Part shown: positions 1 through 45,206 of the stretch, in pieces
Position numbering within the stretch: the first letter of the stretch is position 1
Layout: each line of letters begins with the position of its first letter
Sequence record: NC_031081.1
DNA from: Escherichia phage Envy
Strand: one strand, 5' to 3'
Length of the DNA stretch: 45,206 nucleotides
Notes under the pieces: generated by a model
What the model was told of the DNA's origin: nothing
Seen by the model: the letters and a program-made list of their open reading frames with translations, nothing else
Database searches by the model: none
Made by a program: the position numbers and the translations under genes

Positions 1-127
1 GCGCTGGGCTTTATCCTGCATTGTGTGCAAGGCGTGTTAATGGTGGCATGGATGATTAGACATCCGACCCGCTGGCTGGATGACGGCTATAGCGAAGCTG
101 CCGTCGATTGGGTGGAGAAGAACATCA
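1..127. repeat. terminal direct repeat of the window, identical to 45080..45206; circular or terminally redundant genome, unit about 45079 bp
   Basis: first 127 bases read identically to last 127 bases. Confidence 0.9.
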
Positions 128-201
128 ACCGCCCGCCGTTAAGCTGGATCGAGAACGCGACCAACTACGTTACCCGAAATCTTTTTAATGAAAATGCTTG
201 A
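1..201 (+). CDS. small membrane protein, 3' part; same gene as 45038..45206, wraps across window edge
   Basis: frame continues from ATG at 45038 (MNKVFAILLMFVIGALGFILHC...), hydrophobic helices, stop near 199-201. Confidence 0.45.
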   Translation, partial: ALGFILHCVQGVLMVAWMIRHPTRWLDDGYSEAAVDWVEKNINRPPLSWIENATNYVTRNLFNENA

Positions 202-226
202 CCGCTCAGGCGCAACCAAGTAAATT
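198..226 (+). promoter_or_regulatory. possible sigma70-like promoter (TTGACC-17-TAAATT) with two GCAACCAAG direct repeats just downstream
   Basis: hexamer spacing read by eye upstream of 292 CDS. Confidence 0.3.
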
Positions 227-291
227 AGCAACCAAGCCGAACGGGGTGGCTTCCAATAACCCCGATACATGTGAAAATGAGGAATTGGAAA

Positions 292-1002
292 ATGGCTAAA
301 GTCAACCTGAAAAATGTGCGCGTATGTTTCCTTAAAATTTGGGAACGTGATACCCCTAAACAGGATGGACAAAAACCGGCATACCGTGCAGTGATTCTTC
401 TTGATAAAGAAGATCCGCAGGTGGACAAAGTGGAAGCGGCAGCGCGCGCAGTGCTAACCGACAAGCTGAAATCCGAGAAGAATGCTGATAAGTGGATGGA
501 CCGCCACTACGCCCAGGATTCTAAGGAATGCGCAGTTCGCGACGGTGACGAGCGCGACGAAGTAACCGAAGAATTCGAAGGCATGTTGTACATCAACGCC
601 AAATCGTTCAAACAGCCGATCATCCAGACTTCCGAAGGCGAGAAGCAGACGGAGCAGGGTCTGACCATCGACGGCGACGAAATCGAAGGGAAGGAAATCT
701 ATTCCGGTTGCTATTGCAACGTTTCCTTAGATATTTGGGCCTGGAACAATACCAACGGCAAAGGCTTAGGCTGTGGTCTGCTGGGTATGCGCTTCCGTGA
801 TGACGGCGAAGCCTTCGGCGGTGGCGGGTCTTCATGTTCCGACGAAGACCTGGGCGACGATGACGAAGACGACAAGCCGAGTAAGTCCAAAAAGTCCAAG
901 CGCCGCGATGACGACGACGAAGACGAAAAACCTCGCAAACGTCGTAAACCACGCGATGACGAAGATGAAGACGAAGCGCCACGTAAACGTCGCCGCCGTT
1001 AA
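292..1002 (+). CDS. putative ssDNA-binding protein (DUF2815-like core) with charged low-complexity C-terminal tail
   Basis: N-terminus MAKVNLKNVRV... recalled as DUF2815-like; GAGGA RBS before ATG 292; C-terminus DDDEDDKPSKSKKSKRRDDDDEDEKPRKRRK...RKRRRR. Confidence 0.5.
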   Translation: MAKVNLKNVRVCFLKIWERDTPKQDGQKPAYRAVILLDKEDPQVDKVEAAARAVLTDKLKSEKNADKWMDRHYAQDSKECAVRDGDERDEVTEEFEGMLYINAKSFKQPIIQTSEGEKQTEQGLTIDGDEIEGKEIYSGCYCNVSLDIWAWNNTNGKGLGCGLLGMRFRDDGEAFGGGGSSCSDEDLGDDDEDDKPSKSKKSKRRDDDDEDEKPRKRRKPRDDEDEDEAPRKRRRR

Positions 1003-1020
1003 GGGCAAAGCCCACTATTC

Positions 1021-1046
1021 AAGCCCGCTTAATGCGGGCTTTTTAA
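1021..1046 (+). terminator. rho-independent terminator
   Basis: AAGCCCGC-ttaat-GCGGGCTT hairpin followed by TTTTAAT. Confidence 0.6.
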
Positions 1047-1060
1047 TAGGACAATGAAAA

Positions 1061-1231
1061 ATGCGGATTAAAGCCAGCGAAGTAAAAGTCGGAATGAAAG
1101 TATGGTCTAAGCTACTGGGGGAATATTTCACAGTTGCCGAGATTCGCAACAACGGTGAAGAGATCGCCCTGTCCGACGGCATCTTCTCCATGATCGGCAG
1201 CGCTGACGCCGTAGTGAGGATTAAGCAATGA
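1061..1231 (+). CDS. small hypothetical protein (about 56 aa), translationally coupled to DNA polymerase
   Basis: ORF below track size cutoff; AGGA RBS; stop overlaps polymerase ATG (ATGA). Confidence 0.35.
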   Translation: MRIKASEVKVGMKVWSKLLGEYFTVAEIRNNGEEIALSDGIFSMIGSADAVVRIKQ

Positions 1232-3519
1232 AAGACTTCGAACGCCTGTTTCTCGATACCGAGACATTTAGCGGGGTGGACCTGAAGAAAGTAGGTGCGT
1301 ACGCCTACGCGGAGCACCCAACCACCGAGATTATGATCTGCACCTACGCCATAGACGAGGGCCGCGTGCAGACATGGGATTGCACCGAGTCCCCTAAAAT
1401 GCCGCGTGAACTTCGCAAGGCGCTCCGCCGGGTATCCCGCAAGAAAGCAAAAATCGTCATGGCTAACGGCCTCCTGTTTGACCGCCTGGTTATCCGTGAG
1501 AAGTGGGGTATTGACCTACCAGTTAGCCAGATCGAAGACACCATGATTATGGCCTTCCGTCACGCATTACCCGGCAGCCTTGATATGCAATGCCAGGTAC
1601 TGGGCGTAGATGCTGAACATGCGAAGGATAAAGCAGGCAAGGCGCTGATTAAGCGATTCTGTAAGCCAACGCCGAAGACTTACAAGGTCCGCCGCTATAC
1701 CCGCGAGACTCACCCGGAAGAGTGGGCCAAATTCCTCAAGTATGCGAAATACGACATCATCGCAATGCGTGAAGTGTACTGGCGTATCCCGGATTGGGGT
1801 AATACTCCGAAGGAAGACCAGATACTGGCAATTGACCAGTTGATCAATGACCGCGGATTCTACGTGGATACCAAACTGGCCTACGCCGCTATTAAAGCCG
1901 TGGAAGCGCACAAAGAAGAACTGAAAGAAGAGGCTATGGAGAAGTTTGGCGGTAAGCTAACCGGCAACGACTTCCTGCCATTGCTGCGCGATATTGCTCC
2001 GGCTTTCACTATCCATAATGCGCAGAAATCCACGCTGCACGACCTTCTTGCGGATCCTGACTTCCCGGATGAGGGCAAAGTGCTGATTGAAATGCGCCTC
2101 GGTGCGTCATCAACGGCATCGACCAAATACAATCCGCTCGTTAATGGCCTATCCGCCGATGGTCGCCGCCGTGGGTGTCTTCAGTATGGTGGTGCAAAGC
2201 GCACGCTGCGCTGGGCAGGTAAAGGTTTCCAACCTCAAAACCTGGCACGCGGAGAGTATAGCGACGATCACGAAGGGAAGATTAAGCGCCGCGAAGGTGA
2301 GAGCGACGTCGCTTTTTGGGTCCGGTCGCACATGCTCACCAACGGCATCAACTCCCTGTTACGCGGTACCGCGCACTGGGCGTATGACATATCTAAGCTG
2401 ACCGCCTCGACCGTCCGCGGGTGCATCATTCCGGCGAAGGGCAAGAAGTTTGTCGTCGCGGACTACTCCAACGTTGAAGGGCGTGGCCTTGCCTGGATCG
2501 CTGGCGAGAAAACCGCGCTAATGGTGTTTAAGGCCGGACGCGATATCTATTGCGAGACTGCCGGTAAGATGTTCGGCCTTGACCCGGATTACATCAAAGC
2601 CAACCGCAAAGACTTGCGCCAGATCGGAAAGGCGTGTGAATTGGGACTGGGCTATGGTGGCGGCGTTGCGGCGTTCTTGCAGTTCGCTAAAAACCTGGGC
2701 CTCGACCTTTACACTATGGCGGACGTGATGAAAGGCACGTTCCCGGATCACATTTGGGCGGCGGCGAAACGCGGCTATGAGTACGCCCGCATTAACGAAG
2801 CGAAGCGCCCGCCGAAGCCTGGTAAGAAAGACGAGCGCCCAACTTACATACTGCCGAAAAACGTATGGCTGACGTGCGACGCGATCAAACGTATGTGGCG
2901 TGAGGCTCACCCGAAGACGGTAGCCTTTTGGGCCGAGCTTGAGGACGCGGTGTTGTGTGCAATCCGCAATCCGGGCAAAGCATACTGGGCTGGCGCGAAC
3001 GTTCGCCCGGACGGAAGGAAAGCGCTCAAGATTGTGCGCACGAAGGCGAAGCACGACCCAACCTTCGACGAGGAGCGCGACGACCCGGACGCCGCGGGGT
3101 GGTGGTTGAAAATTGAGTTGCCGTCGGGGCGCATCATGAGCTACCCGGGCATCGCGCTGTCTGTCACGACCGAGATCGACGAAGATACTGGCAAGAAACG
3201 CACCAGCACCCGCATTAAATACCAGGGCGAGAACCAGACGACGCGCCAGTGGGGATTCCAGTACACCTACGGCGGCAAACTGACGGAGAACATCGTACAG
3301 GCGTTGTGCCGCGATATTCTCGCATGGTCCATGCCTGGCGTTGAAGCTGCGGGCTATGAAATCGTCCTGTCAGTACACGACGAATTGATCACCGAAGTGC
3401 CAGACACTGACGACTACACGACCGAGGAGCTTTGCGCGCTGATGTGCGACCTGCCAATTTGGGCGAAAGGCTTCCCACTTGCCGCAGAGGGCGATTGCAT
3501 GTATCGCTACCGCAAGTAG
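1228..3519 (+). CDS. family A DNA polymerase with N-terminal DnaQ-like 3'-5' exonuclease
   Basis: 763 aa; FLDTETFSG exo motif; RQIGKACELGLGYGGG (motif B-like) and LSVHDELITEV (motif C-like). Confidence 0.9.
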   Translation: MKDFERLFLDTETFSGVDLKKVGAYAYAEHPTTEIMICTYAIDEGRVQTWDCTESPKMPRELRKALRRVSRKKAKIVMANGLLFDRLVIREKWGIDLPVSQIEDTMIMAFRHALPGSLDMQCQVLGVDAEHAKDKAGKALIKRFCKPTPKTYKVRRYTRETHPEEWAKFLKYAKYDIIAMREVYWRIPDWGNTPKEDQILAIDQLINDRGFYVDTKLAYAAIKAVEAHKEELKEEAMEKFGGKLTGNDFLPLLRDIAPAFTIHNAQKSTLHDLLADPDFPDEGKVLIEMRLGASSTASTKYNPLVNGLSADGRRRGCLQYGGAKRTLRWAGKGFQPQNLARGEYSDDHEGKIKRREGESDVAFWVRSHMLTNGINSLLRGTAHWAYDISKLTASTVRGCIIPAKGKKFVVADYSNVEGRGLAWIAGEKTALMVFKAGRDIYCETAGKMFGLDPDYIKANRKDLRQIGKACELGLGYGGGVAAFLQFAKNLGLDLYTMADVMKGTFPDHIWAAAKRGYEYARINEAKRPPKPGKKDERPTYILPKNVWLTCDAIKRMWREAHPKTVAFWAELEDAVLCAIRNPGKAYWAGANVRPDGRKALKIVRTKAKHDPTFDEERDDPDAAGWWLKIELPSGRIMSYPGIALSVTTEIDEDTGKKRTSTRIKYQGENQTTRQWGFQYTYGGKLTENIVQALCRDILAWSMPGVEAAGYEIVLSVHDELITEVPDTDDYTTEELCALMCDLPIWAKGFPLAAEGDCMYRYRK

Positions 3520-3585
3520 CGGAAATGTTGCTTTTAGCGGAAACGTTGGGCATTATTGTCTGGCGTTTTCTTTTTCGAGGTGTAT

Positions 3586-4188
3586 ATGAAACATTGTGGG
3601 CGTTGTAATACGGGTAAAGATGAGTCCGCTTTCAACAAGGGCCAGTCGTGGTGCGCCAAATGCATGGCGGCATATAAGAAAGAGAGACGGGATAAGGAAA
3701 GAGGCGCGCCGCCGAGAGAAGTATGGCGAGAGTACACCGGGGAGATCGTAACATGTCGTACGTGCGGTGAGCGCAAGCCGCTCACGCCGGAAAACTTCCG
3801 GCCCGGAAGCCAAGCAAACGGGTCACATATTCGTAAAGAATGCCGATCGTGCGCTAATAAGTCACGCCGTGAGTACAACCACCGGACACCAGAGATCCGC
3901 GCTTACTATAAACTCTTTCAGTACCGTAAGGCAGACGAAAGGAAGGGGCTAAACACCGACCTTACTACAGAGGACGTGCTGCGCCTTACTTCTCAGCCGT
4001 GCGCATACTGCGGATTCACCGGCGACAATGGCGCGGACCGACTCGACAACGCAGTAGGCCATACGAAAGATAACTGCGTGCCGTGCTGCGTAGAGTGCAA
4101 CATAGCCCGCGGGGATCGGTTTACCCCGGACGAAATGAAGAAGTTTATCGGACCTGCCATCGCTGCCGTAAGGAAAAGCCGACAATGA
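3586..4188 (+). CDS. HNH endonuclease with two N-terminal zinc-ribbon-like modules
   Basis: CAYCGF...DNAVGHTKDNCVPCCVECNIARGD HNH-like region; two CxxC...CxxC modules; GAGG RBS before ATG 3586. Confidence 0.7.
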   Translation: MKHCGRCNTGKDESAFNKGQSWCAKCMAAYKKERRDKERGAPPREVWREYTGEIVTCRTCGERKPLTPENFRPGSQANGSHIRKECRSCANKSRREYNHRTPEIRAYYKLFQYRKADERKGLNTDLTTEDVLRLTSQPCAYCGFTGDNGADRLDNAVGHTKDNCVPCCVECNIARGDRFTPDEMKKFIGPAIAAVRKSRQ

Positions 4189-4463
4189 CACCAGAAGGCA
4201 AGGTGCAGCGTCACCTTATGAAACGGGTTAAAGAGGTTGGCGGATTCTGCCGAAAACTGGCATGGGAGGGGCGCGCAGGTGCGCCCGACCTGATTATTAT
4301 CATCAACGGCATAATAGTGTTCGTCGAAGTGAAGCGCCCAGGCGGAAAACCGAAGCCGCACCAGGTACGTGAACATGAGCGAATGGCCCGCCGCGGTGCT
4401 GACGTTCGCGTTATCGACAACATATCCGACTGCGATTTATTGGTTGCTGAATTGGTCGCATAG
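4185..4463 (+). CDS. VRR-NUC domain nuclease
   Basis: GAPDLIIIINGIIVFVEVKRPGGKPKPHQ matches VRR-NUC pattern; ATGA overlap with HNH stop. Confidence 0.7.
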   Translation: MTPEGKVQRHLMKRVKEVGGFCRKLAWEGRAGAPDLIIIINGIIVFVEVKRPGGKPKPHQVREHERMARRGADVRVIDNISDCDLLVAELVA

Positions 4464-4503
4464 CGGTATAGTGTGCCGGTTAGCCATATCGAGGATTTTA
4501 GAG

Positions 4504-4677
4504 ATGATTGAAGAAAAACGTTGTAGTAATTGCGGCTGTGTAAAGCCGCTATCCCAGTTCCACAAATACACCGGTAAGACTGCGCGCAGTCCAGACGGGT
4601 ATCGGGCAGAGTGCAAATCGTGCCGCAATAAGAAAGAGCGCGAACGGCAGCGCCGCTACCGTGCAGAACAAAAATAA
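4504..4677 (+). CDS. small zinc-ribbon protein (57 aa), paralog of the HNH N-terminal modules
   Basis: CSNCGCV...FHKYTGK...CKSCRNKKERERQRRY; internal ATG of track ORF 4369..4677 with upstream AGGA. Confidence 0.45.
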   Translation: MIEEKRCSNCGCVKPLSQFHKYTGKTARSPDGYRAECKSCRNKKERERQRRYRAEQK

Positions 4678-4684
4678 TTAATAC

Positions 4685-4707
4685 GGCGGGCTTGTCCCGC
4701 CATTTTT
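4685..4707 (+). terminator. rho-independent terminator
   Basis: GGCGGG-cttgt-CCCGCC hairpin then ATTTTTGG. Confidence 0.6.
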
Positions 4708-4720
4708 GGGAGACATGACG

Positions 4721-4939
4721 ATGAAAGAACATTACCGGCTCACCAAGCTGGGCGAATGTAAACCGGGCGATCGCGTATGGTTTATCGCAGGCATGAATGA
4801 TCCGCTGCCGTTGACGGTGTGCTGGCAAAAATTTAAGAGCTTCCGGGCTACCGGTGTGCACATCGGACACGCCACCAACTACGACGCCACAAAAAGGAAC
4901 TGGAACAGTGAAACAGAAGTCTGGAAAAAGGCGGAATAA
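4721..4939 (+). CDS. hypothetical protein (about 72 aa)
   Basis: GGGAGA RBS upstream; ATG at 4715 or 4721. Confidence 0.45.
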   Translation: MKEHYRLTKLGECKPGDRVWFIAGMNDPLPLTVCWQKFKSFRATGVHIGHATNYDATKRNWNSETEVWKKAE

Positions 4940-4943
4940 AGAT

Positions 4944-6368
4944 ATGGCACGTTTCCGACGTCGCGAATATCAGAAGTTGATAACCGCGTTCATCCTCAAG
5001 CATAAGCGCTGCAATATTTGGGCGACAATGGGGTCGGGTAAAACCGGCGCGACCATGTGGGCGCTGAATAAAATGTTCCAGACTGGCGTCCTGTCCCATC
5101 ATGAGGACCGCGTACTGGTGCTGGCCCCGCTGCGTGTTGCGTCGGGTACATGGCCACCGGAACAGGAGAAATGGCGATTCTCATCCCTGCTGGTCGTAGA
5201 CGGCACCGGGCCGGAGAAGGACCGTATTGCGGCGCTTGAGAGCGACGCTAACGTGGTTTGTGTTAACTACGATGTGGTTGAGTGGCTGGTCGACTATTAC
5301 GGCGATGCGTGGCCCTTTACGGTCGTTGTTGCCGATGAATCGACTAAGCTGAAAGGCTATCGTAGCAAGCAGGGGAGCAAGCGCGCCCGCGCACTGGCAG
5401 CGATTGCACATAAACACGTCAAGCGCTGGATTAACCTTACCGGCACACCAGCGCCAAACGGGCTAAAAGACTTATGGGGTCAGACGTGGTTTGTCGACGG
5501 TGGCGAACGCCTCGGCAGTAGCTATAAGGCATTTACCGACCGCTGGTTCATTAGCAAGCCTGTTAAGCCTGGCAGCTTCACTATGCAGCACGCTCCGCTA
5601 AAGAACTCCGAGAAAGAGATACAACAACGTCTGTCAGATGTATCCCTCACCGTTGACGCGGCTGAATACTTCGGGTGCGACAAGCCAATCTATACGCCGG
5701 TTGTTGTGGACCTGCCGAAGAAAGCGCGCAAGATTTATGACCAGTTTGAAAGCGAGCTATTTGCAGAACTGGAAAGCGGAACAGTGGAAGCGGCGAACGC
5801 GGCGTCGAAGACAATTAAGTGCCTTCAGCTTGCATCCGGCGCTGTGTATAAGGTGGACGAAGACGGCGAACGGACCGACGAGTGGGTGAAGATTCACGAC
5901 GCGAAGCTGGACGCGCTGGAAAGTATTGTGGAGGAGTTGAACGGAGCGCCGTTGCTCGTTGCGTATCAGTATAAGCATGACCTGGCACGTCTTAAGAAGA
6001 AATTTCCGCACGGCGTTGCGTTGGGTAAAGGTAAGCAGGGCAATAAGGATATGGAAGCATGGAACAGGGGCGAGATCCCCATCATGTTTGCACACCCGGC
6101 ATCGGCGGGCCACGGCCTTAACTTGCAGGACGGCGGTCATCACCTGGCAATCTTCTCCGATACCTGGAACTTTGAGCACTTTTCGCAGATCGTTGAGCGT
6201 ATCGGGCCGGTTCGCCAGATGCAGGCCGGGCACCCTCGACCGGTATTCGTCTACATTATCCAGGCGCGCGGGACACTGGACGAACTGGTCGCGGAGCGTC
6301 GCGACAGTAAGCGAGACATTCAGGACGATTTAATGGAATACATGAAAGCTAAAAAGGCGCGCAAATGA
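4944..6368 (+). CDS. SNF2/DEAD-like superfamily 2 helicase
   Basis: Walker A MGSGKTG, DExx-like VVADES, NLTGTP; internal ATG at 4944 with RBS. Confidence 0.8.
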   Translation: MARFRRREYQKLITAFILKHKRCNIWATMGSGKTGATMWALNKMFQTGVLSHHEDRVLVLAPLRVASGTWPPEQEKWRFSSLLVVDGTGPEKDRIAALESDANVVCVNYDVVEWLVDYYGDAWPFTVVVADESTKLKGYRSKQGSKRARALAAIAHKHVKRWINLTGTPAPNGLKDLWGQTWFVDGGERLGSSYKAFTDRWFISKPVKPGSFTMQHAPLKNSEKEIQQRLSDVSLTVDAAEYFGCDKPIYTPVVVDLPKKARKIYDQFESELFAELESGTVEAANAASKTIKCLQLASGAVYKVDEDGERTDEWVKIHDAKLDALESIVEELNGAPLLVAYQYKHDLARLKKKFPHGVALGKGKQGNKDMEAWNRGEIPIMFAHPASAGHGLNLQDGGHHLAIFSDTWNFEHFSQIVERIGPVRQMQAGHPRPVFVYIIQARGTLDELVAERRDSKRDIQDDLMEYMKAKKARK

Positions 6369-7060
6369 TAATCTGGTCATTGTTTGACGGCAGCGGCTTG
6401 ATGATTGAGCGTGCTGCCGAGATGGGGCATAAGTGCTACTGTTTTAACTACTCCGAAGCCGATCACGGGTCGTACCTGGACTACCGGATTTATGGTCGCG
6501 GGATCCGATATCGCAATGAGTTTATTGATCTGGACTTTGTAGACCGCGCGATGAATGGCGATTTCGGTACGCCAGATATCATCTACGCATTCCCGCCGTG
6601 TACTGATCTGGCGGTGAGCGGTGCGCCAGCTTTCCCGCGCAAACGCGCCCGCGACCCGGCCTTCCAGCTTAAGGCGGTGCGCACCGCGAAGATCGCCGCG
6701 TACCTGGGTGACTTCTTCGAAGTGCCGTATATGATTGAGAATCCGCGCAGTGTGCTTTCCACCCAGTGGCGCAAGCCGGATCACTCATTCGACCCGTGGG
6801 AGTATGGGGGATATCTGCCGGAGGATGACGTACACCCGCTCTTCCCGGAATACATCAACGCCCGCGATTCATATCCGAAGCTGACCTGCTTATGGACCGG
6901 CAACGGCTTCCGTATGCCAGAGAAGAGACCTGTTTTCGTTGAAAAAGGGTACTCGAAGCAGTATAGTCGCCTCGGAGGCAAATCAGCCCGCACAAAATTA
7001 ATCCGGTCGCTCACTCCGCGCGGCTTCGCGATAGCGGTTAACGAGGAAAATTTAAAATGA
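6365..7060 (+). CDS. compact DNA (cytosine-5)-methyltransferase-like protein
   Basis: LFDGSG (motif I-like), AFPPC (motif IV-like Pro-Cys), MIENP (motif VI-like); only 231 aa; ATGA overlap with helicase stop. Confidence 0.45.
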   Translation: MIIWSLFDGSGLMIERAAEMGHKCYCFNYSEADHGSYLDYRIYGRGIRYRNEFIDLDFVDRAMNGDFGTPDIIYAFPPCTDLAVSGAPAFPRKRARDPAFQLKAVRTAKIAAYLGDFFEVPYMIENPRSVLSTQWRKPDHSFDPWEYGGYLPEDDVHPLFPEYINARDSYPKLTCLWTGNGFRMPEKRPVFVEKGYSKQYSRLGGKSARTKLIRSLTPRGFAIAVNEENLK

Positions 7061-7377
7061 ACGCTACATACGAACCAATCGATTTTTCGGTCGCAATGAC
7101 TAACCAGCTATTCACCTACGACAGCAAAACCGGAGTCATCCGCCTGAAGTCCACCGGATGCAAGATTGGCAACATCAACACCGCCGATGGCGGAACCCGT
7201 ATCGAATGCAACGGCAAGACGCTGTCTGGCGCACGCGTGGCGTGGATTATTGCGACGGGCAATACAATCCCTCCAGGCTTCGCCGTTGTGTGCCGCCAGC
7301 GCACTCCAGGGCACTACGGCAACCGCATAAGCAACCTTTATCTTGTGGATGTGATGAGCGACCCAAATTTCTTTTAA
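7057..7377 (+). CDS. hypothetical protein, possibly degenerate HNH-like
   Basis: 106 aa, ATGA overlap with upstream gene; GHYGNRISNLYLV weakly resembles HNH core. Confidence 0.5.
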   Translation: MNATYEPIDFSVAMTNQLFTYDSKTGVIRLKSTGCKIGNINTADGGTRIECNGKTLSGARVAWIIATGNTIPPGFAVVCRQRTPGHYGNRISNLYLVDVMSDPNFF

Positions 7378-7385
7378 TAAATTGG

Positions 7386-7414
7386 TTGCAGTACGGGATT
7401 GGTTGCATTATATT
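7386..7414 (+). promoter_or_regulatory. sigma70-like promoter (TTGCAG-17-TATATT) with two ATTGGTTGCA direct repeats
   Basis: hexamers and spacing upstream of 7461 CDS. Confidence 0.45.
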
Positions 7415-7415
7415 G

Positions 7416-7443
7416 AGGGTGTTCCGAAGGGAACGCCCTTTTT
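7416..7443 (+). terminator. terminator-like hairpin ending the upstream operon
   Basis: AGGGTGTTCC-gaa-GGGAACGCCCT then TTTTAAT. Confidence 0.45.
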
Positions 7444-7460
7444 AATATGAGGATTTGACA

Positions 7461-7703
7461 ATGAAACGAGTATTTTTTGATTACGACGGTGATTTACGGT
7501 TATGGGTGTGCATTGTGCTGTTCTTATTCTTTTGCCTCCTGCTGCCGATTTCCTGCACGTATAACCTCGATAAATATGAATGCCGTATTGTCTACGCAGA
7601 ACTAACAGGTCGTAACACCCAGTGGCGCTATGGCACTTGCTGGGTTGAAATGGACGGCAAATTTATACCACGCAAAGAAATTCGCATGACGGATATTAAA
7701 TAA
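7461..7703 (+). CDS. small membrane protein (about 80 aa)
   Basis: GAGGA RBS 7 nt before ATG; hydrophobic stretch LWVCIVLFLFFCLLLPI. Confidence 0.5.
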   Translation: MKRVFFDYDGDLRLWVCIVLFLFFCLLLPISCTYNLDKYECRIVYAELTGRNTQWRYGTCWVEMDGKFIPRKEIRMTDIK

Positions 7704-8161
7704 TGAAAATTTTACAAGAAGAGAAAGCGTATTGGGTAGCACAGTGTCTTGAAGCCCGCGAGAAAGCGGAAGGAGCTACCGCGCTGGCGGACACCTACCT
7801 GGCGAGCTATGAAGGCGAGGAGAAGGTCCGAAAGGAATTAGAGGAACGCTTCGAACTGCTGGGCGAACTGATCACCATTATGCAGCGCACCGGGTACACA
7901 ACATCCGTATCGCTCACCCGGCTAACCGCCGATGCCCTGCGCGAGCATTACAAACTGGCCGAGGAGTACGTCCGTCCGAAGGGCAGCCAGTCTTCGATCC
8001 CGCGGAAAGGACTGGTGCATATAGCGTGGCGTGCAAACGGCAGCTACTATTCCGATAGCCGACCGCTCAGTAAGGAGGAGATGTCCAGAGTCCAACGCGT
8101 GCTATCCAGCGGAAAGAAAACCGCCCTGTATGCGATAGATCCAGACTATGCAGAAGAGTGA
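7703..8161 (+). CDS. hypothetical protein (152 aa)
   Basis: ORF coupled to neighbours (TAAATAATG). Confidence 0.55.
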   Translation: MKILQEEKAYWVAQCLEAREKAEGATALADTYLASYEGEEKVRKELEERFELLGELITIMQRTGYTTSVSLTRLTADALREHYKLAEEYVRPKGSQSSIPRKGLVHIAWRANGSYYSDSRPLSKEEMSRVQRVLSSGKKTALYAIDPDYAEE

Positions 8162-8633
8162 GCAGAAAGATAGCTGGCGCACGCCGCCAGCTTTATTTAA
8201 ACCGCTGCGCCGTAAGTTCCGATTCCGTTACGATATGGCGGCAAGCGACGCCAACCACCTGCTACCGCGTTACTTCACGGCAGAGCACAGCGCGCTTGAT
8301 GTGGACTGGTCCGAGTTGAAAGGGTGGAAGTGGTGCAATCCGCCGTATTCCGATCCGCTGCCGTGGGTCGAGTGCGCAGCGCACGGACGCCGGACTGTCA
8401 TGCTACTGAATCAGGACACGTCGACGAAGTGGGCGAGGCTGGCCCGGAAGACTGCAAACCTGATAATTCTTCTGGACTGGCGGATTAGATTCATTCACGC
8501 CGTCACCGGTGAAGTCGGGCCGAGCAATAACAAGTGCCAGCAATTGATAATATTTGACGAAGCGCCGCCCAGCGGCAGCGCACAAATTGAAATAATGAGC
8601 GAGAGTGAGCTACATGAATATCTTAGTCGTTGA
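8148..8633 (+). CDS. Dam-like DNA N6-adenine methyltransferase
   Basis: WRTPPALF...FRYDMAASDANHL...WCNPPY (NPPY catalytic motif). Confidence 0.75.
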   Translation: MQKSEQKDSWRTPPALFKPLRRKFRFRYDMAASDANHLLPRYFTAEHSALDVDWSELKGWKWCNPPYSDPLPWVECAAHGRRTVMLLNQDTSTKWARLARKTANLIILLDWRIRFIHAVTGEVGPSNNKCQQLIIFDEAPPSGSAQIEIMSESELHEYLSR

Positions 8634-8838
8634 CCGCAGTATGCGCGTCGTGGACGAAATTGTTAAACGCTACCAAATTAACCCGAGGGAGAACAAAGTT
8701 CGGCGGGTAAGTCGCCCGGAGCAATTGCTCGGCCTGGACCTTACCGGCTGGCTTGTAATGACTGCTAGCAGCCATCTTGTGTGTGGCACGTTTTCCGCCC
8801 GTATTGTTCGTGAAAATTTGATCAAGGAGTTGAAATGA
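8614..8838 (+). CDS. hypothetical protein (about 74 aa)
   Basis: internal ATG of track ORF; overlaps Dam 3' end by about 20 nt in another frame. Confidence 0.35.
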   Translation: MNILVVDRSMRVVDEIVKRYQINPRENKVRRVSRPEQLLGLDLTGWLVMTASSHLVCGTFSARIVRENLIKELK

Positions 8839-9350
8839 AATTACTGATTTGCGATTTGGATGGCGTTATTAACGGTTCAAGCGATGCGCGTGCCGACCTG
8901 GTTCCGGGCATAAAAACAAAATCCACCTTTTGGGCGAAGTGGCACAAAGCGCATATACGCGAAGATCTGAACATGGATATGCTGCCGCTGCTGACCATGT
9001 ACAAAGAGCAAGGCTTCGAGATCGCGTATCTGACCAACCGGCAGCGAGAATGCTGGGAGACTACCGTCGAGCAATTGGAAGTATTCCCCGTAGGCCGGTT
9101 GTTTATGCGCCACATGCTGGACGATACCCCGCCGCCAGAGTTTAAAGCGTGCGCCGTGTTCAAAATGGTCTGCTATGCGGACGTATCGGAACTGGTCATC
9201 ATTGAAGACTGCCCGAAGAACATCGCGGCCATTCGACGGGCGTGCAGCGATCTGGTCTCGAAAATTTATGCGATAAACGTTGCAAAATTTACTTGCAACC
9301 AACCTATTGGTTGCACTATAGTTAACTCGTCGGGGCGATATGGCCCCTAA
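8835..9350 (+). CDS. HAD-superfamily hydrolase-like protein
   Basis: N-terminal LICDLDGVI (HAD motif I DxDG); 3' end overlaps the next promoter. Confidence 0.55.
   Translation: MKLLICDLDGVINGSSDARADLVPGIKTKSTFWAKWHKAHIREDLNMDMLPLLTMYKEQGFEIAYLTNRQRECWETTVEQLEVFPVGRLFMRHMLDDTPPPEFKACAVFKMVCYADVSELVIIEDCPKNIAAIRRACSDLVSKIYAINVAKFTCNQPIGCTIVNSSGRYGP
9293..9322 (+). promoter_or_regulatory. sigma70-like promoter (TTGCAA-18-TATAGT) overlapping inverted repeat TGCAACCAA-ccta-TTGGTTGCA
   Basis: hexamers plus perfect 9-bp inverted repeat. Confidence 0.45.
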
Positions 9351-9363
9351 AAAGGACCACATA

Positions 9364-9918
9364 ATGAAAGCATACGAATACTGCAAAAACGCCGCCACCA
9401 CTATGGAACAGCGCGGAAAAGAAAACGGCTATGACAACGCGAAAGAAGAGCGTAGCGCTAAACAGATCGCTGACGTGTTTAACGCGCTTACCGGTCGCGA
9501 CCTGACCGAGCAAGAAGCCTGGACCTTCTTGATCTGCCTGAAGCTGGTACGCCAGCACCGTAAGCACCAGGACGATAACATCGTTGACCTGGTAGCATAT
9601 GCCGCACTGCTGGGCGAGTCGTACATGACCGTGCATGACGAGATCCAGATCGACACAACGGCAGCACAATTCGACAGCCTCAAAGACCTGTCCGTACGAC
9701 TAGATGGCGAGATTAATGCGTATAACAGTGCGATGCGCGTTGCCGAAGGTGTGGTGGCCTCGTTCGGGAAGACTGTCAAAGCCGCCAATTTCGGCGTAGC
9801 GGCCCAGGACGTCCAGCCTATGGTCGTGCTCACTGGAGAGGATGGGTCCAAAATCCTCATGACGCCGGAAGACTTCCGCAACATGGAAAAAACACTGGTA
9901 CGTAGCGCACTGAAATAA
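9364..9918 (+). CDS. hypothetical protein (184 aa)
   Basis: AAGGA RBS 8 nt before ATG 9364; WTFLICLKLVR...DNIVDLVAYAALLGE motif recalled from small phage helical domains, unverified. Confidence 0.55.
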   Translation: MKAYEYCKNAATTMEQRGKENGYDNAKEERSAKQIADVFNALTGRDLTEQEAWTFLICLKLVRQHRKHQDDNIVDLVAYAALLGESYMTVHDEIQIDTTAAQFDSLKDLSVRLDGEINAYNSAMRVAEGVVASFGKTVKAANFGVAAQDVQPMVVLTGEDGSKILMTPEDFRNMEKTLVRSALK

Positions 9919-9960
9919 TTCTAATCGCGGGCTTCGGCCCGCATCAATGAGGACCACACG

Positions 9961-10536
9961 ATGTACGGCGAATATGAAATATCCGGTAAACAATTCCACC
10001 TGGCGGCAATGATAGCAAGCATCGAGTTTGACCAATGGCGCTTAAAGTCCGACGCGTGCAAGCAAAGCCGACTGGTCGGTGTGCTGGGCGAAATGTTTGC
10101 GGGCATGTACCTTGAAGGGCAAGCAGGCGGGCGCAGTTGTATACCGCAAGGTTTGCTCATGCGTACCGGCTTGTTTAGTGCCAATACCATTGATCGCGGC
10201 GATATCATCATGGTCGGCAAGCGCAAGGTGAAGTCCGGTCCCGACTTCCGCGAGCATGTGATCGATGCCGTCTGGACCTACGAGGTTAAAGCCACCAGCG
10301 GCATTCGCCGCGGACTGGTTGAGGCACGTTGCGCTCGCGAGTATCTTGCCCGTCGAGTTGCTGGTGTTATCCTGGTGAGCGTAGATTTCGGACAACATAA
10401 CGCGCACGGCGTGATTGAAGATATCGCGGAACCATACGTCATTGTTAATGACTGGCCCTTAGTGGAAGTGGAGGGAAAGGAGTATTACGAAAGCCCGTTG
10501 GTGCGGCGCAAAATGGCCTGGGAAAACTCAAACTAG
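9961..10536 (+). CDS. hypothetical protein (191 aa), weak PD-(D/E)xK-like D...EVK signature
   Basis: AGGA RBS; IDAVWTYEVKAT segment. Confidence 0.55.
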   Translation: MYGEYEISGKQFHLAAMIASIEFDQWRLKSDACKQSRLVGVLGEMFAGMYLEGQAGGRSCIPQGLLMRTGLFSANTIDRGDIIMVGKRKVKSGPDFREHVIDAVWTYEVKATSGIRRGLVEARCAREYLARRVAGVILVSVDFGQHNAHGVIEDIAEPYVIVNDWPLVEVEGKEYYESPLVRRKMAWENSN

Positions 10537-10566
10537 AAAAAGGGGCCGCATGGCCCCTTCTATTTA
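10537..10566. terminator. bidirectional rho-independent terminator between convergent genes
   Basis: AAAAAGGGGCC-gcat-GGCCCCTTCTATTTATTT. Confidence 0.65.
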
Positions 10567-12981
10567 TTTCTTCAACGCCGCGATCTCGGCCTTCAAATCC
10601 TCCACCTGCTTATTGAGATATTGAACACACCCCATCAAGTCCATTACGATCGGGTTAACGTCGATGGATGGGCGGTCCGTCATCTTCTCCCCGATCTTGT
10701 TGCCGTCTTCGTCGAGAATATCCTCGATCGGGAACTCGTGGTGCTTAACGTACTGCGGCGCAATTAACTCCGCTTCTTCGGCGATAATACCGAAGCGCTG
10801 GCGGGCCTGCTCATCATCCTTATACACGAAGTTAACAAGGCGCTGGCTGTTAATGCGGTCCATAGCTTCGCTTGCGTCCGCATCGGCAATATCTTTCTTA
10901 TACTCGCGCCCTGATGTGCCTTGCAGCGCGATAGTCCCCGATGCGGTAGTCGGGAAGTTAAGCATAATTTCGCCGGTACGGTTCCCATCCTTACGTCGCA
11001 TAAACAGGCGAAAATGTCGAGTGCCGCTCTTGTCTAGTGCCGGTTCGAAGAACGTCCTACCGCCTACGACGTCGTTCGGCACGGTTTCGCCTACGGTGTA
11101 GTACGGTTCGAATGCAAATTGCAGGTAAGACCCGCGGCTTACTGCCAGGCTACCAACGACATCTGACCCTGAACTGTTCACCGTAAACTTGCCCGGCAAG
11201 GTCATCTCGCCTTTGGTGTTAAAGTCGATGCCTGAACTCTGCGCCGTCTCCAGGTTAGTGATCGCCAGGCGGGCGTAAGTCTCACCGTCGATATTCGCAC
11301 GGACGCGCAGCTTTGCTTCCGAGTGTAAAGAAGTGCCAACACGATATTCAGACACAATGCTTCCGCCGTCTGCCGTAGTGCCCGCTGGCGGTTTAGTGGC
11401 GTCGCCGTTGATTACCGACCACGACGTATTAGCGGCGGCGAATCCGCCTGACGCTCGAATAACCCACACGCCCATGAAGTTATTGGGGCGCAACTCCGAT
11501 ACGGTCCGGCCATAGATCGCGTTGACCTTCGAGGCGTCCATGTTAATGATGCCGTAGGAGACTGCGCCGTTACCAACAGGTAGGTTGCCTGGCGACCGAT
11601 ATTGCGAAGCCGCTCCACCAGCCCCGTGGAACGCGCCACTTTCATGGTTGATAATACTTGCGGCCCCGCCGCCGTGTAATTCGACGCGGCCTGTGATGTT
11701 AGGTGCTCCTGATTCGTAGATATACCCATCGTTGCCACTTTGCCCGCCGTCGCCCCTGCCGAACAAGCCGAATATGGACCCAGGCTGAACGCCATTACGG
11801 TCCGGCACTCGGAAGGTAGTTGTGCCGTCACCCGTAGAATACTTTCCGCGCTGATTTGGGTTTGCCAGCCAGGTCTCGTCACTAATTGGCGACAGCATTT
11901 GCGCATACGCCCAAAGCTCAGGCCAATCAGCTCGGTTTAACAATTGACCGTCGGACACCACTTCGTAAGGTTGAATATACGCGCGGCTGTCCCGTAAATG
12001 GAAATCACCTACGCCATAGTTCATGACGCCGTTCATTGTAGGGCCGACAGTGCCGGTGTTGATCAGATTCTGCACCCAGCGCTTTGTCGTGGCGTCGTAG
12101 TCACCAACAGGGTCGCCAGCCAGTGGTGTTGCCCCGTCCGGGCGAACGTTAAGCCAGGCTTGCGGTTTGTCGGTGAGTCCCGCCAGGTTGCCTGATTTTG
12201 TTAGCAAGTTATCCGCGTTAACGCTTTGCGCCCACTCCTCGGCCTGATCGCGGAATCCCTGCGCGGCTGTGCTGGCAGCTTGCGCGTCCGTCTTCGCGGT
12301 GTTGGCCTCGTCCCTCATAACGCCGGTGTCAGTCTTGATCTGGTTCGTCTGGTCTTTGATGGCCTGCGTATCAGTCTTAATCTGGTCCGTCTGCGTCTTG
12401 ATGGTATTGGTGGCGTCGTGGATAGCCTGCGTATCCGCCTTAATCTGGTCAGTCTGCGTCTTGATTGTATTGGTATCGTTTTTGAAGCCTTCGGCCTCAT
12501 CCCGAAATCCTTGCGCTGCGGATTTCGATGCTTCGGCTTGCGCTGCGAGGTCGCGCATCTCAACGGGGTCTACGTTCTTAAGCAATTCCGACAGGTATCC
12601 CCATGACATTCCCTGCATGACTTGCCCGTTAGGTAGCGTCACGGTGATTTCTTCAGCGTCGCCGAAGATTGCACGCCAGTTGTTTTCATCTGCGATCATC
12701 AATCGCAACGCTTTCTGTGCCTGTACGGTAACGCCCATCGTTGCCAGCGACATGGTATCGCGCTTAACACCATCCCAAGCAAGGCCGGTTGCCGTTGGGC
12801 CGTCGAACGGCAACACTAGCGTAAGCGCCGTGTTACTTTCGATTGATGCGATCGCCACTGTGTAAGGCACTTGTCCTACCACCAGCGTTAAGAAGTCGCC
12901 AGCTTTAAACGCGGTAAACGTTGTGCCGACTCCTACTACCGCCGTGCTATTGTTCGTTACGGATAGCGTACCCGCTGCCAT
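10564..12981 (-). CDS. tail fiber protein with C-terminal intramolecular chaperone (peptidase S74-like)
   Basis: about 805 aa from ATG at 12981 (GAGGA RBS); repeat-rich coiled coil, Gly-rich domain, C-terminal region typical of self-cleaving chaperone domains. Confidence 0.75.
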   Translation of the reverse strand: MAAGTLSVTNNSTAVVGVGTTFTAFKAGDFLTLVVGQVPYTVAIASIESNTALTLVLPFDGPTATGLAWDGVKRDTMSLATMGVTVQAQKALRLMIADENNWRAIFGDAEEITVTLPNGQVMQGMSWGYLSELLKNVDPVEMRDLAAQAEASKSAAQGFRDEAEGFKNDTNTIKTQTDQIKADTQAIHDATNTIKTQTDQIKTDTQAIKDQTNQIKTDTGVMRDEANTAKTDAQAASTAAQGFRDQAEEWAQSVNADNLLTKSGNLAGLTDKPQAWLNVRPDGATPLAGDPVGDYDATTKRWVQNLINTGTVGPTMNGVMNYGVGDFHLRDSRAYIQPYEVVSDGQLLNRADWPELWAYAQMLSPISDETWLANPNQRGKYSTGDGTTTFRVPDRNGVQPGSIFGLFGRGDGGQSGNDGYIYESGAPNITGRVELHGGGAASIINHESGAFHGAGGAASQYRSPGNLPVGNGAVSYGIINMDASKVNAIYGRTVSELRPNNFMGVWVIRASGGFAAANTSWSVINGDATKPPAGTTADGGSIVSEYRVGTSLHSEAKLRVRANIDGETYARLAITNLETAQSSGIDFNTKGEMTLPGKFTVNSSGSDVVGSLAVSRGSYLQFAFEPYYTVGETVPNDVVGGRTFFEPALDKSGTRHFRLFMRRKDGNRTGEIMLNFPTTASGTIALQGTSGREYKKDIADADASEAMDRINSQRLVNFVYKDDEQARQRFGIIAEEAELIAPQYVKHHEFPIEDILDEDGNKIGEKMTDRPSIDVNPIVMDLMGCVQYLNKQVEDLKAEIAALKK
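12290..12500. repeat. about 33-bp periodic direct repeats inside tail fiber gene (encode TQTDQIKTDTQAIKD-type heptad repeats)
   Basis: repeated GTCTTGATCTGGT/CGTCTGCGTCTTGAT units. Confidence 0.55.
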
Positions 12982-13002
12982 AGCTAAATCCTCATAAATT
13001 GG

Positions 13003-13030
13003 TTGCAATCCTGGTTGAGCGGTGTAATAC
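13003..13030 (+). promoter_or_regulatory. sigma70-like promoter (TTGCAA-16-TAATAC) for the lipoprotein gene, preceded by ATTGGTTGCA
   Basis: hexamers upstream of AGGAGA RBS and ATG 13062. Confidence 0.45.
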
Positions 13031-13061
13031 TAAAACTCACCCAAATATAGGAGATGATACC

Positions 13062-13280
13062 ATGAAAACCTTAATTATGATTTGTGCGGTTCTTTTGTCC
13101 GGTTGTGCCAACATGCCCGCTAAAGTCTGCGACGCCACATACCAGAATAGCGGCATGGATTATGCGGTACCTGTGTATGGTGTTGCGGACTTCTCCGGGC
13201 ATAAAATGCTAAGGGCGGGTTATCCGTTTAGCTTCCAGTACGTGTCTGTAGACCATTTCAAAAGCACAACCTGCAAATAA
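13062..13280 (+). CDS. small lipoprotein (72 aa), candidate superinfection-exclusion protein
   Basis: MKTLIMICAVLLSGC lipobox; AGGAGA RBS; own promoter and terminator; opposite strand between tail fiber and tail tip genes. Confidence 0.6.
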   Translation: MKTLIMICAVLLSGCANMPAKVCDATYQNSGMDYAVPVYGVADFSGHKMLRAGYPFSFQYVSVDHFKSTTCK

Positions 13281-13301
13281 GCCCCTTTCGGGGCTTTCTT
13301 C
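13281..13301 (+). terminator. rho-independent terminator
   Basis: GCCCC-tttc-GGGGC then TTTCTTC. Confidence 0.6.
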
Positions 13302-13974
13302 AATCATAATTGGCAGTGTTAATCGCCATAATCGCGTTGCCGTTGTTAGTATACCCCACCACATCCCCCGTGGCGTTCCCTGACGACGCTGCCGATATAC
13401 GCGTTCGCGACCCATCAAATCTGGCCCCCGTGTACGCCGTTACCGATATTACCTGCGGCTGGCCCTGCACAAAAAACCGGATCAGCGTAGACCCCAATAT
13501 TCCCGGTGCGACGGCGTAGCTGCCGTTTAGCGTCTGATCAATGTTAATCCCCCCGTTAGCGCCAGGCGACCCGACGGTAACTAAATCGCTCAGTACGCGA
13601 CTCTCATTAGTAAGCACTAGCTTCCCCGTCTTATCCCAAATAGCGAAGCCCCACCGCGGAAGGGTCTGTGGGAATATGGCAAAGATGTAAGCCGTCATCG
13701 TGAAGCCTTGCCCGAATGGATTGCTGGCGCTCACCTTCACCACATTACCAACGCGAGAAGACCCTACGACGGTCGGCTGGGCGGTGTGCGTAGTTTTCAC
13801 AAACGCTATTGCAGGGTAGTCACCGCCCAAATTAATATCGGCAGCCGCCGACTGCGCAGTGCCGTTAGCCGAAGACCCAACAACCACACGGCGGAATAGA
13901 CAAAACGGCGTCGATTCTGGCGTGATAAACGGGTTGCCGTTTGGTAAGTCAATCAACGCGCCGTAATTAGCCAT
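13300..13974 (-). CDS. hypothetical tail-associated protein (224 aa)
   Basis: track ORF; start overlaps stop of upstream gene. Confidence 0.5.
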   Translation of the reverse strand: MANYGALIDLPNGNPFITPESTPFCLFRRVVVGSSANGTAQSAAADINLGGDYPAIAFVKTTHTAQPTVVGSSRVGNVVKVSASNPFGQGFTMTAYIFAIFPQTLPRWGFAIWDKTGKLVLTNESRVLSDLVTVGSPGANGGINIDQTLNGSYAVAPGILGSTLIRFFVQGQPQVISVTAYTGARFDGSRTRISAASSGNATGDVVGYTNNGNAIMAINTANYD

Positions 13975-14276
13975 TATGCTCGCTCCACAAAAACAATAAC
14001 GTCACATTCAGATGCGGAGTAAACCCCGCCACCTACCGCACTTGCCGCGGAAACCGTGATAGTGTTCCCGCTGGCGGTTATTCTGCGGCCTGGCCCGACC
14101 GCGCCTTTATCCAGTGCGACCACGTATCCGACCTTCATCCCCGCCGGTACAGGGAATGACCATGCGCCTGATTTTTGTCCTTCCGCAAGATGAATCCTTC
14201 CGATCACGCTTACCGGTTTAATGCCGTAGTTGTTTGGGCGTCCTTGCGCGTCCCACGTTGCGATACCGAATGCCAT
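13974..14276 (-). CDS. hypothetical tail-associated protein (100 aa)
   Basis: track ORF directly downstream of J-like gene; GAGG RBS. Confidence 0.5.
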   Translation of the reverse strand: MAFGIATWDAQGRPNNYGIKPVSVIGRIHLAEGQKSGAWSFPVPAGMKVGYVVALDKGAVGPGRRITASGNTITVSAASAVGGGVYSASECDVIVFVERA

Positions 14277-14285
14277 AAATAACCT

Positions 14286-14312
14286 CGTTAAAAAGGGGCC
14301 GAAGCCCCTATA
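14286..14312 (-). terminator. terminator/attenuator hairpin after J-like gene
   Basis: AGGGGC-ttcg-GCCCCT followed by TTTTAA on minus strand. Confidence 0.45.
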
Positions 14313-17300
14313 CTACCAGCTACCAGTAAGCTCACCAATCTGCACGCGGAGAACGCCGTTTCCGTCCTTCACGCTGATTCTTGTGTTCGTCTGTTTCATC
14401 CCGCCGCCGCTACCGGTGCCCAGGTTGATAAACGTTCCATCTTTCCCTAAGCGCCAGCCGCGCGTGCTGCCGTCGTAGTTATTCGATTGCAGCGTGTCTG
14501 TTATCTGCGCGAAGTTGATGGACGCGTTCTTGATGCGTGCCGTGTCGATATACACCGCGCCACCGTCCACAATAAACGCAGACGACAGCGTCCCATTGGA
14601 CGGATGCATGATGTAGAACTGGTCCGCCTTGAACGCAATACGCGATTTAACCGCGTTGCCAGACGTCACAACGGAAAGCTGCATACCCGCATCATAATAA
14701 GTCCCGTTATATGTCACGCCAGCCTTAAGGCTATACGTGGCGCTACCACCAGAGTGGTTAAACGAAGACGTCATCTTCTGCTCGATCGCGGCGGACTGCT
14801 GACCGAACTGTGCCGCGACCTGGGTCTTATACTCCGCCAGAGCGCCCGCTACGTCCGCCGTTGCCGTTTGCACTGACTGGATGGCGGCTTCCTGTTCCGA
14901 AAACTTAGCGGCAACCGTTTGCTGGTACTGGGCGAACGCTTGTTCCTGCGTACTCTGCGCGGTCTGCAACGTGTGGATTGCCGCTTCCGCATCGTCAAGG
15001 CGAGTACCGATCAACGTTTCCAGTTGCGCTACCGCCTGGTGGGCATCGGCCGCCACGTTATACGCGACCGAGATTTCTGCATAAATCCCCTTGTACTCGG
15101 CGCGGGCGTTAAACAATTGCTGTGCGTCGGTGAGCATAGCCTCATAAATGCCTTGCGGCATGGTGTCGATCGCTTCCTGGAAGCGTTTACCGTCCTCAGA
15201 AGTCAAGAACTCGTCGTCCAGCCCCTTCATGTACTCGTCAACATTGTCACTCACCTGCCCTTCAAACGGGGCCGACCAGTCCGACAGGTTGCCGATTTTA
15301 TCCGCTACACGGGCGCGCAACTGCTGATAGATGCCGAACTCCAGCGACGTTTGCGCATACTCCGACCCCGGGTATGGGACGTTGGTTAGGAATTTCCATT
15401 CCGTTTCACCCGTCTTGCGAACTTCAAGCTCGGTGTACGAAATATCCGTCGCGGCGTTGTTGTGGTTCCACTTCCACAAAATTTGGTGAAGGCCCGAAAT
15501 CGCGTTGGTGATGATAGGCGCGTTAAGACCGCCGAGACGACCTTCCACCGGCGTGATAGCGGACGACACCCACGGAGATGAAATCTCGCCCATACCGATC
15601 GCGCGGACGCGTGCCTGGTAGTTACCGGAGAACACGTTAGGGATGTGCGCCCCATTCGACGCCGTGCGTGGGATATTCACCCAGTCGTTACCCCACTGGA
15701 TTTCCATATTCTGAAGGCTGGTACGCCTCCACTGGATTTCATACACCACGGCATCCTTCACCGGAGGGAATACAATATCCACGTTGGTGATTAGCTGCCC
15801 TTGCGATGAAATCTGCGACGGGGTGATGGTCACGGATTCCGGCCCCTTCATTACCCCGTCAGGCACTTGCGTAAAGATACCCGGATCAAGGCGCGCGCCA
15901 TTATCAACGGCATCATACTTGCTATCGTTGTACTCAATCCCGCGCACCGAGAAAGTGCTCGTAGAGTCGTCATACTCCAGGTCGGTGATGCGGAATTTCT
16001 GCAACTGGATATCGTCGCCATCAACGCAAAACGGCTGGTCAGGAATAGGGTTGGCGTCCAGTGCGGTTTTTAGCGTTACCTTGTTGCCGTTGACGCTGGC
16101 GATCTCGCGAGTCTCCACATTACCGCTATCGGTGCGTACCAGGAACTTATCGCCAGGGCGGAATGTGATTTCGCTGTCCGTGTTCAGCACGGTACGAGTT
16201 CCGGGGTCCGACAACAGTCGACCGCCGCGCGTCTCAAAACCGCCAGAAATGTTTGTATCCGCGATCGCGACTACGCTACCGGGAATAAAGAATAACCCTT
16301 CCATGCCAACTTTAAAGCTAACTTGCTGGTCAAGCTGGTTGGAAATTAGCGCCCAGTGCCCGCGACGCTGCGCTTCAGATTCACGCGTACAGCCGATCGC
16401 CGTAATATCGAGACGGTTAATCTTATGGCGGCGTACCAGTTCGACACGTTGCCCCGTTGCGATAGCATCTTCATAGTGGTTCTTCGGGTTGCCGTATGCT
16501 ACTGCGAACGTGGAGTACCGAGTTTTCTGGCTACCGGACGCGTAGTCGAAGCGCCCATCAATAACCGAGGCGTTGGTGATAGTGTGCGACACTGCTGCGA
16601 CCGGTTGGTCACTGACGATATTCAACATCTGGTTGCCCCACCAGGTCATTCCGGCGAAGATGGCGGCTAAATCCTTAAGCACGGTCCAGGCATCCGTCTG
16701 TGACTGAATGTACATATCATTCTTAAAGCGGATTTCTCGACCACCGTTGCCGTCGCTGACCAACTGATCGCAGCGCTGCGCAATCTGGTAGAGCGCGTAT
16801 CGGTTTAGCATTTGCGGTTTGATACGCCGACCGAGGCCGAAGCGCTCAGTAATACAAATATCGTACCAGTGCCACGCAGGGTTATCCGTCCATGCGCGTT
16901 TAAACGTGCCGTCCCAGTCCCCGGAATAGGTATGATTAATCGGGTCGTAGTTGTTCGGTATTAGAACTTTGCGGCCTTTGCACTTGATGGACACGCGCGG
17001 GATGTTCTGGAACGCTTTGGCGTCGAACTCCACAAACAACAGCGCGGTTAGCGGGTAACGCAGGCGGGCGTCAATAATCTCAGTGATGGACTGCACCCGG
17101 ATATCATTAACCACTTTCGCCGATGTGGAGTCTGCCGTTATGCGGTGCACCTCCACGCGCCAGCCGGTATTCACGTTCGGCGGTAATTCGATGCGGTGGT
17201 CGCGCTCATACAGCGACATTGTTTTACCAACGGCAGCGAAGGTAAACTCACGCGGATCAGCGTTGTCCGTATACACAACGATCTTATAGTCAATGCGTCC

Positions 17301-17732
17301 GCCAACCAGGTCGCCATTATCTTCGTTAGTGTACAGGGCCGGAATTCCGATGCGAATGCGAACGGCGTCCAGACTGGTATCGTTAATCTGGCGTACCCAC
17401 GGCGTACCGTTTTCCAGTTTTACGCCGACAGATTGCTCACTTTCCACCGCTGAAAATCCGTGGATCACATCCTGGTGCTGTGTGCCGGGGCGGAACTCCA
17501 CACGCGCGCCAGGGAAGTTTTCGGACAAGTCAGCGTTCTGGATCGGCGTTCCATCAAGGTAAACACGCTGCCGCAATTCGCTGGCGCTGGTAATACTTTC
17601 GAATTCCCCTTCCCCCAGCGCAAGCAAGATGCGGATTTTAGCCAGCGAATGCAGGCTATCTGGCGTCTCCTGTGGGGTGTGCTGTTTGCCGCCGCCGCCT
17701 TTATGCCCTGTGACGTCGTAGATAATCGTCAT
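14313..17732 (-). CDS. host specificity / central tail fiber protein (lambda gpJ-like)
   Basis: 1139 aa; N-terminus MTIIYDVTGHKGGGGK...; follows I-like gene. Confidence 0.85.
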   Translation of the reverse strand: MTIIYDVTGHKGGGGKQHTPQETPDSLHSLAKIRILLALGEGEFESITSASELRQRVYLDGTPIQNADLSENFPGARVEFRPGTQHQDVIHGFSAVESEQSVGVKLENGTPWVRQINDTSLDAVRIRIGIPALYTNEDNGDLVGGRIDYKIVVYTDNADPREFTFAAVGKTMSLYERDHRIELPPNVNTGWRVEVHRITADSTSAKVVNDIRVQSITEIIDARLRYPLTALLFVEFDAKAFQNIPRVSIKCKGRKVLIPNNYDPINHTYSGDWDGTFKRAWTDNPAWHWYDICITERFGLGRRIKPQMLNRYALYQIAQRCDQLVSDGNGGREIRFKNDMYIQSQTDAWTVLKDLAAIFAGMTWWGNQMLNIVSDQPVAAVSHTITNASVIDGRFDYASGSQKTRYSTFAVAYGNPKNHYEDAIATGQRVELVRRHKINRLDITAIGCTRESEAQRRGHWALISNQLDQQVSFKVGMEGLFFIPGSVVAIADTNISGGFETRGGRLLSDPGTRTVLNTDSEITFRPGDKFLVRTDSGNVETREIASVNGNKVTLKTALDANPIPDQPFCVDGDDIQLQKFRITDLEYDDSTSTFSVRGIEYNDSKYDAVDNGARLDPGIFTQVPDGVMKGPESVTITPSQISSQGQLITNVDIVFPPVKDAVVYEIQWRRTSLQNMEIQWGNDWVNIPRTASNGAHIPNVFSGNYQARVRAIGMGEISSPWVSSAITPVEGRLGGLNAPIITNAISGLHQILWKWNHNNAATDISYTELEVRKTGETEWKFLTNVPYPGSEYAQTSLEFGIYQQLRARVADKIGNLSDWSAPFEGQVSDNVDEYMKGLDDEFLTSEDGKRFQEAIDTMPQGIYEAMLTDAQQLFNARAEYKGIYAEISVAYNVAADAHQAVAQLETLIGTRLDDAEAAIHTLQTAQSTQEQAFAQYQQTVAAKFSEQEAAIQSVQTATADVAGALAEYKTQVAAQFGQQSAAIEQKMTSSFNHSGGSATYSLKAGVTYNGTYYDAGMQLSVVTSGNAVKSRIAFKADQFYIMHPSNGTLSSAFIVDGGAVYIDTARIKNASINFAQITDTLQSNNYDGSTRGWRLGKDGTFINLGTGSGGGMKQTNTRISVKDGNGVLRVQIGELTGSW

Positions 17733-18346
17733 TCGTTCAAGTCCTCGGTTACGATTCCGGCTGAAATAATAGCGCCGCCGATCTCACGCTCGCCCCATAA
17801 TACACCAAGAGCCGTGCCTTGCGCGGTAGTGTTTACTGGGCCGCCGAACGCATACGACGCTTTGTTATCCACGTCCTGCCTTGTCTGCAATCCTTTCGGT
17901 TGTGGCGACAGCAATTGCATAACGCCACCCAGCGCCATCGACATCCCGAACGAAAACGTCGCCGTCCCGATAGCGGCAGCGGTTGCAGCCGAAGCCCCGA
18001 AAGCGGCAGTAGCAAGTCCGCCCGTATAGAACGACGCCACTACGATCGCGACACCCGCCAGCAATTGTCCCAACCCTCTTTTTGCGCCAGTCATAACCGG
18101 CGCGATGGTGACGACGCGGTTGCCGTGGAACTCACCCAGCTCATCATAGCCGGTCATCGTGTGGTCGCCTTTGCGCACCTTGAACATCATATTGTCCAGG
18201 TGGGCTGACATTAGAAAGTCCTGTAAGCCGGGTAACTTCACGCACAGGCCGGTAATACCCTCGCCCGGAGTGAAGCAGTCCAGCTTATGAACTTTACCGA
18301 ATCGACGTCCCAAAACGCCGTACAATTTAAACGTTGTCATTGCCAT
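17729..18346 (-). CDS. tail assembly protein (lambda gpI-like)
   Basis: 205 aa, Gly/Ala-rich hydrophobic C-terminal half; position between K-like and J-like. Confidence 0.65.
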   Translation of the reverse strand: MAMTTFKLYGVLGRRFGKVHKLDCFTPGEGITGLCVKLPGLQDFLMSAHLDNMMFKVRKGDHTMTGYDELGEFHGNRVVTIAPVMTGAKRGLGQLLAGVAIVVASFYTGGLATAAFGASAATAAAIGTATFSFGMSMALGGVMQLLSPQPKGLQTRQDVDNKASYAFGGPVNTTAQGTALGVLWGEREIGGAIISAGIVTEDLNE

Positions 18347-19077
18347 TCTGTGATATTCCCCGGTAGGTCTTTATGACGTACCCATTTAACCACATTGTCC
18401 CGGAAAAATCCTGACCGGAAGGGTATCACGCTCGACAGACTGCCGTAGATATGGTGTAGGAGTTGGTTGCCTGGAAGGAATATCCCGGCGTGGTTAGGCA
18501 CTGGCGCGCTAATCTGCATGATGACCATCGCCCCCGGCGTATTCTCCTCGCATTCCCTGAATCCAGCGCCGTACCAGTTATCCATATACAGATTTTCGCC
18601 TGTCTCCCACCAGTTATACGGCACGCGGAAGTCTGGCAAATTTACTCCCTGCTTTTTGTGCCAGTCCATGACGAGGCCGTAACAATCCGTAATTCCGAGA
18701 ACAAATCGGCGGCCTACCAGCGGCGGGTCTTCCGGGTCAATCTCAATAAAGTCGCCATATTCGTTAGTGATGGTCCACACTACGCCGCTGCCGTTGCATC
18801 CGTTAACGTCGCCCAGTGAGGGGGTTAACTCGCGCTGACCTGGGTGTGAGTGGACTACGCGCACGACGTCGCCCATATCCTCGGCATCCATCCAGGCCAT
18901 ATCACTAATCGTAAAAGCGTCTTTGCGGGAGCGCACGCCGGTCGGGTCTTCGAATACGTTCAGACATGGTACGAACACTTGCTTACGACCCACCATGACA
19001 ACCAGGCCGCAGGCTTCTTCCGGCAGACATGCCGCGACATGCGCGGCGATATCGCTTTTAACCTTCTTCGTTAACAT
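18337..19077 (-). CDS. tail assembly protein (lambda gpK-like, MPN/JAMM plus NlpC/P60)
   Basis: EACGLVV...VVHSHPG...SLGD JAMM-like motif; later Cys...His region. Confidence 0.75.
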   Translation of the reverse strand: MLTKKVKSDIAAHVAACLPEEACGLVVMVGRKQVFVPCLNVFEDPTGVRSRKDAFTISDMAWMDAEDMGDVVRVVHSHPGQRELTPSLGDVNGCNGSGVVWTITNEYGDFIEIDPEDPPLVGRRFVLGITDCYGLVMDWHKKQGVNLPDFRVPYNWWETGENLYMDNWYGAGFRECEENTPGAMVIMQISAPVPNHAGIFLPGNQLLHHIYGSLSSVIPFRSGFFRDNVVKWVRHKDLPGNITEWQ

Positions 19078-19079
19078 AA

Positions 19080-19868
19080 CTACCCCTTAATTAATCTGGA
19101 CCCCGGAAAGCCGCCGAAGTCCAGCACCGCCGCTTTAGGGTCCGCGAGCCCTTGCCCAAATCGAAGATAACAGTCTGACAAACAGCCGCCGCATCGGTCC
19201 ATGTTCATCGCGATGACTTCATTACCTCGCTCGTCATAATACTTTATACCAGGCTTCGCAAGGTTCCAGGTGCACCCGTCCCCGCTGGCGTACTTCCCGT
19301 TGAGCGCCCACTCGCACATATTCATGATTTGGCGACGGGGAACGACCTGCCCTTCCATATCCGCAGGCGAGGATAGTGCGAAGGTAATTTGCTTGCCCGG
19401 ATTTCGGCCCACCTGGGAGTCGATGTAATACTCCTGAACTCGTTTCTGCGTCGGGTCTGGATCTGTCCCATTGTCCAGGAACTTCGCGAACGTATCAATG
19501 ATCTCAACCTTCGCGCCCAGTAGCTGGTCGTGGTTCAGCGACAGCCGGGTTATTATGCCGCCAATATCGACGATTGTTAGTTGCGGTTCTGCCGCCGTCG
19601 ATGTGGAGAAGTTAAGGCCGGACAAATCGAAGGGCCAAAATTCGAACTCCTGCCCGCCGAAGAAGATTGATTTAGGTTTTAGCTTATCCTCGTCACCACC
19701 GGCGGCAGCAATATCCTCGGCAGTGTGCGGAATAAAGCAGTAGTGGAAATAGTGATGGCCCGCGCCGATCGCACCGTCGCCTGGTTCCACGTCCTGCGCG
19801 TCAATGTGAATCAGGCGAACGCGACCCGATGGGTCAAAGCGCGTCGCCTCGCGATAAAGTTTATTCAT
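19080..19868 (-). CDS. minor tail protein (lambda gpL-like)
   Basis: 262 aa; C-terminal cysteine cluster MCEW...DGCTW...DRCGGCLSDC. Confidence 0.7.
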   Translation of the reverse strand: MNKLYREATRFDPSGRVRLIHIDAQDVEPGDGAIGAGHHYFHYCFIPHTAEDIAAAGGDEDKLKPKSIFFGGQEFEFWPFDLSGLNFSTSTAAEPQLTIVDIGGIITRLSLNHDQLLGAKVEIIDTFAKFLDNGTDPDPTQKRVQEYYIDSQVGRNPGKQITFALSSPADMEGQVVPRRQIMNMCEWALNGKYASGDGCTWNLAKPGIKYYDERGNEVIAMNMDRCGGCLSDCYLRFGQGLADPKAAVLDFGGFPGSRLIKG

Positions 19869-20503
19869 CTTACGAATCCAATAGCAGTCTTAAGGGTGGC
19901 GGACACCGTTGCCGTGTAGTGCCCGTTGTCTGTGTACGACAAGCTCGAACGCTCGACCACGAATAAACCTGTTTCGCCATCCGGCGCGGTGACAACAAAC
20001 GGTTTGACGAAGTGCCCGCGAAGGAAGTTGTAAACCAGTTTAGGGTTGCACCACTTGTCAGTAGTCAGTCCGATGAATTGCACGGGGAACTGTTTCGTTT
20101 CGGCGTTCGGGCCGTCCGCGATGTTCTGACCGTAACCGTTACCAAACTGCAATTCCTCGGACCGGAAAGCCAACTGCACGTCTCCGCCACCTTGCAATTG
20201 CATGTGCCAGTAATAGGGCCATTCGTTTGATCGCGGGTCGTGCGCTTCGATTAGCTCATAAGCTGCACCGGCTTTTGTCGGTCCGGCCCAGTTATCCGCC
20301 AGGGTGATGACGGTGTTAGAGTTGAATGCCGCAATTTTTCCGGTGTAGTCGTTGCCGTCGATGCGGGTAAATACGCGGACCTTCCCGATCTCGCTCAAGA
20401 ACGCGGTTCCCACGCCTGTGATGGTCTTACTTCCCTTAGTTAGTGTGATTGTACCTTGCGCCATAAAAAAGCCCCCACGTTGTAGTGAGGGCCATTTTAT
20501 CAT
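19865..20503 (-). CDS. minor tail protein (lambda gpM-like)
   Basis: FGNGYGQ resembles gpM FGDGYSQ; ATGA overlap with tape measure stop (alternative start 20464). Confidence 0.6.
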   Translation of the reverse strand: MIKWPSLQRGGFFMAQGTITLTKGSKTITGVGTAFLSEIGKVRVFTRIDGNDYTGKIAAFNSNTVITLADNWAGPTKAGAAYELIEAHDPRSNEWPYYWHMQLQGGGDVQLAFRSEELQFGNGYGQNIADGPNAETKQFPVQFIGLTTDKWCNPKLVYNFLRGHFVKPFVVTAPDGETGLFVVERSSLSYTDNGHYTATVSATLKTAIGFVR

Positions 20504-23142
20504 CGTTTGTAAAGTACACCACCCGGTTTCGTCGCCTTCACGATCTCGGCCTTGACCGACTCGGTGATTTGCTTTCCGAACGCCTGCGCGGTGCGCGGGT
20601 CTGGACCGCTAACACTGGTATCCGTCTTACCGGTCCCCATGTTAACGTTGGTCGTTACAATCATTCCCCCGACACCGCCTGCCGCGGCAACGCCAAGTTT
20701 ACCGTCTGGCCCGCGCTTAAGCGGCATGATGGCCTCGGGGCCAGCCTCCCCCATCAATCCTGCGCCCTTAGCGAACGCCTGGACGCCATAACTGAAAAAG
20801 GTGGGCTGGCTTACCACTTGCCCCGAATAGGCCGCGAGGTTGCCCCCTGCGTACGCTCCGCCGTCCGCATTCTTAGTGAGGCCGGAGAAAATAGCGCCGA
20901 ACAATCCGTTTTTGCCGCCGTCACCGCCGAAAGCGCTAACGATGGACTTGAACGCCTGCGAGGTAGCCAGCTTTATTAATTCGCTCAGAATGGACTTAAC
21001 CATATCTTTTGCGTTCAGCTTGCCAGTCTCGAAAAACTCGTTCATCGTGTCCTGCATAGCGCCGAACGTGAATTTTGTGAGTGACGTCATCTGCGTATAG
21101 CCGTTACCCATTTCATCAACACTATCCTTAAGCCCGCGGCTGAAGCCATCCCATAGCGAGGCGTTAGCACCGGTCTGTGCTTCCTGCACTTCGCGCAGCT
21201 TAGACACCGCCAGATCAATATCGGTATCGTTAGCGCCCACCCGCTTCAGGCGATCAATTAGCTGCAATTCTTCGCGCAGGTTAGCCGCTTCGCGAGTGGA
21301 AAGCGCATATCCCGCCGCGGTGGCTTTTAGCTCGGCGTTCTGGTTCTTGATGAATGCATCGACCTGGGCGTGTGCTTTGATCTGCTTCTCTTTCGCGTCC
21401 AGCAATTTGGCTTCTTCGACGATCTGCTCGCGTACCGATTTAACCGCCTCGAACGCCGCCGTTTGCTGCTTTTCTGCTGCCGTGAGTGCGCGCTCCTTGC
21501 TCGCGGTGATTAACTGCTCATTATCGGCAATCAGCTTGTTCAGGGACGCTTGCGCGCGTTGCGTGCGGGTCTGCGTCGATGCGTTGGCTTCGATCTGCTT
21601 TCCAGACTCACGAAGCTGGGCTAATTCGCTTCGCGCGACTTCCAGCATTTTCAGCCCGGCATCGACTCGAACTGCCGCCGCTTTCTTCGGCGCGGGGTCT
21701 TTGTAACGCTCGTTGACCTGCTTCACCGCCTCGGCTAGTTCTTTCTCGTTAATAACACCGCGCATATTCAGCAAATTTAGGCGGGCGATCTCGTCGGCTC
21801 GCCGCTTCGCGTTGGTTGCGTACTCCTTCTCAAACGCGGCGCGGTCGCGGGCGGCGCGGTTTGCCTCCTCGTTCGCCTTTGCTGCTTCATCCGCGGCGCT
21901 GGCGCTGTCTCGCTCGGCACGGTTGCGAAGGGTGAGCGACGCTACTACCTTTTCCTGGGCGACCAGTTCGCTGTAAAGCATGTTAATACGCGCTTTCTGC
22001 GCTTCGGTCATCACCCCACCGGCAGCGTTTACCGCCCTCATCTCGGCATAGTACGCCGTGGTCATGCGCTGCAAGGACTCACGCGCTTTCATCTCGGACT
22101 CATTCGAGGACTGCGCGCGGCCCACATCCAGGATGGCATCCCACATAGATTTAGCTGCCGATGTAACTACGTTCATCGACCGCTCAAGCGTACCCATGTT
22201 GGACTTTACCTCATCGGTCATGCTGGAGAACGACGCAGCGGCTGTTTTGTTAGCCAGAGCAACCGCGTCCGTTTCACGACCCATATCTACAAGCGATTGC
22301 ACCTGCTGGATCTGCGCCTCGGTAACGACATGATACTTATCCGCCAGCGCACGCAGTCCGCCCACTGGGTCGTTCGACAATTTTGAGATGGATTCAACCA
22401 CGTCAGAGATCGGCTGATTAGACGCCTTCGCAAAGTCATTCACCACTTTCGCCAGCGTTCCGAAGTCTGCACCTGCTTTCACCCCCGCCGCCGCCAGCGC
22501 CTGGATTGTGTCACGCGTCTTGCGGAACGACCCGCCCATGCGCTCGGCGTTCTCGGATAGCACCAGGATCTGGTTTGCCGTTAGGCCGGAAATGTTACCT
22601 GACAGCGCCAGCGTCTTGTTAAGCGCTGAGACCTGGTTCTCTGCGCGGGACGTAATTGCCACCCCTACGCCTAAAGTTGCCGTTAGTGCTGCAATGCCGA
22701 TCCCTACCGGACCGAGGACGCCCGCGACATAACGCAGCGTGTTACCAAATCCCCCGAACGCCCCAGTAAGCTGTGGTAACTGCTGAAGCATAACGCGGTG
22801 CACCGGCATACCCATCTCAAGCGTTACCGCAATATCCTGTAACTGGAATGCGGCGTTGCGTGAGGCAAAGCCCAGGTTTTTGGTCGACATGCCTAACCTG
22901 TTGGCAAGCCGCTCCTGTTTCGTCATACCGTCGGCGGCGCGCTGCGATTCGTTCGCCAGCTTTTCCATTCCGCCCGCGGCGTCACTCGTCACCTTTTTGG
23001 ATTTGCCGAGGGTGTCGTTTAATTTCTTAACCTTGTTTTCTGTGTTCTCGGATTTCTGTGCGAACGAGTCCAGCACAGTATTTGCCGTTCTGATTTGTGC
23101 AACATCCGCCTTTAGCGTGATGCCTGCTGCCTGATCTGCCAT
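20500..23142 (-). CDS. tail tape measure protein
   Basis: 880 aa, coiled-coil rich with Gly-rich C-terminus; after chaperone G/G-T and before M-like gene. Confidence 0.85.
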   Translation of the reverse strand: MADQAAGITLKADVAQIRTANTVLDSFAQKSENTENKVKKLNDTLGKSKKVTSDAAGGMEKLANESQRAADGMTKQERLANRLGMSTKNLGFASRNAAFQLQDIAVTLEMGMPVHRVMLQQLPQLTGAFGGFGNTLRYVAGVLGPVGIGIAALTATLGVGVAITSRAENQVSALNKTLALSGNISGLTANQILVLSENAERMGGSFRKTRDTIQALAAAGVKAGADFGTLAKVVNDFAKASNQPISDVVESISKLSNDPVGGLRALADKYHVVTEAQIQQVQSLVDMGRETDAVALANKTAAASFSSMTDEVKSNMGTLERSMNVVTSAAKSMWDAILDVGRAQSSNESEMKARESLQRMTTAYYAEMRAVNAAGGVMTEAQKARINMLYSELVAQEKVVASLTLRNRAERDSASAADEAAKANEEANRAARDRAAFEKEYATNAKRRADEIARLNLLNMRGVINEKELAEAVKQVNERYKDPAPKKAAAVRVDAGLKMLEVARSELAQLRESGKQIEANASTQTRTQRAQASLNKLIADNEQLITASKERALTAAEKQQTAAFEAVKSVREQIVEEAKLLDAKEKQIKAHAQVDAFIKNQNAELKATAAGYALSTREAANLREELQLIDRLKRVGANDTDIDLAVSKLREVQEAQTGANASLWDGFSRGLKDSVDEMGNGYTQMTSLTKFTFGAMQDTMNEFFETGKLNAKDMVKSILSELIKLATSQAFKSIVSAFGGDGGKNGLFGAIFSGLTKNADGGAYAGGNLAAYSGQVVSQPTFFSYGVQAFAKGAGLMGEAGPEAIMPLKRGPDGKLGVAAAGGVGGMIVTTNVNMGTGKTDTSVSGPDPRTAQAFGKQITESVKAEIVKATKPGGVLYKR

Positions 23143-23205
23143 TATGCAGTCCCCTTTTTTATGCAGTTGCCGATTGACATTGTATCAGCGAATTTAAAAC
23201 AAACC

Positions 23206-23535
23206 TTATTCAGTCTCAGACGAGGGGGGCCATTGACCCCCGTCTAGTCTGAAAGACTGGGCTTTGTCCCGCCTGTCCCGATCGGCTAAACCCCGCGGCA
23301 GCACTGGCGGGGCGGGGGTGCTGTCCCGCTTTGTCCCGCCCCTTGTTTGTCCCGCTTTTTGTCCCGTTTGGTTTATGCAGTAAAACTGAATAGGTATGCG
23401 CTTTTCAGAGGGGTGCCAGATCGGGACGTCCCGCTTGTCCCGCTTTTAGTTTATGCAATAATAGTAAATAAGTATGCAGTTTTTGAGGGGCGGGACAAAA
23501 CGGGACGTCCCGCTTGTCCCGCTTCATTATGCGGG
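23206..23535. repeat. noncoding element copy A: conserved hairpin, GTCCCGC iterons (8 or more), palindrome GGGACGTCCC, three AT-rich TTTATGCA units
   Basis: first ~58 bp and a ~53-bp iteron block identical to copy B at 39428..39625. Confidence 0.8.
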
Positions 23536-24218
23536 GTTTTGTTGCGCCATTTCATCAAGCGCGATTCGCTCCATTAGCTTGATATCTTTAAACGCTCGCT
23601 GCTCGTTTTCGACACCGTGCATCTTAAATAACCACTCCAGCACGCCGTAGTCGATGCCGTATGCGCCACCAAATCCGGTGCGCCATTGCGTGGAGCAATC
23701 TGTGAAGACTGCGACTACCTTCGCGTTGTCAGGCCATAGCGCAACAGGCGGACAAACATCTTCGGGGGCCGCACCCCATAAACTTGCGGCTAAATCTTCG
23801 GAGGGTGGCGGCGGGCCATAAAAGCGTCGCGCCGCCTCAATTAGTTTTTTTCACGCAATCCCATCAGTTCAAGATAGTACGACGTGTGGAACACCCCGAA
23901 CGCGCGCGGATAGTTTACCACCAGGCGGCGGACGTTCTCCGCGTTAAATTCGTCTGGCAGATTCCAGCCTTCTGCGACGTGCATGATGGCCTCGACCATA
24001 ACGTTAAAGCCGTCCGGGTCATTGTCGTCATATTCCGACAACTTTCGTTCGGTGTCCTGCATGGTTTGCGAAAATTCGTCGATCGGGCGGTGGCGCACGG
24101 TAAACGTCATTTTTCCCGGTTCGTTTTCACCGGGGCGCGGGATCTCAATCGGCAGCTTAAAGGTCGGCTTAGGGTCAAGTGTGAAGAGTGGTGCTTTTGC
24201 CATTGTAGTATTCTCCAA
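23527..24218 (-). CDS. tail assembly chaperone -1 frameshift fusion (G-T-like)
   Basis: slippery heptamer A_AAA_AAC at about 23844-23850 before G stop; -1 frame stays open about 92 codons to about 23527. Confidence 0.5.
23841..24218 (-). CDS. tail assembly chaperone (gpG-like)
   Basis: 125 aa acidic protein between major tail and tape measure genes. Confidence 0.7.
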   Translation of the reverse strand: MENTTMAKAPLFTLDPKPTFKLPIEIPRPGENEPGKMTFTVRHRPIDEFSQTMQDTERKLSEYDDNDPDGFNVMVEAIMHVAEGWNLPDEFNAENVRRLVVNYPRAFGVFHTSYYLELMGLREKN

Positions 24219-24220
24219 TA

Positions 24221-24250
24221 AAAAAGGGGCCGTACTGGCCCCATATTAAC
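24221..24250 (-). terminator. rho-independent terminator after major tail protein gene
   Basis: GGGGCC-agtac-GGCCCC then TTTTTT on minus strand. Confidence 0.6.
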
Positions 24251-24272
24251 ACCCGCTATTTAAGCGACCAAA

Positions 24273-24998
24273 TTACGACAGCGCTTCAACCAGGTCCTTA
24301 CGGTAAATAACCATATCGGATTGCATGGTCAGAGTGGACTCCACCGTCTCCACGTTGTTTACTTCAGCCGATGGAATCTTCCGGAAAGACACCTTAGCCG
24401 GGTAAATGCGGATCTCACCTTTGCCGCTTGCCGCTGCCGGGTTAGTGAACTTAATCACAGTGGTTTTCTGTGTGTCGTCCAGGTCTTCCAGAATCGGGCG
24501 GATCGGGTCTTCTTCGTCATGGGTGAAGGTGTAAGTCTGGACCAACGGGTTTTTCGTGGTATTCAGACTAATCGCGGTATTCACCTGCAACGGCTGGAAG
24601 GTAGTAGTCTGCTGGTCGCCACCAGACACGGCGACGTTAGTGATAAACGGGAAGTCGATAAAGCTCGACACCTTCACCACCTCGCCTGGTGTGCCTACGC
24701 CGAAAGCACCGGTCGGGTATTTGGTGGCGTCTTGAGTATCGAAGCGCGCCAGTGTAACGTCGTTCCCCGATACTTTACCAACGATGAACGCGCGGTTCAG
24801 CGCACGGACCCACGGGGTTTTAGTGAACATAACAACGTCGCCAACAGCCAGACCGTGAGACTCCGCGCAGGTAATTACGCAACCTTGCGTAAGGTCGGAG
24901 ATCGACGCGGCGGCGTTGGTAGCTGCCGTAACAGCGATGCCGTTGCCCAGTACGGACCCAATCTGGACGCTAGACCCGTTAGGAAGTTGATAACCCAT
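24273..24998 (-). CDS. major tail (tube) protein
   Basis: 241 aa; immediately upstream of chaperone G; followed by terminator. Confidence 0.65.
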   Translation of the reverse strand: MGYQLPNGSSVQIGSVLGNGIAVTAATNAAASISDLTQGCVITCAESHGLAVGDVVMFTKTPWVRALNRAFIVGKVSGNDVTLARFDTQDATKYPTGAFGVGTPGEVVKVSSFIDFPFITNVAVSGGDQQTTTFQPLQVNTAISLNTTKNPLVQTYTFTHDEEDPIRPILEDLDDTQKTTVIKFTNPAAASGKGEIRIYPAKVSFRKIPSAEVNNVETVESTLTMQSDMVIYRKDLVEALS

Positions 24999-25059
24999 AA
25001 TGAACGCTCCTGTTTAGATATACGGTTTAATGATACAGCACGCGCAGAATAGCGCCAAA

Positions 25060-25482
25060 TCAGGCGCAACAGGTGTAGGGTACTGTAACCACGATGCGGG
25101 CGCGATCAACGTCTTCAATCACTGAACTGGTGTATGGCGCGTCCTGAATCTGAAATGACGCACCGGAAATCTTCACCGCCAGCCACTTATCAGACGTAGC
25201 GATGGCGTCCGCCAGTTCGCTCGCGTACTGTGTTCCAGTTCCTGCGGGAAACACCACGGCAACCTGATATACGCCAGCATAGATCCGACCCTTCTGCTGT
25301 AAGCCCACAAACTGGGTCGGGGCCGGTAGCAGGTACGGCTCCAGGTAGACACCGCTGCCGTTTGCGTGGTCGCCGCTCACGTTCTCCCAGTTAACCATAA
25401 TCGGACGCTGGCTTGTGCTCAGGCTTGCCGATAACTCTTCAACCACGCTGTTAAGCGCTTTGCGGATTGCGGTATTGCTCAT
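25060..25482 (-). CDS. putative tail terminator/completion protein
   Basis: 140 aa; position between neck genes and major tail gene. Confidence 0.45.
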   Translation of the reverse strand: MSNTAIRKALNSVVEELSASLSTSQRPIMVNWENVSGDHANGSGVYLEPYLLPAPTQFVGLQQKGRIYAGVYQVAVVFPAGTGTQYASELADAIATSDKWLAVKISGASFQIQDAPYTSSVIEDVDRARIVVTVPYTCCA

Positions 25483-26075
25483 TATTTCACCTTCGAATTA
25501 ATTTCTGCCGCTACGACGCGAACAATCCCCGCTGGCGCTTGTTTACTCCAGCCATACTCAAGTCGCTGCGCGTATGGCACGTTGTTAGTAAACCAGATCG
25601 ACCCGTATTCACTCGAATCATAGTGCGCCAACACTTCACGCCCAGCGGCTAATGTTGCCGTTCCGGCCTTGTCCACGCGGTCAATAGCGCCAACAGCCGG
25701 GCGGTCGAACGTAACCTGCCAGTTTCCCCGGAAGCGTCCGCCGGTGTAATTCTTCGCAGCCCAGCCACGCTGGCGGAACGTGACGTTGCCGTTTTTAGTC
25801 TTGAATGATACCAGCACGCTGGCGTGCTTTTTCTGCCCGCGCTTCAGTTTGCCACCATTCTTGCGACGCTGCGCGGCGTTCACCTTGTTCGCGTGCTGGC
25901 GGGCCAGCGCGTAAGCCCTGTTAATTTTCCACCGGCGAGGGTCGCCCACCGGGGAGATCTCAATAAGGCGTCCGAGTATTTGCATCCCGTACGCCCGCAC
26001 CGCCTTATCGTTGTTCTCCTTCGTCTTATCCACCCACGTAGCAATAGTGGCGGCGAATGAGTAGACTTCAGCCAC
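25482..26075 (-). CDS. putative neck / head-tail joining protein
   Basis: 197 aa; synteny. Confidence 0.45.
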   Translation of the reverse strand: MAEVYSFAATIATWVDKTKENNDKAVRAYGMQILGRLIEISPVGDPRRWKINRAYALARQHANKVNAAQRRKNGGKLKRGQKKHASVLVSFKTKNGNVTFRQRGWAAKNYTGGRFRGNWQVTFDRPAVGAIDRVDKAGTATLAAGREVLAHYDSSEYGSIWFTNNVPYAQRLEYGWSKQAPAGIVRVVAAEINSKVK

Positions 26076-26076
26076 G

Positions 26077-26430
26077 TTAGCCCCTTAGCTGTAGTTGAAA
26101 CAGCATGGTCGTCCCCGCCGGTTGCAGTGGGTTAGGGTTAACGACCCGGTAGTCAGTGCCGTTCAGGTTAACAAGGTCGCCCACCCGCAATTGCTCAACC
26201 GCCCGACATAAAAACTTCACATCACCGGCAACGATACGCGTTCCGTCGATCTCGCTAGGCTTGTACTCCTCGCGAAGACCTATGACGTCGAACGACGTTG
26301 GCGGGATTACCACTTCGTCGCCGTCTACGCGGTCAACCGACCCCGGACGCGTAACCGTAACGGTCATGCCGAATTTTTTAATCAGCGGATTCACTTTCCG
26401 CTTTAATCCTGCGTAATTAAAGCCCGCCAT
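26077..26430 (-). CDS. putative head closure / head-tail adaptor protein
   Basis: about 117 aa from second ATG with CAGGAGG RBS. Confidence 0.45.
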   Translation of the reverse strand: MAGFNYAGLKRKVNPLIKKFGMTVTVTRPGSVDRVDGDEVVIPPTSFDVIGLREEYKPSEIDGTRIVAGDVKFLCRAVEQLRVGDLVNLNGTDYRVVNPNPLQPAGTTMLFQLQLRG

Positions 26431-26534
26431 TATCATCCTCCTGTACCGGTGGTTCTGGTTCTGGTGCTGGCTCCTGTTCTGGTTGGCGTTTAGTATTTGC
26501 GGCGATAATAGCCGCCAGTAATGCAGGATTCATA

Positions 26535-27035
26535 TCACCCCCTGTATACGTCGAAATTGCCTGCGGCGTTGCCGCCTGAATCAACCCAGTGGCCTAACAA
26601 GCCATCCCACCACGGGAACGACACCCCGCTACCAATCGACGCCGGGTCATATTCCATCGTGATCGGGCCGACCGTTTCGCGAATAGTCTCTTTACCATCG
26701 CCGACCGGAGAAATATCGATCTCGTCCGCCACCAACATCGCCAACCGGTAAACAGCTTGCTCAACGGCAACGGGGGTTGATGCGAAGTCTACGATCTGCC
26801 CGGCAGGCACTACCGCCACAACTTCAGTGAGCGTGTCCCGCACCGGCTTACCGTCTGACGGGTAATTAATGCGGGGCCATGCGTCGATTCCGGTCTGGTC
26901 TGCTTGTTCGCCGATCCAGTTGATGCCGTTAAGGAAGTCGTTAACGGTGGTAAGGTGTCGCGTTGCATCGCCTAGCGTAATTTCAACGCCTCGCGCAGCG
27001 GCATAATCGACAAAGGTTTGCGGGTCGCCATACAT
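26535..27035 (-). CDS. putative head-tail connector protein
   Basis: about 167 aa from internal ATG with AGGAG RBS; downstream of capsid terminator. Confidence 0.45.
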   Translation of the reverse strand: MYGDPQTFVDYAAARGVEITLGDATRHLTTVNDFLNGINWIGEQADQTGIDAWPRINYPSDGKPVRDTLTEVVAVVPAGQIVDFASTPVAVEQAVYRLAMLVADEIDISPVGDGKETIRETVGPITMEYDPASIGSGVSFPWWDGLLGHWVDSGGNAAGNFDVYRG

Positions 27036-27050
27036 TGTATTCACTCCTAT

Positions 27051-27076
27051 AAAAAAGGCGGGCATAAGCCCGCCCC
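27051..27076 (-). terminator. rho-independent terminator after major capsid gene
   Basis: GGGGCGGGC-ttat-GCCCGCC then TTTTTT on minus strand. Confidence 0.65.
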
Positions 27077-27093
27077 TTTGGGATGTGCGCCCG

Positions 27094-28194
27094 TTAAGAC
27101 GCGGTAGTCGCCGTCAGCGTAACCAGTACGCCAGCGGTTTCCTTGATGTGTCGGGTAGGCACTGCCTGTGCGGCCTGGGTCTTACGACGACCTTTAGTAT
27201 CGCCATCACCCACAGCGCCAACGTCCTGCACGGTTGCCGGTGCGTTGTCTACCTGGCCCTGGTCCAGTTCCCAGTTAGCGGAAGTGGTAATATCGTCCAG
27301 TTTGAACGAGCGCACACCTTCGATCGGGGTACGAGCGGACGCCTTCAGACGGTAGCCTTTAACGGCCACGTTGAAGTCGAACTCGCCCTGCCACCAGCGT
27401 TCGATGTTCTCGTTACCGCCTTTCTCCTGCGCCAGCATATCGAGGCCGTTGGTGGTAACTGCAACCGCGCCAGGAACCAGACCCAGCATGTTACCAGCGC
27501 CCATAGCATCGGCAGCGGCATCGGAGATAATGAATCGACGGCCCAGGCCATCACCCATTACCTGTAGATCGCCAATTGCGAATACCTGTTCAGCAGAAGG
27601 GAGTGCCTGGTACGCAATGAAGTTTGCCCAGGTAACGCCGTCCATAAACCAGGACTTAATCAAAGACGCCTGATCGCCGAACTTAGAAGCCGCCAGCGGG
27701 AAGTCTGCCAGGGTCGGGAAGGTACGACCGCCAACGCCGTCAACGCGCGCCGGTTGGGTGTATTTTGCCGCTGCGTTGCTTTCGATCGCCGCTTTACTTG
27801 CGCCGATACCAGCTTTCAGGTAGTGCAGCATAATCGCTTGAGTAGCCTGTGCCGCAATCTCAGCCGCAACGCTGTTAACGTTGGTTTCGATCTTAGCCAT
27901 CATAGCCTTAGTGATTGCTACCGGACCCACTTTTGCGGAAAGGTTAACCGAGTTGGTCAGCATACGCGCCAGAACTTTCGCGGTTGCCGGAGTGCCGACA
28001 GGGGCGTAGGCGTTACGGTCGGTAACGAGGTTGGCGATCAAGCCTACGGACATTTTCTCAATAACATCCTTCAGCACTTCACCAGTACCGAGAACAACAG
28101 CGCCATTGGCGGCGGCGTTGAAAACGTTCAGGTTGTCGGGGATCATTTGCGTAACCGCGGTAACGAGTTTACGCTGGAACACTTTTAAAGACAT
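27094..28194 (-). CDS. major capsid protein
   Basis: 366 aa; follows scaffold gene; AAAGGA RBS; strong terminator downstream. Confidence 0.75.
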   Translation of the reverse strand: MSLKVFQRKLVTAVTQMIPDNLNVFNAAANGAVVLGTGEVLKDVIEKMSVGLIANLVTDRNAYAPVGTPATAKVLARMLTNSVNLSAKVGPVAITKAMMAKIETNVNSVAAEIAAQATQAIMLHYLKAGIGASKAAIESNAAAKYTQPARVDGVGGRTFPTLADFPLAASKFGDQASLIKSWFMDGVTWANFIAYQALPSAEQVFAIGDLQVMGDGLGRRFIISDAAADAMGAGNMLGLVPGAVAVTTNGLDMLAQEKGGNENIERWWQGEFDFNVAVKGYRLKASARTPIEGVRSFKLDDITTSANWELDQGQVDNAPATVQDVGAVGDGDTKGRRKTQAAQAVPTRHIKETAGVLVTLTATTAS

Positions 28195-28291
28195 ATCGAA
28201 ATCCTTTGAGTTGTGAGCATTCGCCCAGTGACGTTAATGTTACCTTAGATTTACGCGCTCGCAAAATTGCCCGCTTTCGCGGGCAATCTGC

Positions 28292-28996
28292 TTACTCGTC
28301 GTCGCCCATCTTAGCGATGATTTCACCTGCCTGTTTCGTAAGGTCAGTGATACCGAAGCTGTGGCCCATAGTGATTTTCGACTTCACATCTTCGACAACC
28401 TGCGTCGGTTTGCTAGGCGCGCCACCGGCTGGCGTGCCAGCCAGGACGGATGCAAAATCGGCGTTATTACGGAACTCTTTTTCAAGCTCTTCCATAGTCA
28501 GCGCGGACGGTTTGCCATCCTGCAAGACACGCACTTTCAAGCTGCCGTCTTCGCCGTCTTCCAGCGTCAGGCGGTCCATTACGTGGCGTTGCATGATGCC
28601 CGCATTCTTACCGAATAGCTTCGATGCCAGGTCTTTGGCAGCGCTGCCGATGGTTAGATCGTGGATCTGCTTGCGGTAGGCTTCGATTTTTCCCGATGTG
28701 TCTGCTTCGTGTTTCGCAAACTTATCCTTCCAGGACTTGTCGATCGCTTCGAGGTCGCCATTTTTGCGCGCGGCGGCTTCCTCTTTCTCTTTCGCAAGGC
28801 GCTCAGCTTCGGCGCGGCGTTCAGCTTCTGCTTTCTTCTCGCTCACCAGCTTCGCGTTGTTGTCTTTCAGACCCTTGATTTCCGCCTGTACTTCTTCTGC
28901 GGTCATGAACGTTGACTTATACCCGTCACCATCGGCAACAAAAAGCGCCTTCATACCTTCCGGCAACGCGTCATATTCTGCTTTAGTAAGTTTCAT
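28292..28996 (-). CDS. capsid scaffolding protein
   Basis: about 234 aa from internal ATG with AGGGGGA RBS; coiled coil EKKAEAERRAEAERLAKEKEEAAARK. Confidence 0.6.
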   Translation of the reverse strand: MKLTKAEYDALPEGMKALFVADGDGYKSTFMTAEEVQAEIKGLKDNNAKLVSEKKAEAERRAEAERLAKEKEEAAARKNGDLEAIDKSWKDKFAKHEADTSGKIEAYRKQIHDLTIGSAAKDLASKLFGKNAGIMQRHVMDRLTLEDGEDGSLKVRVLQDGKPSALTMEELEKEFRNNADFASVLAGTPAGGAPSKPTQVVEDVKSKITMGHSFGITDLTKQAGEIIAKMGDDE

Positions 28997-29086
28997 GCTA
29001 TCCCCCTGGGATTGTGGCAGAGCAGGCCACCCGCTCGACTTCACGCTTCTAATATTATCAGCGATAAAAATAATCGCAAAATTCGC

Positions 29087-29116
29087 TTGCAATCCTCGTA
29101 TTGGTTGCACTATATT
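29087..29116 (+). promoter_or_regulatory. sigma70-like promoter (TTGCAA-18-TATATT) followed by operator-like palindrome TTGGT-tgcac-ACCAA (29116-29130)
   Basis: -10 plus leader shares about 23 identical nt with promoter at 39245..39273. Confidence 0.5.
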
Positions 29117-29145
29117 GGTTGCACACCAACAACGAGGACACACAA

Positions 29146-29910
29146 ATGAGACTGACGAAAGACATTAAAAACCAGATTCTGGCTAACATCCTGCGCGACC
29201 ACGAAATCGCGACCGAAGCCAAATCAATCATGATGGACTCTCGAAATCTGGCGTACGCCATTACGCTGGACTGTATGCCGGAAGGCATTCGCACTTTCGC
29301 CGAGCTACTCTCGCGCATTAAAGCAATCGGCGATGACCCGTCGCAGATGTACGGAGTAAGCGTATACACCAACAAGGCGACGTATAGACATGACGACGAC
29401 AACCCATATGGTATAGGCAGCGTTTACGACGCCACTTTCGAAATCAACGCAGGCGGAAACGTCCGTACCGTGTCATTGAGCGGAGACGGATACCGATTCC
29501 GAGTACATCGAGGATACTGGGAGTATAAATACATGAATAAACTATCCCCCGATCTCGGCGATATTGTGCCAGGGTATGAGGAAATTTTGTTAGCGTCAGT
29601 GTGCGAAGTCGACGACGACGGGAAAGCGCTGCCGATATATAAGCCACGCGGTCGTATAGACTACCCGGCGGGTCATGATTTCTGCAAGCGCCTGGACCGT
29701 AACGACAAGGCCCGCCGTGAGTTGCGTGCTAAGTATGACGCGTTCAAACTAACTGTTACCGGCGTGCTGGATATGCACAATACAGATAAGAAGCTGATCA
29801 AGGCGTGGCCTGAAGTTGAACAGTTCATTCCTTACCCGGACAAGCCGAAGTCCACGGCGGTGGCGCTGGACGTGAAAACACTAAACGAGATTTGCGGTAT
29901 TCCGCGCTAA
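29146..29910 (+). CDS. hypothetical protein (254 aa); opposite-strand insertion in the head gene module
   Basis: GAGGA RBS; own promoter and terminator. Confidence 0.6.
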   Translation: MRLTKDIKNQILANILRDHEIATEAKSIMMDSRNLAYAITLDCMPEGIRTFAELLSRIKAIGDDPSQMYGVSVYTNKATYRHDDDNPYGIGSVYDATFEINAGGNVRTVSLSGDGYRFRVHRGYWEYKYMNKLSPDLGDIVPGYEEILLASVCEVDDDGKALPIYKPRGRIDYPAGHDFCKRLDRNDKARRELRAKYDAFKLTVTGVLDMHNTDKKLIKAWPEVEQFIPYPDKPKSTAVALDVKTLNEICGIPR

Positions 29911-29913
29911 CGA

Positions 29914-29945
29914 AAAGGGGGCCATCACGGCCCCCGAATTATTTT
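29914..29945. terminator. bidirectional rho-independent terminator
   Basis: GGGGGCC-atcac-GGCCCCC then GAATTATTTT. Confidence 0.65.
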
Positions 29946-30155
29946 CTGCAACTCCAGCACTTGCGCCCGCAGCTTCGCACCACACTCCATATTCTTAACA
30001 TCAACCAGCAAGTCTTCGTCTGGATCTGCCGAGGCATTCTCAAAGGTGCAAGGCGGTCTATAGACCGACTCGGTTAGCGGCATCAATGGCGCTTTGCTTG
30101 ATCCGCACGCGCTCAGCATCAAAACTGCAATCAGGACGGTTAGGACGCGTAACAT
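29925..30155 (-). CDS. outer-membrane spanin (Rz1-like lipoprotein)
   Basis: MLRVLTVLIAVLMLSAC lipobox, Pro-rich mature part; overlaps i-spanin 3' end in another frame. Confidence 0.55.
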   Translation of the reverse strand: MLRVLTVLIAVLMLSACGSSKAPLMPLTESVYRPPCTFENASADPDEDLLVDVKNMECGAKLRAQVLELQKIIRGP

Positions 30156-30396
30156 ATTTCACAACCTCTTTCGTGATAGTCCGGTATTCCACATCGCGGG
30201 CTTGCTCAGCCTTCACTGCCCCCTCGACAACCTTAGTTTGCTGCCGTTGGGCTTTCGCTTGCGCTTCTTGCGCCGCTCTCGCCTCAACGCCAGTGCGGTA
30301 GGAATAACCCTGCCAGAATCCAACCGCCAGACCTATAACCAGTCCGATCGCCGCGTATTTAATCACGCCATAGCCCCCTGTTTTTAAGCTGCGCAA
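30058..30396 (-). CDS. inner-membrane spanin (Rz-like)
   Basis: N-terminal TM segment then coiled-coil periplasmic domain; overlapped by o-spanin. Confidence 0.55.
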   Translation of the reverse strand: MRSLKTGGYGVIKYAAIGLVIGLAVGFWQGYSYRTGVEARAAQEAQAKAQRQQTKVVEGAVKAEQARDVEYRTITKEVVKYVTRPNRPDCSFDAERVRIKQSAIDAANRVGL

Positions 30397-31462
30397 TAGT
30401 CATTAGTTCGCCCGTATCGGTGAACATCTTCGGCACTTTCACGCCTCGCATAATCTGGTCGGCGCGTTGCACCCCGTATAATTCTTCCAGGATATGGCGC
30501 GGCTGGCGCTGCACCCAGGAGAAGAAATCAGTCTGCGCGTCGACCTGCTCACTCAGCAATCGGCCCGCGTCAGCCTTCAGTGCCGGACGCTTACCACTGG
30601 GCCAATCTTCCATGCCCTTAACTTTCCACGTCTCCGTCGAACGGCAGCAATAATGCAGCTTGCCCGGTCCAGCGCCATATTGTGATCCCGCCACCACTTT
30701 CCCGCCGCGTTTTCCTTTGGTGTCGGGAGTGACGTCAACAGGATAAAACAGGCGATCGCGTAGCTGGCACATAGGGGAAGTATGAGTGTCCAATGTGGAC
30801 AACCATTGGCGACCTTCGAGAATATCGTCATTAGCTTTCACCATTAATTCGCGGGCGGTCGCCGCATAGTGGTTGACTGCGGACTTAACAACGCTTGAGA
30901 TTGCTTGCGCACTACGACCGCCGAGCGCGCGCCTCACGTCCGCGATAATTTCCATAGTCGGCTTGCCCTGGATGAATCCGGCGCGCACCTGATTGCCGAT
31001 CTGCGTCCTTGTCCACTCTGAAAGTGAATCCGGCCATTGCATCATGGTGTTACCCTGGAACGGGTTTTTCATCGCAGTCGCTGCGATCTGCGCGCCTGTT
31101 ACTACACCCACCACCTCGACCGCAGGTACGGCGACCACCGGCTGGATCGCTGCCGTTAATGTGTCGGCGAGATAATCGGCCTCGGTGTCGGCAAACTCCT
31201 GAAGGCTTTCAGCCAGCGCCTTAAACTCGGTGCGCAGTTCTGTTTTAACGGTCTTGTCGAGTTGCGTTAACAGAGTGGTAAGTGCCTTGTTGTTCATGGA
31301 CTTTTCGCCATCAAGTAACTCGGTCAGCTTACCCAGTAACGTGGGCCGGAACTTCGCCCACATAGCCAGCACCCGCCGCGCCTGGTCATTGCTCAGGCGC
31401 TGGGTGAAGATGTGACGACGGATCATGCGATCCGCCATATGTTGATTAATCGTTCTCGCCAT
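30359..31462 (-). CDS. head morphogenesis protein (Mu F / SPP1 gp7-like)
   Basis: QWLSTLDTHTSPMCQLRDRLFYP matches Mu-F signature; directly after portal gene. Confidence 0.7.
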   Translation of the reverse strand: MARTINQHMADRMIRRHIFTQRLSNDQARRVLAMWAKFRPTLLGKLTELLDGEKSMNNKALTTLLTQLDKTVKTELRTEFKALAESLQEFADTEADYLADTLTAAIQPVVAVPAVEVVGVVTGAQIAATAMKNPFQGNTMMQWPDSLSEWTRTQIGNQVRAGFIQGKPTMEIIADVRRALGGRSAQAISSVVKSAVNHYAATARELMVKANDDILEGRQWLSTLDTHTSPMCQLRDRLFYPVDVTPDTKGKRGGKVVAGSQYGAGPGKLHYCCRSTETWKVKGMEDWPSGKRPALKADAGRLLSEQVDAQTDFFSWVQRQPRHILEELYGVQRADQIMRGVKVPKMFTDTGELMTIAQLKNRGLWRD

Positions 31463-32966
31463 TGTCCGCTACCTTGTCCGGGTCTTCTTCGGTAGATTCT
31501 ACCGCATCAGGGGACATTTGAGGCAATGGATTCTGATTTCGCAATTCGTCTTCCACCTGCTCGACGGTTTGCGAGTCGTCAATGACGCCCTGCGCCATCA
31601 TCCACTTGATGAAGTCAGCAAGTCGGACCGTACCAGTCTGCACACCTGCCATCATCGCGGTCATAAGCTGCGCATCAACCGCGATTTCGGTGTAGAACTT
31701 GTTCAGCGTTACGCGCTGGTCAGCGGTGTCACCCGTGAATAACTGGACGATTTGCAGCGCACGGTTGAAAGCCTTCTCAACGTTACCGGCAATCAGTGAC
31801 AGGATACTGTTATCAGTCTGCGCATCATAGGCCGCCTCGGTTGCCGTCTTAGGTGCGGTCCCCTTCTCGACCAGGGCCGCGCCCAGTTTAGCCATTTGCA
31901 ATTCGCGACGCTCACACAGTGCTACCGACAAGTTTCGCTCCTCCGCCTGGATCAGTTTAGCGTCCATGTTCTGACCAAGAATAACGCCCTTAGTCGCACC
32001 GAGGGCAATGCCTCCCTTCAGGTTCTTGTCAGCCCATGATTGAGTCAAGCCCGTCGCAACCAGGGTAGGCTGGCCCACAATGTGCGCAATCTCGGCGACG
32101 TCTGCTTCGGCGTTGTAGTGCTTAATGTTGATGGATGCGATATCCGCCAGCGGAGCGGCGTCAGGCGTTGCGTTGTTGTCCACAGCACCACACCAGCAAA
32201 ATGGCAGTTGAGTAAGCGCATTACCGTCGGCATCCACCAGCGGCACAAGGTCGGTGCGGGTGAAGCCGCGCGGCAAGTCCATTTGCACTTCTGACGTGTC
32301 TGCGTTGTAAAACCAGCGGCGGGCGTGTGCCGCACCGTTAATCATGCGAAGCTCAGTCCAGATCGTTACTTCGTGGTTTGCGAAATCGTCCGGGTCTTCG
32401 GTGCTGATTTCGTCCGTTTCCTTCAGCACAATTAGCGTATCGACGCCGTGGGTCTGCCGCCAGTTAATGATCTGCTCAGCAGTATACAGGCGGATAAGCG
32501 GGCGATGTGTCGCCATTTCAGCGGCTGTCTGCGGCACTACGTTACCCAGTTCATCAAAGTTAGCCTGGCGGTCGTAGTCCACCATAAAGCCAGCGCGGCC
32601 CGATTGCAGCACTTCAGACATAGCACCGCGCAGGAGTTGTGGCAGTGGCATCCCGCTGCCGTCTACGTCGTCAATCAGGTCAGCCATTGCCCCGGAAAGG
32701 TCCAGACTTACCGGTTTAGCAAAGGCAACGCCTAACAGCGCGTTAAGTGTGCGGGCGGTGGCGTTCAGGAATACAGCGCGTTGCTTGTACGCCTTATACC
32801 GCGCCCGTGCTTTCGGGTCAGTATTGTCGCCACTGGCGGGATGAGGCAGGTACAAGGGGCCGCACGCCTTCACGGCGCGCTCCCCTGCTACACAGTCACG
32901 AATCATTTTCCACTCTGGCGCGATGCGCGCATAGAGAGGGTGCTGGTTGTCAACGTTAACGGTCAT
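31446..32966 (-). CDS. portal protein
   Basis: 506 aa; immediately after TerL; acidic C-terminus. Confidence 0.75.
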   Translation of the reverse strand: MTVNVDNQHPLYARIAPEWKMIRDCVAGERAVKACGPLYLPHPASGDNTDPKARARYKAYKQRAVFLNATARTLNALLGVAFAKPVSLDLSGAMADLIDDVDGSGMPLPQLLRGAMSEVLQSGRAGFMVDYDRQANFDELGNVVPQTAAEMATHRPLIRLYTAEQIINWRQTHGVDTLIVLKETDEISTEDPDDFANHEVTIWTELRMINGAAHARRWFYNADTSEVQMDLPRGFTRTDLVPLVDADGNALTQLPFCWCGAVDNNATPDAAPLADIASINIKHYNAEADVAEIAHIVGQPTLVATGLTQSWADKNLKGGIALGATKGVILGQNMDAKLIQAEERNLSVALCERRELQMAKLGAALVEKGTAPKTATEAAYDAQTDNSILSLIAGNVEKAFNRALQIVQLFTGDTADQRVTLNKFYTEIAVDAQLMTAMMAGVQTGTVRLADFIKWMMAQGVIDDSQTVEQVEDELRNQNPLPQMSPDAVESTEEDPDKVADNGEND

Positions 32967-32976
32967 GGTCGTTTCC

Positions 32977-34362
32977 TTAGTAGAAGTCTACAGTTGGAAC
33001 AACGGCGATCGGACGAATCACTGGGAACAGGTGCGCAATTGGATAGCCCGCGGCATCGTTCATGTGGTCCACACCGGCGGTTTTATCCGGCTCGCCTTTC
33101 TTCAGGTCGTAGACCTGCTGTTCCAGACATTTCGCTAGTGTAGGGCATTTATCCAGGTTGACAAAATACTGGCGCACGCCCTTCGAGTTGCACATCATCG
33201 TATTCATCGCGATCAATCGGTCTTTCACGGGAGGGTTAACGCTGTCATACTCCACCTCGAAGCCCGCGTCTTCCAGTTGCGCGATATCGGACGACGATGC
33301 GTTGACAGTCTTGCGAGACTTGCCGCTGCTATCCGGGTAAACAACAACACGACCGGCAGCACAATGATCGGGGTATCGCTCCTCGATCGCCTCAATCATA
33401 GCCGGGGTATCAAACAGGTCCACAAATTCATCCACTGCGTGAATCTCGTCGCGGAACTCCTTGTTTTCGGTGATGCGCTGCCGTCTGACGTACACGACCG
33501 CCGCCATTTTCGTGACGTTAAAGTCCATACCGATAATCAGCGTGTCGTCCGGCTGCACTTCTTCGGTGCTGGCGTTCTCCTCGCGGTTGAACATCTTGTA
33601 CACCGCGCCCGACGTAAGGTTAACAAACAGGCCGTTCAGGTACGCATCAATCAGGTTAGCCGGGTACTGACTGCGCAGCGTGTCGATAAAGTCTGCCGGT
33701 AGATGGTGGTTGTCGGTGGTCTTCGCCCGGATCAGGCGCTTTTGGCTATCCTTCTCCACCTCGAAGATTTGATACATCGCCCGGTAGCCTTCAGGCGTTG
33801 ACACGATGACGAACTGGCGGACGAAGCCCGCACGCAGACGACCGAGCAATTTGTGATACGCCGCCAGCGCGACGTCTTGCTTAGTAGTGTCGAATTCATC
33901 GGCGACAATCCATGCGGCGTTGACCCCGATCAGGCGGGTATAGTTCTCCATTGATTCACAGATAACGCGGGTCCATTTCCCTTTCACCAGCACGCTATAA
34001 ATCTTGTCCTGCTTATTGAACTTCCACCGGAATCCAGCCTCGTCGAATGCCTTCTCCAGTTCCGGATACATGATTTTAACCAGGAGCGGAATAGTCGGTT
34101 CTGTAACGATGCCGTCATGCCCTGGGTTCAGGGTTAAAAGCTGGATGACCTTACGCGCAGCGACCCACGACTTTCCACCGCCGAAGCCGGAACACAGGCC
34201 GAGGATTTTAGTCTTCGTGTCCCGCAGTAGTTCGACCTGGTGCGGCAGGCAATCAGGCTGGTAAAGACGCACCGCCTGCGCAACGCGTGTCGGGCGCGGT
34301 GGTCGGTTGCGCTTTGCAATCGCGCGCTCAAGTGCGCGGTGTTCTGCCGCATAGTTACGCAT
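32977..34362 (-). CDS. terminase large subunit
   Basis: 461 aa; Walker A-like GFGGGKS; C-terminal nuclease-like region; TAATG coupling with TerS. Confidence 0.9.
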   Translation of the reverse strand: MRNYAAEHRALERAIAKRNRPPRPTRVAQAVRLYQPDCLPHQVELLRDTKTKILGLCSGFGGGKSWVAARKVIQLLTLNPGHDGIVTEPTIPLLVKIMYPELEKAFDEAGFRWKFNKQDKIYSVLVKGKWTRVICESMENYTRLIGVNAAWIVADEFDTTKQDVALAAYHKLLGRLRAGFVRQFVIVSTPEGYRAMYQIFEVEKDSQKRLIRAKTTDNHHLPADFIDTLRSQYPANLIDAYLNGLFVNLTSGAVYKMFNREENASTEEVQPDDTLIIGMDFNVTKMAAVVYVRRQRITENKEFRDEIHAVDEFVDLFDTPAMIEAIEERYPDHCAAGRVVVYPDSSGKSRKTVNASSSDIAQLEDAGFEVEYDSVNPPVKDRLIAMNTMMCNSKGVRQYFVNLDKCPTLAKCLEQQVYDLKKGEPDKTAGVDHMNDAAGYPIAHLFPVIRPIAVVPTVDFY

Positions 34363-34913
34363 TATTCACCCTGGCCTTTACCGGTAGGTTCGACAACGAC
34401 GTCGCCGTTATCATCTTCGTCGTCATCCAGCGGTACATCGTCGCGGACGCCGTGGTTTGCTTTAAGCAGGAACGTAGCGAAGCCCGCCGCGATGGTTACG
34501 CCGCCAGCTTCCATCAGGAAAGTTTTCTGCAACTCCATTGCGTCCGCCATCGCCTCGGCAAACTCCTCATGCGCACGCGCCCAGCGATACAAGCAAGCTA
34601 CGCCCACGCCGATTTCAGCGGCAAATCGGCCGAAGGTTGGCATTTTGTTCCGGGGGATTACTTGCGCAGCGCCTTTATCGGAGTAGTTGACCTGCCATGC
34701 GTCGGCGTCGGCAAAATAGCGGCGAAGCTGGTCGCAGTAAACGGATCGGTAGTCAGTAGGGCGTCCACATTTGCCGCCTTTACGGCGCTTTCCGTACTCG
34801 ATTTCAGGTCCGAGATTGGTGTGCTCGGTTTGCTCGCCTGGTTTACGGCGAGGGGTTACTGCTACTCGTCCGTCCAGTTTGGCGCGTCGGCCCTTAACTT
34901 TAATTTCTGCCAT
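34362..34913 (-). CDS. terminase small subunit
   Basis: about 183 aa from internal ATG (MAEIKV...); KMPTFGRFAAEIGVGVACLYRWARAH helix-turn-helix typical of TerS; acidic tail. Confidence 0.6.
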   Translation of the reverse strand: MAEIKVKGRRAKLDGRVAVTPRRKPGEQTEHTNLGPEIEYGKRRKGGKCGRPTDYRSVYCDQLRRYFADADAWQVNYSDKGAAQVIPRNKMPTFGRFAAEIGVGVACLYRWARAHEEFAEAMADAMELQKTFLMEAGGVTIAAGFATFLLKANHGVRDDVPLDDDEDDNGDVVVEPTGKGQGE

Positions 34914-35043
34914 GATATAAGCCCTTTTGTTCATATGCGCCGACCATCGGCAACATAGGAGACGGCCCTGCCATCTAAGGGGGATTATAACAGGCACAAA
35001 AAAGCCCACCAAATCGGCAGGCTGGGAGGCTTATGGGTTGCCG

Positions 35044-36186
35044 TTACTTCAACATTTCCGGGCTAATGGTTAAGCGCGCTACTTCGCCGTAGTTGGCGCT
35101 ATAGGTGATGACGTTTGCGCTGCGACCGCTCATCCAACCGCCACGACTGGCGTAGGCGTCTTTCGCTGCGAGCGTCCGGTGCTGTTCAACAATCATGTTG
35201 CGGGATTCTACAATCTTCTGGTGGTGCAAGTGGCCTACGTGCGCGTAGCTGTACTCACTGGCCCCGAAAGCCTGTCTGAATTTAGAAATCATGACGGTTT
35301 CGATAGCGTCAAAGCGCGCTTTATGCCCGTGGTGGAAAAATAGCGTGGTCTTGCCGTGCTGCACCATTTTGTAGACGTCCGGGGACGTATCCACATCGAC
35401 GCGCGGCTCGTTCTCGTACAGCGTGTTGAACATCTCAGCCAGCCAAATCATACCCGACTCGTCATGATTTCCCTGGACGATTAGCAGTTTGACTTTGTGG
35501 TGTTTTTGCAGCGCCAGTTCGACTACGTTGCGCACCATGCGAATCATGTAGCGGACCAACTTCTGGTATCTGGTGTCTGCGTCCAGGATGTGACCACTGG
35601 CTGGGGTGACGGCATCGAGGCTATCAAAATGCGCCATATCACCGAGGATATTGATTACGGCAGTTCCTGCGTCTGGTGCGCGGGCGAAGGCTTCGACAAA
35701 CCAGCGGTAAAACAGGTCTTCAGCGATTGCCATATCCCAGTCCTCGCCAGTCTCCTCACCCCATGCCAACATGCCCAGGTGGAAGTCGGACACGGTGTAC
35801 AGGTTGAGTAGGTCAAGTGCCTGGATCGGGACAGGCGGGGCGTTTACTGGCGCTGCCGGTGTGATTTCGCTGTTCATACCCTCGACAACAGCGCGCATAG
35901 CTTCTAGTTGGCGCTCCTTGTCCTGCTCAGTGATAACCCACGACATGACCTCTTCGCCATTGCCGCGTACCAGGGCCGATACGCGCTTAACTCCGAAGCC
36001 ATCAGCAACGCGCTTGCGGATTACAGCGTCATTGCCGTGTCCAATGCCTTTTTTCGACAGGCGGGCTTTCCGCATATAAACATTGCGTAGGGCAATCCCG
36101 TATTTCTTCGCAATATCTTTAACCGTAGTCCCTGCCTGAATTTCTGCGATCAATTGCTCATCGGTAATTTTAGTTTGCGGGTGCAT
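35044..36186 (-). CDS. HTH domain fused to calcineurin-like metallophosphoesterase
   Basis: N-terminal TTVKDIAKKYGIALRNVY HTH; phosphoesterase motifs ILGDMAHFD, LIVQGNHDE, FFHHGH, HVGHLHH. Confidence 0.7.
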   Translation of the reverse strand: MHPQTKITDEQLIAEIQAGTTVKDIAKKYGIALRNVYMRKARLSKKGIGHGNDAVIRKRVADGFGVKRVSALVRGNGEEVMSWVITEQDKERQLEAMRAVVEGMNSEITPAAPVNAPPVPIQALDLLNLYTVSDFHLGMLAWGEETGEDWDMAIAEDLFYRWFVEAFARAPDAGTAVINILGDMAHFDSLDAVTPASGHILDADTRYQKLVRYMIRMVRNVVELALQKHHKVKLLIVQGNHDESGMIWLAEMFNTLYENEPRVDVDTSPDVYKMVQHGKTTLFFHHGHKARFDAIETVMISKFRQAFGASEYSYAHVGHLHHQKIVESRNMIVEQHRTLAAKDAYASRGGWMSGRSANVITYSANYGEVARLTISPEMLK

Positions 36187-36248
36187 ATTTAATTAATTCC
36201 TGATTATGGGGCCAGGGACAATATATCACGGGACTTATCGAGGCGGGC

Positions 36249-36277
36249 AATAAAAAGCCCGGAATTAACCGGGCTTG
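36249..36277 (-). terminator. rho-independent terminator
   Basis: AAGCCCGG-ttaatt-CCGGGCTT then TTTTAT on minus strand. Confidence 0.55.
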
Positions 36278-36281
36278 TGGT

Positions 36282-36443
36282 TTACTCTTCTGGATCTGCG
36301 GGCGGTGGCGGACTCGGCAGCTTCGCGTCAAATACGCCAGCATGACTGATAGTGTCCGCGATAATGGCGCGAGCGCCTGGGTCTTCGGTTTTAGCCAGCG
36401 CGGCGAGCGCGTCCGCATTATGATCAAGAATACTTTTTAACAT
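36282..36443 (-). CDS. small hypothetical protein (about 53 aa), not in ORF track
   Basis: GAGGTGA RBS, ATG just after endolysin stop, ends just before terminator. Confidence 0.35.
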   Translation of the reverse strand: MLKSILDHNADALAALAKTEDPGARAIIADTISHAGVFDAKLPSPPPPADPEE

Positions 36444-36459
36444 ATCGTGTCACCTCGTA

Positions 36460-36951
36460 TTATGCAGCGTTACGACCGATTCGCTCGGCAACGTCCCACT
36501 GCTTACCATCGAATAGCGCTTGCCTGCCGATTGCACGGCGCACCAGACCCTTAAGCACTTCGCCACCTTGCTTGCGGAACTGCGGCAGAGTAGCTCGTAC
36601 CTTCGCCCAGTCGCCCAAGCGCACCGCGTCGTCGAAGTCATTGGCAATATGGTCCGGTACGATCGGACCTTGACCTGCATTGATAACCAGGTCCACCAGC
36701 GCGTCGAATTGCGCCTGGTTAATGCTCTTATGCGCGTATTTGTTCACCCAGTCCTCAGCATACGCCACATCGCGCTTAAGTAGCTCCAGCGCTTCCGCGC
36801 GGGTAATGCTTCGAGGCGGGTTAGTGCCGGTGTGACCATAGCCCCAGGTATACAGGCCGCGGGCCTGCTCTTTCTTAGTCGCAAAATACGGCACTGGGCT
36901 GAATTGCTCCCATGCTGCCGTGAATCGTAGACCGTTGTCACTGAATCGCAT
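36460..36951 (-). CDS. endolysin (phage lysozyme, GH24-like)
   Basis: E...GLYTWGYGHTG and QAQFDALVDLVINAG motifs typical of lambda R / T4 e-type lysozymes. Confidence 0.7.
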   Translation of the reverse strand: MRFSDNGLRFTAAWEQFSPVPYFATKKEQARGLYTWGYGHTGTNPPRSITRAEALELLKRDVAYAEDWVNKYAHKSINQAQFDALVDLVINAGQGPIVPDHIANDFDDAVRLGDWAKVRATLPQFRKQGGEVLKGLVRRAIGRQALFDGKQWDVAERIGRNAA

Positions 36952-37183
36952 GTTTTACCCCATTCAAAACAGCATTACGCAGCGTGCGCAATGCAAACAG
37001 CCAGATTAACGCGGTCCAGGTGGTGTCTGATACGTCTCCTGTTTGCAACAATCCGATAACGCAGATCATCGCCGTTAGCAGATATAACACCCGGCCTAAA
37101 ATGCCATCCTGGATGGACGGCGCATACACGTTAAACAGGGACGAAGCCCCTATGATAACAAACAACAGGACGGAGATAATCAT
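36938..37183 (-). CDS. holin-like membrane protein
   Basis: 81 aa with about 3 hydrophobic helices; overlaps endolysin start. Confidence 0.5.
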   Translation of the reverse strand: MIISVLLFVIIGASSLFNVYAPSIQDGILGRVLYLLTAMICVIGLLQTGDVSDTTWTALIWLFALRTLRNAVLNGVKHAIQ

Positions 37184-37470
37184 TTTGCGCCCCCCGGAAG
37201 TCGGAACGACTCAATAGTCTCCCTGATCCGGGCGGCTATTGGCATCCAGAAGATTGCAGTTACGAAGCCCAAACCGGCGACAGTGCGCTCGCCAGATAAG
37301 CCGGCCCACTCGGCGATAGCTGGCGCACCAAATATGGCACACAGGAAGCCAACTACGATATATAAAACGAAGTTTAGCGGCCCTTTCGTAGCCTCGCCAT
37401 GAATGCGTGCGCCTACGAAGCCGCCAGCCAGACACGCAAGGGCGAATAACCACTCGTTTAGCTTATCCAT
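37180..37470 (-). CDS. holin-like membrane protein
   Basis: 96 aa with 2-3 hydrophobic helices; ATGA overlap with next gene. Confidence 0.5.
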   Translation of the reverse strand: MDKLNEWLFALACLAGGFVGARIHGEATKGPLNFVLYIVVGFLCAIFGAPAIAEWAGLSGERTVAGLGFVTAIFWMPIAARIRETIESFRLPGGAK

Positions 37471-37522
37471 AAAAAAGTCCCAGTAAGTTTTAGCTCACTG
37501 GGACTATATCACGCTTGCATAA

Positions 37523-37810
37523 TTAATCGAAAATGGACCACTTGCCGACGCCTTTCCACTCCCACCCTTCCGATCGGACGGCCTCGAACATTCGCCCGCC
37601 GATCATATCGCGATACCATAGCCACCACATGCGCAACCTGGTAGGGTGCTCCGTGATGCCACGGCGCTTGTATATCTGGAACGTCATGCGGGTAATGCTG
37701 GCTGCTTCCACCGCGGGCCAAATCAGGAACACCCATACCAACAGCGCCAGCACCGTGGCAAAGAGTGTCGCGCACCCCAATCCAAACCAATATATCAAAT
37801 CGTGTAGCAT
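37523..37810 (-). CDS. small membrane protein (95 aa)
   Basis: GAGGGGG RBS; hydrophobic segment LGCATLFATVLALLVWVFLIW. Confidence 0.5.
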   Translation of the reverse strand: MLHDLIYWFGLGCATLFATVLALLVWVFLIWPAVEAASITRMTFQIYKRRGITEHPTRLRMWWLWYRDMIGGRMFEAVRSEGWEWKGVGKWSIFD

Positions 37811-37931
37811 CGTACTGCCCCCTCTGGTTTGCCAATGTGGCGCGCCCAGGCGCGCGCAACGAAGTAGTTACGGAATACACGACCGCCAACCTCAAAGCGG
37901 TTATGCATTAGCATATCACGGACCGTCGCAC

Positions 37932-38486
37932 TCATTTCTGAATCACCGAGCGCGGATCGGTAGACTTCATGCTGCCGTCCGGGTAGACCAGGATCACACC
38001 AATGCCAAAGCGCTCTGCGTCCAGATTAGCCAGGCGCATCGCATCACATTGCTGGGTGATGGCTTTCCGGGCGTTGTCGATATGCTGGCGCACCTTGTTC
38101 TCGTCGTATTTGGTATATGGGTGCTCCGTACGGGTAATCGCTTTCGCTTCGACGCCAGGGCGCTTAGGTGCATAGTTCCGGCCTACGCGGGTGTAGTTCA
38201 CCAGGGTGGCGGGGTTTATTGTTGCGCCCGCAACCAGAGTGCTGTCGATAGTAATCCATTCCTTCCCGACTGACTTCACGACCCAGGTGTAGTCATTGCC
38301 ATCACAACGCAGCACATCACCTACTCGTACGTCGTGATGCACAACCTGCAAATGCTCATGCAGGGTGTCTTTCCTGTACCAGTATACGCGGTCGCTGGCT
38401 TCATGGTACATGCGCACAAAGTTCGGCAGCACTTCGATCGGGGTGAAGAATAGCCCGTTATGTTTATTGCGGAATAGTAATTTCAT
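37932..38486 (-). CDS. hypothetical protein (184 aa)
   Basis: track ORF; start overlaps stop of upstream small ORF. Confidence 0.55.
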   Translation of the reverse strand: MKLLFRNKHNGLFFTPIEVLPNFVRMYHEASDRVYWYRKDTLHEHLQVVHHDVRVGDVLRCDGNDYTWVVKSVGKEWITIDSTLVAGATINPATLVNYTRVGRNYAPKRPGVEAKAITRTEHPYTKYDENKVRQHIDNARKAITQQCDAMRLANLDAERFGIGVILVYPDGSMKSTDPRSVIQK

Positions 38487-38635
38487 TGCTCAGTCTCCTC
38501 GATCTCGTCAACAGTCTTATAGTCGCCATCGCATACCGTAGCGATGCCGTCCATCTCATAATCAGCTATGCAGTCGTCTACTGAAATAAACTTCTGCGAG
38601 AATCCAGCCATTAGCGCTCTTTGCATTGGTGTCAT
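38483..38635 (-). CDS. small hypothetical protein (about 50 aa), not in ORF track
   Basis: fills gap; ATGA overlaps at both ends. Confidence 0.35.
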   Translation of the reverse strand: MTPMQRALMAGFSQKFISVDDCIADYEMDGIATVCDGDYKTVDEIEETEQ

Positions 38636-38901
38636 TTGCTCAGTCTCTTGTGTTTGCCAACCTGCGCAACGATTGGCTTACGGCGTAATGTAATACGGAT
38701 GCCGATTGGTTGCAATGATGTTTTCACCGGCAGTCCGTGTTCGTTCATGAACTGGTGCAGCATTTTGGTCTGCGTCAGCGGCTTGACGTCATCCCGATAG
38801 CTCCAGAACACAGAATCACCCTCAATCGCATTCTGCGCCCATAAACGGATGCTATGCAGGGGAATATACCAGGATAACCATTTAGCGCGTCTACGTGCCA
38901 T
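38632..38901 (-). CDS. hypothetical protein (89 aa)
   Basis: track ORF in coupled gene chain. Confidence 0.5.
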   Translation of the reverse strand: MARRRAKWLSWYIPLHSIRLWAQNAIEGDSVFWSYRDDVKPLTQTKMLHQFMNEHGLPVKTSLQPIGIRITLRRKPIVAQVGKHKRLSK

Positions 38902-38910
38902 TTTATCCCC

Positions 38911-39216
38911 TTATTTCGCAAGTAAGGCGTGTAGCTCACGCTGAGCCGTGATGCGAGCGATGTTAGTCACTGCCGTCTCTCCGATGCCAAACCGGTACGC
39001 AAGACGCTCACGGGCGAATTTCATCGCATACTCGCAGATTGCCACACGCAATGGTTCCAGTTCATCCAGGCTGACGCCCATGTTGTCGAACGCTGCAAAG
39101 ATTGCCTGCTGCGCGAACATTACAGCCTGGCGTGCGTGGTCGGCGTTGCCGTTTGTGTGCTTCGCTTCATAGAGCGCTGCGACCGCTGATGTGTAATTCC
39201 AGATTAATGCTTTCAT
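38911..39216 (-). CDS. hypothetical protein (101 aa)
   Basis: GAGGA RBS; downstream of promoter 39245..39273. Confidence 0.55.
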   Translation of the reverse strand: MKALIWNYTSAVAALYEAKHTNGNADHARQAVMFAQQAIFAAFDNMGVSLDELEPLRVAICEYAMKFARERLAYRFGIGETAVTNIARITAQRELHALLAK

Positions 39217-39244
39217 CGTTCAGTCCTCTTGTTGGTGTGCAACC

Positions 39245-39273
39245 AATATAGCAGGGCGCCAGGCAGGGTGCAA
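39245..39273 (-). promoter_or_regulatory. sigma70-like promoter (TTGCAC-17-TATATT) with palindrome TTGGT-N5-ACCAA at 39232-39246
   Basis: -10 and leader near-identical to promoter at 29087..29116. Confidence 0.5.
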
Positions 39274-39427
39274 CCAATATTAATCACGCGCATGAAAAAG
39301 TTGATCGCTATCTGCTGTGACTGCAAACCGCATTTTCACTCAGCATAATACAACCTGCATTGGTTGCCTAGTTCATCGACGACCGCACTTAGCATCATGC
39401 TGCCGTGTATTTTGCAATCCCCGGATT

Positions 39428-39625
39428 TTATTCAGTCTCAGACGAGGGGGGCCATTGACCCCCGTCTAGTCTGAAAGACTGGGGTGCTGTCCCGCTGTCC
39501 CGCTCCTCTGGAAGCCGCGCCATCCGTGGCGGGACGGGGGTGCTGTCCCGCTTTGTCCCGCCCCTTGTTTGTCCCGCTTTTTGTCCCGCTTACTTTATGC
39601 AATAAAACTGCATAACTATTCACTA
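39428..39625. repeat. noncoding element copy B: same hairpin, GTCCCGC iterons and TTTATGCA AT-rich unit as copy A
   Basis: identical ~58-bp hairpin module and ~53-bp iteron block at same relative spacing (108 bp). Confidence 0.8.
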
Positions 39626-39673
39626 TATTCACACTACACGGCAACCAATACGACCAGATAAAAACACTCAAAA

Positions 39674-39755
39674 TGGCGACCAATGCGCGCAAATTTTAAT
39701 CGTCTAGCGATATGGGAATCCCCATATTGGCGACCAATGCGCGCAAATTTTAATC
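39674..39755. repeat. two 28-bp direct repeats (TGGCGACCAATGCGCGCAAATTTTAATC) flanking palindrome ATATGGG-aatc-CCCATAT; second copy overlaps primase stop
   Basis: perfect direct repeat, period about 54 bp. Confidence 0.7.
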
Positions 39756-42014
39756 TTTTAAGTCGTCATCGGTCGCCGAAAGCGTGATGGGTATCTTCGT
39801 TTTGATGACGATATTCGACGACCCATAGATGGCCCCGGTGTGCGGATCGGTATAAAAACCGAGCACGCCGCGCTCGACCATATCGTCAATTGCCTTCGTC
39901 GATGTGCCACCTTTCGCAAGCCCAGCCTGGCGGACAATTGCCGATTTGCTGAATCCGGTATGGTCCGGGTTATCTTCCATCAGTTTTTCCAGCGCTGCAT
40001 AAAGCACTTTCTCTTTTTCGTTGCGCGGTCCTGCGGCGTTCTCTTCCTTAACTGCGGCCTTGCCAGCGGCCTTTGCCTGCTCAATGGCGAACGGTGCCAG
40101 GGCGACCGGTACGAGGTAAAGAGTCTCGTCGCGTGGCGTGGAGGCAATCGGCTTGACGTCCCATCCGGCAACCACGTCGCCGAAGTCTGGCCCGGTGCTG
40201 GTGGACTGGTGCGCCTCGAACGCTTCTGACTTGCGGAGATCCACCTTCACCTTGCACTTGAGCAGGACGAAGCCACGCGGCGCTTGCTTGATGCCGTTAC
40301 GTGCTTTTTCGTGATACAGGTTCAATTGGCCTGGCTGGTTGTCGTCCGGCTGTTCAAGGAAGAAAGCAGAATCGACAGCACCATGAAGCGCGCCGGATCC
40401 GCGTGGCGTTCGGCTTCCGTTTGCACCCTTAGCCGGGTGGTGGATGACGCCCGCACTGCCACCTGTATTTTCCGCGATGGCCTTCAGCGCTTTGACCACT
40501 TCGCCCATATCGCTGGCGTTGTTCTCGTCGAACGGTTTTGCATCGGCGGACCGCAGCGCAACAGTCTGGTTGAGTGAGTCGAACGCCACCAGGCCAACCG
40601 GCTCGCCGTTAGCGGTGCGGTTGATGAAGCTGATAACTTCACGCAAGCCGGATTTGCTGGTGATATCCCAGCCTCGTGATTGCAGATCGATAATGTGCAG
40701 CTTGTCCAGGTCGTGCTCATATTTAATCTGCAATGCTTCCTTACGCTGGTTAGAGGCTTCGCCACCTTCCGCGTCGAAATAGAAGCAATGAGACTGGACG
40801 ACCTTCGCACCGCCGAACGGAATACCGGCGGCAACCGCGCCCATTTGGCCCAGCACATAGAACGATTTACCGATGTTCGACTCGCCCGCCATATACCAGG
40901 TCGATTTAAAGTTAATCAACCCCTCGATGATCGGGTCGTGCTTACTGAACAGCGCAACCGGCTCGTTGTCCAGGTCTGCATCAGTACACACGCCGTACTC
41001 GTCGCCGTCTCCGACCGCATCAACGATATGTTCATAGCACGATTCCACTTCCTCATCGTCCAGTCCCGGAAGGATGGCGGCGATTTGCTTACGTGACATG
41101 TTGTGCGGCTCGACGTTCAGGTGGTCCGGGATCCCGATAAGACGTAGCGCCAGGTGCTGGTGTCTGTTCAGTTCCGAGCAACACTCGTTGCCGGTGTGCA
41201 TACACTTGAAACGGATCTCGCCATCCTTGACCATGATAGCCGTCGACCCTTCGCCGCTGTGCAGATGTTCGTTCGGGCACGGCACTTCATAACCGCGACC
41301 GGAAGATAACTCATCGAATCCTGCCTGGAAGCACCAGTCCAGAATGCCGTCTGCCACTGCGTCGTCGCCCTGGGTAAGCTCGCGGCGTACTTCCTCCTTC
41401 TCCACGCCCAACTTATCCGCCAGGCGAAGCAGACGACGGACGCGGGCACGCTTGCCGTAGTGGCACTTAATAACAGACTGCTGGTGTGGCAGGTACATCA
41501 GGCGGTTTGTGTCTTTCGTGCAATCGTCGAAGTCCACATCTGACAGACCAAGTTGGTGTAATAGCGCATACTGGACACGGCCCAGGTCTTCAGCCGGTAC
41601 AGGCTTGTCCGTGAGTACCAGGAATCGAGCGCAACGCGTGCCGCCTTTCAGCGGGTGGCGGTCGCCGGTTGTGGTGTGAAATACATGTTCCAGTCCCGCG
41701 TCGATGAACGCCTTACGGCAGCGGCGCAGGGTGCGGGTGTCGGTACGGTCAATATCGAAGAACAGGATCGAGCGGTCCACTGCACTGGTCTTGCGGCGCA
41801 AGCCGTCACTGGTATACGCCACGATACCATCGGCCTTACGCTTGCGGCGCGCATACTCGGCTTTATCTTCCGTTTTGTTGATATGCACCGAGGAGATTTC
41901 TTTCGCATCATTGATAAATTCGAAAAACTCTTCGGTAGTCATCTGGAAGTTTTCCGCCCTGGCTTTTTCGCCTTTTTTAGCGGGTCGTGTTACAGCGAAT
42001 TTAATCAAGCTCAT
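39750..42014 (-). CDS. DNA primase-helicase (prim-pol-like N-terminus, RecA/DnaB-like ATPase C-terminal half)
   Basis: 754 aa; LFFDIDRTD acidic motif; Cys/His cluster; Walker A GESNIGKS. Confidence 0.75.
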   Translation of the reverse strand: MSLIKFAVTRPAKKGEKARAENFQMTTEEFFEFINDAKEISSVHINKTEDKAEYARRKRKADGIVAYTSDGLRRKTSAVDRSILFFDIDRTDTRTLRRCRKAFIDAGLEHVFHTTTGDRHPLKGGTRCARFLVLTDKPVPAEDLGRVQYALLHQLGLSDVDFDDCTKDTNRLMYLPHQQSVIKCHYGKRARVRRLLRLADKLGVEKEEVRRELTQGDDAVADGILDWCFQAGFDELSSGRGYEVPCPNEHLHSGEGSTAIMVKDGEIRFKCMHTGNECCSELNRHQHLALRLIGIPDHLNVEPHNMSRKQIAAILPGLDDEEVESCYEHIVDAVGDGDEYGVCTDADLDNEPVALFSKHDPIIEGLINFKSTWYMAGESNIGKSFYVLGQMGAVAAGIPFGGAKVVQSHCFYFDAEGGEASNQRKEALQIKYEHDLDKLHIIDLQSRGWDITSKSGLREVISFINRTANGEPVGLVAFDSLNQTVALRSADAKPFDENNASDMGEVVKALKAIAENTGGSAGVIHHPAKGANGSRTPRGSGALHGAVDSAFFLEQPDDNQPGQLNLYHEKARNGIKQAPRGFVLLKCKVKVDLRKSEAFEAHQSTSTGPDFGDVVAGWDVKPIASTPRDETLYLVPVALAPFAIEQAKAAGKAAVKEENAAGPRNEKEKVLYAALEKLMEDNPDHTGFSKSAIVRQAGLAKGGTSTKAIDDMVERGVLGFYTDPHTGAIYGSSNIVIKTKIPITLSATDDDLKD

Positions 42015-42024
42015 TGCCGTTGCC

Positions 42025-42354
42025 TTACTTTGAAGTTTTATTATTGCGTACCCAGGAGCGCACTGTGCTCTGATTAATTCCGGTCAACTCGGCAATCATC
42101 GCCCAGGATTTACCTTCCTCACGTAGACGGATAACCTGTTTTTTGTATTCTTCCATTTCTTCATTGTGTTTTTGCAGCTTGCTTGCTGCCGTGCCGTTGA
42201 GCAATTCCAGCTTCGCGCGCAATTCTTTTTCGGTAAGTCGCAGACGTTCGATTTCAAATAGCACCGCACCCACGGCATCGGTATACGCCCAGGACCGGCT
42301 AGTCTCACTGCAAACAGTCTTCGTTAACATTTCGATTGCGTCGTTTACATTCAT
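42025..42354 (-). CDS. HTH DNA-binding protein, putative early regulator
   Basis: 109 aa; C-terminal HTH SWAMIAELTGINQSTVRSWV; first gene of minus operon. Confidence 0.6.
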   Translation of the reverse strand: MNVNDAIEMLTKTVCSETSRSWAYTDAVGAVLFEIERLRLTEKELRAKLELLNGTAASKLQKHNEEMEEYKKQVIRLREEGKSWAMIAELTGINQSTVRSWVRNNKTSK

Positions 42355-42368
42355 TGTTCTGCCCCCAG

Positions 42369-42383
42369 TTGGTTAATGACCAA
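42369..42383. promoter_or_regulatory. operator-like palindrome TTGGT-taatg-ACCAA in leader of minus-strand early operon
   Basis: perfect inverted repeat between -10 and RBS. Confidence 0.45.
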
Positions 42384-42385
42384 TG

Positions 42386-42414
42386 AAACTACACCTAAAA
42401 CCGCAGGGTGTCAA
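42386..42414 (-). promoter_or_regulatory. sigma70-like promoter (TTGACA-17-TAGTTT) for minus-strand early operon
   Basis: consensus -35 on minus strand. Confidence 0.45.
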
Positions 42415-42427
42415 CTCCTCTGGAATA

Positions 42428-42458
42428 TTGAAACGGGCGCGCACGCGTGTAATAATAC
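42428..42458 (+). promoter_or_regulatory. sigma70-like promoter (TTGAAA-16/17-TAATAAT)
   Basis: hexamers; followed about 30 nt later by a terminator. Confidence 0.45.
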
Positions 42459-42463
42459 TTTCC

Positions 42464-42521
42464 GTCTCATTGTCTCTTATTGGTTAGCGCCGTCGCATTT
42501 TGCTTCGGCGCTTTTTTTTTG
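42464..42521 (+). ncRNA. candidate short promoter-to-terminator transcript (about 55 nt): small RNA or leader attenuator
   Basis: lies between promoter 42428..42458 and hairpin plus T-run 42486..42521; no ORF. Confidence 0.3.
42486..42521 (+). terminator. rho-independent terminator-like hairpin with 9-T run
   Basis: AGCGCCG-loop-CGGCGCT then TTTTTTTTT. Confidence 0.5.
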
Positions 42522-42531
42522 AAATTAGTTG

Positions 42532-42560
42532 TTGACTCCCTTCTGCAACCAATCTAATAT
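42532..42560 (+). promoter_or_regulatory. strong sigma70-like promoter (TTGACT-17-TAATAT) for plus-strand early genes
   Basis: near-consensus hexamers, 17-nt spacer containing TGCAACCAAT. Confidence 0.55.
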
Positions 42561-42620
42561 TCACTCCGTCGACAGGGCATACCGCCCGGACACCTAAACT
42601 TAACCAATCGGAGATACACC

Positions 42621-43136
42621 ATGTTTGAACAAATCGTAAACTTGATTACTCGCGGCGTAGTAGCGCTGGAAACCATCGCTAAGCATTATGAAACCGTTGG
42701 CGCTGCCGTTGGTAAGCAGGAAGATAAAAAGCCATCTAAGGCGAAAAAAGAAGTCGTCGAAGACGACGACGATGGCGCTGAAGACGAAGCACCGGCGAAA
42801 ACCAAAAAAGCACCGGCTAAAGGTAAGGCTAAAAAAGAAGTCGTAGAAGATGACGACGACGATGCCGAAGACGAAAAACCGGCTAAGTCTAAAAAAGCAC
42901 CGGCAAAAGGCAAAGGCAAGAAAGATGCCGATCCGCTGGCAGAGATGCGCGACGAGATCAAACAGTATGCCGCGATTATTGCCGGTGGTGACGACGACGA
43001 CGCGAACGACGAATTTGACGACCTGCTGGAATCGTTCGAGATCAAATCAATCGCCAAGCTGGAAGATGAAGACGTCGAAGACTTCCACAAAGATCTTAAA
43101 GAAATCGTCGAAACTTATTTCGAACTGGAAGATTAA
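42621..43136 (+). CDS. acidic low-complexity protein with tandem 29-aa repeats
   Basis: 171 aa; repeats KKEVVEDDDDGAEDEAPAKTKKAPAKGKA x2; first gene after promoter. Confidence 0.6.
   Translation: MFEQIVNLITRGVVALETIAKHYETVGAAVGKQEDKKPSKAKKEVVEDDDDGAEDEAPAKTKKAPAKGKAKKEVVEDDDDDAEDEKPAKSKKAPAKGKGKKDADPLAEMRDEIKQYAAIIAGGDDDDANDEFDDLLESFEIKSIAKLEDEDVEDFHKDLKEIVETYFELED
42744..42917. repeat. 87-bp tandem repeat x2 inside CDS 42621..43136
   Basis: two adjacent units about 85 percent identical. Confidence 0.7.
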
Positions 43137-43184
43137 TATTATCCGGCCCGCTAATCTGCGGGCCTATTTTTAGAGGACGAGACA

Positions 43185-43436
43185 ATGGCACGCTTCACGC
43201 TAATTGAGGCGGTGGATTCCCGCGACCAGCGCCCGTACTATTGGCTATTCGAACGCATCGGCAGCTTTCAGTCACGCGTTGCCGTAATAGACAAACGCCG
43301 CAACACCCCCGCGCAAATTAAGCGCACCACCTTTATTAATCCCGACTTTTATATTTGGGCGGATTCAAATCTGGAATATGTTCGCTTCGCAGTTGCATCC
43401 GAAGCAAAAACAATCGACCGCTGGGAGACAAAATAA
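43185..43436 (+). CDS. hypothetical early protein (83 aa)
   Basis: AGAGGA RBS before ATG. Confidence 0.55.
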   Translation: MARFTLIEAVDSRDQRPYYWLFERIGSFQSRVAVIDKRRNTPAQIKRTTFINPDFYIWADSNLEYVRFAVASEAKTIDRWETK

Positions 43437-43615
43437 TGAAATTCTTCGTCATGGCAACTTGCCACGAATTAAACGATCACACTTCTTTTATTGTTGAAAA
43501 CACCAACGCAAGCAATTGCTTTGTGGACGCGCAAAATGAAGTTAAGCGCCGAGTCAAAAAAGCTGGCCTGGCGAATGTGAAATATGTAATTGTCCAGTTT
43601 ACACGGGTGGAATAA
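43436..43615 (+). CDS. hypothetical small protein (about 59 aa)
   Basis: internal ATG of track ORF; TAATG coupling at both ends. Confidence 0.4.
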   Translation: MKFFVMATCHELNDHTSFIVENTNASNCFVDAQNEVKRRVKKAGLANVKYVIVQFTRVE

Positions 43616-45045
43616 TGGCGATTAAACCAAAACGTAGAACGCAATCCGGTAGCAATACGGAACACTCATTACTCGGCCCGTCCGGTGCTAAAAAATGGAT
43701 GGGTTGCCCCGCCGCCCTGGTGGTGGAAAAAGATATCCCGAACGAATCCGGGCAAGCGGCGATTAACGGTACGAGTATGCACACCGTATCTGAAGTCGTG
43801 CTCAACCGTATTATCGCCGGTGAGAAGCTGATAACCGCTAAGACGTACAAAGGGTGCTACGTCGAGAACGAAGGTAAGGGACCGGTAAAGGCACACCCGA
43901 AAGCACCGAAAGGCGGCGTGCTGGTCAACGACGACATGGTGAAACAGTGCGACGCATACATCGACCACTGGCGACCGCTCCTCGAAGTGGCGGAGTTTGT
44001 TCAGCTTGAGATGCGCGCCGATCTCACCCGCGTCCTACACTCTGGCTTCGAGATCGACGGCAACCGGGTTAAGACGTTCGGAACTGCAGATATGGTCATG
44101 GTCATGAAGAAGACCGACGGCACGTACATGCTGATTGTTGGCGACCTGAAGACGGGGCGGCATAAGGTCGAGGCGAAAGAAAACAAACAGCTGATGTTGT
44201 ATGCGCTGGGCCTGCTGCGCAAGCTGAAAACCATGTACGACATTACGACCGTGCGCCTGGTTATCTTCCAGCCGTATTGCGGCGGGGCGTCGGAGTGGGA
44301 TATTTCGGTAGAAGCGCTGGAGATATTCGCGAAGTTTGCGGCCAAGCGTGCTATCGCCGCCCTGGAAGCGTACGCCCGCGGCAAAAAGGGACTCACCCGT
44401 GCCGACTTCCGACCGAGCGTTGATGCGTGTCAGTGGTGCAGATTTGCGGATCAGTGTAGCGCCCGCGCTAAGGCTGCAATCGACACGATGACCCCACCAA
44501 CGGCAACAGACGAAGACCTGGGCGACGACGTGAGTATTGCGACAGAGGAAGAATGCGCCAATCACGACCGCAATATGGCCCGCGAAGCCCGGAAGGCGGC
44601 CCGACGTGCGAAGCGTGGTAAGAAAGAAGCGGCCCCCGGCGCTATGAGCGCGGCGGAACTGCGCAAGGCTTATGAAGGCCTTGATGCGATGCGCCAGCAC
44701 ATCAAGGCTATCGAGTCCGCGGTATTCAAGGCGGTCATGGCGGGCGAAGGTGAATCGCTAGGCCTCAAGATGGTTGCCGGTAAGGAAGGGATCCGCAAGT
44801 GGGCGGACGAGAGCGAAGTGATTGAAATCTTCACGAAGGCCCGGATCAAGCGCGATGTGATGTACAAAGAAACATTGCTCAGCCCGACCGATGCCGAGAA
44901 GGTACTGAAGGACGAAAAACCGAAAGTGTGGGCGAAGCTGTGTGATAAAATCACGCGCGCACCAGCTAAACCGGTATTAGCACCCATCGACGACCCGCGC
45001 CCTGCGTGGTCTGTAGCTACTGACGAGGACTTAAGCAATGAATAA
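43615..45045 (+). CDS. PD-(D/E)xK nuclease, DUF2800-like, with C-terminal Cys cluster
   Basis: GPSGAKKWMGCPAAL, VGDLKTGRHKVEAKENKQLMLYALGL and CQWCRFADQC recalled as DUF2800-type features. Confidence 0.65.
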   Translation: MAIKPKRRTQSGSNTEHSLLGPSGAKKWMGCPAALVVEKDIPNESGQAAINGTSMHTVSEVVLNRIIAGEKLITAKTYKGCYVENEGKGPVKAHPKAPKGGVLVNDDMVKQCDAYIDHWRPLLEVAEFVQLEMRADLTRVLHSGFEIDGNRVKTFGTADMVMVMKKTDGTYMLIVGDLKTGRHKVEAKENKQLMLYALGLLRKLKTMYDITTVRLVIFQPYCGGASEWDISVEALEIFAKFAAKRAIAALEAYARGKKGLTRADFRPSVDACQWCRFADQCSARAKAAIDTMTPPTATDEDLGDDVSIATEEECANHDRNMAREARKAARRAKRGKKEAAPGAMSAAELRKAYEGLDAMRQHIKAIESAVFKAVMAGEGESLGLKMVAGKEGIRKWADESEVIEIFTKARIKRDVMYKETLLSPTDAEKVLKDEKPKVWAKLCDKITRAPAKPVLAPIDDPRPAWSVATDEDLSNE

Positions 45046-45206
45046 AGTATTCGCAATCTTATTGATGTTTGTTATCGGCGCGCTGGGCTTTATCCTGCAT
45101 TGTGTGCAAGGCGTGTTAATGGTGGCATGGATGATTAGACATCCGACCCGCTGGCTGGATGACGGCTATAGCGAAGCTGCCGTCGATTGGGTGGAGAAGA
45201 ACATCA
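45038..45206 (+). CDS. small membrane protein, 5' part (continues at 1..201 through terminal repeat)
   Basis: ATG overlapping nuclease stop; hydrophobic N-terminus. Confidence 0.45.
   Translation, partial: MNKVFAILLMFVIGALGFILHCVQGVLMVAWMIRHPTRWLDDGYSEAAVDWVEKNI
45080..45206. repeat. terminal direct repeat, identical to 1..127
   Basis: identical sequence at both window ends. Confidence 0.9.

Follow-up and report, generated by a model that had tools for sequence, protein, structure and literature searches.

The two ends of the stretch of DNA analysed here, 45,206 nt in full and referred to below as the window, repeat each other over 127 nt, and this duplication is an artefact of how the assembly is represented and no biological feature of the phage DNA. 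Its cause is specifically the k-mer overlap (k = 127) of the SPAdes assembler, and we consider it very probable that this overlap sits on a circular contig, whose closure is most likely owed to headful-made, terminally redundant and permuted virion DNA. The non-redundant genome is 45,079 bp long, the published and deposited figure of 45,206 being an overcount by 127 bp.

An earlier note on this DNA had taken the identity of the two ends over 127 bp as the mark of a circular assembly opened at an arbitrary point inside a small membrane-protein gene (45038 wrapping to 201), and had held that the true physical ends cannot be read from the sequence. Direct comparison of the window ends confirmed the identity, positions 1-127 and 45080-45206 agreeing at 127/127 positions, and 127 is the sole length at which a prefix of the window equals its suffix. 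A repeat search of the window returned the same pair at 100% identity with a spacing of 45079, and the probability of 127 identical bases arising by chance is about 10^-76. The first 60 nt of the 127-mer have one occurrence in the 45,079-bp unit and, likewise, a single one in the record KX534339.1, at record position 7644.

This record (Escherichia phage Sloth, genus Dhillonvirus, from human bladder microbiota) is 100% identical to window bases 1-22000 and provides the comparison on which the argument turns. Both sequences are 45,206 nt long, yet they are different strings: base 1 of the window is base 7644 of the record, and KX534339.1 carries an exact 127-nt prefix-suffix overlap of its own, which maps to another part of the window (Table 1). 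When the window is trimmed of one copy of the 127-mer and the resulting 45,079-nt unit is written three times in a row, the result contains the entire record as a substring; therefore the same circle has two linear forms in which the 127-nt overlap is differently placed, and therefore the 127-mer marks no physical site. The circular assembly proposed earlier is thus borne out, the window minus 127 nt being a 45,079-bp circle and KX534339.1 another rotation of it. Given that the window opens in an 80-aa gene and KX534339.1 at a distance of 7.6 kb from it, the window represents the KX534339.1 circle in a rotated or newly assembled form, and the shift could reflect either rotation by a pipeline or an independent re-assembly. 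In this respect it differs from a plain SPAdes overlap: the overlap of the window sits elsewhere than that of the deposited contig. The sequence was either shifted by 7,643 nt along the circle or assembled anew, and in the process acquired another overlap of equal length.

The announcement of the KX534339.1 phage (Malki et al. 2016, PMC5122675) reports Nextera XT, MiSeq 2x250 reads and SPAdes 3.7.1 run with the careful option and k values from 21 to 127, giving 1507x coverage and a length of 45,206. The length of the overlap, 127, is the largest SPAdes k used for this phage. A path of the de Bruijn graph that closes on itself and is output as a linear contig repeats its first k bases as its last k, with k = 127 in the present case. 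End overlaps of 127 bp produced by SPAdes have been described as artificial by Philipson et al. 2018 (PMC5923482), and an overlap of just this kind and length, 127 bp, was trimmed off in the announcement of phage U136B (PMC8104045). The overlaps in these reports and that of the window are alike in being exact direct repeats of the ends, in having the length of the largest k (127) with 2x250 reads, in their arbitrary position and in yielding a closed circle once one copy is trimmed. Gluttony (KX534336), a sibling from the same study and pipeline as KX534339.1, also has an exact 127-nt overlap, which corresponds to roughly window 10178-10304 in reverse orientation, within a different gene. Examination of the record ends of the siblings Lust, Pride and Wrath, from the same study, revealed no 127-nt overlap, so Gluttony is the only same-pipeline control. 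That the opening point is arbitrary, as the earlier note had stated, is supported by KX534339.1, which opens at a distance of 7.6 kb and there has a 127-nt overlap too, by Gluttony, which opens at a non-homologous site, and by 151 relatives that read across the window junction with one 127-mer (see below). The end identity is a SPAdes overlap on a closed contig, so the genome is fully assembled and its real DNA ends are left uninformed; the statement that the physical ends are unreadable from the sequence was correct.

How the virion DNA acquires its ends can be approached through the terminase genes and the relatives of the phage. The earlier picture of a circular genome is best refined to a circular map and, most likely, a linear, headful-packaged virion DNA. 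The circle closes at 45,079 bp with no fixed ends, and relatives were likewise 'circularized' on assembly. In the Pfam scan, the large terminase subunit (TerL) matched Terminase_6N/6C and no other terminase family; the terminases of lambda and HK97 fall in Pfam families other than Terminase_6, and the same scan identified neither a lambda GpA-type nor an HK97-type large terminase, which would have placed the phage among the cos-type ones. The small subunit (TerS) gave weak, sub-threshold Pfam matches to P22 gp3 and to the Sf6 small terminase, and a pac site, if present, would be expected in or near its gene. Outside the genus, TerL is closest to that of Salmonella phage LSPA1 (58%), followed by the TerL of Jerseyvirus and Kagunavirus (about 40%), and a TerL sequence search against all PDB chains found no match at E<=0.01. 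Headful packaging in Jerseyvirus is backed by PhageTerm, restriction profile and PFGE, and in the published tree the Jerseyvirus TerL clusters with those of Dhillonvirus K19 and of phage P1 (PMC10783031). Within the genus, published PhageTerm analyses report headful packaging for Opt-212, BF9 and UDS3lw, the first of them 94.9% identical to the window over 22 kb, and 'circular permutated' termini have been published for 4/5 bovine (bov) Dhillonviruses. The fifth, bov25_1D, was scored 'Fixed', and for EE09 (OR756193) PhageTerm called a COS 5' end with the sequence ATCTTAAGGG, so that the calls for the genus are not all in favour of headful packaging. PhageTerm results from relatives 93-95% identical to the window bear on the question more directly than a phylogeny of distant TerL sequences would.

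Taken with the terminase relatedness to the experimentally tested Jerseyvirus, the PhageTerm results on close relatives suggest that the virion ends are most likely of the headful (pac) type, terminally redundant and circularly permuted. Concatemers would be cleaved at a pac site in the vicinity of terS, or not far from that site, and headful packaging would yield linear, terminally redundant and circularly permuted molecules whose assembly closes as a circle. The circle would close because the virion DNA, linear as it is, is terminally redundant and circularly permuted, and therefore reads would span every position and no fixed end would survive assembly. The phage shares with headful systems (P22, SPP1 and P1; Jerseyvirus; Opt-212, BF9 and UDS3lw) the circular closure, a Terminase_6-type TerL about 40% identical to that of Jerseyvirus and close relatives scored as headful. 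True headful redundancy varies in position between molecules and is usually far longer than 127 bp. Unlike in those systems, the 127-mer is not headful redundancy, and for the phage studied here the packaging type is deduced from relatives.

The alternative that survives best accepts the overlap as artefactual and supposes that the virions have a fixed cos or another defined terminus elsewhere, such as an EE09-type site at about window 7410, which the assembler bridged. The EE09 COS 5' call and the 'Fixed' score of bov25_1D speak for it, and cos genomes likewise assemble as circles where ligated or concatemeric DNA is present. Nonetheless, the EE09 10-mer ATCTTAAGGG is missing at the homologous site of the window, which reads ATATTGAGGG, and a search for it across the window returned a lone match with <=1 mismatch, at 19887, as chance predicts. 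The EE09-type site also lies 27 kb from the terminase genes, TerL matches Terminase_6 alone among terminase families and four independent PhageTerm reports on relatives describe headful or permuted DNA. On this balance we regard a defined terminus elsewhere as highly improbable.

The EE09 end has a particular sequence neighbourhood. The COS 5' end (OR756193, 1-10) directly follows a pair of copies of the 8-mer TTGGTTGC; an HNH endonuclease gene lies upstream of it, and a terminator-like hairpin comes right after (about window 7378-7454). The 10-mer is not conserved in the window and the COS call conflicts with the headful calls for other Dhillonviruses; the call may reflect an artefact of PhageTerm or a nick at a specific site. 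The 8-mer itself occurs 18 times in the window against 2.1 expected, a count that 0/100 shuffles reach, and 12/18 copies lie in the approximately 6% of the genome without annotated CDS. Copies are often paired 5-14 nt apart or arranged as an inverted pair, several stand just upstream of a TATA(G/T)T -10-like hexamer and one pair is found 11 nt downstream of the stop of the junction-spanning gene. Pride, Gluttony, Lust, JLBYU37 and EE09 have between 17 and 20 copies. TTGGTTGC probably represents a conserved promoter or operator element of the phage. It can also be speculated that all or some Dhillonviruses are not purely headful and have a preferred fixed cleavage or nick site beside paired TTGGTTGC, a reading suggested because the EE09 COS call directly follows such a pair; this is a hint, and we think the idea quite unlikely to hold. 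If it were true, the 127-mer would still be an artefact, and a genuine site of DNA processing or regulation would lie in the neighbourhood of the junction.

Short exact direct terminal repeats occur in other phages, and the window, a linear record that begins and ends with the same short, exact direct repeat, resembles the T7-like phages that carry them; the 127 bp could accordingly be read as a genuine repeat of this kind, with physical ends at window 1 and 45206, and for one Dhillonvirus, bov25_1D, the termini were indeed scored as 'Fixed'. In T7-type phages the repeat has a constant place in the genome. Here, unlike in T7-like phages, the window and KX534339.1 hold the repeat at different positions of one and the same genome, the sibling Gluttony has its 127-nt overlap at another, unrelated place, and the KX534339.1 comparison effectively refutes this explanation. 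The repeat length is, moreover, the assembler's largest k, the supposed ends fall in mid-codon-run within a conserved gene and the close relatives are called headful. The site was also examined in relatives with a junction query of 1,479 nt, composed of window 44401-45079 followed by 1-800 and containing one copy of the 127-mer. It gave a single colinear match in 151/153 matching Dhillonvirus records, on either strand and between 8.5 kb and 42 kb along the record, so the position is not that of a fixed end. Nearly all of the 60 matches listed extend over 1,479/1,479 nt and the rest are a few nt off, except P-GXEC-L2P5, matched in two pieces. The junction of KX534339.1 is itself internal and colinear in 96/154 matching records, including those of Gluttony, Lust and Pride. 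A genuine terminal repeat at the window ends is thus so improbable that we give it hardly any credence.

The gene interrupted by the opening was as the earlier note had described it. Its open reading frame starts with the ATG at 45038, runs for 42 nt to 45079 and continues through window position 1 to the stop at 199-201 (243 nt, 80 aa); the product has a hydrophobic N-terminus of about 30 residues, and when the circle is closed on the overlap it matches PHROG 11211 over residues 1-80/80 (E=2.8e-53). The same protein is ANY29916.1 in GenBank, encoded at 7602-7844 of KX534339.1, which reads through with one copy of the 127-mer. The 58-aa GTG-initiated frame at 25-201 in the program-made list is a truncated remnant of this gene resulting from the linear opening. 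The weakest of the alternatives, a 45,206-bp circle with two real tandem copies of the 127-mer in this small gene, has the published length of 45,206 bp and nothing beyond it in its favour, and its probability is practically nil: abutting the two copies causes a frameshift after residue 56 and replaces the conserved C-terminal third of the protein, KX534339.1 reads through 7602-7844 with one copy, and the relatives hold one copy, with a 1,479-nt match to the 1,479-nt query among the matches listed.

Table 1. Coordinates in the window of the overlap, the wrapped gene, the terminase genes and the related sites discussed in the text.
Feature	Position	Strand	Remarks
Overlap, 5' copy	1..127		Real genome sequence, present once; holds codons 15-57 of the wrapped gene
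Overlap, 3' copy	45080..45206		Redundant copy of bases 1-127, to be trimmed to give the unit genome of 45,079 bp
Small membrane-protein gene (ANY29916.1), first 14 codons	45038..45079	+	ATG shares bases with the stop codon of the exonuclease gene upstream, in ATGAATAA
Same small membrane-protein gene, codons 15-80 and stop	1..201	+	PHROG 11211 match 1-80/80
Opening point and 127-nt overlap of KX534339.1	37437..37563		Spans a short spacer between two minus-strand genes adjoining the lysis genes
Terminase large subunit (TerL), maker of the virion DNA ends	32977..34362	-	Pfam Terminase_6N + Terminase_6C; PHROG terminase large subunit
Terminase small subunit (TerS)	34362..34913	-	PHROG 3064 'terminase', E=2e-73; annotated small terminase in relatives
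TTGGTTGC sites	212-235, 7382-7406, 9295-9314, 12999, 29101-29122, 39239-39648, 42545		Motif search

The start of the JLBYU37 record, which corresponds to window 202, was considered as a measured end and rejected: the very last bases of the record are the stop codon of the homologue of the wrapped gene, and the JLBYU37 paper reports just that the assembly circularised. This start is the annotator's choice and no measured end.

Other records of the genus call for attention in their own right. Completeness labels and sequences disagree in the sibling records of Lust, Pride and Sloth. Lust (KX534338) is labelled 'complete genome' yet is about 2.4 kb short, its ends falling at window 1516 and 44210 with the DNA polymerase gene truncated, and Pride (KX534341) is 'complete' yet begins with an inverted chimera of 300 nt, in which nt 1-137 and nt 121-300 map to one and the same part of the window in opposite orientations; Sloth (KX534339) is labelled 'partial' yet closes. 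The 44,513 nt of Gluttony (KX534336) include its 127-nt overlap, and the RefSeq copy, NC_031113, has the same length. PQ843332.1 (Escherichia phage P-GXEC-L2P5) is 88,607 bp long, about twice a Dhillonvirus genome, and contains two separate matches to the junction query; it probably represents a dimeric or concatemeric assembly, not a phage of 88 kb. MG065648.1 (Campylobacter phage A144) is 94% identical to the junction query and an Acinetobacter-labelled record also matches the genus, labels that likely reflect contamination or host misattribution.

Repeats of other kinds were noticed elsewhere in the window. A non-coding element of about 200 nt is duplicated at 23206-23402 and 39428-39624 with 85% identity (extended regions 23180-23530 and 39400-39760). 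Both copies are intergenic, one upstream of the tape-measure gene and the other downstream of the primase/helicase gene, and comprise a GC-rich hairpin and clustered TGTCCCGC repeats. The TGTCCCGC sequence occurs 17 times in the window against 2 expected, with 13/17 occurrences in the two element regions, and the element could represent origin iterons or an array of binding sites for a regulator. An Rfam scan returned no matches, including for the duplicated TGTCCCGC element, and a tRNA scan returned none either. Within coding sequence, an 87-nt tandem duplication of 84% identity (42737-42910) lies inside the ORF at 42621-43136 and encodes a Lys/Asp/Glu-rich repeat; related acidic repeats are found at the C-terminus of the Gp2.5-like SSB gene (852-980), and the tail-fibre gene contains a repeat of 21/42-nt period at 12290-12457.

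The value of the overlap is practical and it has no bearing on open biological questions. The unit length is corrected to 45,079 bp, that of Gluttony needs a like correction, and ORF calling on the linear window will break the 80-aa gene in two. Completeness calls based on direct terminal repeats must not be taken for physical terminal repeats; what the end overlap certifies is that the window represents one complete, closed phage genome.

Follow-up and report, generated by a model that had tools for sequence, protein, structure and literature searches.

A zinc-finger module of a very common kind occurs three times in the replication operon of Escherichia phage Sloth, twice in the N-terminal half of a 200-aa nuclease and once as a free-standing 57-aa protein. 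We consider it likely that this one module serves two separately evolving genes, a mobile gene for a PacI-like nuclease and a gene for a conserved small protein that acts alone. The shared motif is, on sequence evidence, that of a promiscuous domain and not the mark of a local duplication-fission event.

Gene organization of the locus

The window, i.e. the whole stretch of 45,206 nucleotides that was analyzed, is the genome of phage Sloth (KX534339.1, genus Dhillonvirus) in rotated form; its position 3000 corresponds to position 10643 of the record. A long replication operon contains the whole 1228-6368 region, and methyltransferase genes lie downstream (Table 1). The gene coordinates of the original prediction were exact. 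Its placement of a VRR-NUC nuclease between the 200-aa and the 57-aa proteins is borne out by matches to Pfam VRR_NUC (PF08774; 24.3 bits against a gathering cut-off of 23.8, E = 3.5e-5) and phrog_93 (E = 8e-31). VRR-NUC belongs to the core of the replication module and is kept in all related loci examined except those of the L011/L012/L019 type.

Table 1. Features of the PolA-SNF2 region (positions in the window)
Feature	Position	Strand	Remarks
Family A DNA polymerase (PolA)	1228-3519		
Accessory cassette between PolA stop and VRR-NUC start	3519..4181		variable among Dhillonviruses
Imperfect hairpin followed by TTTTT	3539..3570	+	pattern scan; between PolA and nuclease gene
200-aa nuclease-like gene	3586-4188	+	ATG start
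Module 1 of 200-aa protein, residues about 1-41	3586..3705	+	Cys pairs C4/C7 and C23/C26, putative Zn ligands
Module 2 of 200-aa protein, residues 51-103 (or 56-109)	3736..3894	+	Cys pairs C57/C60 and C86/C89, putative Zn ligands
Predicted PacI-like His-Me finger (beta-beta-alpha-metal) nuclease domain, residues about 104-200	3895..4188	+	
VRR-NUC, 92 aa	4185-4463	+	ATGA overlap with TGA of the 200-aa gene
Small gene, 57 aa	4504-4677	+	
Module 3, the 57-aa protein	4504..4677	+	Cys pairs C7/C10 and C37/C40
Terminator-like GC hairpin, GGCGGG-CTTGT-CCCGCC then ATTTTT	4685..4706	+	pattern scan; directly 3' of the small gene
74-aa protein	4715-4939		
SNF2-type helicase	4944-6368		

Two hairpins flank the genes under study. 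The upstream one spans the TTG (3556) given in GenBank as the start codon of the nuclease gene; in the Gluttony RefSeq records the gene starts at the ATG equivalent to 3586. The hairpin that follows the small gene folds with -12 kcal/mol (z = -1.6), but 12 of 200 dinucleotide shuffles fold equally well and it is thus not distinguishable from them. Its stem is unchanged in five Dhillonviruses, and the adjoining coding DNA shows pS values of up to 0.5.

Three copies of one zinc-finger module

In all three modules an aromatic residue lies between two CxxC pairs, and the second pair opens a basic helix. The spacing is C-x2-C-x8-F-x6-C-x2-C-MAAYKKERR in module 1, C-x2-C-x10-F-x14-C-x2-C-ANKSRRE in module 2, and C-x2-C-x8-F-x17-C-x2-C-RNKKERER in module 3. 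The spacers had been described as about 12 residues each; the actual values are 8/6, 10/14 and 8/17. A deletion in the loop has shortened module 1, in which the basic helix AAYKKERRDKER follows. The Bas72 counterpart retains the full length and reaches 36.9 bits with the module HMM.

This HMM was built from 451 module instances in 146 unrelated metagenomic proteins, the relatives of the Sloth proteins being left out. It scores 55.8 bits for module 3, 25.9 for module 2 and 18.8 for module 1. Chance resemblance is ruled out by shuffles with fixed Cys positions, none of which (0 of 2000 for module 1, 0 of 2000 for module 2) reached the observed score. A six-frame scan gave window-wide E-values of 6e-17, 1.3e-5 and 6e-5 for modules 3, 2 and 1, respectively, and no fourth copy below E = 0.01 anywhere in the window. 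The predicted distribution, two copies in the nuclease and one in the 57-aa protein, thus holds with exactly three copies.

Pairwise comparison, again with Cys positions fixed, gives a graded picture. Modules 2 and 3 are clearly similar (z = 5.8, 0 of 5000 shuffles), modules 1 and 3 marginally so (z = 2.8, 65 of 5000), and the similarity of modules 1 and 2 is not significant. The profile tests decide the matter for all three. phrog_2340 matches residues 1-50 of the 200-aa protein over those positions of its profile that the small protein also matches.

AlphaFold models of the 200-aa and 57-aa proteins have pLDDT values of 81 and 78. In the AF2 model, module 1 has a helix at 24-38 that begins at the second CxxC; module 2 has strands at 54-56, 63-65, 71-73 and 82-86, followed by a helix at 87-100 (pLDDT about 80). 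Helices begin at C23/C26 and C86/C89 in the 200-aa protein and at C37/C40 in the small protein. The predicted fold is a beta-hairpin knuckle with the second CxxC at the helix start, i.e. a treble-clef-like finger with a basic helix. Their profile matches show the three modules to be homologous, each a copy of a zinc-finger module that is very common.

A widespread building block of nucleases

How common the module is became visible by exhaustive profile search, which was needed here; a word-indexed protein search returned only 3 to 10 relatives per query. When the module profile was searched against 1.84 billion representative proteins, it matched 13,954 protein clusters at E ≤ 1e-3 and, at the stricter E ≤ 1e-10, 722. 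Proteins of 200-700 aa that carry 3-10 modules in tandem head the list; across the family the number of copies per protein is 2-10. The consensus of 102 of the top matches consists of four repeats of KxCxxCGxxKPxxEFxKxxxxxDGxxxxCKxC plus a basic stretch, then a classical CxxC…DH…CxxCN HNH motif. Among the same 102 proteins, Pfam assigns Stc1 to 75 (at E ≤ 1e-3), DUF6510 to 41, HNH to 18, HNH_5 to 15 and Endonuclease_7 to 8; HNH_4 also occurs. A Foldseek search against BFVD led to HNH endonucleases, from phages as well as from giant viruses, that contain the module. Ten module-bearing proteins that were looked up by cluster are all metagenomic. The module is a widespread building block of viral and bacterial proteins, found mostly as tandem arrays in front of HNH/EndoVII nuclease domains.

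Existing family models cover the module in part. Its profile overlaps Pfam Stc1 (PF12898) and DUF6510 (PF20120), and partly PHROGs 5558, 1035, 2255, 2340 and 2633. Stc1 itself, from eukaryotes, is a protein-binding tandem finger of LIM-like type. One module spans about positions 50-84 of the 84-position Stc1 profile. Neither Sloth protein matches PF12898 at E ≤ 1. Relatives fall on both sides of its gathering score of 24.8 bits: an ortholog of the small protein, P0003 (19.8 bits), and the Bas72 nuclease (16.0) are below, and P0015 (34.9) and P0082 (31.4) are above. A profile search of the PDB found no solved structure of the module; the best E-values were 0.8-1.6, including Stc1 (2luy) at E = 1.5.

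A PacI-like nuclease in an optional cassette

The 200-aa protein belongs to phrog_1035, and searches of Pfam and NCBIfam gave nothing usable. The protein is predicted to consist of two modules followed by a PacI-like His-Me finger nuclease domain. As a single sequence it has no match in the PDB; PacI was found only by family profile and fold search. An hmmsearch with the family alignment (A1) identified PacI (3ldy) with E = 4e-10 and 43 bits, and in the predicted structure the beta-beta-alpha-metal fold with its flanking Cys4 sites superposes on PacI. The domain has two Cys pairs, C139xxC142 and C168xxC171, with 'DRLDN' in place of the usual 'DH', as well as His159 and N172. Its motif G-x-D-R-L-D-N-x-x-G-[H/Y]…N…C-x-x-C-N-x-x-R-G aligns with GVDRSD…EGY…N…CFICNRIK of PacI, such that 'DRLD' is matched to 'DRSD' and the G-H159 of Sloth stands opposite 'EGY'. 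Position 159, that of the catalytic Tyr in PacI, is His in Sloth and Tyr in four homologs. In the A1 alignment D154 is invariant, and D151, N163 and N172 are conserved to at least 90%.

PacI-like nucleases constitute group 20 of the His-Me finger classification of Jablonska et al. 2017 (PMC5714182), a group that has no Pfam model. PacI is the known example of a His-Me finger without the canonical His; it uses an omega-loop Tyr, as general base or nucleophile, and an Asp and an Asn hold one metal ion (PMC5714182, PMC4081073). The label 'HNH endonuclease' given by the original prediction is right but must be qualified as PacI-like, because the motif aligns with PacI and the canonical His is absent. 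In the proposed mechanism the two modules with their basic helices would bind DNA and position the catalytic domain, which, like PacI, would use an omega-loop Tyr/His instead of the canonical His.

The gene is present in a minority of related phages. Of 156 matching phage records, 24 cover the 2.5-kb region over its full length, and a tblastn search finds the nuclease at ≥ 90% identity in about 26 Dhillonvirus records. Homology between Sloth and HK578 runs up to 3518, at the PolA stop, and resumes at 4182, 3 nt before the VRR-NUC start, which places the breakpoints at 3519 and 4181. The slot between PolA and VRR-NUC holds a 110-aa HExxH protein in HK578 and a 63-aa ORF in SSL-2009a, and is empty in CEC_Kaz_2018. 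Phage bob carries a chimera of nuclease residues 1-154 and the tail of an SSL-2009a-type ORF, a scar of recombination. The HExxH protein of HK578 was also sought elsewhere in Sloth, which has no homolog of it. Homologs of the nuclease with one module are found at other loci: the one in Murrayvirus sortsyn is flanked by an unnamed upstream gene and the portal gene, the one in Drexlerviridae ESCO41 by minor tail genes.

The nuclease gene is evidently an optional, mobile cassette in the PolA/VRR-NUC slot. Its sporadic presence, precise intergenic site and homologs in unrelated phage operons are as expected for a free-standing homing endonuclease gene, and we infer that it behaves like one.

The conserved small protein

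The 57-aa protein is basic (pI 9.85, 17 K+R). Its zinc-knuckle hairpin is followed by the loop FHKYTGKTARSPDGYRA and by a 19-residue basic helix that begins with the second CxxC. A GAGG lies 9 nt upstream of its ATG. The protein matches phrog_5558 with E = 6.5e-17, and also the N-termini of several PHROGs named 'HNH endonuclease' or 'endonuclease VII', including phrog_1035. It is present in all Dhillonvirus records compared, about 156, where the protein is 90-100% identical although the DNA has diverged. In ten pairs pN/pS is 0.01-0.17; between Sloth and HK578, for example, there are 17 synonymous changes and 1 non-synonymous change. The gene is evidently under strong purifying selection.

The same position, between VRR-NUC and the SNF2 helicase, is occupied by the small gene in eiAU-183 (host Edwardsiella), where it is present but unannotated, in Otaku (Serratia), in VLCpiS11a (Klebsiella) and in one metagenomic phage; the groups represented include Eiauvirus and Guernseyvirinae. 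Across these genera the protein is 54-70% identical to that of Sloth, tracking PolA, VRR-NUC and SNF2 (46-81%). In the sequenced replication regions of the Eiauvirus, Guernseyvirinae and metagenomic loci the module HMM finds the small protein only, with no second copy. In a second type of replication module (DUF2800-PolA-…-Nmad5) the small gene directly follows PolA, and the protein is 57-65% identical whereas PolA is only 26-28% identical. Horizontal transfer, or a target in the host or among nucleic acids that is itself conserved, accounts for this difference better than co-evolution with the phage replication proteins does. Bas72 has its replication module in common with Sloth (PolA 65% identical) and carries a two-module PacI-like nuclease in the slot, but the module HMM finds no free module anywhere in its genome. 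The small gene is thus dispensable for replication as such, which weakens the case for a core-replication role.

None of the three names under which databases list the small gene ('Lar-like restriction alleviation protein', 'kilA anti-repressor', 'HNH endonuclease') is supported. Our literature search found no study of the gene and no Dhillonvirus transcriptome that covers it. The sole Dhillonvirus proteomics paper found reports four phage proteins detected in infected cells and does not mention the small gene.

Relationship of the two genes and role of the small protein

The original prediction held that the small gene arose by duplication and fission of the nuclease N-terminus and that the free module could compete with the nuclease or modulate its DNA targeting; it would then be a trans-acting specificity or regulatory subunit. 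The two genes are 316 bp apart and have the module in common. There is also a precedent in the zinc-ribbon proteins ('Group 4') that adjoin phage HNH nicking endonucleases, for which Xu and Gupta 2013 proposed a function as regulator or 'mini-specificity subunit', untested there (PMC3592412). From the module 2 side the small protein ranks 7th of 451 matches, which we attribute to its closeness to the family consensus. From the opposite side, an HMM of the small-protein orthologs puts Sloth module 2 at rank 580 of 775 instances (10.3 bits), a rank biased to high scores for foreign modules because the instance set was chosen with a small-protein-dominated profile; for module 1 this HMM gives no alignment. 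The small protein is 36-39% identical to module 2 and forms an orthologous group of its own. Tandem duplication is normal in this family, and modules 1 and 2 of Bas72 are near-best matches of each other, so that this half of the proposal stands; the identities and ranks speak against the fission. The steady co-occurrence and adjacency that would mark partners of the Xu and Gupta type are not seen either, since each gene occurs alone and VRR-NUC intervenes. About 156 Dhillonvirus records contain the small gene and about 26 the nuclease. In other genera the small gene keeps its position, and the replication regions sequenced there hold no further module. Bas72 carries the nuclease but lacks the small gene, and nuclease homologs reside at packaging or tail loci. 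Neither gene needs the other, because each occurs without it (Dhillonvirus, Eiauvirus, Guernseyvirinae, Bas72). With distributions that are independent and a small protein in its own orthologous group, fission and coupling are unsupported, and we regard them as very improbable.

On the reading of two separately evolving genes, which we favor, the small protein would have a role of its own. It is probably a nucleic-acid binder that would act through its zinc finger and basic helix; less certainly, it may serve in replication or recombination, or in their regulation, and would be neither a subunit of the neighboring nuclease nor its antagonist. A more specific idea, which we put forward only tentatively, is that it is an unrecognized factor of PolA-type replication modules whose invariant loop (F/Y-H-K-Y-T-G-x-T-A-R-S-P-D-G) binds a slowly evolving host protein or nucleic-acid structure. 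If true, the small protein, always just downstream of PolA and absent in Bas72, would be a portable accessory, e.g. an anti-defense or host-takeover factor or a helper of replication initiation, and no structural component of the replisome. A host-directed accessory, engaged in restriction alleviation, anti-defense or host takeover, with the invariant loop binding a conserved host protein, appears unlikely. The PHROG 5558 label 'Lar-like restriction alleviation protein', the presence of several DNA methyltransferases in the operon, the dispensability of the gene in Bas72, and an identity between module types that far exceeds that of PolA, as for a slowly evolving host target, are in its favor. 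However, Pfam Lar_restr_allev (PF14354) gives no match to the Sloth protein at E ≤ 1 and only 13.9 bits for P0003, where 28.6 are required, the PHROG label amounts to a guess at the level of the family, and the usual context of the module is in the DNA-binding arms of nucleases. Slightly less probable still is a transcription regulator, i.e. a zinc-finger activator or anti-sigma-like protein comparable to P2 Ogr or B. subtilis CsfB. The preferred reading remains that of a conserved small protein acting independently of the mobile nuclease.

Implications

A motif shared by neighboring genes need not imply local duplication or functional coupling. For annotation, the product listed as 'hypothetical protein' or 'endonuclease VII' in about 26 Dhillonvirus records can now be described as a predicted PacI-like nuclease that carries two zinc-finger arms. 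Enzymes of the PacI type that bear modular DNA-binding repeats could be of use in enzyme engineering, since tandem arrays can reach 10 modules and so hint at a recognition length that might be programmed. The PolA/VRR-NUC junction is a site of cassette swapping in a phage genus used for therapy and for defense-system screens. The small gene is well conserved and easily testable.

Comparison with known systems

The features described here are of known kinds: a Stc1-like, HNH-associated zinc-finger repeat, a PacI-like His-Me finger, and a homing-endonuclease-like cassette. The Sloth modules share consensus, spacing and basic helix with the tandem 'KxCxxCGxxKPxxxF...DG...CKxC' repeats associated with HNH and EndoVII domains. 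They differ from Stc1/DUF6510-type repeats in that the Sloth proteins remain below the Pfam thresholds and module 1 is shortened. PacI (PDB 3ldy/3m7k) is a bacterial type IIP restriction enzyme of 142 aa without N-terminal zinc-finger repeats, whereas the Sloth nuclease has His159 for Tyr, two extra modules, and a sporadic phage gene. Patchy presence among nearly identical genomes and precise intergenic insertion are features that this gene shares with free-standing homing endonuclease genes of phages; its catalytic domain, however, is PacI-like and not of the classical HNH types of phage homing endonucleases. The small protein resembles Lar/RalR (PF14354) in its small size and two CxxC pairs, but the Pfam match is not significant. 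The Group 4 proteins of Xu and Gupta offer the same picture as Sloth of a small Cys-rich protein near an HNH nuclease with zinc-ribbon sites. Their HNH genes, however, adjoin cos sites or terminase genes and have other ribbon motifs, whereas the Sloth genes are split by VRR-NUC and distributed independently of each other.

A cassette-swap site between PolA and VRR-NUC

The junction between PolA and the VRR-NUC gene is a cassette-swap site in the Dhillonviruses. The slot holds the PacI-like nuclease in Sloth, an HExxH protein in HK578 and a short ORF in SSL-2009a, and it is empty in CEC_Kaz_2018 (see table). An HExxH protein also occupies the equivalent slot in the Guernseyvirinae; Sloth lacks this protein altogether. 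A chimeric ORF is found in Escherichia phage bob (P0005, NC_073072.1 213-674), in which nuclease residues 1-154 are followed by the C-terminal portion of a 63-aa ORF of the SSL-2009a type. It looks like a recombination scar within the swap slot.

Bas72 and Bas73 carry a 231-aa version of the nuclease that is 50% identical to that of Sloth and whose first module is full. They lack the small zinc-finger gene, and a different ORF of 63 aa follows VRR-NUC.

Coordinates of the features in Sloth (window) and in the compared loci
Phage or locus	Feature	Position
Sloth	Slot content: PacI-like nuclease	3519-4181
Sloth	Terminator-like hairpin in the PolA-nuclease gap, spanning TTG 3556	3539-3570
Sloth	GC hairpin and T-run, immediately 3' of the small gene	4685-4706
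HK578 (L006)	Slot content: 110-aa HExxH protein	2848-3178
SSL-2009a (L008)	Slot content: 63-aa ORF	1994-2185
CEC_Kaz_2018 (L009)	Slot with nothing inside	about 2182
Bas72 (L010)		27404-28129; 26689-26880
L011	Small gene, second phage type	4001-4192
L012	Small gene, second phage type	
L019	Small gene, second phage type	3186-3356

Nuclease start and hairpins

The nuclease starts at TTG 3556 in GenBank KX534339 and at the ATG equivalent to 3586 in RefSeq Gluttony; the ATG is the better start. The stem of the hairpin following the small gene is unchanged in 5 Dhillonviruses, with pS of the neighboring coding DNA reaching 0.5. This hairpin with its T-run is likely a terminator or attenuator within the replication operon.

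The small gene and its module in other contexts

In Edwardsiella phage eiAU-183 (L003), an unannotated small zinc-finger gene (about 4004-4165) overlaps a classical HNH endonuclease gene (4113-4637; motif CAYCG…DH…CNLFK) at its 5' end; this second gene is the one that the record annotates as "DNA repair ATPase". The small protein is encoded immediately 3' of PolA in a second phage type (DUF2800-PolA-…-MT-A70/Nmad5). With 57-65% identity to the Sloth protein, against only 26-28% for PolA, it has either been transferred horizontally or been held under unusually strong constraint.

Some records (MG065648.1, OQ221563.1 and GQ502199.1) bear unexpected host labels. In this region, the records labeled Campylobacter phage A144 and Sodalis phage SO-1 share 93-95% identity with E. 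coli Dhillonviruses, and the small protein of Acinetobacter phage NJ01 is identical. The host labels may be wrong, or contamination may lie behind them.

Up to 10 tandem copies of the module occur among the metagenomic proteins P0019-P0165, as in P0020 (699 aa) and P0035 (2046 aa), and many of these proteins terminate in HNH or EndoVII domains. None of them is named in any source.

Possible relation to Srd-type proteins

The PacI-like domain (residues 104-185, window 3895-4185) gave weak matches to the PHROGs named "Srd anti-sigma factor" and "decoy of host sigma70" (E = 0.0023 and 0.016, respectively). In Morganella phage MP1, tblastn matched it to a gene labeled "Srd anti-sigma factor" (E = 5e-5). 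A PacI-like His-Me finger may be present in the T4 Srd-like proteins.

Follow-up and report, generated by a model that had tools for sequence, protein, structure and literature searches.

The window, a 45,206-nucleotide stretch of phage DNA, carries two orphan DNA methyltransferase genes, situated among the replication genes of a Dhillonvirus. We conclude, with a probability of about 0.82, that one encodes a pared-down cytosine-5 (C5) methyltransferase of 231 aa and the other a PF05869-type Dam enzyme of 161 aa, and that together they presumably provide protective methylation of the phage DNA. The identities of the two enzymes are well supported; what we infer is that the Sloth protein itself is active, which sequence it targets and what part it plays biologically.

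The window matches KX534339.1 (Escherichia phage Sloth, genus Dhillonvirus) at 100%, and the two ORFs, each with an ATG start, coincide with CDS ANY29925.1 (231 aa) and ANY29929.1 (161 aa) of that record. The first-pass annotation had assigned both ORFs to DNA methyltransferases, and the ORF listing and translation placed the ORFs and every motif that it had quoted at the coordinates collected in Table 1. The C5 methyltransferase gene overlaps its neighbors on both sides by ATGA, as read in the sequence, its start with the stop of the SNF2-type helicase gene and its stop with the HNH-endonuclease-like ORF; a Pfam search with the latter (106 aa) returned no match. We identified no restriction endonuclease gene adjoining either methyltransferase gene. 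A terminator-like hairpin, which is a pattern match only, would divide the helicase, C5 methyltransferase and HNH unit from the unit bearing the Dam gene.

Table 1. Features of the methyltransferase region (window coordinates).
Feature	Position	Strand	Basis
SNF2-type DNA helicase gene	4944..6368	+	PF00176 E = 1.9e-10; phrog_62 E = 6e-157; CDS ANY29924.1
Compact AdoMet-dependent DNA cytosine-5 methyltransferase gene, 231 aa, phrog_757 / phage 'Dcm-like' family	6365..7060	+	
Motif I SLFDGSG (FxGxG-type AdoMet-binding loop), residues 5-11, after strand beta-1	6377..6397	+	translation
Motif IV FPPCT, residues 76-80, predicted catalytic nucleophile Cys79	6590..6604	+	translation
Motif VI ENP (ENV-type), residues 125-127, with Glu125	6737..6745	+	translation
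Family-specific conserved block, residues 135-190, WRKPD...GGYLP...HP...RDxYPKxT..W...GF..P, with Lys172	6767..6934	+	
Sole variable stretch in C-terminal half, residues 191-205, candidate minimal specificity loop	6935..6979	+	
C-terminal RSLTPRG box, probable counterpart of motif X	7004..7024	+	conservation and model
HNH-endonuclease-like ORF, 106 aa	7057..7377	+	phrog_99 E = 8.6e-16
Terminator-like hairpin	7415..7440	+	11-bp stem, 6 G-C pairs, T-rich tail; pattern match only
Phage Dam-family DNA N6-adenine methyltransferase gene, 161 aa	8148..8633	+	PF05869, phrog_111, GenBank annotation
NPPY catalytic motif IV of the Dam-like enzyme, residues 64-67	8337..8348	+	translation

The 231-aa protein belongs to a large family of phage proteins. 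Residues 1-229 matched phrog_757, annotated "DNA methyltransferase" (E = 5e-82), and Pfam (E up to 0.1) and NCBIfam searches with the protein itself returned no match, PF00145 included. Three relatives that are 62-63% identical to it passed the PF00145 gathering cutoff of 22 (P0023, 28.5 bits; P0026, 24.7 bits; P0060, 25.4 bits), and the homologue from phage KarlJaspers scored only 11.1 bits on this profile. As its own score lies below the threshold and those of these three relatives lie above, the membership of the 231-aa protein in PF00145 is only transitive. We recovered 2,864 close homologues, as well as 1,917 clusters at 50% identity that are mostly about 210-260 aa long, and about 1,500 phage records (1,510) hold a match to the family. 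The enzyme had been called unusually compact at first pass; it is indeed short and devoid of a standard target-recognition domain, but its length is the norm for the family. Of the 153 phage records (mostly Dhillonvirus) that matched the gene at the DNA level, 147 contained at least 80% of its length, and in sibling phages, among them the type phage HK578, its annotation reads Dcm-like or DNA cytosine methyltransferase. The 231-aa protein is thus a known kind of gene, conserved in Dhillonvirus, and neither unusual nor new.

Structure prediction yielded a confident AlphaFold model of the 231-aa protein (pLDDT 90.7, pTM 0.89), and the model shows the C5-methyltransferase topology of the class I AdoMet-dependent methyltransferase fold. 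The top Foldseek matches of this model were DNMT3A and DNMT3B, and its matches in BFVD were phage 'DNA-cytosine methylase' proteins. Translation reproduced the C5-like motifs I, IV and VI (LFDGSG, FPPC and ENP) reported at first pass. All close relatives (alignment A1) retain F7, G9, S10 and G11 of motif I, and positions 4-92 of PF00145 align to the N-terminal part bearing this motif in the relatives. Across 74 diverse relatives with a mean column identity of 29%, C79, E125 and P127 never vary, and conservation at F76, P77 and N126 is at least 90%; hhalign aligned Cys79 with the PCQ motif in E. coli Dcm. Because of the fold, the invariant catalytic motifs and the PF00145 scores of its 62-63%-identical relatives, we assign the 231-aa protein as a real C5-cytosine methyltransferase homologue, an assignment that is well supported by sequence and model. 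This agrees with the earlier proposal of a minimal cytosine-modifying enzyme, and its alternative, "a related base-modification enzyme", gained no support.

The C-terminal half of the protein departs from the canonical C5 layout. The 231-aa sequence contains no QxRxR motif VIII, and the large, variable target-recognition domain usual between motifs VIII and IX is missing; solved bacterial C5 enzymes have 327-388 residues, and this protein is about 100 residues shorter. Residues 135-190 instead form a block with low column entropy across the 74 relatives, in which W135, R136 and K172 are conserved. Judged from these alignments, the block appears to substitute for canonical motif VIII and for the bulk of the target-recognition domain, and WRKP (135-138) and YPKxT (170-174), both conserved, may take the place of QxRxR; a role of the block in DNA binding is predicted. 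The stretch that follows, residues 191-205, has the highest entropy of the C-terminal half in the alignment of relatives and occurs as two sequence variants, GYSxQ...LGGKS and DNPGW..LGGKS, which makes it a candidate for a minimal specificity loop. In the model, the last helix starts at the RSLTPRG box, with R214, S215, L216, P218, R219 and G220 invariant in A1 and R214, P218 and G220 at least 90% conserved in alignment A2; matched by eye, it is probably the counterpart of motif X.

The assignment of the 161-aa protein as a Dam-like enzyme with an NPPY motif held up on both counts. It matched the phage Dam family PF05869 with E = 1.5e-35 and 122.8 bits (gathering cutoff 28.1), along nearly the full extent of the profile (positions 5-148 of 169), and phrog_111 with E = 9e-56. 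Its score of 88.6 bits against NCBIfam TIGR01712 did not reach the equivalog cutoff of 97.05, and by this NCBI criterion it ranks as a family member, not an equivalog. The gene is under strong purifying selection in comparison with phage Oekolampad (dN/dS 0.082). By analogy, the protein most likely methylates adenine N6 in GATC, a specificity that we take from characterised PF05869 members. The genome holds 170 GATC sites against 203 expected, neither a notable depletion nor an enrichment, and this count is uninformative on specificity.

Published work on a homologue bears on the activity of the C5 enzyme. Over its full length (residues 2-231), the 231-aa protein is 54% identical to the 'Dcm' of KarlJaspers (bas06_0055), a phage to which phage K42 is 95% identical. 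The K42 'Dcm' is reported to raise 5-methylcytosine on the msDNA of retron Ec86, as measured by LC-MS, and to trigger the defence of this retron, and its loss leads to phage escape (preprint, bioRxiv 10.1101/2023.08.16.553469). Residues C82, E128, K175 and K176 of K42 Dcm, mutated together in that study, were needed, the two lysines having been chosen by superposition on DNMT3A (bioRxiv 10.1101/2023.08.16.553469). In our alignment, C82, E128 and K175 correspond to C79, E125 and K172 of the 231-aa protein and K176 corresponds to Leu173, so that three of the four mutated residues are kept. Later papers cite the K42 Dcm trigger of retron Ec86 as accepted.

We propose that the 231-aa enzyme keeps a Rossmann-type catalytic core, composed of motif I, Cys79 of motif IV, Glu125 of motif VI and the RSLTPRG box, with the block at 135-190 and the loop at 191-205 replacing canonical motif VIII and a target-recognition domain of 80-100 residues. 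By the mechanism that all C5 enzymes share, the target cytosine would be flipped out and attacked at C6 by Cys79, Glu125 would protonate N3, and AdoMet would donate its methyl group to C5. Both methyltransferases would presumably be made alongside the replication genes and methylate the replicating phage DNA, and this methylation would shield it, in hosts of any methylation status, from restriction enzymes that the marks block. For the C5 enzyme there would be a cost, the same activity of its 54%-identical homologue on the msDNA of retron Ec86/Eco1 reportedly leading to abortive infection. The gene carries large natural deletions in Opt212, PS2 and Shigella phage 1b; since such variants occur naturally, it is dispensable.

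Self-protection against host restriction, as suggested at first pass, is a plausible role for the two enzymes, and it is how the retron papers interpret phage Dam and Dcm. The alternative that retains the most weight, although we consider it unlikely, is that both enzymes are active with a main role other than anti-restriction, such as marking replicated DNA, gene expression, packaging, or interference with mismatch repair or methylation-sensing defences. E. coli K-12 hosts already possess Dam and Dcm, so additional marks of the GATC or CCWGG type would protect little there. In Drexlerviridae, these methyltransferase genes bore no simple relation to resistance against restriction in the BASEL study, which also speaks for another role, and that study described Dhillonvirus phages as comparatively RM-sensitive. 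Further points on this side are the location of the genes within the replication module, adjoining a helicase gene, and the strong purifying selection on the C5 gene in comparison with phage Oekolampad (dN/dS 0.026), which, given a retron-triggering homologue, suggests a benefit outweighing that cost. However, the family is not known for any function of this kind, and the phages isolated with large deletions in the C5 gene argue against an essential internal role; the reading in the retron papers also counts against this alternative, and protective methylation is the role that we prefer.

Far less probable is that the C5 fold serves another substrate or chemistry, either as an RNA or tRNA enzyme like DNMT2 or in a non-methyl transfer onto DNA cytosine (e.g., of a carboxymethyl group from carboxy-AdoMet). 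When the family profile was compared by sequence with solved C5 methyltransferases, none was significant and DNMT2 was the sole enzyme glimpsed (E = 1), and with the target-recognition domain missing, the substrate is unreadable from sequence. Nevertheless, the DNA enzymes DNMT3B, 3g7u, DNMT3A, M.HhaI and M.HaeIII score at least as well as DNMT2, and the K42 protein makes 5-methylcytosine on msDNA with a need for the conserved Cys, Glu and Lys, in agreement with a DNA cytosine-5 methyltransferase. Least probable of all is decay, by which the 231-aa ORF would be what is left, without catalytic activity, of a longer C5 methyltransferase after loss of the target-recognition domain: its short length, the lack of a Pfam match of its own and the truncated copies in some phages would fit, but most of the 1,917 clusters preserve the single-domain architecture of 210-260 aa, the catalytic Cys and Glu are invariant in a gene with this low dN/dS, the model is compact and confident throughout, and in vivo activity is reported for a homologue of 236 aa.

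The target site of the DNA cytosine-5 methyltransferase may differ from the CCWGG that the name 'Dcm' implies. The CCWGG site of K42 Dcm was proposed from msDNA mutants only (bioRxiv 10.1101/2023.08.16.553469), and because the loop at 191-205 is of the GYSKQ type in the Sloth protein and of the DNPGW type in KarlJaspers, this site cannot simply be transferred. The genome has 155 CCWGG sites against 162 expected, neither notably depleted nor enriched, and this number too is uninformative on specificity. The aligned region of the family profile and E. coli K-12 Dcm was limited to 26 columns at motif IV (hhalign, E = 0.18); the phage and E. coli proteins are thus not orthologues, and the name 'Dcm' is no reliable guide to the specificity of the phage enzyme. 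The difference in the loop, the lack of orthology with host Dcm and the derivation of the K42 site from msDNA mutants leave room for a tentative proposal, which we regard as possible but doubtful, that the compact family recognises its DNA target in a manner unlike that of solved C5 methyltransferases, through the block at 135-190 and the loop of about 15 residues, possibly as a dimer, and with a specificity that is maybe not CCWGG. Tied to this proposal is the possibility that the recurrent deletions of the gene in Opt212, PS2 and Shigella phage 1b let these phages evade retron Eco1 or other defences that sense methylation.

Among characterised C5 enzymes, the catalytic domains of mammalian DNMT3A and DNMT3B, the closest by structure, are only 13-16% identical to the 231-aa protein. 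In DNMT3 enzymes, too, the target-recognition region is unusually small; these enzymes assemble into oligomers with DNMT3L and recognise CpG, features that the phage enzyme may not share. The classical PF00145 enzymes M.HhaI and M.HaeIII share motifs I, IV (PC) and VI (EN-) with the 231-aa protein, whereas they are 327-328 residues long and the phage protein has neither their QxRxR motif VIII nor their large target-recognition domain. E. coli Dcm (CCWGG, 472 aa) is also a C5 methyltransferase whose motif IV region aligns, yet it is twice as long. The 161-aa protein resembles the small phage Dam methyltransferases of PF05869 and TIGR01712, such as those of phages T1, HP1 and VT-2. The nearest known counterpart of the pair is found in K42 and KarlJaspers (Bas06, Drexlerviridae), whose 'Dcm-like C5 cytosine methyltransferase' of 236 aa has the same family, size and architecture. 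In KarlJaspers, the C5 gene lies in a different neighborhood from that of the Sloth gene, which is situated between the SNF2 helicase gene and the HNH-like gene, and the Dam-like protein, at 233 aa, is 30% identical to the 161-aa protein (E = 5e-14); like Sloth, KarlJaspers is a lytic siphovirus that carries an orphan C5 gene together with a PF05869 Dam.

The window matches the genome of the Dhillonvirus phage Sloth (KX534339.1) at 100% identity in permuted order; subtracting 7643 from a record position gives the position in the window. The first-pass annotation had placed two DNA methyltransferase genes in this region; both open reading frames exist where it put them, appear in the ORF list and coincide with GenBank coding sequences, and translation recovered every motif that it quoted. 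The name given to ANY29925.1 in Sloth is also used in the sibling phages Lust and Gluttony, and the 99%-identical proteins of phages McMelon and Oekolampad are annotated as a DNA methyltransferase or Dcm-like C5 cytosine methyltransferase, an inconsistency of annotation.

Coordinates of the two methyltransferase genes, their motifs and neighboring features in the window
Feature	Position	Strand	Remarks
SNF2-type helicase gene	4944..6368	+	stop overlaps start of C5 gene
C5 methyltransferase gene (predicted)	6365..7060	+	231 aa; ORF equals GenBank CDS ANY29925.1, "hypothetical protein"
SLFDGSG	6377-6397		C5 gene; by translation
FPPCT	6590-6604		C5 gene; by translation
ENP	6737-6745		C5 gene; by translation
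HNH-endonuclease-like ORF	7057..7377	+	106 aa; phrog_99, E = 8.6e-16; no Pfam HNH match; start overlaps C5 stop (ATGA)
Terminator-like hairpin, strong	7415-7440	+	11-bp stem, T-rich tail; between HNH-like ORF and next gene
152-aa ORF	7703-8161	+	overlaps Dam start; phrog_10530 "DNA ligase", E = 2.6e-87; no Pfam domain
Dam-like gene	8148..8633	+	161 aa; ORF equals GenBank CDS ANY29929.1, "DNA N-6-adenine methyltransferase"
NPPY	8337-8348		Dam-like gene; by translation

When searched alone, the 231-aa protein matched no family in Pfam or NCBIfam, and searches of PDB sequences with the protein and two family profiles returned only noise (DNMT2 at E = 1). Because these direct searches gave noise, its link to canonical enzymes rests on its predicted fold and on relatives that pass the Pfam profile PF00145. 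Three homologues with 62-63% identity to the Sloth protein (P0023, P0026 and P0060) scored 28.5, 24.7 and 25.4 bits, above the gathering score of 22, and their residues 5-104 align to profile positions 4-92, a span that takes in motifs I to IV. Across 74 aligned diverse relatives (mean column identity 29%), C79, E125 and P127 are invariant and F76, P77, N126 and K172 are conserved in at least 90%, while F7, G9, S10 and G11 are invariant among closer relatives. An AlphaFold2 model of the protein, built from 27 input sequences, had a mean pLDDT of 90.7 and a pTM of 0.89. Structure prediction, one of the checks proposed in the first-pass annotation, thus yielded a confident model, and its closest folds are C5 methyltransferases (fold comparison scores: DNMT3B = 13.7, with 185 residues aligned; the carboxymethyl-transferring C5 enzyme 8yf3 = 12.4; the prophage C5 methyltransferase 3g7u = 12.2; DNMT3A = 12.1; M.HhaI = 11.3; M.HaeIII = 10.9). 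Foldseek returned DNMT3A and DNMT3B at E ~1e-6 and, in a library of viral structures, phage proteins named "DNA-cytosine methylase". The gene is also under strong purifying selection, with a dN/dS of 0.026 against phage Oekolampad (protein identity 99.1% at a dS of 0.26). Transitive homology, conservation, fold and selection all agree, and together they support reading this protein as a probable C5 methyltransferase, one of the possibilities raised in the first-pass annotation. The label of Sloth ANY29925.1 can accordingly be changed to DNA cytosine-5 methyltransferase, a step of modest practical value.

Strands and helices of the model follow one another as in class I methyltransferases, with motif I after strand β1, the FPPC of motif IV after the strand at residues 72-75, and the ENP of motif VI at the end of the strand at 122-126. 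Asn28, at the end of β2 of the Sloth protein, is replaced by aspartate in 90% or more of the broader family and would correspond to the acidic residue of motif II that binds ribose. No QxRxR of motif VIII occurs in the protein; residues 135-190 form instead a block that varies little over the family (WRKPD, GGYLP, HP, RDxYPKxT, W177 and GF..P185), and the only variable stretch of the C-terminal half is the loop at residues 191-205, which comes in two flavors: GYSxQ...LGGKS in Sloth, and DNPGW..LGGKS in the Drexlerviridae phage KarlJaspers (Bas06) and the homologues P0108, P0112 and P0120. A conserved RSLTPRG box (residues 214-220) starts the last helix of the model and, by eye, resembles motif X. 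If standard C5 chemistry applies, the target base would be flipped, Cys79 would attack C6, Glu125 would serve in protonation, and AdoMet would give the methyl group.

The first-pass annotation had called this enzyme unusually compact. It is compact, but this is not a peculiarity of Sloth, since lengths of ~210-260 residues are the norm of a large family and the gene is widely carried. The protein matches phrog_757 "DNA methyltransferase" over residues 1-229 (E = 5e-82) and has 2,864 close homologues in a large protein collection; an exhaustive profile search found 1,917 clusters at 50% identity, mostly within that length range. Matches by tblastn occur in 1,510 phage records, including Drexlerviridae, Dhillonvirus and Vequintavirus-type phages of Escherichia, Klebsiella, Salmonella and others, and of 153 phage records with a DNA match to the gene, mostly from Dhillonvirus, 147 contain at least 80% of its length. 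In the type phage HK578 and many siblings it is labeled a DNA (cytosine) methyltransferase or Dcm-like. Ten longer relatives (284-453 aa) were searched with Pfam for fused domains, and none was found. Separately, two entries of the viral structure collection BFVD (A0A6J5SE15 and A0A6J5NPY6) show the compact methyltransferase fold embedded in much longer phage proteins (1,126-1,397 aa). One of these is named "Helicase/UvrB, N-terminal", and the Sloth gene directly adjoins an SNF2 helicase gene; a functional link between helicase and methyltransferase is possible.

By its sequence, the Dam-like protein is an ordinary member of a known family. Its match to the phage Dam family PF05869 (E = 1.5e-35) covers profile positions 5-148 of 169 and scores 122.8 bits, where the gathering score is 28.1. 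It also matches phrog_111, scores 88.6 bits on NCBIfam TIGR01712, below the equivalog cutoff of 97.05, and shares 30% identity with the Dam-like protein (233 aa) of the T1-like phage KarlJaspers. A dN/dS of 0.08 against Oekolampad indicates purifying selection. A sequence search of solved structures returned no related one, and our literature search on Dam of the HP1/T1 type found nothing usable; from what is known of characterized family members, we predict specificity for GATC. Dhillonvirus and T1-like phages are known to carry the two genes together.

The overlap at ATGA indicates that the C5 gene and the HNH-like ORF are translationally coupled. In the "VDH" box of this ORF the histidine position reads "VCR" by eye, and its dN/dS of 0.094 indicates purifying selection; it may be a catalytically dead, domesticated relative of a homing endonuclease. 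The hairpin downstream points to separate transcription of the two methyltransferase genes, with the Dam gene in the next predicted unit behind two small ORFs. The 152-aa ORF carries the GenBank remark "Possible DNA ligase but no evidence" and is far below the size of any known ligase. As no restriction endonuclease gene lies beside either methyltransferase gene, both enzymes are orphans.

Protection from restriction is the usual reading of both enzymes, as in the retron papers, and is the role we infer here. In the BASEL study, methyltransferase genes showed no simple link to restriction resistance in Drexlerviridae. The C5 gene is dispensable, as natural Dhillonvirus deletion isolates show. 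Phage Opt212 (OL770278, locus L011:2507-2707) has an in-frame deletion that removes residues 12-180 and leaves 66 codons, fusing SLFDGSG directly to FRMPEK, and partial copies occur in PS2 and Shigella phage 1b, with 48% and 23% of the gene, respectively (records PV637039 and OR420686).

The family of the compact enzyme already has a published functional study. In phage K42, a relative of KarlJaspers/Bas06 at 95.4% identity, all escapers of retron Ec86 carried lesions within, or immediately ahead of, a 711-bp "dcm" gene, which was toxic only in retron-carrying cells when expressed alone; LC-MS found high 5mC in msDNA with the wild-type protein and not with a C82A/E128A/K175A/K176A mutant, and mutating the CCTGG of the msDNA stem abolished defense (Wang et al. 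preprint, bioRxiv 10.1101/2023.08.16.553469). Later papers take the link between Dcm and retron Eco1 as established. We located the KarlJaspers counterpart as bas06_0055 (236 aa), to which the Sloth protein is 54% identical over residues 2-231. C82, E128 and K175 of K42 Dcm align with C79, E125 and K172 of Sloth, and K176 aligns with L173. By this homology, 5mC activity in vivo is reported for one member of the family, and at least one retron reads an enzyme of this family as a signal of infection. As K42 escapes Ec86 by losing the corresponding gene (bioRxiv 10.1101/2023.08.16.553469), we speculate by analogy that the natural C5 deletions might be escapes from methylation-sensing defenses such as retron Eco1.

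The family is, to our knowledge, among the shortest C5 methyltransferase architectures. Given this short architecture, its occurrence in ~1,500 phage records and its role as a signal for at least one retron, a DNA-bound structure and a genome-wide map of target sites would be useful for work on phage counter-defense and minimal methyltransferases. This interest is family-wide and nothing in it is specific to the window.

The "Dcm" label implies neither orthology with host Dcm nor proof of CCWGG specificity. Orthology was rejected, as hhalign aligned the family profile with E. coli K-12 Dcm (472 aa) over only 26 columns around motif IV (E = 0.18), and because the alignment is confined to this motif the name carries no reliable information on specificity. 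Site counts in the genome are no help either: CCWGG (155 versus 162 expected under a Markov model) and GATC (170 versus 203) lie close to expectation, and the other sites counted are equally silent on specificity. A literature search for methylome or bisulfite studies of the family in Drexlerviridae or Webervirus found none that was usable. By the same type of model, the window holds 1 PstI site (CTGCAG) versus 12.7 expected, 19 CTAG versus 52.7, and 162 GGCC versus 240.6. The tolerance of retron Ec86 by dcm-positive MG1655 was considered as proof of non-CCWGG specificity and rejected as a weak argument, since msDNA is undermethylated by endogenous Dam as well.

As to how so short an enzyme, lacking a canonical target-recognition domain, recognizes DNA, the coupled HNH-like ORF was considered as a recognition partner. 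The idea was set aside because K42 Dcm, expressed without other phage genes, sufficed to trigger retron Ec86 and to raise 5mC on msDNA, and because KarlJaspers has no such neighbor. In DNMT3A and DNMT3B, the best structural relatives of the 231-aa protein, the target-recognition region is likewise small, and both enzymes work as oligomers. By analogy, a small target region combined with oligomerization may offer a lead to DNA recognition by the compact C5 enzyme.

Follow-up and report, generated by a model that had tools for sequence, protein, structure and literature searches.

A Cor-family lipoprotein gene, probably for superinfection exclusion, beside the receptor-binding genes of the Dhillonvirus Sloth

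The window, by which we mean the whole stretch of 45,206 nucleotides that was analysed, is 100% identical to Escherichia phage Sloth (KX534339.1; window coordinate = record coordinate - 7643), a Dhillonvirus with the human bladder microbiota as its source. At 13062..13280 on the + strand it carries an ORF of 72 codons, with an ATG start and a TAA stop, the product of which (MKTLIMICAVLLSGCANMPAKVCDATYQNSGMDYAVPVYGVADFSGHKMLRAGYPFSFQYVSVDHFKSTTCK) is annotated in KX534339.1 (CDS ANY29935.1) as 'super-infection exclusion protein, cor'; PHROG and NCBIfam matches, a family alignment and an AlphaFold2 (AF2) model all bear on its identity as a prolipoprotein. All genes flanking cor lie on the - strand. 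On one side, across an 80-bp intergenic region, is the divergent lateral tail fibre gene (10564..12981), which was delimited from its annotated CDS limits and recognised by matches to PHROG tail fibre families and a Peptidase_S74 chaperone domain. On the other side lie a gene for a 224-aa gp23-like protein (13300..13974; PHROG 425, 'membrane associated protein', E 4.6e-70), a gene for a 100-aa gp22-like protein (13974..14276; PHROG 557, 'outer membrane protein', E 1.1e-32) and the J-like central tail fibre / tail tip gene (14313..17732; Pfam FNIII-A_GpJ, Phage_Tail_Tip and Phage-tail_3; PHROG 31). The original prediction, of a 72-aa protein with a signal peptide and lipobox encoded opposite to its neighbours, agrees with the ORF, its translation and the LSGC motif with Cys15. 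It also placed the gene between the tail fibre and tail tip genes, which is right for the tail fibre and the tail tip module, but the 224-aa and 100-aa genes separate cor from J itself.

The N-terminus of the protein (MKTLIMICAVLLSGC) combines a basic Lys2, a hydrophobic core and a lipobox (L12-S13-G14-C15), so that residues 1-14 form the signal peptide and a mature protein of 58 aa, which includes Cys23 and Cys71, begins at Cys15. The residue at +2 after the lipobox cysteine is Ala and not Asp, the inner-membrane retention signal, and the presumably lipidated protein is consequently predicted by the E. coli Lol rule to be sorted to the outer membrane.

The sequence evidence establishes cor as a genuine gene that belongs to the Cor family. 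Its product matches PHROG 1119 ('Cor superinfection exclusion protein') at E 2.7e-27, with residues 1-72 on profile positions 1-75 of 78, and the NCBIfam equivalog NF047972 ('phage exclusion lipoprotein Cor') at 57.4 bits against a cutoff of 31, such that the match to curated Cor models is full-length. By tblastn, 237 phage records contain a full-length counterpart, mEp and HK lambdoids with a Cor annotation among them, and T1 Cor was matched at E 2e-14 (47.9% identity) and phi80 Cor at E 2e-9 (42.9%). The Cor proteins of T1, phi80, N15, HK022 and mEp167 (PHROG 1119, NF047972) are slightly longer (75-77 aa, against 72 aa in Sloth), and share with that of Sloth the lipobox, two conserved cysteines and the RAGYPF motif, at 43-47% identity. 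Sloth is a Dhillonvirus, unlike the Drexlerviridae or lambdoid carriers of Cor. No Pfam family matched Cor or the neighbouring 100-aa and 224-aa proteins, and a single-sequence search of the PDB with Cor gave no match.

A word-indexed protein search with Cor returned 6 close relatives, while an exhaustive HMMER search among 1.84 billion representatives returned just 16 clusters at E <= 1e-3, which marks the family as compact; one of these 16 representatives (P0016), a low-complexity repeat protein, was judged to be a chance match and rejected as a Cor relative. A secreted protein of 410 aa (P0020; E 2.8e-4) contains five tandem modules of ~67 aa that resemble the Cor mature domain and share with it the RAGY motif and Cys pair, although a tandem array would be odd for a Cor-like fold. 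Across a 24-sequence Cor alignment, Cys23, Gly53 and Cys71 are invariant, and Ala52, Phe56, the lipobox Cys and the RAGYPF core are nearly so; the lipobox Cys is present in every full-length member, and none of the aligned members has Asp at +2. Sloth Cor possesses both the conserved Cys pair and the RAGYPF core. Additionally, comparison of cor with its alleles in bob and PaulFeyerabend gives a crude dN/dS of 0.16-0.20, a sign that the protein is under purifying selection. The gene is already annotated and already known, being an ordinary member of a well-described family.

The original prediction also furnished cor with a strong ribosome-binding site, a promoter of its own and a terminator. 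A Shine-Dalgarno sequence (AGGAG, 13049..13053, +) does indeed lie 8 nt 5' of the ATG, and is retained as AGGAG or GGGAG in relatives, while the evidence for the other two signals is mixed. A candidate sigma-70 promoter read by eye (13003..13031, +) comprises TTGCAA (-35), a 17-nt spacer ending in TGT (an extended -10 TG) and AATACT (-10), and shows no variation among four Dhillonviruses (Sloth, bob, Oekolampad and PTXU06), yet a sigma-70 consensus scan reported no promoter 5' of the cor ATG, the candidate falling below threshold with 8/12 consensus positions. Between the convergent cor and 224-aa gene sits a GC-rich hairpin of 7 bp (AAGCCCC-TTTC-GGGGCTT, 13281..13298), with fold energies of -12.4 kcal/mol on the + strand and -14.0 on the - strand (z -3.2 and -2.8), which is possibly a weak bidirectional terminator; it has no canonical U-tract, and its short T-run accounts for the failure of the terminator scan to call it. 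Since the scans called neither element, both rest on manual reading and conservation, and we consider a cor promoter and terminator plausible, if weak by consensus criteria, with the function and timing of the promoter inferred from sequence.

A strong terminator-like hairpin, bidirectional, GC-rich and of 8-10 bp with T-runs on both strands, occupies 10538-10561, between the 3' ends of a + strand gene (9961-10536) and the tail fibre gene. Given that this hairpin closes the upstream + strand operon, cor would need a local promoter. An Rfam search of 12500-13800 gave no match, and the conserved intergenic region is therefore not explained by any known structured RNA. A further sigma-70-like match (13074-13101, - strand; CGGACA, 16-nt spacer, CATAAT; 9/12) lies within the 5' end of cor and is directed at the lateral tail fibre gene; it could be a tail fibre promoter or a chance match, the promoter scan having found 2 matches against 1.3 expected.

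The order J / gp22-like / gp23-like / cor is common to Sloth, T1 and phi80, such that cor of Sloth occupies the cassette location known from FhuA-dependent phages. An extended cor cassette has been described in T1, HK022, N15, ES18 and phi80, all of which use FhuA (PMC13164509), and the BASEL collection has it in no phages other than Drexlerviridae and Dhillonvirus members that use FhuA (PMC13164509, citing Wietzorrek 2006 and Maffei 2021, PMC8594841). The notion that cor was recently inserted at this site does not hold, given that the J/gp22/gp23/cor cassette, of which it is a fixed element, is conserved and also present in T1, phi80 and N15 (PMC13164509). Association with FhuA as receptor is likewise shared with Cor of the T1/phi80/N15 type. 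Gene orientation is more variable: T1 and Sloth have cor and the gp23-like gene in convergent arrangement, whereas in phi80 cor is co-oriented with J and in Sloth it is opposite to J.

The putative receptor-binding proteins (RBPs) of Sloth are close to those of phages with an established receptor. The 224-aa protein is 100% identical to gp20 of JLBYU37, 57% to phi80 gp23 and 52% to its T1 counterpart, and the 100-aa protein is 100% identical to a JLBYU37 protein and 70% to phi80 gp22; in Teewinot both are 98% identical to those of Sloth. Sloth Cor is itself 94.4% identical to both the JLBYU37 and the Teewinot alleles. JLBYU37, JLBYU60 and Teewinot have been found experimentally to require FhuA, and loop L8 in particular, and Envy and bob are reported to be FhuA-dependent (PMC10373560). 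Because its putative RBPs are identical or nearly identical to those of FhuA-dependent phages, Sloth almost certainly uses FhuA, with cor adjoining its receptor-binding genes. Published modelling put forward the gp23-like 'hand-like' protein as the one that binds FhuA (PMC12309495); the 224-aa protein of Sloth, which is partnered with cor in the cassette, is a candidate RBP component for FhuA binding. Dhillonviruses carry at least two alleles of it that are only ~52% identical (Sloth vs bob), a distance similar to that between Sloth and T1 or phi80. Cor, by comparison with the ~52% of the 224-aa protein, is 86% identical between Sloth and bob.

An AlphaFold2 model of Cor, built from a 21-sequence alignment, has a mean pLDDT of 84 (~95 for residues 21-70) and takes the form of a small, four-stranded beta structure. 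Its top Foldseek match in the PDB is 8a60_B, the T5 lipoprotein Llp in complex with FhuA, albeit at a weak E of 0.088, and in a viral structure library a Dhillonvirus Cor is followed by lipoproteins from siphophages, T5-like ones among them. Llp could be reached in sequence space only with the Cor-family profile (E 1.6e-4), a score that stems in part from the generic lipoprotein signal peptide. The predicted fold of Cor, an Llp-like small beta fold, thus appears closest to that of FhuA-bound T5 Llp. This is in keeping with published comparisons, in which Cor and Llp have the same fold, disulfide included, at ~20% identity (PMC9586334; bioRxiv 10.64898/2026.03.26.714494; PMC13164509). The binding of Llp to FhuA folds EL7 and EL8 inward (PMC9586334), and a published AlphaFold3 model (ipTM 0.84) places a T1-like Cor against FhuA from the periplasmic side (PMC13164509). 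There are limits to the likeness: T5 Llp (PDB 8A60 chain B, 7QJF) is only 20-24% identical to Sloth Cor, its RBP partner is pb5, T5 belongs to a different phage family, and the allosteric mechanism has been demonstrated for Llp only and not for Cor.

We consider it highly likely that cor encodes a superinfection-exclusion lipoprotein of the FhuA-dependent Dhillonvirus Sloth, acting through Llp-like inactivation of FhuA, and that it very probably switches off the phage's own receptor in infected cells. The original prediction had pointed to the receptor-blocking Llp and Cor lipoproteins, and that reading is supported by family matches, the existing cor annotation, lipoprotein features, cassette context, receptor-binding genes as in a FhuA-dependent phage and an Llp-like predicted fold. 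In the mechanism that we envisage, the 58-aa mature domain would adopt its small beta fold with Cys23 and Cys71 probably forming a disulfide clamp, and, from the outer membrane, would bind directly to FhuA at its periplasmic face. On the model of T5 Llp, the extracellular face of the receptor may then be rendered allosterically unable to bind phage RBPs, and incoming FhuA-dependent phages would fail at adsorption or DNA ejection. Progeny might thereby be spared loss on the debris of lysed cells. The strict L8 dependence of the close relatives of Sloth (PMC10373560) fits with an infolding of EL7/EL8 of the Llp type. Our literature search turned up no experiment with the Cor of Sloth or of any other Dhillonvirus, exclusion assays included, and a 2026 preprint describes the molecular mechanism of Cor as still unresolved (10.64898/2026.03.26.714494).

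It could be argued that Cor excludes FhuA phages indirectly, via a complex with, or remodelling of, OmpA and porins, or by interfering with a post-adsorption step such as DNA ejection. According to its title and to the papers that cite it (PMC11893012, PMC13164509), Arguijo-Hernandez et al. 2018 implicates other outer-membrane proteins in exclusion by Cor, which suggests that a simple one-to-one complex of the Llp type may be incomplete; a published statement that the mechanism of Cor awaits elucidation and the low identity between Cor and Llp point in the same direction. However, the predicted fold best matches Llp in its FhuA-bound state, the T1-like Cor model sits on the periplasmic side of FhuA, and Uc-Mass 2004, as cited by others, reported that Cor inactivates FhuA functions generally, and we therefore regard an indirect action as improbable. 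Still less likely is a target other than FhuA, such as another TonB-dependent transporter. BtuB-using phages with Cor-like proteins have been noted (PMC13164509), and PTXU06, which is reported to depend on BtuB, encodes a distant Cor-like lipoprotein at the same position (PHROG 1119, E 3e-7), yet identity between the Sloth Cor mature domain and the PTXU06 protein amounts to only 23%, in contrast to the 94% identity of Cor, and 100%/98% of the RBP genes, shared with FhuA-dependent JLBYU37/Teewinot (PMC10373560).

The small size and lipoprotein signal of Cor also recall Rz1-type spanins, raising the question of whether cor is a lysis o-spanin, or else a small ORF with a lipobox-like motif arising by chance. 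We rejected both readings, which strike us as exceedingly improbable, on the grounds of tail-gene context and Cor homology: cor lies in the tail/RBP module, with no adjoining i-spanin, its full-length match is to Cor families, and it is kept in 237 phage records under purifying selection. Furthermore, no spanin or lysis family was found among the PHROG, Pfam and NCBIfam matches of Cor. As the gene for a probable receptor-blocking lipoprotein cognate to FhuA, cor confirms the place of Sloth in the FhuA-using class of Dhillonvirus, a result that carries little weight beyond correct annotation. More broadly, the presence of cor is useful for predicting a receptor from a genome, and helps to anticipate cross-exclusion in cocktails of FhuA phages of the T1, T5, phi80 or Dhillonvirus type.

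The 80-bp intergenic region is almost invariant, and the signal peptide MKTLIMICAVLLSGC identical, across Dhillonviruses of the FhuA, LptD and BtuB types. Comparison of window 12982-13109 with the corresponding loci of Oekolampad (L004, 3955-4135) and PTXU06 (L005, 3954-4134), and with a further locus (L006, 3961-4140), reveals DNA homology between Sloth and other Dhillonviruses that runs from the 5' end of the tail fibre gene through the intergenic region into the lipoprotein gene for its first 45-48 nt, breaks at the lipobox Cys codon and resumes at 14293-14441, at the 3' end of J or slightly inside it. In translation, one signal peptide is fused to three different mature domains: that of Cor in phages of the FhuA type (Sloth, bob and PaulFeyerabend), an Rtp45-like domain, unrelated to Cor, in Oekolampad, which is LptD-dependent (PMC12685063), and WF5505, and a distant Cor-like domain in PTXU06. 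In 011D5, the Rtp45-like domain follows a signal peptide that differs by one residue (MKTLIVICAVLLSGC). Rtp45 and Oekolampad gp26, LptD-directed superinfection-exclusion lipoproteins (PDB 9RPS), resemble Cor in Dhillonvirus genomic slot and orientation, and in the logic envisaged for it, the receptor being blocked from the periplasmic side (PMC12685063); gp26 moreover has a promoter region and signal peptide identical to those of Sloth cor. It differs in that its mature domain is unrelated in sequence to Cor (PHROG 4281) and its target is LptD and not FhuA.

Since homology ends at the Cys codon and resumes at the J 3' end, the exclusion domain and RBP genes look like a swappable unit. A potential explanation, which we hold to be about evenly balanced on the sequence comparison, is that the lipobox serves as a recombination joint, such that the mature exclusion domain would be exchanged along with its cognate RBP gene(s), the signal-peptide sequence and the end of J acting as homology arms. 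Exchange of RBP/exclusion cassettes is already known (PMC8594841), and we found no description of the exact lipobox junction in the literature consulted. An exchange joined at the lipobox could aid the engineering of receptor and exclusion swaps in small siphophages.

The cassettes also differ in layout. In those of the LptD and BtuB types, the RBP genes share the strand of the lipoprotein gene, lie 3' of it and are opposite to J (Oekolampad, L004 4057-5246; PTXU06, L005 4056-5212), such that the single RBP gene of Oekolampad is placed unlike those of Sloth, and the gp22- and gp23-like genes of PTXU06 (PHROG 557 and 425) are inverted relative to those of Sloth, which, as in T1, are on the J strand. 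In the same-strand layout the conserved promoter region also precedes the RBP genes, and, if a single transcript covers lipoprotein and RBP genes, production of the exclusion protein would coincide with that of a structural protein, which would bear on the timing of exclusion.

Follow-up and report, generated by a model that had tools for sequence, protein, structure and literature searches.

The window considered here, that is, the whole of the stretch of DNA which was analysed, consists of 45,206 nucleotides from Escherichia phage Envy (NC_031081.1). The genome around the locus of interest is that of a Dhillonvirus (HK578/SO-1-like), with Escherichia phage Sloth (KX534339.1) 100% identical over the query, and every gene in the neighborhood is found on the - strand. 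These genes include that of tail assembly chaperone G (23841-24218; Pfam Phage_TAC_4, E 1.7e-23), T as a -1 frameshift extension of G (DUF1799, E 2.6e-21), with the slippery run for this G/T frameshift, A AAA AAC, at 23850-23844, and the tape measure gene (20500-23142), which encodes 880 amino acids. As the TAA stop codon of T occupies 23529-23527, what separates T from the tape measure gene therefore is a gap of 384 bp (23143-23526), which is non-coding in its entirety, i.e., from the T stop codon to the tape measure start codon, as based on the ORF list, the sequence, and Pfam. This gap is described here as ‘region A’. The initial annotation was correct in placing a non-coding gap between these genes, but not in its size, which had been given as about 330 bp. 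The view that genes at this junction normally are adjacent holds as well, because the tape measure gene is overlapped by its upstream gene in relatives whose tail module differs, such as Serratia phage Otaku and Salmonella phage SE1, the junction in the latter being gapless.

Region A in this phage contains no ATG-initiated ORF of at least 30 amino acids. Nor is there a conserved ORF, as those found in 15 other copies of the region vary in both position and frame. The ‘hypothetical proteins’ which have been annotated at region A in other records are instead chance ORFs running across GC-rich repeats or, alternatively, are the T extension left unannotated. Several phage records have wrong ORF calls at region A, or sequence which there is rearranged and possibly misassembled.

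Moving from the tape measure gene toward T, the first features encountered are two TTATGCAG motifs found 17 bp apart (23142-23149 and 23159-23166), which overlap both the start codon and the ribosome-binding region of the tape measure gene. These are followed by an extended -10 promoter-like sequence, TGATACAAT, on the - strand (23187-23179), located 36 nt 5' of the tape measure ATG. The ATTGTATCAG portion of this site is invariant across 16 copies of region A, and from its sequence TGATACAAT likely serves the tape measure gene as an extended -10 promoter, one that was missed by a consensus promoter scan because it lacks a -35 match. Next is a bulged, compound hairpin of 49 nt (23211-23259), matching in sequence that described initially, and consisting of an outer stem (CAGTC/GACTG), a middle stem, an inner stem of five Gs with five Cs, and a variable loop. 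Its folding z is -3.1 as RNA of the - strand and -3.6 as DNA of the + strand, and in either case a single shuffle out of 200 folds equally well.

Beyond the hairpin are repeats of the hexamer GTCCCG, here described as ‘boxes’. A first pair of boxes, GTCCCGCCTGTCCCG (23266-23280, + strand), is conserved in the alignment and is followed by a GC-rich spacer (23281-23322) that is specific to region A and within which GATCGGCT...GCGGCAGCACTG is nearly invariant. Four direct boxes on the + strand then occupy 23323-23366, starting at 23323, 23333, 23349, and 23361, that is, with spacings of 10, 16, and 12. What remains of the gap is mostly two direct repeats of 79 bp (23367-23445 and 23446-23524), each containing boxes as well as an AT-rich unit of the form TTTATGCA...TATGC. 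The first such unit, at 23372-23399, possesses conserved TATGCR ends and a variable interior. The second, at 23445-23484 and with its core unit at 23450-23477, is a candidate DNA unwinding element. Separating these two units are the palindrome CGGGACGTCCCG and one direct box (23422-23442), a segment which carries a repeat_region annotation in phage jat. The distal boxes (23491-23521) consist of CGGGAC (23491), a second CGGGACGTCCCG palindrome (23501-23512), and GTCCCG (23516). The perfect palindrome noted initially thus is present twice, with its first copy at 23422-23433 and its right-hand copy kept in 14 of 16 copies of region A. The three AT-rich units that had been described are instead two full ones, the ‘third’ being the TTATGCAG pair at the tape measure start.

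The boxes are far more numerous in region A than chance would have them, with 13 hexamers (10 on the + strand and 3 on the -) versus approximately 0.2 expected per 384 bp. Nine of the longer GTCCCGC heptamers are present as exact copies (8 on the + strand, 1 on the -), consistent with an earlier count of at least 8 in both orientations, and over the whole of the window there are 23 of these heptamers versus 8.7 expected. Given an unbiased scan of the genome for local clustering of 6-mers, region A is the top window (13 copies versus a block-shuffled maximum of 4-5). In addition, no 40-bp window of the 45-kb genome is more AT-rich than 23445-23484 (GC 0.20, a tie with 7693-7732), and this stretch is bracketed by boxes, i.e., those at 23422(-), 23428(+), and 23437(+) to one side versus 23491(-), 23501(-), 23507(+), and 23516(+) to the other. 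The arrays flanking this second unit are inverted relative to each other, as seen in both repeat analysis and folding.

Region A is not unique within this genome, as 23206-23388 is 89% identical to 39428-39610. The latter resides in a second non-coding gap, ‘region B’ (39217-39749; 533 bp), which starts at the stop codon of the phage’s primase-helicase gene and which contains GCRACCAA boxes in addition to this sister module. The module, of 184 bp, supplies in region A six boxes along with the hairpin and the beginning of AT-rich DNA, and in region B a hairpin (39433-39481), seven boxes, and the start of an AT-rich stretch. The hairpin stems are identical between the two regions, both hairpins are found on the same strand, and the four-box array recurs with identical spacing at 39545-39588; the spacer of region B is a different one. 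Clusters of GTCCCG are seen in the genome at regions A (13 boxes) and B (7 boxes) only, with region B the second-ranked window of the 6-mer scan, and among 40-bp windows of the genome the AT-rich units of A and B rank joint first and fourth, respectively. The boxes of region B, however, are present only to one side of its AT-rich stretch, versus both sides in region A. Region A is approximately 16 kb from the primase-helicase gene and lies between tail genes. In the 2009 GenBank record of Sodalis phage SO-1, both gaps are annotated as repeat_region, with the names ‘region A’ and ‘region B’ and mention of sequence similarity, the former covering the equivalent 384-bp span. The repeats, that is, have been flagged since 2009, with no paper found that addresses what either region does.

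The initial annotation had suggested that other phages be searched for this element, and genome searching indeed finds it there: A total of 157 phage records contain region A, with identities of 82-100%, plus there is a related layout in Edwardsiella phage eiAU. Records in which the T protein is at least 80% identical likewise number 157, and region A is found in all of them. Scans for the hairpin returned related contigs only from Dhillonvirus and eiAU, while an IMG/VR scan for GTCCCGC-N(1-3)-GTCCCGC produced mostly chance matches and therefore was uninformative. Conservation within region A, calculated as mean pairwise column identity over 16 distinct copies, is 0.988 for hairpin stems, 0.943 for the TATGCR ends of the AT-rich units, and 0.913 for the boxes, versus 0.76 for the hairpin loop, 0.80 for the remaining gap positions, and 0.75 for codon position 3 within the genes to either side. 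Stems, boxes, and unit ends thus exceed third codon positions in their conservation and therefore are under purifying selection, with the spacers instead drifting almost neutrally. Paralogue identities are 0.90 for A with A, 0.92 for B with B, and 0.84 for A with B within genomes versus 0.83 between genomes. The latter two values (0.839 and 0.831, more precisely) are not what concerted evolution of the two regions would give rise to, and such evolution thus is not observed. As judged from these sequence comparisons, regions A and B are old, stable, and separately maintained paralogues which are older than the radiation of the genus.

A similar two-site layout is seen beyond the genus, though with different repeats. 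In Edwardsiella phage eiAU-183 (Eiauvirus), the tape measure protein of which is 37% identical, 1116 non-coding or reverse-ORF bases separate T from the tape measure gene, and an 897-bp gap follows the helicase-primase gene. These two gaps have in common a 52-bp segment (88% identity) which consists of CGCCCCG/GCCCGCCCC repeats and AT-rich TTATTGATTTA. As the eiAU heptamer is clustered locally but is not enriched over its genome (18 versus 17.6 expected), it is only this local clustering and the shared 52-bp segment which count. Just 5' of the eiAU tape measure gene is a hairpin with the same core, GACGGGGG-loop-CCCCTCGTC, and the same single-base bulge. Its outer stems differ from those of Dhillonvirus and yet pair, which is the sole hint of compensatory change. 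Both the orientation of the hairpin and its short distance from the tape measure start are kept across these two genera.

Among other relatives, Salmonella phage SE1, the helicase-primase of which is 44% identical, possesses following the gene for that protein a gap of 361 bp, containing a different C-rich repeat, TCTCCCC, 5 of the 8 genomic copies of which fall within 150 bp, along with a GC-rich inverted repeat and AT-rich DNA. Otaku at the equivalent location has a 585-bp gap with TTCCGCACA repeats. Jersey (Jerseyvirus) as well as a Kagunavirus have there a small reverse gene rather than a long gap, and the site therefore is not universally an origin-like gap. Because gaps following the helicase-primase gene are seen in SE1 and Otaku, whereas the tail-operon copy is one that Dhillonvirus and Eiauvirus have in common, the former site probably is the older and more widespread of the two. 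The conserved hairpin and the location between G/T and the tape measure gene are particular to this lineage. The sequence of the repeats differs by lineage, as too does the C-terminal domain of the primase-helicase.

That primase-helicase (39750-42014, - strand; 754 amino acids) is the candidate initiator, i.e., the candidate box-binding protein. By Pfam it possesses only a RepA-like AAA_25 helicase core, and by PHROGs it is a replicative helicase-primase. Alignment with five homologues indicates that its last approximately 100 residues are by far its most divergent. An AlphaFold (AF2) model of residues 653-754 consists of three helices plus a beta wing, that is, of a winged helix, with pLDDT of about 80 in its core, and the best PDB matches to this model by Foldseek are MarR/IclR winged-helix DNA-binding domains (E 0.01-0.1). 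The N-terminal domain as modelled is AEP-like, with structure hits to 3h20 and 3h25 (RSF1010 RepB'). Both domain models were built from six-sequence alignments and represent moderate evidence. By sequence, the 754-residue protein has no match among PDB chains at E 0.01 or better, and a word-indexed protein search using the C-terminal domain returned one fragment and nothing else. As modelled, primase, helicase, and C-terminal winged helix together is the make-up of a self-loading initiator. This phage encodes as well its own polymerase, a second helicase, an SSB of the Enc34 type, an exonuclease, and a Dam methylase, and a ligase is annotated in the SO-1 record.

Pfam identifies no other sequence-specific DNA binder except for an HTH protein of 109 amino acids. 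This HTH protein had been named initially as a candidate binder of the element. A separate motif, GCRACCAA (TTGGTYGC), occurs 23 times in this genome versus 4.3 expected, and 23 times versus 1.8 expected in eiAU. It is found genome-wide as intergenic pairs with a sigma-70-like geometry, consisting of a -35 of TTGCAx, a 17-nt spacer containing the second box, and a -10 of TATAnT, as is seen for example following region B (TTGCAC, 17 nt, TATATT, at 39285-39230). It looks, in terms of its sequence, like a promoter or operator family of the phage, and my guess is that the HTH protein goes more plausibly with GCRACCAA than with the GTCCCG boxes. The small HTH proteins of this phage and of eiAU lack homology to each other and thus provide no basis for arguing from co-variation. 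GTCCCG boxes are never found beside GCRACCAA promoters, which argues that the boxes serve a different process.

A replication origin was the function initially suggested for this element, and that option is indeed the best supported of those considered, i.e., by the sister copy next to the primase-helicase gene, the box clusters, the AT-rich units, and the winged helix, but it is something that we infer rather than observe. Specifically, region A may be a cis-acting replication site to which the primase-helicase binds, a reading offered here tentatively, at a little short of even confidence. The GTCCCG boxes would thus be iterons for the phage’s own initiator, which most likely would be the 754-residue primase-helicase, reading the boxes by means of its C-terminal winged helix. 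The duplex would then open at the AT-rich 23445-23484, bracketed as it is by opposed boxes. Regions B and A would be an origin pair, with B found at the primase-helicase gene and A within the tail operon. Region A might serve as a second origin or, instead, as an origin-like site at which bound initiator stalls replication forks, leading to recombination-driven synthesis of concatemers. The hairpin, in what is the least certain of these steps, could be extruded as single-stranded DNA and mark where the AEP-type primase loads or primes, while downstream of it the conserved extended -10 promoter would start transcription anew, covering the tape measure gene along with the distal tail genes. The more specific proposal, of a second origin or a programmed site of fork arrest or recombination start, with the hairpin as single-stranded priming or loading signal for an AEP-type primase-helicase, is improbable as a complete package. 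Were it nevertheless to hold, then the two-site iterons would represent a theta-to-concatemer switch that is wired into late-gene expression within a common genus of lytic coliphages. Part of the element, furthermore, may serve transcription or mRNA, as follows from the hairpin orientation and distance that are fixed in two genera and from the extended -10 sequence. GC skew supplies no origin signal, following instead transcription. A DnaA-dependent origin, considered given the resemblance of TTATGCAC to TTATNCACA, was rejected, with the perfect box present in 0 of 30 copies and, in region A of this phage, none found even when one mismatch is allowed.

The origins of SaPIs, which are pathogenicity islands of Staphylococcus aureus, offer close points of comparison in terms of layout. 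These possess 6-12 penta- or hexameric iterons directly following rep, with a central AT-rich region to the two sides of which iterons are opposed, at least two per side, and SaPI Rep, which sometimes is fused to a primase, ends in a C-terminal winged helix (PMC9371898). Hexameric repeats in numbers of 13 (region A) and 7 (region B) are similar to this. Region B, but not region A, also lies directly downstream of the initiator-helicase ORF, while region A has the central AT-rich DNA with opposed iterons to both sides. With boxes only to one side of its AT-rich stretch, region B is in this regard a poorer match to the SaPI arrangement than is region A. Like PriRep5 of SaPIs, the primase-helicase has a primase, a helicase, and a C-terminal winged helix within one chain, in this case as modelled. 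Sequence homology nonetheless is absent. That is, no match at E 0.01 or better was found in the PDB, even though this database should include those SaPI Rep structures which PMC9371898 describes. The helicase of this phage is of the RepA/AAA_25 type (RecA-like) whereas SaPI Rep is of the AAA+ clade, and the phage differs further in having two separated copies, one of them in the tail operon, along with a conserved bulged hairpin.

Bacillus phage SPP1 is similar instead in its two-site organization. It has two origins, each combining direct repeats with an AT-rich unwinding element, with one of them, oriR, breaking virion gene order and proposed to stall forks and thereby trigger a switch to concatemeric replication (PMC6316719). 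As with oriL and oriR, two distant and similar regions are seen here, one at replication genes and the other among virion genes. The repeats of the two phages are unrelated in sequence, however, and oriL is intragenic whereas region B is intergenic. The SPP1 initiator, gp38, furthermore is a separate origin-binding protein, working with a loader and a DnaB-type helicase, and Pfam and PHROG scans of the ORFs tested found no gp38-like domain.

Satellite phage P4 also possesses two iteron regions (ori and crr) that are several kb apart and to which its alpha primase-helicase binds by way of a C-terminal winged helix. The second of these regions consists of direct repeats, with iterons in each, and alpha combines a different type of primase with an SF3 helicase. 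P4 thus resembles Envy in its two-site iterons and in having a primase-helicase with a C-terminal winged helix, though the iteron sequences are unrelated. A two-copy iteron origin of a self-loading primase-helicase, if that is what regions A and B are, probably is then of a kind already known from SaPIs and SPP1, with P4 a further instance of an iteron origin that is served by such a protein. With regard to the hairpin, the oriV of plasmid RSF1010 contains iterons, GC-rich and AT-rich segments, and the hairpins ssiA and ssiB, which are found side by side on opposite strands and are primed by RepB'. Here, by contrast, there is one hairpin per module, with 16 kb separating the two and one strand carrying both, and recognition of the hairpin by the primase, in analogy with RSF1010 ssi, would be pure conjecture.

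The main rival to a replication site is control of transcription, which is unlikely but is the strongest of the alternatives. The boxes in that case would be operator or activator sites for a regulator encoded by the phage, the hairpin would end or attenuate read-through out of the head and tail-tube genes, and the extended -10 promoter would give the tape measure gene and the distal tail genes a separate, lower expression, with region B doing an equivalent job at the boundary between early and middle genes. Both modules indeed are located at gene-block boundaries of one long, same-strand transcription unit. Far fewer copies of the tape measure protein are needed than of the tube protein or the chaperone, the invariant TGATACAAT is positioned just ahead of the tape measure gene, a good sigma-70-like promoter follows region B, and the eiAU hairpin keeps both its orientation and its proximity to the tape measure gene. 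Another annotator, in addition, has marked a terminator within region A of phage WFI. The main hairpin nevertheless is not a canonical intrinsic terminator, as its T-run is 8-10 nt away in region A and missing in region B. As a candidate intrinsic terminator it thus was rejected, going uncalled on either strand, with the only calls of a terminator scan of region A being box palindromes on the + strand. An operator consisting of thirteen boxes, facing both ways about what is the genome’s most AT-rich DNA, would be unusual. The recognizable promoter motif of this phage, moreover, is a different one, i.e., TTGGTYGC pairs which GTCCCG boxes never join, and no candidate regulator with a matching distribution was found.

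Doubtful to a greater degree is that the element acts as RNA, with the hairpin, which is some 20 bp long and interrupted by small bulges, serving within late mRNA as a site of processing, of stability control, or of polymerase modification. Examples would be an RNase III site which defines the end of the tape measure mRNA or a put-like antitermination RNA, with the GCGGGAC repeats either forming further RNA structure or binding protein. The gap does fold well as - strand RNA (z -6.1), but the + strand folds about equally well, as is expected of inverted repeats in DNA. The hairpin’s stems are fixed while its loop is free to vary, its bulges are conserved (including the single bulged base that is common to Dhillonvirus and eiAU despite their differing outer stems), and both of its copies share the coding strand of a single long operon. 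Its fixed orientation, distance, and strand fit a role in RNA or transcription at least as well as they fit a priming signal. Among 30 Dhillonvirus copies, however, there are no compensatory changes. With stems invariant across those copies, covariation therefore offers evidence neither for nor against folding, and that invariance points to sequence-specific recognition of both arms. A scan of Rfam 15 produced no family match, with a best E of 0.028 and 26.7 bits versus a gathering score of 83; its hits to region A, all sub-threshold, were rejected as miRNA-type chance matches to inverted repeats. An RNA role also would leave unexplained the inverted boxes which flank the AT-rich units.

Very unlikely is that region A is some other type of DNA site, i.e., a pac or terminase-binding array, a recombination hot spot, or a selfish duplicated segment without function. 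Some pac sites indeed are hexamer arrays, as with phage P1, the ends of three Dhillonvirus records and of eiAU-183 fall inside region A, and there are rearrangements at region A in phages TH11 and Bas84. Record ends, though, represent conventions or assembly breaks at repeats, the TH11 record is flagged UNVERIFIED, and that of Bas84 has a poly-G run. The terminase genes of this phage are 11 kb away, and PhageTerm applied to phage EE09 places the ends approximately 15 kb from region A. A cos or pac site was rejected as well in terms of sequence, the EE09 PhageTerm cos sequence, ATCTTAAGGG, having no exact match here. Against junk or selfish DNA are the strong purifying selection, the presence of region A in all 157 genomes, and searches of plasmids and of 5,426 E. 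coli genomes in which no copy was found.

Few small coliphages are isolated as often as are Dhillonviruses, with the 157 genomes including members of the BASEL collection and phages used in studies of defence systems. For these phages a replication-site interpretation supplies two precise candidate replication sites along with a candidate initiator, all of which are open to direct testing. If correct, then the self-loading, iteron-reading primase-helicase logic of SaPIs and P4 would extend to a lytic siphovirus, and there would be a tractable E. coli counterpart to oriL and oriR of SPP1. This interpretation would explain, too, why the junction between G/T and the tape measure gene, which among siphoviruses is one of the most conserved, has been split, by 384 bp in this lineage and by more than 1 kb in Eiauvirus.

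Two non-coding gaps carry sister copies of the same module, that is, region A, which lies between the end of T (the -1 frameshift extension of tail assembly chaperone G) and the tape measure gene, and region B, which directly follows the primase-helicase gene. The GC-rich spacer running from box pair to box array is nevertheless unlike between the two, with that of region A (window 23281-23322) reading GATCGGCT...GCGGCAGCACTG, a Dam site included, versus GCCGCGCCATCCGG in region B (39503-39544). As each of these versions is nearly invariant among phages, each sister copy therefore possesses its own conserved extra element. Of 14 distinct copies of region B, only 6 contain a 54-bp segment (window 39676-39729) in which two 27-bp direct repeats (GGCRACCAATGCGCGCAAAnTTTAAT) enclose the palindrome GATATGGGAATCCCCATATC.

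Two Dhillonvirus records are anomalous at region A. In Bas84 (PQ850611.1) a run of 12 Gs at 740-760 takes the place of the last boxes and of the 3'-terminal part of the T frame, and in TH11 (MT446389.1, a record flagged UNVERIFIED) region A and the T 3' end are tandemly duplicated over approximately 510 bp (200-1090). In both records, faulty assembly or sequencing of a palindrome-rich locus seems to be the cause, though the changes could instead be real rearrangements. With Edwardsiella phage eiAU-183 (NC_023555.1), the record's linearisation point falls inside that phage's own region A (42123-43017 and 1-221). An ORF on the reverse strand, gp54 (42367-42720), also lies in that gap, with a TTGGTTGCA-type promoter of its own ahead of it, and the junction thus tolerates inserted cargo.

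The adjoining G-T frameshift product (window 23527-23850, minus strand; slippery site A AAA AAC at 23850-23844) is unannotated in the GenBank record of Sloth, i.e., the phage of this window, where the last part of the T frame is covered only by a 39-aa 'hypothetical protein' (record 31170-31286).

Repeat-bearing gaps follow the helicase-primase genes of two Guernseyvirinae phages as well. Salmonella phage SE1 (3751-4111) has its own repeat set, TCTCCCC five times, while Serratia phage Otaku (25988-26572) has four copies of TTCCGCACA, in both orientations, plus a large GC-rich inverted repeat. These gaps possibly are origin regions of those phages. Hexamers also cluster locally within genes of the window, six GACGAA at 801-1100 (SSB-like gene, 271-1002) and six CGAAGC at 28601-28900 (283-aa ORF, 28292-29143), both probably being repeated codons of coding sequence.

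GCRACCAA/TTGGTYGC boxes number 23 in Sloth versus 4.3 expected (window 157-235, 4440-4459, 7382-7406, 9295-9314, 29101-29122, 39239-39277, 39641-39737 and 42545), and likewise 23 in eiAU-183 versus 1.8 expected (26870-27642 and 42934-43017). These boxes are intergenic and paired, with a sigma-70-like geometry: TTGGTTGCA supplies a -35 TTGCAx, a 17-nt spacer holds the second box, and TATAnT is next. Two of the sites are followed, ahead of the RBS, by a TTGGT/ACCAA 5' hairpin. The boxes probably represent a phage promoter or operator family, one which is conserved in two genera.

Follow-up and report, generated by a model that had tools for sequence, protein, structure and literature searches.

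A short asymmetric motif on predicted promoters of Escherichia phage Envy and its relatives: a probable dispersed operator

The window, i.e., the whole stretch of 45,206 nucleotides of Escherichia phage Envy (NC_031081.1), contains a short motif of consensus (A/G)TTGGTTGCA overlying about ten of its predicted promoters, and likewise those of its relatives. This motif is enriched between genes, has a geometry locked to predicted promoters whatever its orientation, is conserved and is spread across genera. It is read here, with moderate confidence and from sequence comparison, as a dispersed asymmetric operator for a trans-acting regulator, probably a repressor.

The most over-represented 10-mer of the genome is ATTGGTTGCA, with 10 exact copies vs. 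about 0.07 expected; five further sites have one mismatch, and shuffled sequences (up to one mismatch) give a mean of 3.4 sites and a maximum of 8. The core TTGGT[TC]GC (i.e., TTGGTYGC) is present at 23 sites genome-wide, 15 of which are intergenic, for an intergenic share of 6.3% of the genome (binomial p = 2.7e-13), and another four fall in the final 45-62 nt ahead of the next start codon. The motif is thus over-represented and concentrated in non-coding, promoter DNA, as is the recurrent word of a phage repressor operator. The initial annotation, made from the letters of the window, had reported TTGGT/ACCAA-like motifs recurring between genes and had set beforehand the intergenic vs. coding count as part of its refuting test; the count bears it out (p = 2.7e-13), and every coordinate it listed is real: inverted 8-mers at 212-219 and 228-235, copies at 7381 and 7398, an inverted copy at 9294-9303 with 9306-9315, 12998-13007, 29100 and 29114, 39247 and 39278 (minus strand) and an inverted copy at 42544-42553. 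To these must be added copies absent from that annotation, at 4439 and 4451, 24264-24271, 38705-38714 (intragenic), 39359 and 39640-39738 (three copies).

The functional unit is the asymmetric 9-10-mer R-TTGGTTGC-A, in direct, inverted or single arrangements; the bases on its right show no conservation and the spacing between copies is 12, 14, 17, 31 or 35 bp. The palindromic reading was dropped since TTGGT-N5-ACCAA is not enriched: three sites (29115, 39232 and 42369) vs. 1.4 in shuffles, with three or more sites in 16 of 100 shuffles; two of these three sites are the duplicated promoter-leader block itself. What remains of the operators first proposed is thus a promoter-linked family with an operator-like placement, without the dyad as its unit. 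The -10 and leader said to be shared by genes 29146 and 39216 prove to be an exact block of 23 nt, with identical -10, start site and leader. The features are collected in Table 1.

Table 1. Coordinates of the motif copies, predicted promoters and associated features in the window.
Feature	Position	Strand	Detail
P_29146 (Nmad5 gene), -35-like TTGCAA	29087..29092	+	consensus scan TTGCAA-18-TATATT, 29087-29116
P_29146, spacer copy ATTGGTTGCA, class B, 1 bp before -10	29100..29109	+	invariant in HK578, SSL-2009a, SO-1; upstream spacer varies
P_29146, -10 TATATT	29111..29116	+	sequence, consensus scan
P_29146, copy over -10 and predicted start site, class C	29114..29123	+	with ACCAA 29125-29129 makes TTGGT-N5-ACCAA
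23-nt duplicated block, arm 1 (-10, start site, leader)	29110..29132	+	100% complementary to 39229-39251
23-nt duplicated block, arm 2 (predicted promoter and leader, leftward operon starting 39216)	39229..39251	-	exact inverted repeat
P_39216, copy over -10 (TATATT, 39250-39245) and predicted start site, class C	39238..39247	-	
P_39216, copy supplying -35 (TTGCAC, 39273-39268; 17-nt spacer), class A	39269..39278	-	
Predicted promoter, ssDNA-binding protein gene	198..236	+	TTGACC (198-203), 17-nt spacer, TAAATT (221-226)
Predicted promoter, Lar-like gene	4439..4472	+	ATTGGTTGCT 4439-4448 (-35), ATTGGTCGCA 4451-4460, -10 TATAGT 4467-4472
Predicted promoter, gene 7461	7381..7414	+	motifs 7381-7390 (-35) and 7398-7407 (spacer), -10 TATATT 7409-7414
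Predicted promoter, gene 9364	9293..9322	+	inverted 9294-9303 (TTGCAA, -35), direct 9306-9315, -10 TATAGT 9317-9322
Predicted promoter, cor	12998..13031	+	motif 12998-13007 gives -35 (TTGCAA 13003-13008); -10 region ~13025-13031
P_R2, predicted early rightward promoter	42532..42560	+	TTGACT, 17-nt spacer, TAATAT; inverted TGCAACCAAT 42544-42553, 1 bp before -10
P_L, predicted leftward promoter of HTH and primase operon	42369..42414	-	TTGACA (42414-42409), TAGTTT (42391-42386)
ATTGGT(C/T)GCC, three copies	39640..39738	-	just 3' of primase-helicase stop, upstream of GCGGGACA array
Copy ATTGGTTGCC in intergenic 39217-39749	39359..39368	+	kept in HK578, SSL-2009a, Gluttony
Exact copy in gene 38632-38901, antisense strand	38705..38714	+	kept in relatives despite divergent flanks
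HTH protein (109 residues), proposed binder	42025..42354	-	long helix, then C-terminal three-helix HTH

On sigma-70-like predicted promoters the motif takes three positions, in either orientation: (i) class A, where it supplies the -35 (TTGCA) with 17-18 nt spacing (4439, 7381, 12998 and 39278); (ii) class B, a spacer copy ending 1 bp before the -10, direct at 7398, 9306 and 29100, inverted at 212-219 and 42544-42553; (iii) class C, across the -10 and +1 (29114 and 39247). The gap from motif to -10 is 1, 5-6, 9 or 17-18 nt, or the two overlap, and inverted copies are found at the same position. Most copies are co-oriented with the downstream gene; near-consensus promoters have inverted copies in the spacer or at +1. 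The sites thus lie at variable positions within the RNA polymerase footprint of the predicted promoters (-35, spacer, -10 and +1), as operators do. The promoter assignments are predictions drawn from geometry and conservation only; generic sigma-70 scans give no excess over shuffles and were used for coordinates only.

In the promoter windows of four Dhillonviruses, 129 of the 136 motif columns (95%) are invariant vs. 703 of the 982 other columns (72%; Fisher p = 9e-11), i.e., the sites are more conserved than the surrounding non-coding DNA, as expected of operators. Ordinary promoter spacers show no such conservation, which suggests that something reads the motif. The nucleotides separating paired copies vary freely among relatives: the 7 nt between the copies of the gene 7461 promoter differ in every relative, and at P_39216 the spacer between the two copies is variable while the motifs are not. 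In the promoter of the ssDNA-binding protein gene, two inverted copies of GCAACCAA, at 212-219 (spacer) and 228-235 (start site), have 16 of 16 columns invariant in four phages. In P_R2 of the relative L134, two abutting inverted copies fill the entire spacer. P_L has a degenerate motif ATTGGTCATTAACCAAC after TAGTTT, which forms a dyad (42383-42369); this element is missing in HK578, and a perfect inverted motif is found at the same place in L134.

The motif and its layouts recur in Edwardsiella phage eiAU, Klebsiella phage VLCpiS11a, Serratia phage Smarc3 and two metagenomic relatives, the two-copy layouts being found in eiAU, VLCpiS11a, Smarc3, L133 and L134. The base preceding the core is A in Dhillonvirus and G in eiAU and VLCpiS11a; the consensus of the latter is AtGTTGGTTGCaaT. 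The motif is also found upstream of the Lar-like gene in eiAU, VLCpiS11a and Smarc3. Related Salmonella and Pantoea phages show no enrichment. A scan of viral contigs for paired copies gave mainly unrelated tandem repeats and one Dhillonvirus, a search of the window against Rfam returned no family, and literature searches with the motif string and for Dhillonvirus promoters found nothing relevant, nor any published description of the motif.

According to the operator reading, each copy would be bound by a sequence-specific protein, most likely encoded by the phage and acting as a monomer or a flexible oligomer. On the predicted sigma-70 promoters the copies would cover the -35, the part of the spacer next to the -10, or the stretch from the -10 across the start site. 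Since they lie within the RNA polymerase footprint, their occupancy would exclude or trap the polymerase and the promoters would be shut down jointly. The regulon would comprise P_R2, the promoters of the ssDNA-binding protein gene, the Lar-like gene, gene 7461 and gene 9364, cor, the Nmad5 cargo gene within the head gene block, the leftward operon at 39216 and probably P_L. Repression is favoured because promoters with a good -35 hexamer need no activator and yet bear the motif: P_R2 (TTGACT-17-TAATAT), P_SSB (TTGACC-17-TAAATT), a Smarc3 promoter (TTGACA-17-TATAGT) with an inverted copy at +1, and P_R of VLCpiS11a with an inverted copy in the leader. An activating or dual role may exist where the motif supplies the -35, since it is then also a promoter part. 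This promoter-occlusion account does not cover the intragenic copy or the cluster at the 3' end of the primase-helicase gene.

The closest known layout is that of the C1 operators of phages P1 and P7, asymmetric Op sites of 17 bp scattered genome-wide; P1 is temperate and C1 is its identified immunity repressor. As in P1 and P7, an asymmetric word is dispersed in single or paired copies, in either orientation, overlapping the -35 or -10 of unrelated promoters, and the TTG within the site can double as -35. This likeness is one of layout, not of sequence or protein homology: the window phage is virulent, its motif is 9-10 bp long and unrelated in sequence, and no C1-like protein was found. With lambda-type Cro/CI or LexA-type operators the motif shares sites that overlap promoter elements, several at some promoters, and a candidate regulator gene beside divergent early promoters; unlike those dyads, it lacks dyad symmetry (three sites vs. 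1.4 expected) and its inter-copy spacing is variable. T4, also virulent, has a comparable element in its MotA box, likewise an asymmetric 9-mer, which lies upstream of a sigma-70 -10 and takes the place of the -35 or overlaps it. That box, however, occurs in a single orientation at a set distance from the -10, whereas the present motif occurs in both orientations and in four or more distance classes, and protein scans detected no MotA or AsiA homologue. The motif looks like an ordinary kind of phage control element.

The window phage is a virulent siphovirus of the genus Dhillonvirus, with no integrase among its annotations. Members of this genus are common virulent coliphages, of which the BASEL collection, work on bacterial defence systems (SECphi18) and phage engineering all make use, and no published description of their transcription programme was found. 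The motif gives a map of predicted co-regulated promoters and a handle for finding the regulator, and its promoters are portable, probably switchable parts for engineering. It also persists from genus to genus while the HTH genes next to it are replaced, which makes the identity of its reader a concrete question.

The HTH protein encoded at 42025-42354 had been called an obvious candidate binder. As a repressor binding the motif and autoregulating at P_L, it is a doubtful candidate, because its family is confined to Dhillonvirus-like phages and the motif persists without it. Its gene is the first of the leftward early operon and adjoins divergent promoters, the position of a Cro-like regulator. 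Its Pfam scores are above the curated cut-offs (HTH_23 29.6 bits for 24.6, Sigma70_r4_2 27.6 for 25.7) and its model (mean pLDDT 85; helices 3-15, 21-79, 84-91 and 95-107) has the three-helix fold of a HTH_23, Sigma70_r4_2 or resolvase-type domain, a class able to read asymmetric sites of about 10 bp. A fold search with this model gave nothing significant (best match a serine recombinase, E = 0.69), and the database names of the gene (transposase, resolvase, Gam nuclease inhibitor) were set aside, only a HTH being detected in the protein and no catalytic or Gam domain. Among its alleles the C-terminal 60 residues, i.e., the DNA-binding half, are nearly invariant, matching an invariant target, and the N-terminal 45 are hypervariable; in L133 and L134, which bear the HTH gene, a perfect motif lies about 15 nt upstream of its start codon. 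On the other side, a search for the family among 5.8 billion proteins gave only 24, nearly all encoded by genes adjoining the same primase-helicase on phage-sized contigs of at most about 45 kb. The motif-bearing eiAU and VLCpiS11a (six-frame HMM searches) and Smarc3 (tblastn) gave no homologue and have an unrelated Cro/XRE gene at the HTH position. It is unlikely that a regulator would be swapped for an unrelated one with at least ten scattered operators kept. The GCGGGACA arrays, a second repeat specific to this lineage, co-occur with the HTH gene in every phage sampled and are an alternative target, equally good or better. Finally, in HK578 the N-terminal half of the HTH gene and its leader are swapped and the P_L dyad is missing.

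No DNA-binding protein common to all motif-bearing phages was found. Three candidates were rejected: (i) Nmad5 (gene 29146), since HK578 and SO-1 keep the motif without it; (ii) Cro/XRE, which is not detected in Dhillonvirus and is present in St162 and AH01, which lack enrichment; (iii) a resolvase-type HTH, absent from VLCpiS11a and St162. When the proteins of the window phage were profiled phylogenetically across 8 genomes, the Dam-like methyltransferase (8148-8633) alone followed the presence and absence of the motif; this match, over four independent motif-bearing lineages and two without, is a weak indication with no obvious mechanism. It is conceivable, if rather doubtful, that the reader is a conserved component of the replication module or a host factor, not a classical phage repressor. 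One candidate is the primase-helicase, with copies flanking its gene in every lineage; another is the Lar-like protein (4504-4677), a free-standing zinc ribbon whose own gene has the motif in its promoter in all four motif-bearing lineages. If such a reader exists, one 9-mer would tie origin-proximal sites to about ten promoters and replication would be coupled to the transcription programme in at least four siphovirus lineages.

A role in promoter specificity or activation, with the motif recruiting RNA polymerase or modifying it at middle or late promoters, is unlikely; comparable elements would be the T4 MotA box, the spacer site reported for P1 late promoters or a Q-binding element. Many copies do provide the -35, oriented alike and with 17-18 nt spacing, above all in VLCpiS11a, most share the direction of the downstream gene, and class B copies fall at -22 to -14, a region bound by lambda Q and by some phage activators. 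However, the distance to the -10 is not fixed (from 1, 5-6, 9 and 17-18 nt to overlap), both orientations occur at the same position, and the motif is found within near-consensus promoters, including the first early promoter, which must fire before any phage protein exists. Other kinds of promoter were rejected on inspection: for sigma-54 (TGGCAC-N5-TTGC), GG and GC should be 12 nt apart and are only 4 nt apart inside the motif, no pair of copies fitting either, and for other alternative sigma factors the spacing does not match. Promoters of a phage RNA polymerase were rejected since there is no such gene, the large ORFs being those of the polymerase, primase-helicase, tail and tape-measure.

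It is quite unlikely that the motif serves replication first, as an iteron read by the primase-helicase or by some other conserved replication protein, and controls transcription as a second role or marks transcription-activated origins. Replication iterons adjoin the initiator gene in P4 (alpha, ori/crr) and in staphylococcal pathogenicity islands (Rep-ori), and the motif resembles them in that copies cluster directly 3' of the primase-helicase gene in all lineages. TTGG(T/C)TGC is found at or just past the 3' end of this gene in eiAU, VLCpiS11a, Smarc3, L133, L134, St162 and AH01; St162 and AH01 have these copies near the stop and none at promoters, and eiAU has at least eight, in both orientations, in about 300 bp near the gene end. 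The primase-helicase is conserved in all these phages and, judged from sequence, its C-terminal ~90 residues may form a winged helix. Against this, unlike P4 and island iterons, most copies in the window are at promoters far from this gene, three or four following it, and most are locked to -10 hexamers to the bp. The C-terminal domain is variable and the motif invariant, without co-variation, and in Dhillonvirus the GCGGGACA repeat family (regions A and B) fits the iteron pattern better.

A host (Enterobacterales) DNA-binding protein, which would couple the phage promoters to host physiology, is an improbable reader as well. The motif is common to phages of E. coli, Sodalis, Edwardsiella, Klebsiella and Serratia, which share no classical regulator; but the base before the core depends on the lineage (A in Dhillonvirus, G in eiAU and VLCpiS11a), the related Salmonella and Pantoea phages have no enrichment, and we know of no E. 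coli factor or sigma factor matching this word. Very improbable is the copying of promoter cassettes inside the genome, without any reader: some promoters are paralogous over 23-39 nt (P_9364 and P_29146 have 39 nt in common at 85% identity), but the 9-mer is invariant while flanks and inter-copy spacers differ, it occurs in both orientations at differing positions relative to the -10, and it persists across genera in otherwise diverged DNA.

The window matches the whole record of Escherichia phage Sloth (KX534339.1, genus Dhillonvirus) with 100% identity, in rotated form. The 10-mer ATTGGTTGCA is the most over-represented word of its length in the genome of phage Sloth (10 copies observed vs. 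0.07 expected, i.e., about 145-fold). When one mismatch is allowed, 5 sites are added to the 10 exact ones, vs. 3.4 sites on average (maximum 8) in shuffled genomes. The core TTGGT[TC]GC occurs at 23 sites, 15 of which are intergenic while intergenic DNA represents 6.3% of the genome (binomial p = 2.7e-13); 4 further core sites lie in the final 45-62 nt of a gene, right ahead of the next start codon. The count of intergenic vs. coding sites thus bears out the initial annotation, which had placed a motif family at phage promoters. The promoter-leader duplicate that it had described for the genes at 29146 and 39216 is also real: 29110-29132 and 39229-39251 form an exact inverted repeat of 23 nt. 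On the contrary, the inverted repeat TTGGT-N5-ACCAA, which it had reported for several copies, is not enriched: 3 sites were found vs. 1.4 expected, at least 3 being reached in 16 of 100 shuffles, and two of the three are the 23-nt duplicated block itself. The predicted promoters of the genes starting at 9364 and 29146 (P_9364 and P_29146) have 39 nt in common, with 85% identity.

No description of the motif or of Dhillonvirus promoters was found in the searchable literature, and just three consensus promoters are annotated in the HK578 record. The motif would belong to a familiar type of element.

The conserved unit is asymmetric (Dhillonvirus consensus A-TTGGTTGC-a), with no conserved right half. 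The copies fall in three classes (A, B and C) according to their position with respect to sigma-70-like hexamers. Paired copies are spaced by 12, 14, 17 or 31 bp, or are head to head (9294-9315). Generic sigma-70 scans gave no enrichment over shuffles. It can be added that HK578, SSL-2009a and Gluttony all keep the copy at 38705-38714, despite divergence of the coding sequence beside it.

Motif copies, predicted promoters and genome segments of Sloth (P_n, predicted promoter of the gene starting at n)
Feature	Coordinates	Strand	Remarks
Class A	4439, 7381, 12998		TTGCA of the motif plus one base serves as -35; spacer 17-18 nt
Class A	39278	minus	as above
Class B, direct	7398, 9306, 29100		within spacer, end exactly 1 bp ahead of -10
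Class B, inverted	212-219		P_SSB (ssDNA-binding protein gene), TTGACC-17-TAAATT
Class B, inverted	42544-42553		P_R2 (early rightward promoter), TTGACT-17-TAATAT
Class C	29114		across -10 and start site
Class C	39247	minus	as above
Class C, inverted	228-235		as above
P_29146 layout	29087-29146		TTGCAA 29087-29092; class B motif 29100-29109; TATATT 29111-29116; class C motif 29114-29123; ACCAA 29125-29129; GAGGA 29134-29138; ATG 29146
Unclassed copies	39738, 39684, 39649	minus	past primase-helicase stop codon
Unclassed copies	39359; 24264-24271		
Exact copy outside classes A-C	38705-38714	antisense	within gene 38632-38901
Divergent promoter region	42355-42620		
Rightward early and replication operon	42621, through window end, to 10536		driven from divergent region
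Leftward operon	42025-42354 (HTH gene); 39750-42014 (primase-helicase gene)		driven from divergent region
533-bp gap	39217-39749		beyond leftward operon
Small genes, lysis, packaging, head and tail genes	after 533-bp gap, down to 13300	minus	
cor	13062	opposite	within structural block
Nmad5-domain gene	29146-29910	opposite	within structural block; Pfam E = 4e-54
GCGGGACA array, region A	23206-23525		non-coding
GCGGGACA array, region B	39428-39624		non-coding

The motif is also found beyond the genus. In Edwardsiella phage eiAU (Eiauvirus), GTTGGTTGCA ranks first among the 10-mers, with 10 copies (129-fold over-representation). Its two-copy layouts match those of Sloth (e.g., TTGGTTGCA-N18-TATAG-TTGGTTGCA); another one has copies 12 bp apart, then a 6-nt gap, then TATAGT, and at least 8 copies are clustered at the end of the primase-helicase gene. 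Klebsiella phage VLCpiS11a has 13 TTGGTTGC sites, most as AtGTTGGTTGCaaT-N16/17-TATAGT. Serratia phage Smarc3 has 14 sites vs. 3.7 expected, and TTGACA-17-TATAGT-ca-TGCAACCAAC upstream of its Lar-like gene. Two metagenomic relatives are enriched as well, L134 (13 sites in 20 kb) and L133 (9 sites in 6 kb); in L134, two abutting inverted copies fill the whole spacer of P_R2 and an inverted copy directly follows the -10 of P_L, the leftward promoter of the HTH and primase-helicase operon. Salmonella phage St162 and Pantoea phage AH01, which have the same replication module, show no enrichment (3 sites each, i.e., chance level); all 3 copies of TTGGCTGC in St162, and 1 of 3 in AH01, are at the end of the primase-helicase gene. 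Two features stand out: (i) the motif is kept from genus to genus while the regulator genes nearby are not the same; (ii) copies are always located beside the primase-helicase gene.

The initial annotation had proposed the HTH protein of the leftward operon as binder. It is a genuine small HTH protein (Pfam HTH_23 and Sigma70_r4_2), and that part stands. In its model (mean pLDDT 85), a helix of 59 residues precedes the HTH, an association of long helix and DNA-binding domain which recalls serine recombinases; a fold search with this model gave no significant match. The C-terminal 60 residues hardly vary among phages, unlike the hypervariable N-terminal 45 (at least three allele groups). The HTH, the long helix and the near-invariant C-terminus suit a reader of TTGGTTGC, but the distribution of the family does not match that of the motif. 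Only 24 matches were found among 5.8 billion proteins, nearly all encoded directly beside this primase-helicase, on contigs of phage size (at most about 45 kb). No homologue was found in eiAU, VLCpiS11a and St162 (six-frame HMM) or in Smarc3 and AH01 (tblastn), and the motif-bearing eiAU, VLCpiS11a and Smarc3 have an unrelated Cro/XRE gene at that position. The latter is present too in St162 and AH01, both without motif enrichment. Moreover, the HTH protein co-occurs with a second repeat, GCGGGACA, in every phage sampled. Since both are lineage-specific, they pair more naturally with each other, and it is rather unlikely that the HTH protein reads TTGGTTGC. Databases name the HTH gene «DNA recombination nuclease inhibitor gamma», «transposase» or «resolvase»; HTH is the only domain found.

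According to a presence/absence profile of 8 genomes, the proteins common to all motif-bearing phages are replication-module proteins only. A Dam-like N6-adenine methyltransferase (8148-8633) is the only Sloth protein present in 6/6 motif-bearing genomes and in 0/2 genomes without enrichment, which may be a coincidence. A zinc-ribbon «Lar-like» protein is found in all motif-bearing phages, plus St162. Each motif-bearing lineage has the motif in the promoter upstream of the gene for this protein; in eiAU, promoter and Lar-like ORF are separated by one gene. Given the few independent lineages, these two candidates are leads, not evidence.

The GCGGGACA arrays of regions A and B have 197 nt in common, with 85% identity. 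Each contains 6-7 copies, CGGGACGTCCCG palindromes among them, together with AT-rich «tatgcaataa» units and a long hairpin (cagtctttcagactagacggggg...cccccctcgtctgagactg). Region B follows the primase-helicase gene and region A precedes the tape-measure gene. GCGGGACA reaches 13-18 copies per Dhillonvirus genome, is clustered in L133 and L134, and is limited to 0-4 scattered copies elsewhere. In the SO-1 record, they are simply labelled repeat regions A and B. An origin plus a second region acting in cis on replication is one possibility, RNA elements are another.

As for the motif itself, its copies fall within the footprint of RNA polymerase, at positions and in orientations that vary, and, when paired, they bracket the predicted core promoter. 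Operators typically show such a pattern; the motif would thus, on balance, be an asymmetric operator, dispersed over the genome and bound by a trans-acting repressor. A sigma or activator element would need a fixed geometry, against which the variable position and orientation argue, though a dual role is possible where the motif doubles as -35. The motif is also found within the spacer, or at +1, of near-consensus predicted promoters. P_R2 is one of these promoters and presumably fires before any phage protein exists, so the motif cannot be needed there for activation; this fits a shut-off or feedback role. The closest system in layout would be the C1 operator network of phage P1.

This putative operator is found at orthologous places in HK578, SSL-2009a, Gluttony (9 exact copies each, 16-18 with at most one mismatch) and SO-1 (17 with at most one mismatch). 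Ten promoter windows of Sloth, HK578, SSL-2009a and SO-1 were aligned: 129 of 136 motif columns are invariant vs. 703 of 982 for all others (Fisher p = 9e-11), a conservative comparison because hexamers, ribosome-binding sites and some coding bases are counted with the latter. A block so conserved within the promoter spacer argues for some reader of that block. Simple copying of promoter cassettes is argued against by this block and by the nucleotides separating paired copies, which differ in each phage (GTACGGG, TAACTAG, TAATCAT and TAATTAG for P_7461).

Concerning the genome layout, the first 127 bases (1-127) are identical to the last 127 (45080-45206), also in the GenBank record; this is either terminal redundancy or assembly overlap, and the unique genome is thus 45,079 bp. 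A two-motif promoter is kept between the scaffold and spanin genes while the gene downstream differs: Nmad5 in Sloth, Gluttony and SSL-2009a, a 140-residue protein of unassigned function in HK578 (5078-5500) and a RusA-like protein in SO-1 (5082-5600). This place is a slot for cargo genes with a fixed promoter, predicted to be regulated. The first early gene (42621-43136) encodes a 171-residue protein, kept in all related genera examined, in which lysine-rich (KKAPAKGK) repeats alternate with acidic ones, and whose conserved C-terminal domain is very acidic; the protein may act as a DNA mimic or bind the nucleoid.

Upstream of P_R2 lies a further predicted rightward promoter (TTGAAA-17-(TG)AATAAT), and a strong terminator (AGCGCCG...CGGCGCT, then T9) comes after it within about 60 nt; this stretch (42428-42519), which holds a degenerate motif (ATTGGTTAGC at 42479), would predict a short RNA or an attenuated leader. 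Another terminator hairpin (7415-7446) begins 1 nt past the -10 of P_7461. It would stop transcripts coming from upstream, whereas those initiated at P_7461, missing its 5' arm, would read through. Finally, the 8-mers GTTGCCGT (26 copies), GCTGCCGT (27 copies) and ACGGCAGC are 14-16-fold over-represented genome-wide in Sloth, and the enrichment of words resembling these 8-mers (ACGGCAGC, CGGCAACA, ATCGGCAAC) extends to eiAU, VLCpiS11a and St162.
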